A stretch of DNA of 51,405 nt, filler included, from Sphacelaria rigidula (taxonomy: Eukaryota), in NCBI GenBank assembly GCA_964200075.2. It is 4 parts of 4 records of this genome, joined end to end, with 100 filler letters (N's around TTAATTAATTAA, not from the genome) between each part and the next. Parts side by side here need not be neighbours in the genome. Positions count along the whole stretch, not along the records: positions 1 to 12,778 come from CAXNAA020003424.1; 3 more parts are not named here. One strand, written 5' to 3'. Shown here in pieces: positions 1-51,405 of this stretch; position 1 is the first letter of the stretch, and each line of letters opens with the position of its first letter. Below the pieces are notes generated by a model that saw only the letters and a program-made list of their open reading frames with translations, did not search any database and had not been told where the DNA came from. A program made the translations under genes and the position numbers.

Positions 1-39
1 AGCACGGCTTCTGAGTTGAACCTCATTTTTTTTTTCAAC

Positions 40-810
40 CCCATTTTCGAAAATCGGCTGTTACAAGGTGTATAACGGTTGGGAGTTGACTATGAAACAC
101 TGTATGATAGCGGCCGTGCTCAAGGGAGTTAGTTGATCGAACACACGGAAAATCGGAAGTAAGGCCCCGCTTGCGAAACCCGCCGACGGTATCGCTGTTG
201 ATAGAAGGGAGAATTGTAGAGATGGATACGACACAGAGCCGAGTCACATGAATAGGCCTAGCCCTATCGTATTTTCTTCTATGCAGGGCCTCCCAAATCT
301 GGGCATACAACGATGGTTTGGTAATCCAGATTTTTGCCTCCGGAGGGGAGACCTTACCTTTTTCAGAGAAAACTTCCAACTGATCTGGTCAGACAGGGGC
401 ATGGCCGATAGGGTCCAGGTGCGTTTTGGAACCTCCAAGGCGGACCAAAAACGCCTAGGGGCGGTGGCAACTCGAACAAAAGTAGAGGGAAGTGCGCGGG
501 GCGCCGAAAGATCTGAAAACACAGGGGCGCTAGAGCTCCTACTCGAGCTCGTTGACTACCACTCAGAGTTGGGGGCAGAAGCTCCACTGATGCAGACCGT
601 AGGAAAAACCGGATGGGTAGCAGTCACTCCGGCGCGCGCGACGAACGCGCTTAGGCAACTAATTTCCAGTACAGGGAGGGACCCGACGGAGTACGCAATG
701 CACTCCGGTAGGGTTGGGGGGGCGACACATCTAGCGGCGCAAGGGGCGTCGTAACTGCAGGTTCAGAGGGCGAGGAGGTAGAAATCGCTGGCCTTCATGA
801 CGTACGTAAA
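40..810 (+). pseudogene. Decayed tyrosine recombinase of a DIRS/Ngaro-type (YR) mobile element
   Basis: Frame-hopping translation gives IGLALSYFLLCRAS (catalytic Arg, ~253-295), a frameshift into PDFCLRRGDLTFF...SKADQ (Lys)...MHSGRVGGAT (His-x-x-Arg), an in-frame TAA at 752-754, then R*KSLAFMTYV (Trp to stop, catalytic Tyr). The 5' boundary is approximate. Confidence 0.8.
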
Positions 811-1539
811 AGCGGGGGGCGAATGAGCGAAATTCGTATCACAGGCACTCGCTGGGGAGTAAAGTACAAACGAGGAAGAAAAAAATGAAATTGAAATGAA
901 GAAAAAAAGAAGAAGGGAAGAGGGAACATATCGGGCTGCCCAATAGGGTAAGAGTGACCAACCGCAAGGGCGGGCAAATATTAGGACAGTAGTCTCGGGT
1001 TAGCCCGATAGTTTTCCAACTGCGAGAACGTGTTTTTTGTCTCGCAGTTTTGTTTGTGCTAGTTTTCCGTCTTTTCTACACCCCAAATAATCCATATTTC
1101 TTGAGCCGAAAGCAAATCGGATCACGTTTCCTCAAAAATTACTCCAAAATAGCCCGGAATTGTCTCAAGTGAAAGTGATGCCGATTCATGCACCAACGTA
1201 ATCTCGCAGCCAAAGGATCAGGTGACTAATGAATCGGATCACTTTTCCTTAAAACATTACTCCGATGTATCCAGAAGGGACGACACAACACTATCGCCTA
1301 CGTTTTTCTTCTCGGACTGGTTCGACATGGCTCTCTCATAAATATCCTGCTCGCCAAAAAAGCTGTTGACTGGTTTACTTGTTGAATTGCAATGAATGAG
1401 AGATTCGTTGGACGGCATGACTTTCAGGATGGGGTAGAGTATATTACTTGAGTAATATGGTTCGGTGAAACATATACCCGCCATCAACGCGCCCATCTAA
1501 TGTATACTGGTTAGGTGATATGTTGTAGTAATCTTCTAT

Positions 1540-1860
1540 GGCGTTGAATCTCAAATTCGCGAACTCAAAATCGGGGGCACCGATTCACGGTAGCACAGGT
1601 TTGTGAAATAGTTCTGTAAAGTCTTTTTCTGCATGAGAGTGGTACTATCTGTCTCGCGTACTCTTGAAGCCGAAGAGTAGGTAGGTGGTGGACAATCCTT
1701 CGGGTACAGTGTCGCCCCGTGGTACCCTAGGGTAATATAGTCCAGGACACTCCATCATTACAGTACATGACAATGTCGTGTGGTGATACATGATGGCATA
1801 GTCGGTATTGTGAGAACAGTGAACATACAGTGCGCGAAAAAAGTTCAGGGGTGCAGTGCT
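1540..1860. repeat. Dispersed repeat, same family as 51150-51405
   Basis: Colinear blocks, e.g. tgaagccgaagagtaggtagg vs tgaagccgaagagcaggcagg, and tacatgatggcatagtcggtattgtgagaacag vs tacatgatggcacagtcggtattgcgagaacag. Confidence 0.7.
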
Positions 1861-1976
1861 ATGTCTCCTGCAAGCACAGCGACAACAGACTTTGATGGTA
1901 CAGTACCGTTCGTCATGGTGATACACATGGCATGGCATTGCATTATAAGATATTACTATCGCCGCCGGGTATGGCG

Positions 1977-2234
1977 TGTGACGCCAGCCAGTGGAAGCAC
2001 TGTTGGATCACTGCTGTTGAGGAACTCCCCAGTCTTACTGGCCTCAGCTTCAGTTGTCAGCCTTTACAACATTCTCATTATTCAGGAGTGCCCTTCCAGG
2101 GCACCAGCTTTGTAGACCTGCAGATACCATCTCCGTGTCTCTGGTCATTATCCAGAACCCTCCAGAATCTCCGTGTTCCTAGTCATTACCCATATCATCA
2201 CTACCAACTCAACGCACGGCGTATTTTCGTCACA
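1977..2234 (-). repeat. 3' LTR (258 bp)
   Basis: tgtgacg...cgtcaca inverted termini; about 10 substitutions (nearly all transitions) versus 6040-6297 by manual comparison. Confidence 0.92.
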
Positions 2235-2317
2235 GGCGTCACAGCACCCCCAAAGCGCGTTGGACGAAAACCGATCAACAAGCTTGAAACGTGGAAAACG
2301 TCAAAACGACGAGTAAG

Positions 2318-3700
2318 TCACAATTGAATACCAAACTCACTCGTCATGCGAGTAGCAACGGCACGAGTCACGCGCAATTTGCGCAATTCCTTCGTAAGAA
2401 ATTCCGGAGCGGCCTCAAAAATATCCTTGAAAGGCTCCCACGTACGCTCCTCCTCAACTTCGAAACCAATCCAGTCGACCGACACGATCAACGAACGATC
2501 ATCTGCTTCTGCTACTCGGACAATACCAGTCATCTGAAATTGCCTCTGATTGAAAGCATGCTGGAACACGTCCTTAACGTCAGCCGTAACATTAGGCTGC
2601 GAGTCTACATAAAACGCAAACGAGCTACATGGGCGGTCTGAACACGACCCGAAAGATATTCTGAACCTCAAACACGTGTGAGTGGTGAGCACCAAACACT
2701 CTCCATGGACCAGTCCAAGTCGCCATCAACTTGGGCGTAACGCCCGGACGACGCGCGCGTGCATACAAGACATAGTCGCCTACCTCAAAATTCGGCAATT
2801 CCAGCCCCGACGAGAGCCCCTTACGTCTACGCGCACGTTCAGCGGCAACACGTTCCTGCACTTGAACGTGGAAACATCCTTGCAAGTCCAAGACTCCTTG
2901 CAATGTACTCTTAATTTGAACATCGTCCAAGACATCACAATTCCATTCCCCCGCCGATGAAGACGCCGGAACCGAGGAAGACGTCCGAGAAGTACGACCA
3001 AACATCCCGTGGTACGGCGTACTATCGTAACGACGACGATACGCTGTATTAAGCGCCCATTTCACCGCCGGCAACACGTCCCCCCTCTCGGAAACCGCTC
3101 TACGCTGCTCGAGAAAAATGGAGCGAAGAGCACGAACTACTTCCTTGACCATGCGTTCGCACGTACCCTCAGACCACGGAGAATACGCCACCTCAACCTG
3201 GTGATCAACGCGCAAAGCCTCTCGCAATCGGGCCATTATTGCATTCTTGAAATGCGTGGCGGTATCACTCACTCACACACGCGGCACCCCCAAACGTTTT
3301 GCACCAATTCAGCAAAGATGCAGCGGTCGATTCAGCAGTACACACTGCTACTGGTTCCAAAGCCACAAAGTTGCTCAAATCATCCATGATTACCACAATG
3401 TATCAAAACCCAGCATCCTCCGACAAACCTTGGGGAGCTAGTGGGCCACTCTCACCCACGTACAAGAAATCAAAATGAACGACACCATTCGGCGTGGTCC
3501 CATGGACCGTTTCGCCGAGCGGGCGGGGAAAAATATTGCCCGCCCTCGCACAGTGAAGACACTGGCGGACAAATTCGCGCACATGAGTTTATATCCCCTG
3601 CCAGACACAAAACGCTTGCAAGCGCACGAGCGTCGCAGCCACACCACGATGCTCGGCGTCGTGCATGTGCGCGCAAATCATCAGACGTACTTGCAACTGC
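2318..3700 (-). pseudogene. Integrase core and C-terminal chromodomain, frameshifted
   Basis: SDTATHFKN...VAYSPWSEGTCERMVKEV (rve-like), FEVGDYVL...KLMATWTGPWRV (GPY/F-like motif), and VDWIGFEVEEERTWEPFKDIFEAAP (chromodomain) in ORFs 2625-3272 and 2318-2695. Confidence 0.85.
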
Positions 3701-3759
3701 TTGTCAGAACTCGGAATCCAAAAAACGTTTCGGCCACGCACATGCACACGAAACAGACC

Positions 3760-4395
3760 TTAATTGTCCAAGATAGCAGTATCAACGTCCGACTCGAAAT
3801 ATTGCACATCCGCATCTTCCGCCCCAAGTTCTTTTCGTTGCGCTTGGCGGGCAACAGATGTGGAGGGCATCGAGTCATCAGGTTCACACGGACCACACAC
3901 AGCCACATCGCGCACAGGCATTTGAATTTCAACTGTAGGCACCTGCATGACCAAACTACCCCAATGGCACTCAAATGCATCCGGAAACATTGACACCTGA
4001 CAATCAGGACGAGGATGGAGCAGCGTCACGGCATGAGCCATCAGATCCTTCGCTGTCGCCCACACCTGCAGCCTGCCCTCCGTCCACAATGCAGCCTTCT
4101 TCGGAAACGCCATATCTGGACTGGACCACCCCGCCTGCATATTCTGTAACACCAACCCGAGCGCCAAAAGAGCCGCCATGCACAATACTAACCGAATCAA
4201 CTTCACTGGATTGTACCGCCGCGGCTTCGTCTTCACCGCGGACGCCCCAGGTTTTGGCTGAACACGCATGTGCTCCACGCGCGCAGGGGGATCACCCCGC
4301 AGCGCACGACGAAACGCGTTGACGCGGTAATGCAATATGCCGCGTAGGCGCTCCGCTTTTGAGATCCCGAGGCCTGTCGCCCCAACATCTGTCAC
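3760..4395 (-). pseudogene. Reverse transcriptase N-terminus fused to connection/RNase H remnant (RT core deleted)
   Basis: GDPPARVEHMRVQPKPGASAVKTKPRRYNP...WSSPDMAFPKK runs directly into WT...AVTLLHPRPDCQVSMFPDA..HWGSLVMQ, with no YxDD motif between them. Confidence 0.75.
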
Positions 4396-4511
4396 GCTCT
4401 CCTCCGGCGCGACCTTCCGAGGGGACTCCTATTCCGCCGGAATCATTAACATGTCTGGGCTGCGCTCTACTAAGCGTTCCACCGCCACATCCCGCCCCTC
4501 GGTCACCTGCC

Positions 4512-4590
4512 GTGCTCCGTCTCGAAAGGGATGCGTGGTCAATGGTCAAATGACTAAGGCAAGCAACAAAAAATGAGTCCCCCCCCCCCC
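4512..4590 (+). mobile_element. Short poly(C)-tailed retroposon copy (family A) inserted into the LTR element
   Basis: Flanked by a perfect 17-bp direct repeat cccctcggtcacctgcc (4495-4511 and 4587-4603). The body recurs at 16124, 18762 and 22107. Confidence 0.75.
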
Positions 4591-4731
4591 TCGGTCACCT
4601 GCCCCCCAGCCTCCTGAAAAGCATCCACCGACAAGCTCATGCGACGACTGCCCCAAAAGGCGGCCGTCTCCACGTGCGGACCAGGCGGAGACAGCCGCGT
4701 CTTGATGGAGTCCGCTGCGAAGCAACAGCAC

Positions 4732-5931
4732 CTACGGCGGCGCCGTACCCAGAGCCAGGCCCACGCTGACGCCACTGCCCCTGCTGCTGCTGATTTTGCT
4801 GCTTCCGCGGCTGCTGCTGAGGGCTCGCCTGCGACCGTCCATCGCCGGAGATTCAGCCGCCGCCACCACGATTGCCTCATCTTTTGCCCTTGTTGGATGA
4901 TGCTGATGGCGCGCGGCACTAAACTCCCCAGACTCTCCACAGGGAAACGTTGGGTAATCGCGCGCGTGATGACCGACCTGGTCACAGCGATGGCAAGTAA
5001 TACTCGCGGCGCGACCAGCTGATTTCGAGCCATGGTCGCGCACAGGTTTTGGCGAAGAGGTGGACGACTGGCCGAACACCTCTATTTTCCGCAACTCCTT
5101 GGCCTCGGCCACGACGGTGCTCATCACCAGGTACGGGTCGTCCTTCCAATCTGTTTGGTGCTGCAGCTTGACAAGCACGGCTTGCTTGAAATGTCCCGGT
5201 GCCAACCCCTCCACGAAAGCCTTAATGATTACTGTTGCCGGGTCGGGAATGAACTCACCATCGGGGGAACGATATATTAGTTCTACGGTCGAATTTTCCG
5301 TGAAGCAGTTCTCCAAATTGGCCAAGACGGGCTCCACACGCTTCAACATCGTTTTCCCCGGAAAATCCATTGCGACAGTTTTTGCCACGACCGCGGACGC
5401 TTGGGTCAGATCTACCACGGCGCCTGCCGCATGCCCAGCATGCTTTTTGATCGCCGTAACAAATTGCGGCGAGGTGAGAGTGCTCCCATTATGTTCCAAA
5501 CGAGCAAACACTTTCTGCACATGAGTTGGCACTTGTTGAGCGATTGTCACCACGTGATGCCGCACGGCAACCCCTGCATTAGCGTGCTCCACACGCTTCT
5601 TGTATTCCAAACACCTCGTGTAAAAAGTGCGAGATGCACTCTCTGAGTACCTGTCCCCGTATTGGGGAGGTCGCAATTCCTTACGCATGACCACGGGTGT
5701 CACGGTGGACGTACCTCGTGAGCCGGCAGCCATAGTTGTAGCTGTATATGGCCACCTGCGAACCTCTGCAGGCCAGCGGACTTCCTCGAATTGCGCTTTC
5801 CTTGCTTCGTCGCCGCACCACACAGTCGTAGGAGCCTCTAAACTCCCGCTGCACGTAGCTTCAGCAAGTCTCCAGTCTGGATAACAGGCCAGCCGCCTTT
5901 CTGCAGCTGCCTGAACTGGAATCCTCTCCAC
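4732..5931 (-). CDS. Gag-like ORF of the LTR retrotransposon
   Basis: 399-codon open frame just inside the 5' LTR, with degenerate zinc knuckle CHRCDQVGHHARDY (CX2CX4HX4C with the last Cys changed to Tyr). Confidence 0.7.
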   Translation of the reverse strand: MERIPVQAAAERRLACYPDWRLAEATCSGSLEAPTTVWCGDEARKAQFEEVRWPAEVRRWPYTATTMAAGSRGTSTVTPVVMRKELRPPQYGDRYSESASRTFYTRCLEYKKRVEHANAGVAVRHHVVTIAQQVPTHVQKVFARLEHNGSTLTSPQFVTAIKKHAGHAAGAVVDLTQASAVVAKTVAMDFPGKTMLKRVEPVLANLENCFTENSTVELIYRSPDGEFIPDPATVIIKAFVEGLAPGHFKQAVLVKLQHQTDWKDDPYLVMSTVVAEAKELRKIEVFGQSSTSSPKPVRDHGSKSAGRAASITCHRCDQVGHHARDYPTFPCGESGEFSAARHQHHPTRAKDEAIVVAAAESPAMDGRRRALSSSRGSSKISSSRGSGVSVGLALGTAPP

Positions 5932-6039
5932 GCGTCCGTGCTGTATCAGGTTTCCACAGCTCCCAGACTCCTACCGAAATCCTTTACGGCAGATTTCTAC
6001 CACTAACACTAACACTAGCACTAGCACTAATATCGATAC

Positions 6040-6297
6040 TGTGACGCCAGCCAGTGGAAGCACTGCTGGATCACTGCTGTTGAGGGACTCCCCAGTCTTA
6101 CTGGCCTCGGTTTCAGTTGTCAGCCTTTACAACATTCTCATTATTTAGGAGTGCCCTTCCAGGGCACCAGCTTTGTAGACCTGCATATACCATCTCCGTG
6201 TCTCCGGTCATTGTCCAGAACCCTCCAGAATCTCCGTGTCCCTAGTCATTACCCATATCATCACTACCAACTCAACGTACGGCGTATTTTCGTCACA
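6040..6297 (-). repeat. 5' LTR (258 bp)
   Basis: Direct repeat of 1977-2234 with TG...CA termini. Confidence 0.92.
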
Positions 6298-6659
6298 GAC
6301 GTCAACATTTATCCGCTAGTCAAACCCCGTGCGAAGCTGCTTCAACAGGTGGCGCGAGCAGGCACGCCCTGTGCTATCACGAGACTGTTTCCTGCTGCTA
6401 TTGTGAAAATATAATACGCATCGAAACCCTACCATTGCACGTCAGTGTATGTACATTACCTCCTCGAATTCAGGGGGACCTCAGCTTCCCCTCGATTTTT
6501 CGCCAAAAATAGGAGGAAATTGTCACACCCCGTTTTTTTCTCCCCGGATTTGGTCCAAATCGGGGCCCATGAAAATACCTTCCCCGAATTTTTTTCCCAT
6601 GTTCGAAAAAATTTAGATTGGTGACTGCCAGAAAAGGTGGTCTAACACATACTTCCCCG

Positions 6660-7069
6660 ATGTACAGTATATACTTGTACTGCCGCCCTGACCGGGCAAT
6701 ATATTCTCACCCTCACATGCCCAATATATATTGACCGACCAATATACTGGCACCCACGCGGACCCAATATATATTCAACGGTCAATATGTTCTCACCAAT
6801 ATGACCCTAATACATATTGGTCGTGCAATATGTCTTCGCCCACACCGCCCCAATATATATTAATGGGATAATATGTGTACAATCCCACGGTACCAATATA
6901 TATGTGGGGCGGGCAGTAAGTTTGCAATCCCACGACACCAACATATATTGGGTGCGCAATACGTGTGCAGTCCACAGGATCAATTATATATTACGCCGGC
7001 AATATATCGCAATACTCCAATATGATCGACTAATATATATTGGATACATATTGTATTGTCCTGGGTGTG
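6660..7069 (-). mobile_element. DNA-transposon end with arrayed CAATATATATTG-type subterminal motifs
   Basis: Many caatata(ta)ttg palindromes ending in catattgtattgtcctgggtgtg, the reverse complement of the start of the 37008-37917 array. Confidence 0.55.
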
Positions 7070-8724
7070 GAAGATATACAGTATTAACTGGTCTAGTTCC
7101 CAGCCCATCCAATGTATGTGTTCGGTGTACTTTCCCGCCGGAGTTGACATCACCCACTTTCAGCCCACGATTCAACACACATGGGGAACGGGGCTACCTT
7201 CTTTGTGTTAACGCAATACGACACACTCCTACATGCTGCACTTGCTTGTATAGAATGCCAAGTTTACTAGCAAGCCGGTGGTTTTCCCACTGTAAGTTCA
7301 TCGAGGAGTGTCCTGATTATTAAAAGCAGCCTATTATCTCACTTCCTTCCTTTTCCACCTCCTTGACGTCCTTGCTTTCAACATCCGTTTGTCACGCATT
7401 CGCTCACAGTACAACTATTTTTCCTTCCGTACTTTCCTCGTCAATCTTTCCGCAACCATCCCTTCGTCCTTCTCCTGACTCGTTCAAAATTGACAGGTGC
7501 TCCGTCCGTGTGCACTACTCACGCGTCTGTATCCCATGAGACAGAGCCAGTCCCGAAGGGCGCCAGGAAACAAGTCTCCTTCCCCTGCCTTGCGTGTGGC
7601 GGGGATATCGGGGTTAGCACTCCATACCACCGAGCTGCTGTTGGATTTCCAACGGTACGTGTTGCAGGAGAGAGAGGCCTTTGCCTCGAGAAACGACAAT
7701 TCCACACCTCGGAAAGTACCGCGAGTCAATACTTATTCACCCTCCTCTCCTGGAGGCGACCCTGTGACGCCACCAAGCAAAACCGACCCTCCACCGGAAG
7801 AGAAGAAACCCAATCCTACCCGACAGGGTACCCGAGCCATGGGTACCAGGAGCGGAGCCGGAAACTGAACCACTGCTTACGGTAAGTACCACAACTACAC
7901 ATTCCTTTTCCACGTTCAACTCACTCTCCACCATGTATAGTCCCATTTTCATCCCGCCCTCTCCCACCTTCAATGCTTGCTTTCATCGGTAGCAGTTCTA
8001 TTTTTGCTTTCAACATACCTCAGTGCAACCTCCAGCCTGCACGCTTGTTCACGTCTCTACGTTCCTTTACTTCGCCCCTTGCCTACCTTCTTTCTACCGT
8101 GATGCGTTCCAAAACCAGATACCTACCCTCGGAACGTGACGGACTTCGTCACATCCGACATTAGCCATGTCAGCTTCCGGTAGCGTCTGTAACTTTTCAG
8201 CGCCATCGTTTCTTCTCATTATGGGCTCCGGTTCTTTCGGCGTTGTGTCGTCTTCTGTACAGTAACGTGGTCGAATCAACGTCTTCCAGGTGCTTTTTGG
8301 GGCCCACGATTGGGGGGGATCAGGAGTGTCCTAATTTCTTTATGGCCTTAGTTTTCAACTATTTCCTATACATGACGAATTTTCTGCTCCTAGGGCAAGA
8401 ATATGGTTACTCGGATTTGGAATAGCTCCGGGTAGTTACACCGAACTAATAACAGGGTGACCAACTCACTTGATATCGATGTTACGCCAAGTCAGTTGAT
8501 GCTTCGGTGATGAAGCTATTTCCTCATTTCTTTGAACCTGGGATCTTTTCCAGTAAAACTAGGTCCATTACGGGATGGTTCTCGGTGCCTGCGACATCTC
8601 GATTCCTGCGTTTGCTGTTTCTACACGTATATGCAGCAGTAGGTGGTAATTTGGTCGTCTAGATCGCACGCCGGGAATTTGTCAGCTTGCAGTTTGTTCC
8701 TTGTAGTTCGATCGGTTTTTGCGG

Positions 8725-8994
8725 GGAGTCATCCTCCGATAGGGGGGGGGGAGGGGGGCGGGGTATTTTGGGTCACTTCTTGCACGAAATTCCAAGTCAA
8801 ACCGTCCTTGAAAGGAGCAACGGTTGCTCGAACGAGCTTGCTGTAGATATAAACGCTCGTTCATACCGATTGACACCGTTTTGAACCAAATACAAGCGCA
8901 CCGTGAATGTGGCAAGTCGTCTGACACACTTTTGAGCTTCTTTCTTCGTGCAATCAAATACCCCTCCCCCCGTCCCCTATCGTAGGATGACTCC
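8725..8994. mobile_element. MITE with G-rich TIRs; second copy at ~25830-26075
   Basis: Left end ggagtcatcctccgatagggg...ggggtattt is the inverted match of right end aaatacccc...cccctatcgtaggatgactcc. The internal sequence matches 25845-26070. Confidence 0.7.
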
Positions 8995-11797
8995 GGGGTC
9001 GTTCGTTTTGTGTACTGTACCGTGTTTGTGTAAAGGCATCCTCTGTCAACCCTTAGTTTGATGGTCATGGGTGGTAGGGTCCTTGCACCCCGTGACGACG
9101 GGTCGGAGAGAAAGAACTACTGTTTTCAAGGGATTGAGCTAATGTGGCGTAAGCTCTTAAAACAGGTGATGACAATACCTGGCCGGTGGGAGTAGACGTG
9201 CAACGTGTCCGTGCCATGACTTTTTCGCACGAATTACCCCCGTGTCGTGCCTTTCCCGCCTTTCCGTAGAAACAAATTCCTGAAAGGACGAGCACGGGGC
9301 CTAAACTAGTCGCGGTGCTATCAACAATTTTCAAACCCCATAACTAGTTAGTCAGCGCATACGTCAGTCATCTACCATCGACATTTAATTGATGTGAATA
9401 CTGCTGTTGGGACATGCATTTGCAGTCTCGTGTATGGAATTTCAATAGCAGAGGCTGTCGAAAATTTCCCGCCCTACCCAACTGATTTGATTGGGAGGCA
9501 AGACGATTTTTTGACAATCTCGATAGTCTGAGTGTCATACGCTGCCAACAGCATAGTATGTCCGATTTGGACAGCAGAGGTTGCTCGCAAGTCATCTTTT
9601 TGCCTAATTTCAGGTAAAATTGTTGGGCAAAACGGGGACTTCTGAGAATCATTTACTGTACATCTTCCACATGCTAGTGCATAGAATTTTATAGACAGGA
9701 GCTGCCCGGGATAAATCCTCGTGTTCCCCTATTTGGAAATCCCATTTTTTACCAAATTGGGCGAAACAAGGATATACCCCGAACAGCTCCCGCGCTGTAC
9801 AACTTTCAAATGTGCTATGACAAGCCTGGGATTTCAAAAACAATCCAAAGGTACGACCTTTGCAAGGTCAAGACCTTACGAAGGTCTGACACCTTCGACA
9901 ATGTGCACGGTTGCGAATGTATCGCCTCATGTACCCCGCGGCGAGTGTAAAGCGTCCATCTGTGTAGTTGAATAAAAATAATTTTTGAAAGTAAACCTGT
10001 CCGTTACAAATCGGTTCTGTAGTGATTTCTTTTGACAAATCCGAGCATAGTTTGATCTTACTGTTCGACAGCATCTTCGCACGTTCGACCGAACCCAAAG
10101 CGGCCACTGTCCCGCAGCTCTTGAGAGCCGCTCAAATTGTGTGGAATGAGTTGAAAAGGTTGAACTGTCAAAGTTTACAATCCTTGTCAATTTCGGTGTT
10201 TTCACGAGTACGATGATTGTGCAGATCACAGACAGTACAGTAGAGCAACGAAAGCTAGCTATGACTGGGTTTGTCTGACGCACTGCCGCCAGCGTTGCTT
10301 GAAAGCCACAAGATGTTTGCGATTGGCGGTTGATGGCGCGGGTCTCAAATGTAATGGCAAGTGGTTGATTATAGAGCACTTCCGTTCCTCGTGAAACATA
10401 TCTCGCCCCAGCTTGTTGTAATGAATGACCTCCTCACGTGGGAATTCTCGAACGCTGCCGCGGCACACGCAGCGAGTGGGTGGGCGCTCCATATCAGCAT
10501 GGAGGTATCCCCATGCGCCACGCCAGCAACAGTGAGGTCACCACCATGGAACATACAATGCTTCAAAATAGGGTTGTACGATGAAATGAGGTTAAAGCAC
10601 GAATAACTGGTTCCCCCACACTTTTAGCGATGGTGTCCAATGACGTATTTGTCGGCCTTATGCCCCTCGATCGCGTAGATACTTCTCCAGCGCATTTTAC
10701 CGACCCTGTGAGCTTACAGCGCTGACCGAAACCGTTATTTTCCCATAGTTTCCAGGGCAAAACACTGTTTTGGGCTTGGACCTCATTTCATTGTACAACC
10801 TCACCTTATATGATTGTCTGTTATAGGTATCGTTTTGCACTCCGCATGACAAGATGATCTCCACAAGTGCCTGATATCTCGTACATCCCTTCAACTGGCG
10901 TGTGGCACCCTCTTGTTGTCGCGTGTGATGAAGCTTGGTGGCATAGCGAGATATTACGATGTAACAGCGGATCCCATTTTTTTGGGTTCATCTCTAAAAT
11001 GGAGTGGAAGTGGCATTTCTCTCTTGCAGGGAAGACGCGAAGCACTTACGACCGAGCGAAGCCATCTTCCCCCCCAAATATCCCCAGCAATTGAGCAGCT
11101 GTGGCTAGGTGCACCTAACGAATGCGGTGTACACACGTGTCGATGACGGTATCACCAGAGAGAGAAGCAACGACAGAGAGGAAGCTCTTCGCCCGTGCCC
11201 TTTGTGTGTGCCCGCTCGGCGACTACCAAATTCTCGAGAGACTGGCATCATTGATCTGACCAGCATGTGCCAAATTTTTCATGTGCCAGAGCATCGACGT
11301 GCGGAGAGATTGCGTCCTCTCTTCTTGCCTGTCGCCGCAACGCAAGGATCGATTTCTCCCTGCCTCTCCTTTTGGACAGGACGTGCCTCTGTGCGCTGAA
11401 AAACATGTTGTTGAAACAATAGGGCAATGTTCCCGTCACCGCTACTACGGTTCTCTGTCACACACATGCCAGCAAGGACGGTGCTGCGGCAATAATAGAT
11501 ATATCCAATTTGAACTCAGGGGGTGCTATTCATCGTTGATTTTTGTCGACCTCCCCCGAGCAGAAGGGCATGCCACACGCCAGTTGAGGGGGGTGTATGA
11601 GAGATCAAACACTTGTAGAAACCTGTTTGACATGCGGAGTGAAAAACGATACCTATCGTGGTGACCTAACTGTTGCTAGCGTGGCGAATAGGCGTCAGTC
11701 CATTCCGCAACCTGCAGCACGCGCTCAACAGCTCGGTACAGTAGTACGAGTAGGTTCCCATGAGCAATAATTATTCCGATGTCAGGAGGTCATGGGC

Positions 11798-12715
11798 TAT
11801 TGCAAGTTGGGAGGATAGACGAGAGTGCTCCACGATCAACCGCATGTCGTTGCATTCGAGACCCACGCAATCAACCGCCGACAGCAAGGGTCTTGTGGCT
11901 CTCACGCGACGCGGTCGGTAGTACGGCAGGCAAACCAGATCATTACCACCTTTCCTTCCTCTACCACAAACCGGATCATTGCTACCGCGCGTCCTCTCGG
12001 CTGCTCAGAGGTCATCACGATAACAACACCGAAGTCGCAACATCTGTGAAAGCTTTAGAGCTTGATTTACTTTATCTGCATCCACATAATTAAAACGGTT
12101 CTGAAAACTTGAGGGAGGACGTTTTCCCTGTCCCCCAGACAGGCATCGATGAACGAGGGAAGACTTTCGCAGGCGGATACAACAAACATGGAGGCCCGGA
12201 GATGTTTCTTTCCATCAAAATCTATGTTTTCCAAGCTGCAAAGTGTTCCACGCGTATTGATTTCCAATACGAACGGTATCTTGTCTCATTATGTTCCGTT
12301 GTTCGAGCACTGTCCGATGCCGATCACGGAAACGTTTCGTACTACTGCTGTCCGATGGTTTCTTCGGATGTTTATGTGGACCCGAAGCCGCCGCCTTCCC
12401 TCAGGTTTTCAGAACCGTTTTAATTATGTGGATGCAGATAAAGTAAATCAAACTCTAAAGCTTTCACGGATGTTGCGACTTCGGTGTTGTTATCGTGATG
12501 ACCTCTGAGCAGCCGAGAAGACGCGCGGTAGCAATGATCCGGTTTGTGGTAGAGGAAGGAAATGTAGCAATGGTCCCGTTTGCCTGCCGTACTACCGACC
12601 GCGTCGCGTGAGAGCCACAAGACCCTTGCTGTCGGCGGTTGATAGCGTGAGTCTCGAATGCAACGACATGCGGTTGATCGTGGAGCACTCTCGTCTATCC
12701 TCCCAACTTGCAATA
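11798..12715. repeat. Long inverted repeat (arms ~11798-12116 and ~12399-12715, spacer ~280 bp)
   Basis: The arms are near-perfect reverse complements; the ORF track shows mirrored peptides (11825-12049 + and 12464-12688 -). Confidence 0.92.
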
Positions 12716-12778
12716 AACAGGGTTGCCAGAAAAATGAGAACGTATTTTGAAATGAGAATCAACCGCTCCCCGGGATTG

Positions 12779-12878
12779 NNNNNNNNNNNNNNNNNNNNNN
12801 NNNNNNNNNNNNNNNNNNNNNNTTAATTAATTAANNNNNNNNNNNNNNNNNNNNNNNNNNNNNNNNNNNNNNNNNNNN
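12779..12878. other. Artificial contig linker
   Basis: N44-TTAATTAATTAA-N44, with stops in all six frames. Confidence 0.97.
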
Positions 12879-13521
12879 GGGTTTAGACCTTGGCTTTTCC
12901 CGACCCCCCTGACTAGTTGCCTTTTTTTCTTATTCATTCCTTTTCCCTAGCATCCCCCCCCCCCCCATCCGTTCCCCTCCTCCTCCTCCTCGGGACGACC
13001 CCGCAGTCCCAATGCAAAAGCACACCTCTCCGGTACCTGCTTGCCTCCGGCTGTACTAGTAAACGTGCTAATAGCGAGCATTGGAATATGAGTGTCAGCA
13101 TTCCCGAAGGCTGTCAGCGCTGATGCAATGATTTCAAGTTGTCCCTGTCACGAGTTCGGACGTAGTCTATTGCAGTCTTAACTGTCGCCCTCTCAGCGGG
13201 CTTGGATACGCGTGCTTAGGTTCATGGTGCGAGCAACATTTCTGAGCACTTTACATACACCGCAACGCACTCAATGATCCCTTGACTGCGCACAAAATGT
13301 CACCGTAGACGCGACAACCCCATGCATCTTTCTGCCCTCGGGGGAAAAACACGTGGAATTGAGTATTCTGCTACCGACAATCTCCTTCTCTGAAGAGAAA
13401 AACAATGACATCACCACCACTCGTCTGTTGTCGTTTTTCGGCGGGAGAGAGACGCCCGTGAACCTAATTTGAATCCTACTGCTCCTTCATTTTACCCGTG
13501 TGCATCTCCCATCCTGTACTA

Positions 13522-23718
<10,197 letters not shown>

Positions 23719-24000
23719 CTAGGGTGAAAAAACGAGGGAAAAAAATGTTGAAGGGAAGGGGGAAGGATAAAATAAAGAAAGACCAAAACAGCGGAAGAAA
23801 CCGCAACGAAGGGCCGGACACAAGACAAGACAAAACAACGCAAAAACGAACGAGGCAAAACATATTGATGTGGAAAAAAATATTCCAACTCGTGCTTCGA
23901 TTCAACCATATCGCGTGAGCGTCATGGGGACCGCGGATACACGGTATCTTTGTTTTTACCATTACCAAATGGAGGGAGACCGCCTGGCTGCAGCATGGAG

Positions 24001-24260
24001 CGGGGGGGAGGGGGGAGGGGTGTACTCATGATCTTGTATTCCAGTCATCTGACCATTGACCTCGCATCTCGCATCCCTACAGAGCCGGGACGGAGTACGC
24101 CGAGTATTCGCCGGACTAGGCTCGCACTCAATCACCAAGCGTGAAGCGCCGTGGTATGTTTAGGCGAGTCGCATGAAGGGTGACATGCATCCCGCCAAGA
24201 TTGTACGGCCCGAAGGGTACTGATCATCTTACATTTGGGGGACAGCCTTCGATGAGTTGC
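24001..24260 (-). mobile_element. Family B copy
   Basis: G-run then tgtactcatgatc...gaccattgacctcgcatc...taggcgagtcgcatgaagggtga. Confidence 0.7.
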
Positions 24261-25655
24261 TGCAGAAGAGCAGGGCAAAAGCTCAGAAGAGTAGGGCGGC
24301 ACGTCCACTGCGCTAAGTTGACAGGGGGTTCTAGTAGGTTCGACACCCACACTGCCTCGGGCAAAGCTTTCCAAACGCTTGTGGCGCCTACCCCACATGA
24401 CTGCCGCGAGGCGGTCTAGCTTGAGTCACCGTGTAATTGGCACACGAGCCCGTTCGCGGGATAAGTGTTGGATGAGGTTTCCTCCTTCCTTCAAGGGAAA
24501 GAAAAAAAAAACGCCGACCTCATAACCGGCAATTACCGGCAAAAGATCATGCACATCCATGGGAAAACGGCACAACGCCCATACATGAGGGATATAGACT
24601 TTTGTAGTGAAATGCGACCTTCATAGTGAATCATGTGGTGACATATGTTTGTGATTGGCTGTCAGACTCGAGTTACACCTGCAGTGTACGTCCTACAGTT
24701 TAGGAGTGGACAGTAGCGCCGCGACGGATAGAACAGCAGCAGAGAGACGAAACTGCAGACAAGCAGATAGCGGATGATACATTGCCGCCGCAGTGAGTCA
24801 TTGCGATGCTCGTGTATCGGTATATCCCTATCTTAGTATGTCTGGTCATTCCGTGGCCGCGAGCGCTGGCCCCGATACCAGCGGCAGCAGCCATGCTGGC
24901 GGGTGCAAGGAGTACCCTAGCGGTGCAGTATATCCGCACTGTACCGTGCGTTGCTCCTTTCATCGGAGCACGGGGTCTGACCCAGCCGGTCGAGTGGTGT
25001 ATACCGGCGCTGGTTGTGTGTCTTTACCCAACCATGTTCCGCATCGCGCAAGTGATGGGTCCGGTTAACATGAAATTTTCAACAATCAAGTATGCAGACC
25101 GCACTGCCCCCCACTGATACTATAGTTTACAGAGAGACGAGCACAAAAATACAGCACTTCGAGCAATCTCAGCGGAGATCAAACCGCCTTCGCAAGGTCT
25201 GAACCCATAAGAGAATAGTGATAACTACAGCACATGAGAGCAGACGTGAGTGTGTATGTGCTACGGTACAGTAAGTTCATTTCTACCATTATAACAGAGG
25301 AAAACATGTAGTGCAGTCAGTATATCATGAAACAATAGGCACCCTTTTCAGTCCACAACCTTTTATTTATTTTCGGTTTCTTTCACGTCGTCGTTTACTA
25401 TGGTGTTCTGTCCTACTTCTTCTTTCTCTTCAGAAGAGTGTTTTAGTTTTCTTTTGCCTTGGGTACGTCTTCATCATGTGACCACGGTTGGATCCCTGGG
25501 GGGTCAGTTAAAGTGCGACAATCAACTAATCGATCAAACGATCAATCAACCTCCCCCCCCCCCCCCCCCCCCCCCCCCCCGCCCACACAAAAAAAAAAAG
25601 CACGCCCCCTCCCCCCGGCCGAAAAACCCCCACCCCAAAACCACAACGAACAAGA

Positions 25656-25755
25656 NNNNNNNNNNNNNNNNNNNNNNNNNNNNNNNNNNNNNNNNNNNNT
25701 TAATTAATTAANNNNNNNNNNNNNNNNNNNNNNNNNNNNNNNNNNNNNNNNNNNN
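25656..25755. other. Artificial contig linker
   Basis: N44-TTAATTAATTAA-N44. Confidence 0.97.
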
Positions 25756-25829
25756 TCTTTTGTGGCTTGTCTTGTTCTTGTGCCTTTTCCCCAGTCACCC
25801 ATTCGAGGCAGGAAGACCGTCGCAAGGTG

Positions 25830-26075
25830 GTGGGGGGGGGGGGGGTATTTTGGGCCGTTTTCTTCCACGAAATTCCACGTCAATCGCCGTTGAAAGCAGC
25901 CAACAGTTGTTCGAACGCGCTTGCTCCCGATAAATAACGCTCATTCATACTGCTTCATTACACCGCTTTTACCCCAAACACAAGCGCACCACGAGTGTTT
26001 TAAGTCGTTTGGCGCATCTATGAACACATTTTTTCGTGGAATCGAACACCCTCCCCACCTATCGTAGCATGGCTC
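25830..26075. mobile_element. MITE, diverged copy of 8725-8994
   Basis: ggggtattttgggcc...cacgaaattccacgtcaa...ttgaaagcagc...caagcgcacc, and right end ccctccccacctatcgtagcatggctc. Confidence 0.6.
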
Positions 26076-26837
26076 ATCGCTACCGCACATGGCATGACAC
26101 AACACCTGTGGCGAGGTGGGATGGCAGAACTGTTGGGGTCCCCAACACAATCATTCAGTGATGTACACTCACGTGGAGGTTGGCATACATCGCAACCCGG
26201 TGAACCCACGGTAATCCACGGTTGTGTGCCTAAACATTACAACAGTTTGACATATCAACAGGGGGTCTTGTCGACGCGGCGAGGGGTTGTCGTGAGGGTA
26301 CCGGTGCTCGTACTGTGTTTACACACGGTAACCGCGAAGGGCGACTGACAGAGAGGACACCGGAGCATGGCAGTAATCGTTCAAAGCGATACTGCGGAGT
26401 TGGCTACGTGAACCAACAGTGCATGTCCTGCCCGCCGTTCAAACATTTGTTTTGCGGCACCATCGCCTAGATGATACCCTTGTCTCGCGTGCATGTTTCG
26501 TACGATTTCTTCATCTTGCCGGGATCTCGTTGGCCTAGAATCTCCTCTGGTTCCTTAGCAAGTTGTGAGAAGTAATGAGGGAGAACACAAGCAGAAAAAA
26601 AACGCCAGAACACCCCAACAGTTTCACCATCTACACCCCCGAAGCCCTCTCCACTTTTTCTTTTTCTTTTTCTGACCCTTCGTTTCATCGTTCTCCCCCC
26701 ACCCCGTAATTACGGTGGCGAATTATTTTCCGTTTGTTCACCTACTTCATGTATATCTTCCCTGTGGTCACCGTTGGATGCGTGGCGGATCAAGTGAGGA
26801 GGCACAACCGATCGATTGACGCAGTCAGGGACCTTAC

Positions 26838-29800
26838 CTCATAGGAGTCTGGGAGGCAGTAGACTCTGCACGTGCGCAGGTTGATGAACACGTGATGCCC
26901 GTGTTGCACGCTATGCGTGTAGGCATGCGTGTTCTTGCCCCTGCCCTGGAAGTACTTGCCGCACACCAGGCACGCGTAAACGTTGTTGTTCGACAGCGAA
27001 ATGCTGCATAGCTGGCAAAACAAAACACAGCAGCGTTGAGTTTTTTGTTCAAAGAAAACGAAACAAACGACGCGGATGCAGTCAGTAGTCAAAAAGAGAG
27101 GGGGGTGCGAAACAGGGGCTGTAAGATGGGGGTCGTGCAAGCACGGCAGAAGAAGAAAAAATGATCGGCACGTGAACTTGCATCTCTTTCGCCTGTTTAG
27201 ATTTCTAGTACTGCAGAAATTTCTACTATACATAACCCACGTCGCGACAAGAATGTTGGTTTTGACAGATGCGATGAGATGCGCAGTCCAAGGGTGATCA
27301 CTGCAAAAGCAATAACAGCCGATTTTCGAAATTGAGATAGAGCTTTTCATTGAGGATGATGACCCCGACAAATGGAGTATATGCATCCACACCAATTCTT
27401 CGACGAATGGTTACATTCCTTCACCTGCTGGTAGCGATTGATAACAACTATACGCCATACAAATTTGGATCCAAACAACCGAAATTTTGGGGTTCTATGT
27501 ATGAGAACAACTTAGCAGAATTGAGGCGATCGGATCCCAGCGCCTAAATTCTACAAAATTGTTCTTTCACCTAGGACCCCAAAATTTCGGTTCTCAGAAT
27601 CCAAATTTGTATGGAGAGTAGTAGTTGTCAATAGTTATCAGTAGTCGAAGGAATGCAACCATATTTCGAAGAATTTGTGAGGGGACAAAGACTTTGATTT
27701 CCCGGGTAATCATCTTCAAAAAAGCTCCACCCCTAATTTTTGGGGGTTGACTGCCTTATGCAACAAGACGGTAGGAAAATATCGTGAAGAATCTCGTCAT
27801 ACGTATTCAGTCACTTCCAACAGTCGTGACTGAGAGACCGGAACTCAGAACGACCGAAGACGGTGGTTTGGAACATGGTGCTTTGACATTTAAAAAAAAT
27901 GGATGACCGAGTTCGGTAGCACACAACTTCCATCTCTCGTACGTTCTATAATTCCCCCTCGCCGCAACACACCCACGGGTCAGAGGGTTTCGGCGGGTGC
28001 AGTATCACACCGGCATCTACAGTACTGTCCCGGGGTACGGTGTACATCAACGCTGAGTATCACCGTCGAGATGGTGACCTCACGGACCCCGACAAAAGTC
28101 ATCACCACAGTGCGGTATCCACACCGGATGCGGGAGGCAGCATTGCCTCAAAGCGGATAGGCTAGGGTTCGGCCGTTTGTAGTTTCCCCACAGTGAAGCA
28201 TTTTGATGACGATTCCGTGCAGACACTCCTCGAATCCAACGTTTGCATGTGCTGAAACCGCATTATCCTGAACGGCAGTCATTGCAAATATGTAGTACTG
28301 CCGCTGCTGCGGCTGCTGCTCTCTCTACACAAGGTCGTCACCCGCTTTTGAACAACCATGGGGTTCCTCGTCAGGTTTGGTGATAGGTTGCAACTTTCAC
28401 CTGCGTCTGTCATTAGTCGTGTGTATTATCTCCTGGAGAGCATGCTGCTAATTTTCCGCCTGAGATTCTGGATAGGTTCGAGTGCTGTAAGGGCTGGGGA
28501 TCGGCCGTTCTTTGTCGGCGCGCTGAACACGCGGCTTACCCTGGAAAGTCGCCCGCAGCCAGGCTTCTACTGCTCTGTAGACGTATGGGCTTCGTGGCAG
28601 TGGCATCGGGTGGTGCGCTTTCCCACACGTGTCGTGCATCATCATGTCCAACGACATTGGTTATCATCCACTTACGATCAACCTGCAACAGGCCCTCTGG
28701 ATTTTCGCGAGCTTCGGTCCTCAAACGGTTGACGAATTACCAGAACTTATGTCCGAGGGGTAGTCGTTGGTGAATGATGGCCTGCACCATGAATACCTAC
28801 CAAACAGCACTACATGCTCATGAAGAGAGCGTGCAACGCTGATAGTCGAGATCCTGCACAAAGTGTGCTACGTGCCTTGATTCGGTTTTGGCTACATAGG
28901 TAAAACTACTGTACAGGTCAAGTACGGCGAACATGCTACATAGCACGAGATACCGCAATGACTCCAGAAAGAGACGGCTGCAGACGGCGAGATCGTACTC
29001 TTCGACACCAGGAGGTGTCGTGTAGGCAAGGCGTGGAGCAAAGTGCGGACGTCGTTTTGGAATAGTACGAGCCCATGTTACCGATCGAAAATTCGTGTTT
29101 TAACCGTAACTGAGGACATACGTTATGTCGGCACCTGATTTCTGGATACCGCGGCGTTAACATCAAGTGCAGGAATATTTTTGTGTTTCATCGCGCTACT
29201 GTTGTAGAGGAGCATATCACATGATCTACACATCATAGACAATCCAAATCACAACGTTTGAGGCTTCATATGCACATCTCACGCATGGAAAAAAAAACTC
29301 GATGTAAGTCCGACAGCCTAAAAGTTATTCACCCAAACGCGCGAGGTGACTCGACTTTGAAATGACTTTACAGGCTGGTTCACGCTGATCGCCCAAAATT
29401 GTGTCATCAGCAAATGCCTTTCGCAATACCTACCCAATAGTCGCGTACATGGTATCATACTGACCGCCATGGACAGCCGAAGAGCGTGACATAGCCGGGT
29501 TTTTGTGTTAGGCCATAGTGGTAGCGGTAAGGGCGACAAGGTATGTCGACCAATCAGCGCCCGTAAAATTGTTCCGAGATCGAACTTACGAATCCCAAGC
29601 CCAACTTTCATCCAATCGCCACATGCTTCGAATCGTAGTAACCGTCATAGTTCGTACTTGGTCCGTAAGCCGAAATTGACCGCGTATCGAGCATCCGGAG
29701 TCCCAAACCACCTTAGAAAGTCTGATTCAGACCATCATCGGAAAGCTAGGCACACAGATTCCTCAGTATCAGACCACTTTTCATGAGGAACAATCTGCAT

Positions 29801-30956
29801 TTATACAACTATGAGGATTTCAGCCCTTCTACAGGCGATTTTCTTTCGTAGACTGTGACCACGGGTTCGCGAGATCGGACTAATGTGCGGAAATAATAAT
29901 AGTAATAAGATTGATTTTTTTTAATTAGTCCGTTGGGCAATGTGTTTCGGCTAGCTGTTAGAAAATTAGATCAGTTCTCCGATTCTCAGGACGTTGACTT
30001 TCGGTACGTCATCTTTCTGCTCAATCCCGAATCCATGCAGATTTGGGGCGCAAATCTGTATGAATTCGGGAGTGCCCCGACTTGAGCAGAAAAGTGACCT
30101 ACCGAAAAGTCAACGTCCAGAAAATTGTAGAATTGATCTGGTTTTCTCACAGCTAGCCGAAAACATAGTCCGACGGACTGGGGTTCGAAAAATAAATCCA
30201 CGGGAGAAAATCGCCGGTACACGGGCTGAAATCTTCACAGTTGTACAAACTCAGGGTAGTGCTCATAAAAAATGGTCTCATGAGTATTATTTCAAGTATC
30301 GTGTTCACGCGACCTTGACTGATCTCGGAAACCCCAGACCCTCAAAACCGCCAACGTGGGCCATCATCTTTCTAGTGAAAATCGTGCATATCACTCACTC
30401 TGGCTATCAACAGGTGGGCGAAATCTATATGCGCACACAATATGACACTCTACTTCTTTGAATGCACGACTGCAAGTAAGTTGACCATCGCAGTAGCTTC
30501 AGGAGAAAACTTTCGGTTGAACAACGGACTCAGGGGAGGTGCTATACACCGTGATCTACTGTACTAGGGTGGGTGAAGCTGAGGACTGTACAGAGAGCAC
30601 AGTACGTATAGGATCGTGAAGTACACGCGATGTACGAAAGGTCTGGTACAACGAGTAAGTAGGAATTGCATGCCCACAGTAATATCTCTGTGCCGATGGC
30701 AAACAATCACCTTTTCGAAATCGAAATCGAGTACGTTGCGATTGATGGTGTCGAGGTAGGGGCACTTGCGGCGACTTCCCACCCCGCCGTTGTCCGCAGC
30801 TGTTGTCGGTGCTGGTGCCTGTGCTGTCTCTACCGCGGCATCACCATTGGGATCACCCTGCTGTTGCGCTTCAGCCTTTACCCTTCCCTTAAAATTCTCG
30901 GTGCTGTTTTCTCCGGTAGCTGCGGCATCAGAGATGTCATCATGAGCACGCTTCAT
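26838..30956 (-). CDS. USP39: U4/U6.U5 tri-snRNP-associated protein 2 (USP39/Sad1), 5' part, two exons
   Basis: Exon 1 30956-30711 (M...CPYLDTINRNVLDFDFEK|gt) and exon 2 27011-26838 (LCSISLSNNNVYACLVCGKYFQGRGKNTHAYTHS..HHVFINL..VYCLPDSYE|gtaag) form the diagnostic USP39 ZnF-UBP domain. Phase 0 at both junctions; the rest lies beyond the contig end. Confidence 0.95.
27385..27680. mobile_element. MITE-like fold-back in the USP39 intron
   Basis: ccatacaaatttggat...aaccgaaattttggggttcta versus taggaccccaaaatttcggtt...atccaaatttgtatgg, with degenerate outer arms. Confidence 0.7.
29769..30280. mobile_element. MITE with ~200-bp degenerate TIRs
   Basis: agacca...gaggatttcagcc...ggcgatttt...tttcggctagctgt...ggacgttgacttt is mirrored at 30105-30280. 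Confidence 0.75.
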
Positions 30957-31397
30957 CCTTTCCGTCCCCGTCTGCTATCACCTGTATGATGCTGCAATCT
31001 GTAGTGAGGGTCTGGATCACTTCCTGGACTTTATGCAAAAGATGATGGCCCTTATCGTGGCGCGCGTTTCCTACGAATTTCTTGTCCTTGTCACGACATG
31101 AAATGAACGCACGGCTGTCTCCAGCAGAAAAGAGCAAATACCTTGCACTGCACTCCACTGACCGTGCGTGACACAAGAGGTCAAATCAAGACACTTGGCG
31201 AGAGAACAGGCCCAATGGATTAGTAAATGGCATAATGCTGGAGAAGGCAAATTTAATAATGACAGAATAATCGAATGTGATATCTACAGCAGATGCTGCC
31301 GAACAAGCTAGCGCTTCTAGCGCACGGAGGGGCTGTGGGCGGCCCTCAACAGGCCTACAGCAGTGCGTCAATAAATAATCCTCAGTTTTTCACCATC

Positions 31398-31863
31398 ATG
31401 TTTGACATCAGCTTGGGCGAAATCCTTGTTGTAGGTGGAGCAGGAATCATCCTTTTGGGTAAGTGAGCCAGACATGTTCACGTAATACACGCTCAACAGT
31501 TAGTTGACTGCCTACACCACCCCCGAGGTGCTGAGTTTCCATGGTTACACACAACGTGCACAGTCATATGGTGCCCCAATTCACCACAGGAGCCTTTGAC
31601 CGTGTCGTTATGTTTTTTCGAAATGCACAGTCCAGTGCTCAACGCTCTGGTTGATGAAGCCATTTCGGAACAGATTACAATTCATGCACGAAGTTATAGT
31701 CACGCGGTCACTGGCCTCGGTAATATATGGAAAACACACAGGTAAGAAGGACATGCCGCTCGTGTTTCGACTGGTTGGGCGTACTGTGGGGAAGGTTTCC
31801 GGGCTTGTACAGGGCGGGCGTGCAAGAATGGCCCAAATGTCGAAGGGAAACGACTTTTTGCAG
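31398..31863 (+). CDS. tatB: TatB-like (twin-arginine translocase TatA/B family) protein, first two exons, probably mitochondrial
   Basis: Exon 1 31398-31458 and exon 2 31742-31863 (phase 1, gtaagt/cag) give MFDISLGEILVVGGAGIILLGKKDMPLVFRLVGRTVGKVSGLVQGGRARMAQMSKGNDFLQ: MFDI..GE N-terminus, short TM helix, G-x-K-D-x-P hinge and amphipathic helix. Later exons were not located. Confidence 0.8.
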
Positions 31864-31899
31864 GTGCGTGTCAAACTTTGGCGTGAGAGGGATACCTGG

Positions 31900-32995
31900 T
31901 GAGACCACCTTTTATGGCAACCAATCTCGATTTGTACGAATATGAGGATTTCAGTCCGTCTACAGGCGATTTTTTCCGGCGGGTTGATTTCTCGGACCCC
32001 AGTCCGTTGAGCAATATTTTTCGGCTAGCTGTGAGAAAACCAGATCATTTCTCCGACTGTCTGGACGTCGCCTTTTGATATATCGTATCATATTTCGGCT
32101 CAAATCGGGACACTTTCACATCTCCCCCGATTTCCCCCCGATTTTTTTAATCGGGGTAGATCAGAGAGTGTCCCAATTTAAGCAGGAAGATGATACGAGC
32201 TGGGCCGGCTTAAAAGCGGCTAAAAGTTGCTCACACCATAGCTTCCTTCACTTTCCCAAACGAACCCGATGTAAGCATATCACTGTGAACTGCAGACCCG
32301 CCTGATGACAAAGGACTGCGTCGCTGTTCGATTGGCGTCGTATTGCCGATGACGGTATTGTACTGCATAAAGTGCGGGTGCGCCTCATATCGTTGGTCGA
32401 TAGCGCGTCGGAGTGTTTTTTTTTTTAATGCCGTTGCTACACATCAGCAATCACCCCGCACTGGGATTAGTGCGGTGCAGCAGCGTCACGCCAAACTTTG
32501 CACGCACCGCCCAATTCGACGACTCTTGAGCTGAAATCTCACGAAGACCTCCTGCACCCAAGGAAATGATACATCCCGGGAGCAACTGCAGATTCTCATT
32601 TTTTCTCCTGGACTTATGACATTATCTTGTCTTTGCTGAAATTTCAAATCCACATAACTTCCTGTTTTTTTTCTTTTTTCTTTTGCTGCTCACGCGATAT
32701 TCTGCATGTTGATCATAACAAGCTGCTGCCAATTTTTCAGCGTCCACCTCCTAATTTTACGCCGTGCGTTGCCGGAGCGAGAAAACTACCCATTGTTGGC
32801 TGGCTCACCTCGTATGCCAAAGTTCAACTTCCAGAGAATCGGAGAGTTGATCTGCATTTCTCACAGCTAGCCGAAAAACATTGCCCAAGCGACTGCGGTC
32901 CGAAAAATCGATTCACGGGAGAAAATCCCCTTTGGACAGGCTGAAATCCTTACGTTTGTACAGATCGAGATTGGTCACAATAAGAGATGGTCTGA
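31900..32995. mobile_element. Larger member of the 29769-30280 MITE family, just after TatB exon 2
   Basis: The same TIR sequence at 31900-32075 and inverted at 32820-32995. Confidence 0.75.
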
Positions 32996-34039
32996 TTCCT
33001 GAGTCCGTATTCCTCGAGTCAGAGCAGAACGAAACGAGCCAGCTGTGACTATCTTCCAGTACCTTACAATCAATATATTGTTTGCAATGGCCTACTCATG
33101 GCTTTGGTGTAGTACATTTGTATGACCACGTAGAGAGTGTTATTGGCGCATGCCTAGGTCCCCACCTGGGCATTAGTATGTGGCATAGATAATTCAGGGG
33201 ATACGTCTCATCGAGCGAATCATTCATGAAAGGGGCAAGGGTATCCGTCAGTTGAAATCAACGCACCAAGATCCCGAAATTTACCATTTGGCGGTTTTGG
33301 AGGAGACGGAGGGTTTGGCTGGGGGTGATATCCAGCGAGTGTTATGCCCCCTCCAGAGTTTGAAGTTATGCATTAGAACGTCGCTAGATACCCCCCGCCC
33401 CGCGCGCCCCGAAGCATCTGCCTCACGGAGATGGGGATGTTCGAGCATGCAAGTTCATCGACAGAAGCTGTACAGTTGAAGGATGAGGTGGTCGATTAAG
33501 TAGCCTAGTCAGCACCATCTGAAGAAATGTTGCCTATCGCGGGTCTGCGAAGCAGATATGTGGAGGCCACAATGATTCAAGGTTATCTTTGGAACCTGAT
33601 TTTGGAAAATTATTGTACAAAATGGTACGTAGCTTTCGCGGTATTTCTCCGATAAACGGTGTTTGGTACCAGTACAGCGCGGTACGCACGGTGCAGTATT
33701 TTGTTACCGTGGGTCCCACGGTGCCTCAGTGTGTGGTTTTCCGGAAGTACAGAACGGACCGTACGGGGCCGGACGAATGTGATACTACGCTGATCCTACG
33801 CGACAAGATAGAAAGTATCATGAGAATTGTGGAACTCTGAAACTATGGTAACCAGCTATAGAAAATCGCCATACTCAGCGTCAGAAGTGTGCAGAGTTCG
33901 TAATTTCTTAGTTTTTCAAAGATTTTCCAATTTTGTTTCGCATTCTACCGCTCATCACAGTGACTGCTGGATGCCAAAAAATTGGCAGCTGGAGATATTT
34001 TAATCCTCTTAATGAATATTGAAAGAAGAAATATCTGCG

Positions 34040-34275
34040 ATCAATATTGATTGACATACGGACTTGACCGATCTTCGGGGGTCCTGCGAAAGTGCAACCC
34101 CAGGTTTAAGCTTTTCGGTATTTTCGGTGGACCGATTCGATCCCGATCATATAAGTGAAGACTCCAAAATGTTTTTGTTTTGGAATTCCTCCTATTCACT
34201 GCCCTAAAGCCGGAAAAATGTGTTTCTTGGACCATTCACGGTCAATAACACCCTCCTGATAAACGGGGTCTTCAC
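34040..34275. repeat. Dispersed repeat, inverted relative to 50220-50430
   Basis: gtcaataacaccctcctgat.aacgggg and ttcggtattttcggt blocks are shared in reverse complement. Confidence 0.65.
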
Positions 34276-36282
34276 TCCGTATCGCCCTCAGAACACCAAC
34301 GTGGGCATTGTGATTTGAGCACGGTCTGCTTATTTTGCCGAAACTATCGACGCTAGCACGTGCGAGTGCTCATGGAAAATGTAATGCGAAAACCCCCCGA
34401 AAATATGCCATCCGCAGAAAATGCTAGACTGAGGTCTGTGCAGTATAGGGGGGAAACACGATCTCGATCGTTTTTGTAAAGAATTGTATACGTATCATTT
34501 GTCTGAATATTCACCGTTTCGTTGCGGACGAGCCGGAAAACGGTTCTATTGGACCAAAAACGCTCAATAATACCCTCCTGATAAACGGCGTATCTAGCCC
34601 GTATCGCCCCAAAAACACCAACTTGAGCACCGCAGTTTGAGCGCGGCCTACGCTTTCCCCCCAAATCTACCGGCGCTAGCACTTTCAAGTAGTAATAAAG
34701 AATATTACTCGACAAAAACTCAAAGACTACAACAGCTACGAATTCTGAAGACTTCTGATGCACCTGATTCACCGCCAGTTGGAAGCGATCGTGGGTCTGG
34801 AAAACACGCCTTGGGCAAAGTAGTGGTCCTTGGAAGCTGCAAACAATCAACCATATATTGTAAAAAAAGCAGCACCTTGAAATCAGCACTTTTCCATTGC
34901 CAGTACCAAAAGGATTAACTGGAAGCCCGACTTGTCCCTTGCTTGAGATTTTTCAACCTGCGAGTGCCCAAAAGTTGAGATTTCATCCCGAGGGAGGGGG
35001 AGACGGGATACCCGATATATCCAGTCTGCGGCTGCGGAAATATCGACGGGTTTATCGTGTTGACTGGTGCAAAATCAAGAATGGACCATAGATAATGTCA
35101 CGTATATGCTCGTATGAGCAGTAAAGTCTTCTGTGCAGTGGGGTGAAAAATAGTACAACAGCCCGCTGTAAAATACAAGCATTCACTGACGTGAAGCTCG
35201 CTGCAGCCGCACGGGGGCATCGCACACATTAATTGACCTCACGCGTCGAATGTCCACTGAACGCTCATGACCTGGCGTCATAGATCGCCGTGGAACGCAA
35301 AGCCGCGGAAATCAAATCCATTTCTCATGCAATCTTTCGCGCACGCTGTCAAACATCAATTTCTGCACGTTACTGCGCACAAGTCGTAGCTCCTCTTCCG
35401 CAAGCACCCGAGTCTGGGTTATACGCTGGTGCGACACTAGTTAACTTCGGTTGCTCCCGCAAAAGTGGTAGCAGCGCCCTATCCCACTTGCCATTCTTCA
35501 ATACCGAGCTTTTGATCTGTTAGTTCATCTCTCGGTAGGATGCAAAAAAAGGCACAAGATGGGCGATTCTTGGACGACGATCCTCCGACGTTTTCCCCTT
35601 CGTCTGATCTGCTAAGCACCATTCACGAATGCCCGAATCGGAATCTGTTCAGTATGAAAAAATGGCTCTCCAAGCGTACGCAACAGCATGACCTGTCGCG
35701 ATCTATCGAGCTAGATATTGGTCAACTGTGAAGCCGGGGCTGTGAGCAAGTCTCGCTCAAAGTTTGCCAAGCTGTACTGCGTTCGTGGAAGACACGCGGA
35801 CGAATGGTCGTGTTCTTTCTTGTCTTCACCTTCGCCACGGCAGCGGTGTCCCGCGCAAGCGATCGAGGTTCGGTATTGTACAGTATGACGTCTACGTCGC
35901 AATCCACATGAAACGGTATGCATGACATCAACAGTATGCACATGAGAGTTTTTTTTTCACCAGACATCGACTTCTTTCGAAAGATACCGCGTTTTCTGGA
36001 GCTGCACACTAGCAGATATCTAAAAGCCAGAACTCTAGCCCGGCACAGAATGTACGTCACCCTTCGAGCACCACGAACCGAGCGAGGTCCAGATAAAAAA
36101 TCGTCTTTTTTGGGCAGGCTTTAGACTGGGGAAGATATGCCTCCACTCTTTTTCGCCTGTAAAAGGTGCCATTCTGGATGGTGTACATAATTTAAAAAAC
36201 GCGCCAGACACACCATTTTTGATCGAAATTTTCCCGGCACATCAACTGGGGCTATGTGCTGTGCCTGTACTTTGAAAAACAA

Positions 36283-36660
36283 GGGGGGGGGGGAAGGCGG
36301 GCATTCTCATGACGTTGCATGCCCTAGTCAGAAGACCATTGACCTCACACCCCAACAGAACCAGGACGGAGCACGCTGGGTTTTCGCCGCACCAAGCTCG
36401 CAATCACCACGCTCGAAGCGCCGTAATGTGTTAGGCGAGTCGCATGAAGGGTGAGCTGCATCCTGCTAAGACTGTTCGGCCCGAAGCGTACTAGGTATCT
36501 TGCATATGGATGGCAACCTCGAATTGGTCGCTTCATTTTTTGGTATCACCACTTCCTGAGACAGCGACAGGTGACAGACTGCCTCATGAGAGTCTCCTCA
36601 TTTCAACACTATGCGGTACGATCAACCTCTTTCCGCGGAGTTCGGGTTCTCCACCCCGCA
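36283..36660 (-). mobile_element. Family B copy (may extend to ~36830)
   Basis: G-run then attctcatgacgttgcatgccctagtcagaagaccattgacctc...ggcgagtcgcatgaagggtgagctgcatcctgc, colinear with 15305-15685. Confidence 0.7.
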
Positions 36661-37007
36661 CACTATGATCTAGCTCGACCACCATCATCCTCACCGCAAA
36701 AAAAATAAAAACGCACGCGAAAAAAGAAATGTGAACCTGGTTGCCTGGGTTACGCAGTGAGGGAGTGACGTCTTGTACAGCGTCGTTGCCGACCGACGCC
36801 AACCGTCAAAAGAGAAATGGAAATAAGGGGAGGAGGGGAGTGCATTCTCGTCTCGTAGGGGCACTGCGCAAACCGGCACTTCTCCATGAATCCACCCTGT
36901 ATCTTAAATTACACCAGCAGCTCAATCTGCTGTCTGCGACGAGCGGCGTCTACAGTAATACTGTCTACTAATGGTACAGTCACCTACACAACTCGTCGCA
37001 ATATTTC

Positions 37008-37917
37008 ACACCCTGGACAATACAATATGTAATATGTATATTGCCCGCACAATATGTGGATGCGTCGGGTGGTCAATAAATATTGGGCGAGCAATATGCT
37101 GGCACGAGAGAGGGTCAATATATATTGTGCCATCAATATGTCAAGGCCCGCGACATGCAATATATATTGACCGAACAAGATATCACGACACGCGCCACCT
37201 CAATATATATTGGCCGAGTAATATGTTGGTGCGAGAAAGCACCACTATATATATATATATATACGGAGTATATATATTTGTCGACTAATATATTGGCTGC
37301 CACACAAGGTCAATATATATTGATGATTTAATATACTCAACACCCGAGGCGTCAATATATATTGCCGCCCCAATATGTCGTGCGTCAATGTGTCCAATAT
37401 ATATTGGGCGGACGATATACGAGGGAACCGACGGTCACGATACATATTGGTGTAGCAATTATTTTGATTTTCAACATGTAGATTGAAAAGTGTATTGGAA
37501 TTAGTATGGTGGGCAACTCTATGTTCGCGGGCGCCATTGAAGCATGTGTCACCACATGCCGAAAATGCTCAATATACTCCCCCGCACGCGTGTTCAAAAT
37601 AAATTGGCTGCCCAAAAGCTATGCGATGAGCGTGAGCAATATATATTGGAAAAACAATACTTTTGCATGGTTTGGGTTCAATATATATTATGGTAACAAT
37701 ATGCTACGCATCGCTTCGACTCAGTATATTTTGACACCTCAATACATACACGGCCGGCATGCACAATATATATATATATATATATATATTGAATGTTTTA
37801 TTCCCGGAGCAAATGCATGTCCAATTTATATTGTCATACATTACTTTATTATCATGACAGGAGCGATATATGTTGGTGCTTCCATGTCTCCGAGGGTATC
37901 TCAACACAATATATATT
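37008..37917 (+). mobile_element. DNA-transposon end with arrayed CAATATATATTG motifs
   Basis: Starts cacaccctggacaatacaatatg, followed by many caatatatattg-type palindromes. Confidence 0.6.
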
Positions 37918-38360
37918 CAAGGGTAGGTCGAGTAGAGTATGTACTTTTGAGTACTCGAGTAAAATACTCAAGTATTTACTCTACTCGACGTTTGAGTAGG
38001 TCGAGTACGGCCTCAAATACTTTACTCAATTTTTGAGCAGGTCGAGTACGGCCTCACATACTCTACTCAATTTTTGAGTAGGTCGAGTACGACCTCAAAT
38101 ACTCTACTCAAATATTGAGTACGTAAGCACTCTCAGTAATACTCGAGTATAGAGTATCACTTGAGTGTGACCTCAATACTCTACTCAAATTTTGAGTACG
38201 TTGAGTATGATCTCAAATGCTCTACTAAAAATTTTGAGTACGTCAAGTACGGCCTCAAATACTCTACACAAATTTTGAGTAGATCGAGTATGACCTCAAA
38301 TACTCTACTCAAATTTTGAGTAAGCACTCTCAGTAATACTTGAGTAAAGAGTACCCCTGA
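37918..38360. repeat. ~41-bp degenerate tandem repeat with palindromic core TACTCAAATTTTGAGTA
   Basis: About seven units of gtcgagtacggcctcaaatactctactcaaattttgagtag, in two blocks each closed by taagcactctcagtaatact(c/t)gagta(t/a)agagta. Confidence 0.85.
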
Positions 38361-38531
38361 CCGTCGGCGACATTGTGAGGTCACTTCATACACTATGTTA
38401 AATGGATGGGCGAACGATTGCCATAAAAAAAAAGAAAGCGTGTAGGTGAATTAACCTACCTGCCCCAGCGCCACATCTCACCAGCCCCCACCCACGGCAG
38501 TTCATACTCGATACCTCGCAACGCCTTCGAT

Positions 38532-38631
38532 NNNNNNNNNNNNNNNNNNNNNNNNNNNNNNNNNNNNNNNNNNNNTTAATTAATTAANNNNNNNNNNNNN
38601 NNNNNNNNNNNNNNNNNNNNNNNNNNNNNNN
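38532..38631. other. Artificial contig linker
   Basis: N44-TTAATTAATTAA-N44. Confidence 0.97.
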
Positions 38632-41600
38632 AAATAGCGAAGTGTATGGATAAAAGGTTCCTTCCTGTCCTCTGGGGACGAAAAAAAACAAAACAATGTG
38701 ACTCCCATCACGATTTTAGAGCAGTAGCGACGTGTGCTCGGGGCTGGATCTCAGCGCACAGTACATATTCTTCTACGGAGAGGTTTTCAAGCGGAATCCA
38801 TTTCAATCACTTGTGTATGGACCGATAGATCCGGCCGTTGCCGCATCACTGTGTGTAGATGGAAAGAGCTGGCGCTACGCGTGGTGCGGTTGTGCCGTGG
38901 TTGTCTGCGTGTACGCTCGGGCTCGGTTGTATGCGTGCGAGATGTTCCAATGAGACCTGTTTCCGACTGCGTCCAGTCCAGAAAGAAACATTGCTCTTCC
39001 CCATTAATCCGTGTTGTGTTTCATCGTTTAGGGCTCAGTCTGGTCGTTGTGGGCAAACAGGCTGTCTCGCCCACTTTTGTCTTCGCTTCTCATTTTGTGT
39101 TGAAAAATACACGGCGTCAACAGAAGGAGAGACCAAACGCACCTGGCGGGGATCTAGCCCGCGTTATTCCGACCCCAACAGCGCAAGTTCTACCAGTAGA
39201 CCACCTGGGCGCTACTGAAATTTGGTTATAGTAGTGCAGGGCAAGTTTTGGGCGAGACTCATTTTACGCATGTAGCTCGCCCCGTTGTCATGGGCAACTA
39301 TTCCATCGGAATGCTTTGGTGCAGCCGTCTATGCTGTTGATCCAGAACCGCGACCGGTAACTATAACGGTATCACGGTGTGCGAGTGTATGAAGTTCGAG
39401 TTCATCCTGTAGGACGCAATCTGGATAAAAAGGCCACACGCGGTTTTCTACGGACGACACCGTTACCACATCAATACTTCACGTTGACAACACTGGGCAA
39501 GAGCGCCTCACAGAGCGGGTATAGGCACATAATAAGCACACTGCCATCCCCATTCGATAGGATCAACTTCCTCCCTGGCTTGGTCTTTATGGATCCATGT
39601 GTATAGATTGCCCAAATCCCCCTAGATCAACATATGGTTACAGAACACAAAAGAGCACAGAACCACACCCATTTGAAGTCAAAGTCACCTCTTTTTATTT
39701 TCCTTTGTCCAACTTGTCCTCACCCAAAATGATGGTCACAGTTTCCGCTCCAGTTCAACCATGGTTGTAAATATTACCTGACGATTACTTGGAAAGGTGA
39801 TACCCGCCCACTTGAGCAATGCCTCTTTCGCATGGATGTTTTTTCAGCGTGCTGTCGTACTCCTAGCCCCCTCCCCCTCCCCACTCCCGAGGACGAGTTC
39901 TTATCTGAGGGATTCTCCTCTTGTACTTTCCTTTCAATTTTCAATCAAGCCTAGGGCGGCAAAATGGCCGACTGCTATTTTCCTGGTCGATGACACAATA
40001 TCCCCAAAGAAACATGTCGCTACCAGATACGTTACATGGACGACCAACAACAAAGCCCCTCAGAGTTCTGCCGGCAGCAAACACGCGGCCGCGATTTTGT
40101 TCATGGTGATGACATCGAGAATTGAAAACGGGAGAGAAATGCATAATAAACCGCCAAGTCCCCGTTTGCGGGGACAAACTTGAGTCGCGGACTATGTTCA
40201 TATCAGATACTGTTCGTTTCTTACGCAAGTCGCACGCGGACTTTTGCACGGTGCTTGTCATGTTGTCCATGCGTGGTGCTTTGCAGTCGCTTGATCTCAA
40301 TACGAAAACCTTTACAACACATTTGCTTGACAATTATGCCAATGCGAGTGTTTGTGTAGATTTTCTTGTGCAAGCGCCCCTGCGAAAAAAATCGCCCAAC
40401 TCGCAGGTAATCGGTTAAACACGCCAGCATCTCGTCTACAATGCCCCCCATACCTTTCTCACGTGTTCCGCGTTATTTTTCGTTGGCGATGGCGTCGCGG
40501 TGTTTCGTCTGCCTGCGCGTGAGTCTTCATCAGGCGAAGTACAAGCAGCTATTACTGTCCCTGGGGAACGTTCGCAATGATCGGCTGGCTCAGTCCGTGC
40601 TAGCCGGCACCACAACTCCGGCTGACCTCGCCACGAAGGTACGGCATGAAGCGTATGGCGGGTTATCGTTAATTTGTCCGTGTTCACTAGCGGCATCCAT
40701 GCCTTGAAGTAGCCGCTTGTCTGATGAACCCTCTGCTGTAGTAGGTGTCGCGCCGACCGCACGTCGTCTTCACCCAGAAATGACGAAGATTTGTTTTTGC
40801 TCCCGTTCCCTGCCCCAAAACTGGAAGGGCCGCTTTGTCGACAGCGTGCATGGATTTTCTTCTGTCATGCAGATGGTGGGACTCCAAGTCGAACCTGGAA
40901 CCTTGCGTGTCACTAAGCAGGTGGAAGTACGCATTCGTGTCGCCAATTTGGAGAGATAAATGAGTCCTGGACACGTATGGTAATCCACACATTTTATGAG
41001 GTGTTGTGCACCCCAGGACTTTTTTTCCGAACGATTTGCAACCCTTTTCCACCTTAACAACCATTCTTGAGTGTTCGCAGAAACATAGCGTTTGGACCAA
41101 GTCTGTATGAGAACCAACGGGTATGAGCAGGATAACACTTCAAACGCGACTGCAAAGCGCAACACCTGCACAAGTCTCCAAACAACACGTACAGATACAC
41201 GCTGCACAAGGTCATGAGCTTCAGTGCCAGCCCGTTGATGATGCACCCACGACGTCGATGATTGGCAGGGATTCGTTCAGTAATCACGGGGGTCCACGAT
41301 GTATGTATGGTTTAACGGAAGATGAACGTTGAAAAACAGTGTAGATCGAACCTGTGTGCGTTCCTCTTGCGCGTGCCGGACGAGAGCTGTCGCCTCCAGT
41401 TCATATTTGAACAACTCGACCGCAACCGACTCCTTAATACGCAGCTGATCAGTAATTGCGCCTTGAGCCATGCTTCATTCAGCCGGAGGCAACGGGCCTT
41501 TTTTTTGCATCAATGGTTGCGCTCGATAAATCTGTGCCATATTTGAACACCATCTGAATTAATTTCGAGTAGTATACCACAACACATGAAATCCCAGTTT

Positions 41601-44600
41601 GCGTGACAAACGTGGTTTCTACAGTGGAGTGCTTCTAGAGATCGAAGGATTTGTACGGGGTTTAAATCAAGGTCAATCATGGAGGTGTTTTGTGTGTTCG
41701 TTCGTGTATCACGAAATTATCTTTGTTTCAGAAAACATCGACCAAGAGGTTGTCGACAGCGAGAGTGTCATCGTTTGGAAACACAAGCGTTTCAGGCGGA
41801 ATTTTTGAACATGTTACCTCGATTGTGTACGAGGGCGTCGCTCGAGGAGACCGCTTTTGCTTACACAAAACTGGGTCACACAGAGTGTGGGATGGCACAA
41901 AGCATGTTGATTGTTCTACTCTACTGCTGCAACAGCACACCACGGTGTGCTGTGAATGTGGCAACATTTTTTGTCAAATGGACGGCTTCCGCACGAGAAC
42001 AAGCATAGCGTATGTTCCATCAAGACACCAGAACAGGTATCAGCGATGGTACAATCTATCATAGCATTGCCGTACCGGTACAGGGTCCCGCACAAAATTT
42101 CAATTTTTCAAAGCGCAAGCACCAAAGCTGGGCCGATAAGTGGCCTGCAAAATGCTGTTCCGATTTTCGACCGGCCCGGTTTCTAAATCGCACGCCTGGC
42201 CTCAACTTTTTGAATTGGACGTTCAAATTTTATATGGGAAATGAAAAGGGCATAATAATGAAAGAAAAAACGGTGAGTGAGGTATATAGTAGTTTTTCGT
42301 GGGTTCAAGGACACTTTGCTGAAATCTGGGTACTGATTATTGCCATGAACTCATGAAAAGAAAACTTGTCCCATTTCTTTTCGTCATGCCTCATTCATTC
42401 TCCGTACAAAACTGAGGTGAGACGGGGCCTGCAACCTACAAATCAGCGTCTAGGCTAGACCAGCTCGTTAAGATAGCCGGTGACAATAGCGCCGGGTGCA
42501 AGGAACTACAGTGTACCACACTACAGTGCGGTGGTACAGTTCAACCCTACCTGTATGTTGTGCTTATACGAATGAACTGACGGTGTGTGTTCACTGTTCG
42601 ATACCGGTGTGTGTCACTGTCAGGTGTCACAGAACCAGGTTCGCCCAGCAGAGTGCCGTGCTACAGTAATGGGGGTGACCGGGGGCCGTACCGACCAAAA
42701 ACCCGCCGGCAAAACAAAAAAAACGCGGAGGAATAATGAATAATACTGAAGACGTCATGGACTGACTGGACCTGTGCCGAACCTCGCACAACCTGTGCCG
42801 AACAGAACACACGCTCCATCCCAAGTTACCTAGGTTTAGTGTGCGACAGCTGTAATATTCGCCATCGCGTCGGTCTCGAGACGGGAAGCAAACCGGCCTG
42901 TGACACTTCACAAACCCCGCACCCACACTGGACCTAGTCACTGGTGCCGCGGATTTGCTCAATTCACCACAGGTGATCCGAAAAGCCCAGAGGCGTTCAA
43001 GGCAGTGCGTTTTGCAACACATTTTGTGTTTGCTGCAGCGGTTTGCAGAGTGCCGTGCCCTCTGCGGCACGCGTTAGGGAAATCCGCCCCGCGAGTGACA
43101 AGGTCTGGTGTATGGGAAGCGCACACATCTAACCTCAGTCCAATCCTCTTCTTGGTTGCCGAGAAACCCGCGTTGAAACATCGGCACAACAACAACACGA
43201 GCAGCTGCTTTTATCCTCCTTTTGTTCAGACACCTGTGTACAGGTGTACACCAACGTTAGTCACAGGTCTGTTGTGGAATGTACCATAATAATAGCATAT
43301 TTCACGTGAGCGAGGTCGCTATTCGGAGGCAACGCGTGTATTTGTGATTTGTATGATTGACTCGATCACGAGCCATTTTTTCTGCAGAGAGGGGTCGATG
43401 TCCATTTTCCCGATAAATAGTGCCCAACATAGGCCCCCATTCACCCCCATAACAGTGCGTAGTACAGTTCAGGGTAGTGCTGGCGCGACTTCCTCCCATG
43501 ATTGTCTCCACTCGCCACGACCAATGCGTCCCTTATCATGGCTCACACCCCGAGAACCATGACGCCATTTGCAGGCATCGCAATGGCATTTTCGGCCCGA
43601 GCTCTCTGTTCCCATGTTTGACGTTGTCCCTTCGCCAAGAATCGCTATTCCGAGCCCGAAGAAGAAACACGCCTGCTGAAGTCCAACGAGAGAGAGACCT
43701 GGGTGCTACTTGTGTTCATTGCTATGTGGTGGTACAAAGTCATGAGCCATGTCCGCATCATTGCATAGTCTTTTTTTCAAGTCTTGAAACAGACTAATAT
43801 TTTTTGCCGGAATGTGAAGGGCTGCTTGAAACGGAATTTGCAGGACCTGAGCAGTTGTTAATGCCATTTTGTTGTTTTCCAGCAGGCCGTGCTTGTCTTG
43901 GTTCAATCCGCACGTCGTGTTGGCACCTGCTGTTTTTTTGAGATTTCGGGTGTTTCATCAACGACGCGAGCGTCATTATTTTTCCGAGTTATGCAGCCTC
44001 TCCTCTCTCTCACACGCGCGCGCACAAATCTCCCCAAACATCCCGCATATCACAGGATGCCGTAGGCCTCATCAAGTCCCTCAGCTCCAACCTCAACGTC
44101 TTGGCGATGCCTATATCCGGCCGAAGCAGACCAGGGCCTGGGCGGGGGCGCGGCAAGGGTAAAGGTGCAAAGGGTGCCCGCCGCGGGATGATGTTTCTCG
44201 CGTGAAAGTGGTACCCGTCGCGATGGTGTTGAATTGAGTAGAATGTGAAGGAGTACAGGGAGTAGGTACCGTAGCGGCTGAAGGGTGAAGCCTTCGCTCA
44301 AGCTGTATTTTTGTCAGAAATTACCATGGTCAGCATTCGGGGATGTTCGGGCCGGGTGGGTCACCCGATATGTCCTGTGTTTATACGAGTGAAGGTGCTT
44401 TTAATCGGAAAGTAATTCTGGCTTCCTGAAATTATGCTGGTATTTTCGTTGTTTCTCTGGCGTGTCCGAAACATGCCCACGCTGGTGCCACGTTTCCAGG
44501 CATGTCGCGACACAGTGCTCGCGAATGAAGTCAAGCAGTACGCTTGCAGATTCTCTTGCATTCTTGATATCTGAGAAGTTGTGACATCCAACTCTGAAGC

Positions 44601-45348
44601 CACCCATTTTCTCCCGTCGCATCGAGTGAAACCTTGATTTTCTCTCGGTCCGTGGGCCACTCATGTGCAGTAGAGTACATCGCTGCTGTCGCGGTGATGA
44701 TAGGTATACGCGTTCTTGAGCCGTGAGCTAAACAAGCGAAGGCCTTGCGGCACGAATATCTGCGATTTGGAGCATGATATTCTTCGACAACAACACAAAT
44801 GTGGCATGTCAACCCGCACTCGGATTGGATCCAACGTCGGGTCGTCTTACTTAGAACCAAAGTCTGCGAGCATGAATTCGTGAGGTATACCCACGACGGT
44901 AGTGTCTCCCTCACAACGCCTTTTGGTTGCGCTCGTAGAAAGCGTGAGTCGACGGCAAACGAGAGTGCCATCGTCAGTTGTCGGTATTGCGGGGGGAGGA
45001 GGACCCGGGCATGTTGGATGAAATGGCGAAAACAATTGTTTGCGGGGTAAACTCTGTCTTCTCCAATCATCCGACCGCTTTTTTTCAAATATTTAGACAG
45101 GAGCAGTCATCGGATTTGAGAATCTCACAAACGTTCGCATCGGTAAACATGGACCTTCGATGACTACTTTGCAATCAAAGGGTGGAAATTCAGGGTAATG
45201 TCACTTCTGATGCCACACAGAACACTGTTCCTGCCTCAACCGATTCATACGTGCATCTCCAACGCATACATGAAGTGTTCATTTGCTATGCAAATTATGT
45301 GCCGAGTGGAACAGTGATTTATGAACTTGATTTTTTTTTCGTGTTGCT

Positions 45349-47394
45349 TCATGCAGGCCCTTCGGTCGCTACCCAAAACGCGCTCCAGCAACTTAATGCA
45401 TATACGACCGCAGTTTCCGCTCGCAAAACCGATGGTCCGAGAGACACGAAGCGCACAAAAGAGCACGCGGACATCGCCTCGATTTCATCTGGCGCGAAGC
45501 CCCCCTCCGGTCCCACGAAAATAGCACTCCTAATTGCCCCATCACTGCTTATACTGGTGTTGCTATAGCCACCCGCGCCGGCGAGTGGTTGCTGGCTTTG
45601 CCCGCGCTGTTCCCGTGCAAACTCCTTCAGCGCATCCAGCAGCGGCGGCGCATCCTTGTCCCTCTCCTTGCACACGAACATCACCTTGGGTGGGTCATCA
45701 TTGGTCAACAGTGAAGTACCCGCACTCGGATGTCCAGCCTGACTCGGTACAATACCCGAAAATTCTCTCCCGGATGCGACAGTGCTTGTGTCGCTTCCAC
45801 AGCGACTGCCGGCGGGAACACCGGGGACGTCTTGCGGTTCCGTAGACGAAGCGCAGGTACGATATGTCATCGTACGGTCGTCGACACGCGTCTCAATTTT
45901 GTGTTGCCATTCCAGGAGCAGAGACGCCAGCTCTACCGCAGTTGACTCCATATGCGGAACGGTCATCCGCTCGCTCTGTTCAGCCGCCTCAACAGCGATG
46001 AGACGCAGCTTTTCGAGAGATGAAGAAGCTGATGCATCTTCTGCGCAGCCTCTCTGGGTGCGGGCAGTCAATACGGGGACCAGTCGCGAAGCGCCAACCT
46101 CCACCGCTTTTTCGACCAGCACCTTCAGGCGTTGCTTACGAATCGGAGCAAAAAGGAGATCTACGTCCGGCGCTGGCGCGGTGGGTGCTTCTTCGTGCGT
46201 GTTGTTATCAAAGCTCGGATCTTCTGACCCAAATGAGGTACCGCGACAGGGCTGCTTTCGTATCAGGCGATCTAAACACAACGTCACCGGGCCTCCGCCC
46301 GATCTCGCTTTCCCCTTTCCGGCGCGTCCGCCCCCACTTTTCGCTGTGGCGGATACCGTGGCTAAAAACTCTCCGCTTGCACCATCAAAAACGCGGACGC
46401 GGCTACCATCCTTCAGGCGCATGACATTGACGATGTAGTGCGCCTGACCCTGAGAGAGTTCTACGAACTGACCTGCCTGCAGTGCACCACTCGCATCTCC
46501 AAGATACATGCGAGGCGTGCGGGTATCGACTGTTGTGATTCTGCTGTCCACGGCTGAATTGGGGTCTGAAAAGGAAGGTTCCCGCATTCCTTGCCGAGAA
46601 AAACTTCGCAACTTATCCCCAGCAGTCTCCTCGCTGAGGTAATCCTTCGCTCTCTGGTGCAGCTGCTGCCCATCAAAAGGAAAAGGCGTGCGCATCAGCG
46701 TGTGTGGATGCAAGGGACTTCGATCTTACTCGAGAACGTGTCGAGCAACTCGTGCTGCACAATCGTACAGTAAACACAGTAGGTGAATCCATACTCGGGA
46801 GGGGGACACACATACACATTGCCGCATCCATGTACGCACTACACCGTAGAGGGTGGGCACGTCGAGACATACATACGATGCACGGCATATTGGGTCTACC
46901 AAATTCCTGTTTTACGTCCCTGTTTACTGTTCATGCGCGCTTGGATATTCGAGTACTTCTTATACGAGGCGGCAAACCCCTGCCCAAGAGCATGTTATCC
47001 CACGTGACACATGTGTGCAATACTGTAACAGCGATAGAAGGGCACGGAAATGACCACAACACATTCGAACATAACCCCCCGGAACAGTACACCCACTACA
47101 CGAGCAACATCAACTTACATGAGTGTCATCGCAGGCTAGCCTCCACGGTAGCCGTAATCTGAAACGTTCCGCAACTCCTGCTGGTCCGACGGCATATCTA
47201 CCATGCTTGTTGAGGAACGTGCTGATTCCACCATGAGTACTGTCGATGTAGCAGCGACGCTGGCCCGCTACTGGCGTCGAGAGGAGTGAGCAAAATGCCA
47301 TGGCGCAATGGTTCTGGGAAAATGACGGAAGGAGTATGGGCATGAAAAACAACCGTATATGGCGGCATCGCAGGCTGAGGTGGCACCACCACAT
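45349..47394 (-). CDS. rsmE: 16S rRNA m3U1498 methyltransferase RsmE, two exons, probably plastid-targeted
   Basis: Exon 2 (46665 or 46662 to 45349) has QAHYIVNVMRLKDGSRVRVFDG, EKAVEVGASRLVPVLTARTQ, EAAEQSER and IFVGPEGGFAPDE...SLGPSVLRAETA (SPOUT). The proposed exon 1, 47394-47119, ends CAT|gtaagt in phase 0 and is less certain. Confidence 0.92.
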
Positions 47395-47505
47395 TGCGCT
47401 GATCGAGTGCTCATGTTTGTGTTTTGATTTATGATCACGGGTCTGAACAAAGAGGATCGTGTGAAGAACGTGTTTCGATCACGGAACGAATGTGATGATG
47501 TCTAC

Positions 47506-47555
47506 TGTTGTTGTCGTTGTTGTTGTTGTCGTTGTTGTTGTTGTTGTCGTTGTCG

Positions 47556-47632
<77 letters not shown>

Positions 47633-47640
47633 ATTGTTGT
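47506..47640. repeat. (GTT)n microsatellite
   Basis: About 45 near-perfect GTT/GTC units. Confidence 0.97.
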
Positions 47641-50219
47641 CTTCACATTAAAAAGTCGTTCCGGTATCTGCGCAGTGCTGTATGGGCATCTGACTCGGAC
47701 GTGTTCCGTGGTCACAGGCTACCACCCCATGTTAGGGTAAAAGGAAAATCAGGCAATAAAATCGAACCCACGAAAAATTCACACAGACGCGATACAAGAA
47801 AAACAAAACAAAGCAAAACACTACTGTACACTATAATTCTACTTGTAGTAGCTGGTGCTCCTCTTTTCCTGATGTGTATCATTGGGGGATTTTCTTCTTT
47901 CGATTGAGATAATATGCAATCTACACCTCCCCACTCATGAGGGAATAATTGTTGGAAACAGCGCAATTCGTGGGTCAAAGTAGCTCCCACGCTGAGGCTA
48001 CGTGCAAATGTAAACTATTTTCGAAAAATGTTTTCTTTGCGTTCTCCGTCGTTTTTCTTCCGACAAGAGGGTTCAGTTATTGGGTTATTCGCTAGGGAGT
48101 TGATAGTTAATCATGACTACTACTGTGATGAGCAAAAAAGACGCATGTTCGCAAATGCACCATCGTTTCTCCATCTAGGCACCTTACATCACGGGGAGAA
48201 CCCGAGAAGGTATGGGCACTGTAGATACTGTCGTACCCCACATGACAAGTCGCTCAACGTGCAGGTCACCGTCACCAGACTAACGTCTACCTGTACGGTA
48301 GTTTGCCGTTGGCAGCCGGGAGACGAACCCGCAAAGCATATGCAAAAGAGTGGAATAAGGTGATGACACGATTGACTTGTCAACCTGGTGCTGCAGTGCG
48401 GTAGCGATCAGCCGCTGTAGTACACTGTCGCCCCTCGGTCACCTACTTGCCACTCTCGGTCACTTGGGAGAAAACAATTACTGACTTCTACGTCGCAGCG
48501 GCATGTCGCATTTCGTACGCATCTCAACCTTGAATAGCAGACACTTCTGATGCTTTGGCGGACGGGGGGTGGGGATAAGGGGATGAAGGGGGGGAATAGA
48601 CCTCCTGACGTGGATATTGTTTCGCCGCTTTTCTTGTTCGAAGAATGACTGATGTGGCCTGCACAGCACTGTATTCAATATCTGATATTCGGCCGGTCGG
48701 TGACAGGGTTGCACTTCAACACCAAAATCAAGTAGAGCAGCAGAAACGCCCATATTACCAGGAGACGACCTCTTTCTCGCTCAGTTTTTTTCACGAACAA
48801 TGAAACACCCGGTACTTTCCTTTGTAGCGCACCGTGGGTTGGGTACTTCCCCCTCCTCCTCCCCCTTCCTCTCCCCGCCCGTGTGTTTGCCGTTTATTTG
48901 TTGTGCTGCTACCACAACTGCAGCTTTCTTCCCCGCCTCGACACACCTCCGAAGGTGAAAGGAAGAAGTTGACGAGGCACCGAAGCCGGGGAAATGTTAT
49001 AGGTGTCATACCTCTGCAGCCAGTATGGAGCATATCGGGCGCGTTTCGGTGTTTGACAGTCCTTTTAAGGCACAGTCCCATACATATCGGCACTTTGTTG
49101 TACTCTCTGTACTACACTGACTGTGCTGTTCTGTTGTAGTTCCTCCCGATTGTCGGCGATGGTGACCTGTGAGTATTTTTCTTGTGCGAATTTAATTCTG
49201 AATTTCGGTCACAGGCAAACGGTGCTGATACAGTATGAGCACAGATCCGCTGGACATGGTGGGCATGGGTCACGGCTGGTACGGCTATAACCTGGTGAGC
49301 ATGATTTCCAGTGAAGGGTGGTGATCCAATCAGTGCTGTAGCGTACAAATTCTTTACAGACAGTCGAGTACAAGGTTGTCAGCGAGAATCCTCAGTTGTT
49401 GTTTTGGACCATGACCTTACACTCCAGACACCTACCACGTATTGCGATGCCCTATGCCGCGTCCCTGGCATCAAGTTTTGAAAATATTGTACAATGTGCG
49501 TACTCGTACCTCGTTGCTCAACTCTTTTCAATTTCCGATGAGCGTACAAATGCGCAGCACATGGCGGACGGTCACTTTGGAACATCAATCTCGCGAATCC
49601 TGTGTCGGCATTCTTCAGATCCTTATCTGTGATAGCCCGAGTATGCAATGAACTCGGTCATAGAAGTCGCTCTGCACACGTTTTACTCCGCGGGATGGTT
49701 CGGCAGCAGACACTCGGATTCCACGGCGCTGTCTGTCCCACCCTAACCGCCTTGGGTCCTAAGGAAGAGCGGCGATTCTTCCCGCACAGGATGCAGTCCC
49801 AAACAGGTCCAAAAATTTCAACGAGCGTGACTGAAATACATGACTGAACCACGTTACACCCATACAACATAGCCCGGGCAAACACGCACTGATCTCCACT
49901 GCATAAGTGCGCCACTCCTGGCGCTAGCTCCCAATATTGCACGTCCACATAATTATTTTTTTCGAAAGCCGTCGGGTGTTGGAAGAGGGCCAGCCGTGTA
50001 CGTGCGACAAAACTTGCTGATGATGGAGTCGTCGGCATTTTGTGGGTGCGTTACACGGCGTACAGTAGTGGGCGGTCTAACTATTCACTATCCAGCGGGG
50101 TTTGGGGGTTTTCCTCGCGTACTACTCTTCCATAGAACTCGAAATTGCTAGCGTCGGTAGATTTTGGTACAAGAAACAGATCATCCTAGGAACACAGTGA
50201 TCGGACGAAACGAGTAAAT

Positions 50220-50430
50220 ACCCCGTTCATCAGGAGGGTGTTATTGACAGTGAAACACAACTTTTCGGCTCTAGTGCAATGAGTAGGCAGAATTAAAAAA
50301 ACTAAAACTGTACATTTTTTTTCATACATGATCGGGACAAGCTTGATCGACCGAAAATACCGAAGAGCAAGAATTTTGGGCTGAAACGTCGTAGGACCCC
50401 CGATGACCGGTCAGTCCGTAAGTCACTCAG
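50220..50430. repeat. Dispersed repeat (partner of 34040-34275)
   Basis: ccccgttcatcaggagggtgttattgac...accgaaaataccgaa. Confidence 0.65.
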
Positions 50431-51149
50431 TGTTGAGTACATATGCTTCTTTTTCTTGGAATGTGGAGCGGATATAAACGTCTTCAGATTCTCAATGTGA
50501 TGAGCGGTGGCAAGCGGAAAGAGCCCAAGAAAATCGCCAATTACGAAGAAATAATGAAATGCCTCAAAATGAATAGTTACACCGCCCACTACTGTATGTC
50601 TGACAGAAACCGTAGTGTCTCACTCAGATTTGAACAGGTTTTCCCCTAGAAAAAAAGTCCTTCTCAGTTGATCAATAGCTACGGCCAAAGCTATCGCTAT
50701 CCTGGGAAATGGGGATCTGACTTTCATGTGACCTGATGCCTCAGGTCCGGGCTGTGTGATGGGTGTTTACCACAGCAAGGGTCATTGCGCCGCTTGTTTA
50801 TGTTGCCCTTCATGGCGACCAGCCCCAGAACGTCTTGGAGAACCGCCTGAAAAAATTAAAAATATCTGTTTCCGAAAAGTGCCGCGTCAAGAACAAAGCG
50901 CCGCGCTTCTTTTTCCTGAGTGAGGTGGTATCGCGGCGACCAATGAACGGGCTTCTTGTTCCTTGGTTCCCCTCCCCGGTTATTTTTTGTCTCGAGAAGA
51001 CTCGGCCTCAGACCGCGTGTCATCACATTGCTTTCGTCTCGAAAACCTGTGGTGGAATCGAATTCGCTCGTGCCTGATACGTCCATGAGACCCACTTTTA
51101 TGGCAAACGAATCCCGATTTCTTTGGAATCCGATTTTGAAAAAATCGGG

Positions 51150-51405
51150 GGGACTCAAATTCGTGTACTTAAAATCGGGGTGACCATTTTATGGCACAGA
51201 CAAAACAGTATCACAGATTTGTGACTCGGTTCTGTAGACAGACGGTCATTTTTTGCATGAGTGTGGTACTGCGTTCTCGTGGATGAAGCCGAAGAGCAGG
51301 CAGGCAGTAACCAATCCTTCGAGTACAGTGTCGTACATGATGGCACAGTCGGTATTGCGAGAACAGAGAACAAACAGTGCGCGAGCAGAGTTCAGAAGTG
51401 CAGTG
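51150..51405. repeat. Dispersed repeat (partner of 1540-1860)
   Basis: Colinear with 1540-1860 and runs off the window end. Confidence 0.7.

Follow-up and report, generated by a model that had tools for sequence, protein, structure and literature searches.

Insertions ending at C runs in the brown alga Sphacelaria rigidula read as 5'-truncated copies of a LINE, most likely of the RTE-X group

Results

The window, meaning the whole 51,405-nucleotide stretch of Sphacelaria rigidula DNA analyzed here, consists of four separate pieces of 12,778, 12,777, 12,776 and 12,774 bases joined by N44-TTAATTAATTAA-N44 spacers (12779-12878, 25656-25755 and 38532-38631), so repeats found on different pieces are not physically linked. 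The DNA is gene-poor, with a GC content of ~50%. Host coding features include an exon encoding a zf-UBP domain (26790-27410, minus strand) and a gene for an RsmE-type 16S rRNA methyltransferase (45349-46725, minus strand), the product of which carries a long N-terminal extension and is probably organelle-targeted. This product is 100% identical to a protein labelled Sphacelaria rigidula at NCBI, and other brown algae supply its next named relatives; a protein-cluster search with it gave bacterial clusters only. A MITE-like element of ~270 bp occupies 8725-8994, has a relative near 25790-26100 and is unrelated to the LINE described below; its ~45-bp terminal inverted repeats contain G/C runs (GGAGTCATCCT.CGATAGGGG...GGGGTATTT). 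Arrays with a 43-bp period, organized around the palindromic motif CAATATATATTG, were found at 6679-7008 and 37061-37748 and look like subterminal repeats of a DNA transposon. A GAGTA-rich tandem repeat with a 41-bp period forms two blocks within 37946-38363, and a 324-bp inverted repeat (11798-12121 and 12392-12715) has arms that are 96% complementary and 270 bp apart.

The insertion that forms the subject of this study (copy A) lies at 4495-4603. As the sequence-only reading of this DNA had reported, an insert of 75 bp including its tail (4512-4586) is bracketed by perfect 17-bp target-site duplications (TSDs): the left copy, cccctcggtcacctgcc (4495-4511), is repeated at all 17 positions by the right copy (4587-4603), both being unstranded features that begin with CCCC. 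This repeat scored 18, whereas no pair among 2000 drawn at random from the window reached 11; when one mismatch is allowed, it extends to 20 of 21 positions. The body of the insert is a 67-nt LINE-derived segment (4512-4578, plus strand) that ends in aaaatgagt and is directly followed by a run of 12 C (4579-4590), after which the sequence continues with tcggtcacctgcc. Since the last four C of this run are part of the right TSD, the tail proper, which is the portion of the run outside the 17-bp TSD (4579-4586, plus strand), comprises 8 C, or 4 C if the 21-bp TSD is counted instead. The segment corresponds to the last 19 codons of a LINE, its TGA stop and 2 nt, and includes a conserved hairpin (4538-4560). 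Two LTR-like direct repeats of 265 bp (1977-2241 and 6040-6304; 96% identical, TGTGACG...CGTCACA) flank ~3.8 kb with a 412-codon frame (4732-5970, minus strand) that has a weak zinc-knuckle match, and 1977-6304 is probably a gag-only LTR element. As copy A lies inside this probable element, it would be the younger of the two insertions.

A coding parent for copy A was identified in metagenome sequence; none of the 112 frames of at least 100 codons in the window matched RVT_1. Metagenome contigs were scanned with a 26-letter motif taken from the shared 3' module, which gave two loci, L001 and L002, where the module forms the end of a long open frame and is followed by a C run. L001 ends in ...aacaaa TGA gtacg C8, with the stop 5 nt before the C run, and L002 ends in ...aacaaa TGA ctacg C11 g C5; across copy A, L001 and L002, the distance from stop to C run is 2-5 nt. 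The L001 frame (P0001) runs for 1253 codons without a stop and is open to the 5' end of its contig, with matches to Exo_endo_phos at residues 64-285 (E 3e-11) and to RVT_1 at residues 634-883 (E 8e-33), while the 90% identical P0002 has 1360 residues and an M start. By its sequence, the L001 element qualifies as an APE-type non-LTR retrotransposon with a predicted endonuclease N-terminal to the RT in one frame. Copy A was 94% identical to L001 positions 3710-3784, and tblastn matched 19 of 19 residues to P0001 1235-1253. The earlier reading had proposed a LINE/SINE system and had suggested extension in the 5' direction as a way to an RT-encoding master; both ideas held up, as the window copies align to the 3' end of an EN-RT frame that stops just before a C run, with the master residing in metagenome L001 rather than in the window. 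This parent is known from the two metagenome contigs only, and their species may differ from that of the window. The best named relatives of P0001 were unnamed Ectocarpus sp. proteins (58-71% identity), and assignment of the LINE to RTE-X is most likely on the basis of matching features and these unnamed Ectocarpus relatives, as opposed to a tree with reference elements. Overall, copy A is very probably a dead, severely 5'-truncated copy of a LINE with an autonomous non-LTR parent of brown algae, most likely within the RTE-X group catalogued in Ectocarpus.

Three further copies with the same 3' end beside a C/G run, also noted in the sequence-only reading, were recovered and complete family A. 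Copy B (16124-16564, minus strand; 440 bp) comprises 424 nt of LINE 3' end (16141-16564) and a C17 tail (16124-16140), and is 74% identical to L001 positions 3349-3792. Copy C (18764 to about 18830, plus strand; ~70 bp) is 89% identical to positions 3710-3779, has a degenerate tail (gccctctcc) and lies within imperfect 14-bp TSDs spanning 18750-18844 (ccccctcgaaattt at 18750-18763 and ccctctccaaattt at 18831-18844; 12/14 matches), with a score of 9 that was reached by 0.7% of random pairs. Copy D (22108-22230, minus strand) comprises 108 nt of LINE 3' end (22123-22230) and a C15 tail (22108-22122), and is 82% identical to positions 3660-3784 with a deletion in the hairpin region. Family A thus has one fixed 3' end and 5' ends at L001 positions 3349, 3660, 3710 and 3710. 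The claim that the copies differ in length at the 5' side was borne out with one qualification: three distinct 5' ends occur among four copies, as copies A and C begin at the same base. Judged from these alignments, the family A insertions read as 5'-truncated copies of an L001-type LINE, ranging from 70 to 440 bp.

A second set of insertions (family B) has only the last ~75 nt in common with the LINE and is non-coding in all five copies, to which we refer as the partner family. Long copies of ~350 nt lie on the minus strand at 15300-15664, with 15300-15322 as the C-rich tail and a C11 run (15675-15685) close upstream of the 5' end, and at 36283-36632, with a C11 tail (36283-36293). A shorter copy at 24000-24264 (minus strand) has an interrupted C-rich tail (24004-24023). 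The short copies of ~110 nt share one 5' end and are found at 16578-16689 (minus strand; ~110 nt, tail cccctttcccc) and 18415-18522 (plus strand; ~108 nt, with the element at 18415-18514 and a C8 run at 18515-18522). The latter is flanked by perfect 11-bp TSDs (CCCCCCCTAAA, 18403-18413 and 18516-18526) with a score of 11, which 0 of 2000 random pairs reached. The 16578-16689 copy is arranged head to tail with copy B, the 5' end of which directly follows its C-rich tail, and this pair is consistent with old tails serving as new targets. We considered whether the partner family represents a SINE; a pol III head (tRNA, 5S or 7SL) was not found, as Rfam (at gathering score) and tRNA scans gave no matches across the whole window. 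The family is best called a LINE-dependent non-autonomous element, a term likewise used for such partners by the authors of the Ectocarpus catalogue in the parts of that work consulted (PMC12477816).

The association of the 3' module with C runs was assessed by searching the 51-kb window with a profile of the shared end that had been trimmed of its C tail. Nine copies were detected (four of family A and five of the partner; E 1e-20 to 1.8e-9), with nothing further in the window below E = 1 and the next match at E = 1.5. Within the 12 nt beyond the element end, at least 7 C were present in 9/9 copies compared with 2.3% of window 12-mers, and at least 8 C in 8/9 compared with 0.9%; an A run after the C run was seen in none of the nine. 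TSDs starting in the C run were clear in three copies (A, 17/17; partner 18415, 11/11; C, 12/14). No TSD above chance was present in the other six (B, D and partners 15300, 16578, 24000 and 36283), corrected 5' ends included, with partner 15300 giving a match in the C run only. The sequence-only reading had held that a lack of TSDs in most copies would speak against retroposition, and formally this is the outcome in six of nine; these six are old copies that share 72-82% identity with one another or with the LINE, and decay would suffice to explain why no TSD is seen.

C/G runs were also observed elsewhere in the window. Runs of 11-28 at 12954-12966, 16933-16944, 25553-25580 and 15675-15685 have no recognisable LINE module adjoining them, and could be old target tracts or tails left by copies with extreme truncation. 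In addition, minus-strand C27 and C28 runs (19321-19347 and 19461-19488) each follow ...catgtcgtg, at a distance of 135 bp from one another and with a 10-N gap intervening. Despite this common preceding motif, no tie of the pair to the LINE was found, and the runs may represent another C-tailed family or an assembly problem.

The gap is relevant to the reading of C/G runs as sequencing or assembly artefacts in general, as G runs of 27-28 flank it (19321-19488). Against such an origin, two metagenome contigs drawn from other data sets show the same junction between module and C run, and the runs lie between stretches of unique sequence and are bracketed by TSDs; we reject this reading as having practically no probability. 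A true MITE, the ~45-bp terminal inverted repeats of which contain G/C runs, is likewise present in the window (8725-8994), which raises the question of whether family A could be a DNA transposon or MITE with an internal C run. Family A instead corresponds to the 3' coding portion of an EN-RT frame, TSD length varies (11, 14 and 17 bp), and in none of the nine copies are the two ends matched by inverted or long terminal repeats, in line with the distinction from this MITE drawn in the earlier reading. A DNA transposon was rejected as scarcely credible.

Where a TSD is present, much or all of the adjoining C can be traced to the target itself. The 30 nt preceding the 5' junction contain CCCC in 7/9 copies compared with 8.6% of window 30-mers (binomial ~1e-6), and G/C runs are frequent here, with 14 of length 8 or more in the 51-kb window. 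The TSD accounts for all C in copy C, 7/8 in partner 18415 and 4-8 of 12 in copy A, leaving 0-1, 1 and 4-8 C, respectively, beyond the target's own; with so few C in excess of the duplicated target, the junctions point only weakly to a tail carried on the RNA. All of this would be expected if the LINE had no C tail of its own and was site-specific for existing (C)n/(G)n tracts, with the adjoining C derived entirely from the duplicated target. Copy A, however, has 12 C downstream where the upstream target copy reads cccgcccc, so that at least 4 C were added, and the Ectocarpus element is tabulated with a consensus that includes "(C)n 3'" (PMC12477816). We regard an origin of the C from the target alone as quite improbable. 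The two readings are otherwise compatible, since a short RNA tail would need a G run for pairing.

The common 5' end of copies A and C at L001 element position 3710 is not predicted by random truncation, and it coincides with GTGCTCCGT, the same motif at which similarity between the LINE and its partners begins; partners 16578-16689 and 18415-18522 also have a common 5' end. Copies A and C could accordingly be viewed as a minimal, non-autonomous element of ~70 nt that consists of the tail module only and has a defined 5' end at this motif. This pattern draws on two copies, and it would arise equally well from an RT strong stop or from preferential 5' joining at the base of a structure. Moreover, the 94% identity of copy A to the LINE makes recent LINE RNA its simplest source. 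A separate minimal element thus appears unlikely, and we retain truncation of the LINE as the preferred reading.

The 3' module contains a candidate RNA hairpin, which in copy A (4538-4560) has the form GUC-AAU-GGUC-N4-GACU-AA-GGC. Over 11 sequences, 97% of cells were paired and the loop was variable, whereas slid controls paired at 13-47%; 9/500 shuffles did as well as the real alignment. Covariation was limited to one pair that changed on both sides, in two sequences. Together, these comparisons are suggestive of a conserved hairpin in the 3' module. The same nucleotides also encode the protein motif ...G[C/R]VVNG..., and V[VA][NYD]G was present in the last 30 residues of 23/120 P0001 homologues (down to ~38% identity) compared with 13/3968 other 30-residue windows. 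The conservation of the extreme C-terminus, which is kept as DNA in the non-coding partner, would fit a signal that acts at the level of RNA. Proteins P0007-P0036, only ~40% identical to P0001, still end in ...SAH..GCVVNG..AMAA, which is unusually conserved for a LINE C-terminus.

Discussion

The sequence-only reading knew of no description of a C-tailed system of this kind, a claim that did not survive comparison with the curated Ectocarpus transposon catalogue (Genome Biol 2025; PMC12477816). In the table of its supplementary file 1, RTEX-1_Ec32 is described as "single EN-RT ORF; (C)n 3'" with a "C-rich" TSD, and RTEX-2_Ec32 as having "(C)n termini/TSD" (PMC12477816). RTE-X LINEs of brown algae that have (C)n ends and C-rich TSDs are therefore an already catalogued kind, as far as these table entries describe them, and the LINE studied here resembles them in its (C)n 3' end, C-rich TSDs and brown-algal host; its EN-RT frame, open at the 5' end of the L001 contig, may correspond to their single EN-RT ORF. 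It differs in that the host of the window, judged by the label of the identical methyltransferase, belongs to another brown-algal order. The remaining Ectocarpus LINEs of the table have (CAA)n or (CA)n termini, including RTE-1 and RTE-2 with (CAA)n (PMC12477816). RTEX-1 is listed for Saccharina as well (PMC4421812).

The non-coding partners also have described counterparts. RTEX-N1_Ec32 and RTEX-N2_Ec32 are given in the same catalogue as non-autonomous, with unknown heads, 60-100 bp of shared 3' end and C-rich TSDs, and they "can be present in tandem" (PMC12477816). Going by this description, they resemble the window partners in being short, non-coding elements that share a LINE 3' end (~75 nt here), and in the one head-to-tail pair, but measure 607 and 188 bp compared with ~350 and ~110 nt in the window. 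Table 1 of the catalogue records 16,418 RTE-X copies in Ectocarpus, corresponding to 3.41% of the genome, and RTE-X elements with their partners are stated to be the most abundant Ectocarpus repeats (PMC12477816). The main-text passages of that paper on tails, C-rich sequence, RTE-X and target sites hold no mention of a C tail or a priming mechanism (PMC12477816), passages from RTE-X papers on Chlorella, bivalves and Saccharina hold nothing on tails, those of a brown-alga genome preprint include none on LINEs, and no retrotransposon paper was among the matches listed for "poly-C tail". Within the literature searched and the parts of it consulted, no analysis of C-tail priming on G runs was found, and the words of the supplementary table were the only trace in print. 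The window contributes a member that belongs to a different brown-algal order, one young and clean insertion whose 17-bp TSD is perfect, the placement of a putative 3' recognition module inside the last codons, and a head-to-tail pair consistent with tails as targets.

The best known parallel is L1, which has a poly(A) tail and nicks at TTTT/AA. As in L1, the TSD of the algal LINE begins with the base of the tail, the tail would pair with the nicked bottom strand, and copies are 5'-truncated. Unlike L1, the homopolymer is C; as polyadenylation cannot supply C, a C tail must be encoded by the element and regenerated in each round. The 3' UTR of the algal LINE is also only 2-5 nt long, and its partners share a specific 3' module, which corresponds to "stringent" RNA recognition rather than recognition of the tail alone. 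Eel UnaL2/UnaSINE1 is an example of a stringent LINE/SINE pair in which a 3' stem-loop is combined with a short-repeat tail, and microsatellite tails are known from RTE elements. The algal pair resembles UnaL2/UnaSINE1 in its common 3' module with a hairpin and in a simple-repeat tail other than poly(A), but differs in that the repeat unit is a single base and the hairpin lies inside the coding region.

From the DNA junctions, we infer an RNA that would end in oligo(C) and be primed on a G run. In the mechanism we propose, the endonuclease would nick the bottom strand just 3' of a G run, for which the putative nick sites are 5'-GGGG/C at copy A, G7/A at partner 18415 and G5/T at copy C. The exposed G run could then pair with the C run at the RNA 3' end and prime reverse transcription, with no poly(A) being copied. 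A second nick 11-17 bp away would create a TSD that starts with the C run of the target and merges with the C tail of the element, while premature termination would yield 5' truncations. The RT would recognise the 3' module and not the tail alone, and the non-coding partner, which would parasitise the LINE machinery, has in common with the LINE the last ~70 nt that overlap the last ~20 LINE codons. Old C tails could subsequently become new targets, giving rise to head-to-tail pairs.

A broader version of this proposal, to which we give somewhat less than an even chance, is that C-tail priming on G runs is obligate and ancient for brown-algal RTE-X and its marine relatives. The RT would read the hairpin in the last ~15 codons, which would explain the conserved ...G[C/R]VVNG... 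terminus, and tails would seed targets so that the elements both create and consume G/C tracts.

A C-tailed LINE indicates that, in target-primed reverse transcription, the tail can pair with the nicked target independently of poly(A). As a natural G/C counterpart to L1, it also lends itself to tests of co-evolution between endonuclease specificity and tail sequence. For genome annotation, short C-tailed fragments such as 4512-4586 are now assignable and no longer unknown repeats. At the scale of whole genomes, RTE-X elements and their partners probably shape the G/C homopolymer content of brown algae.
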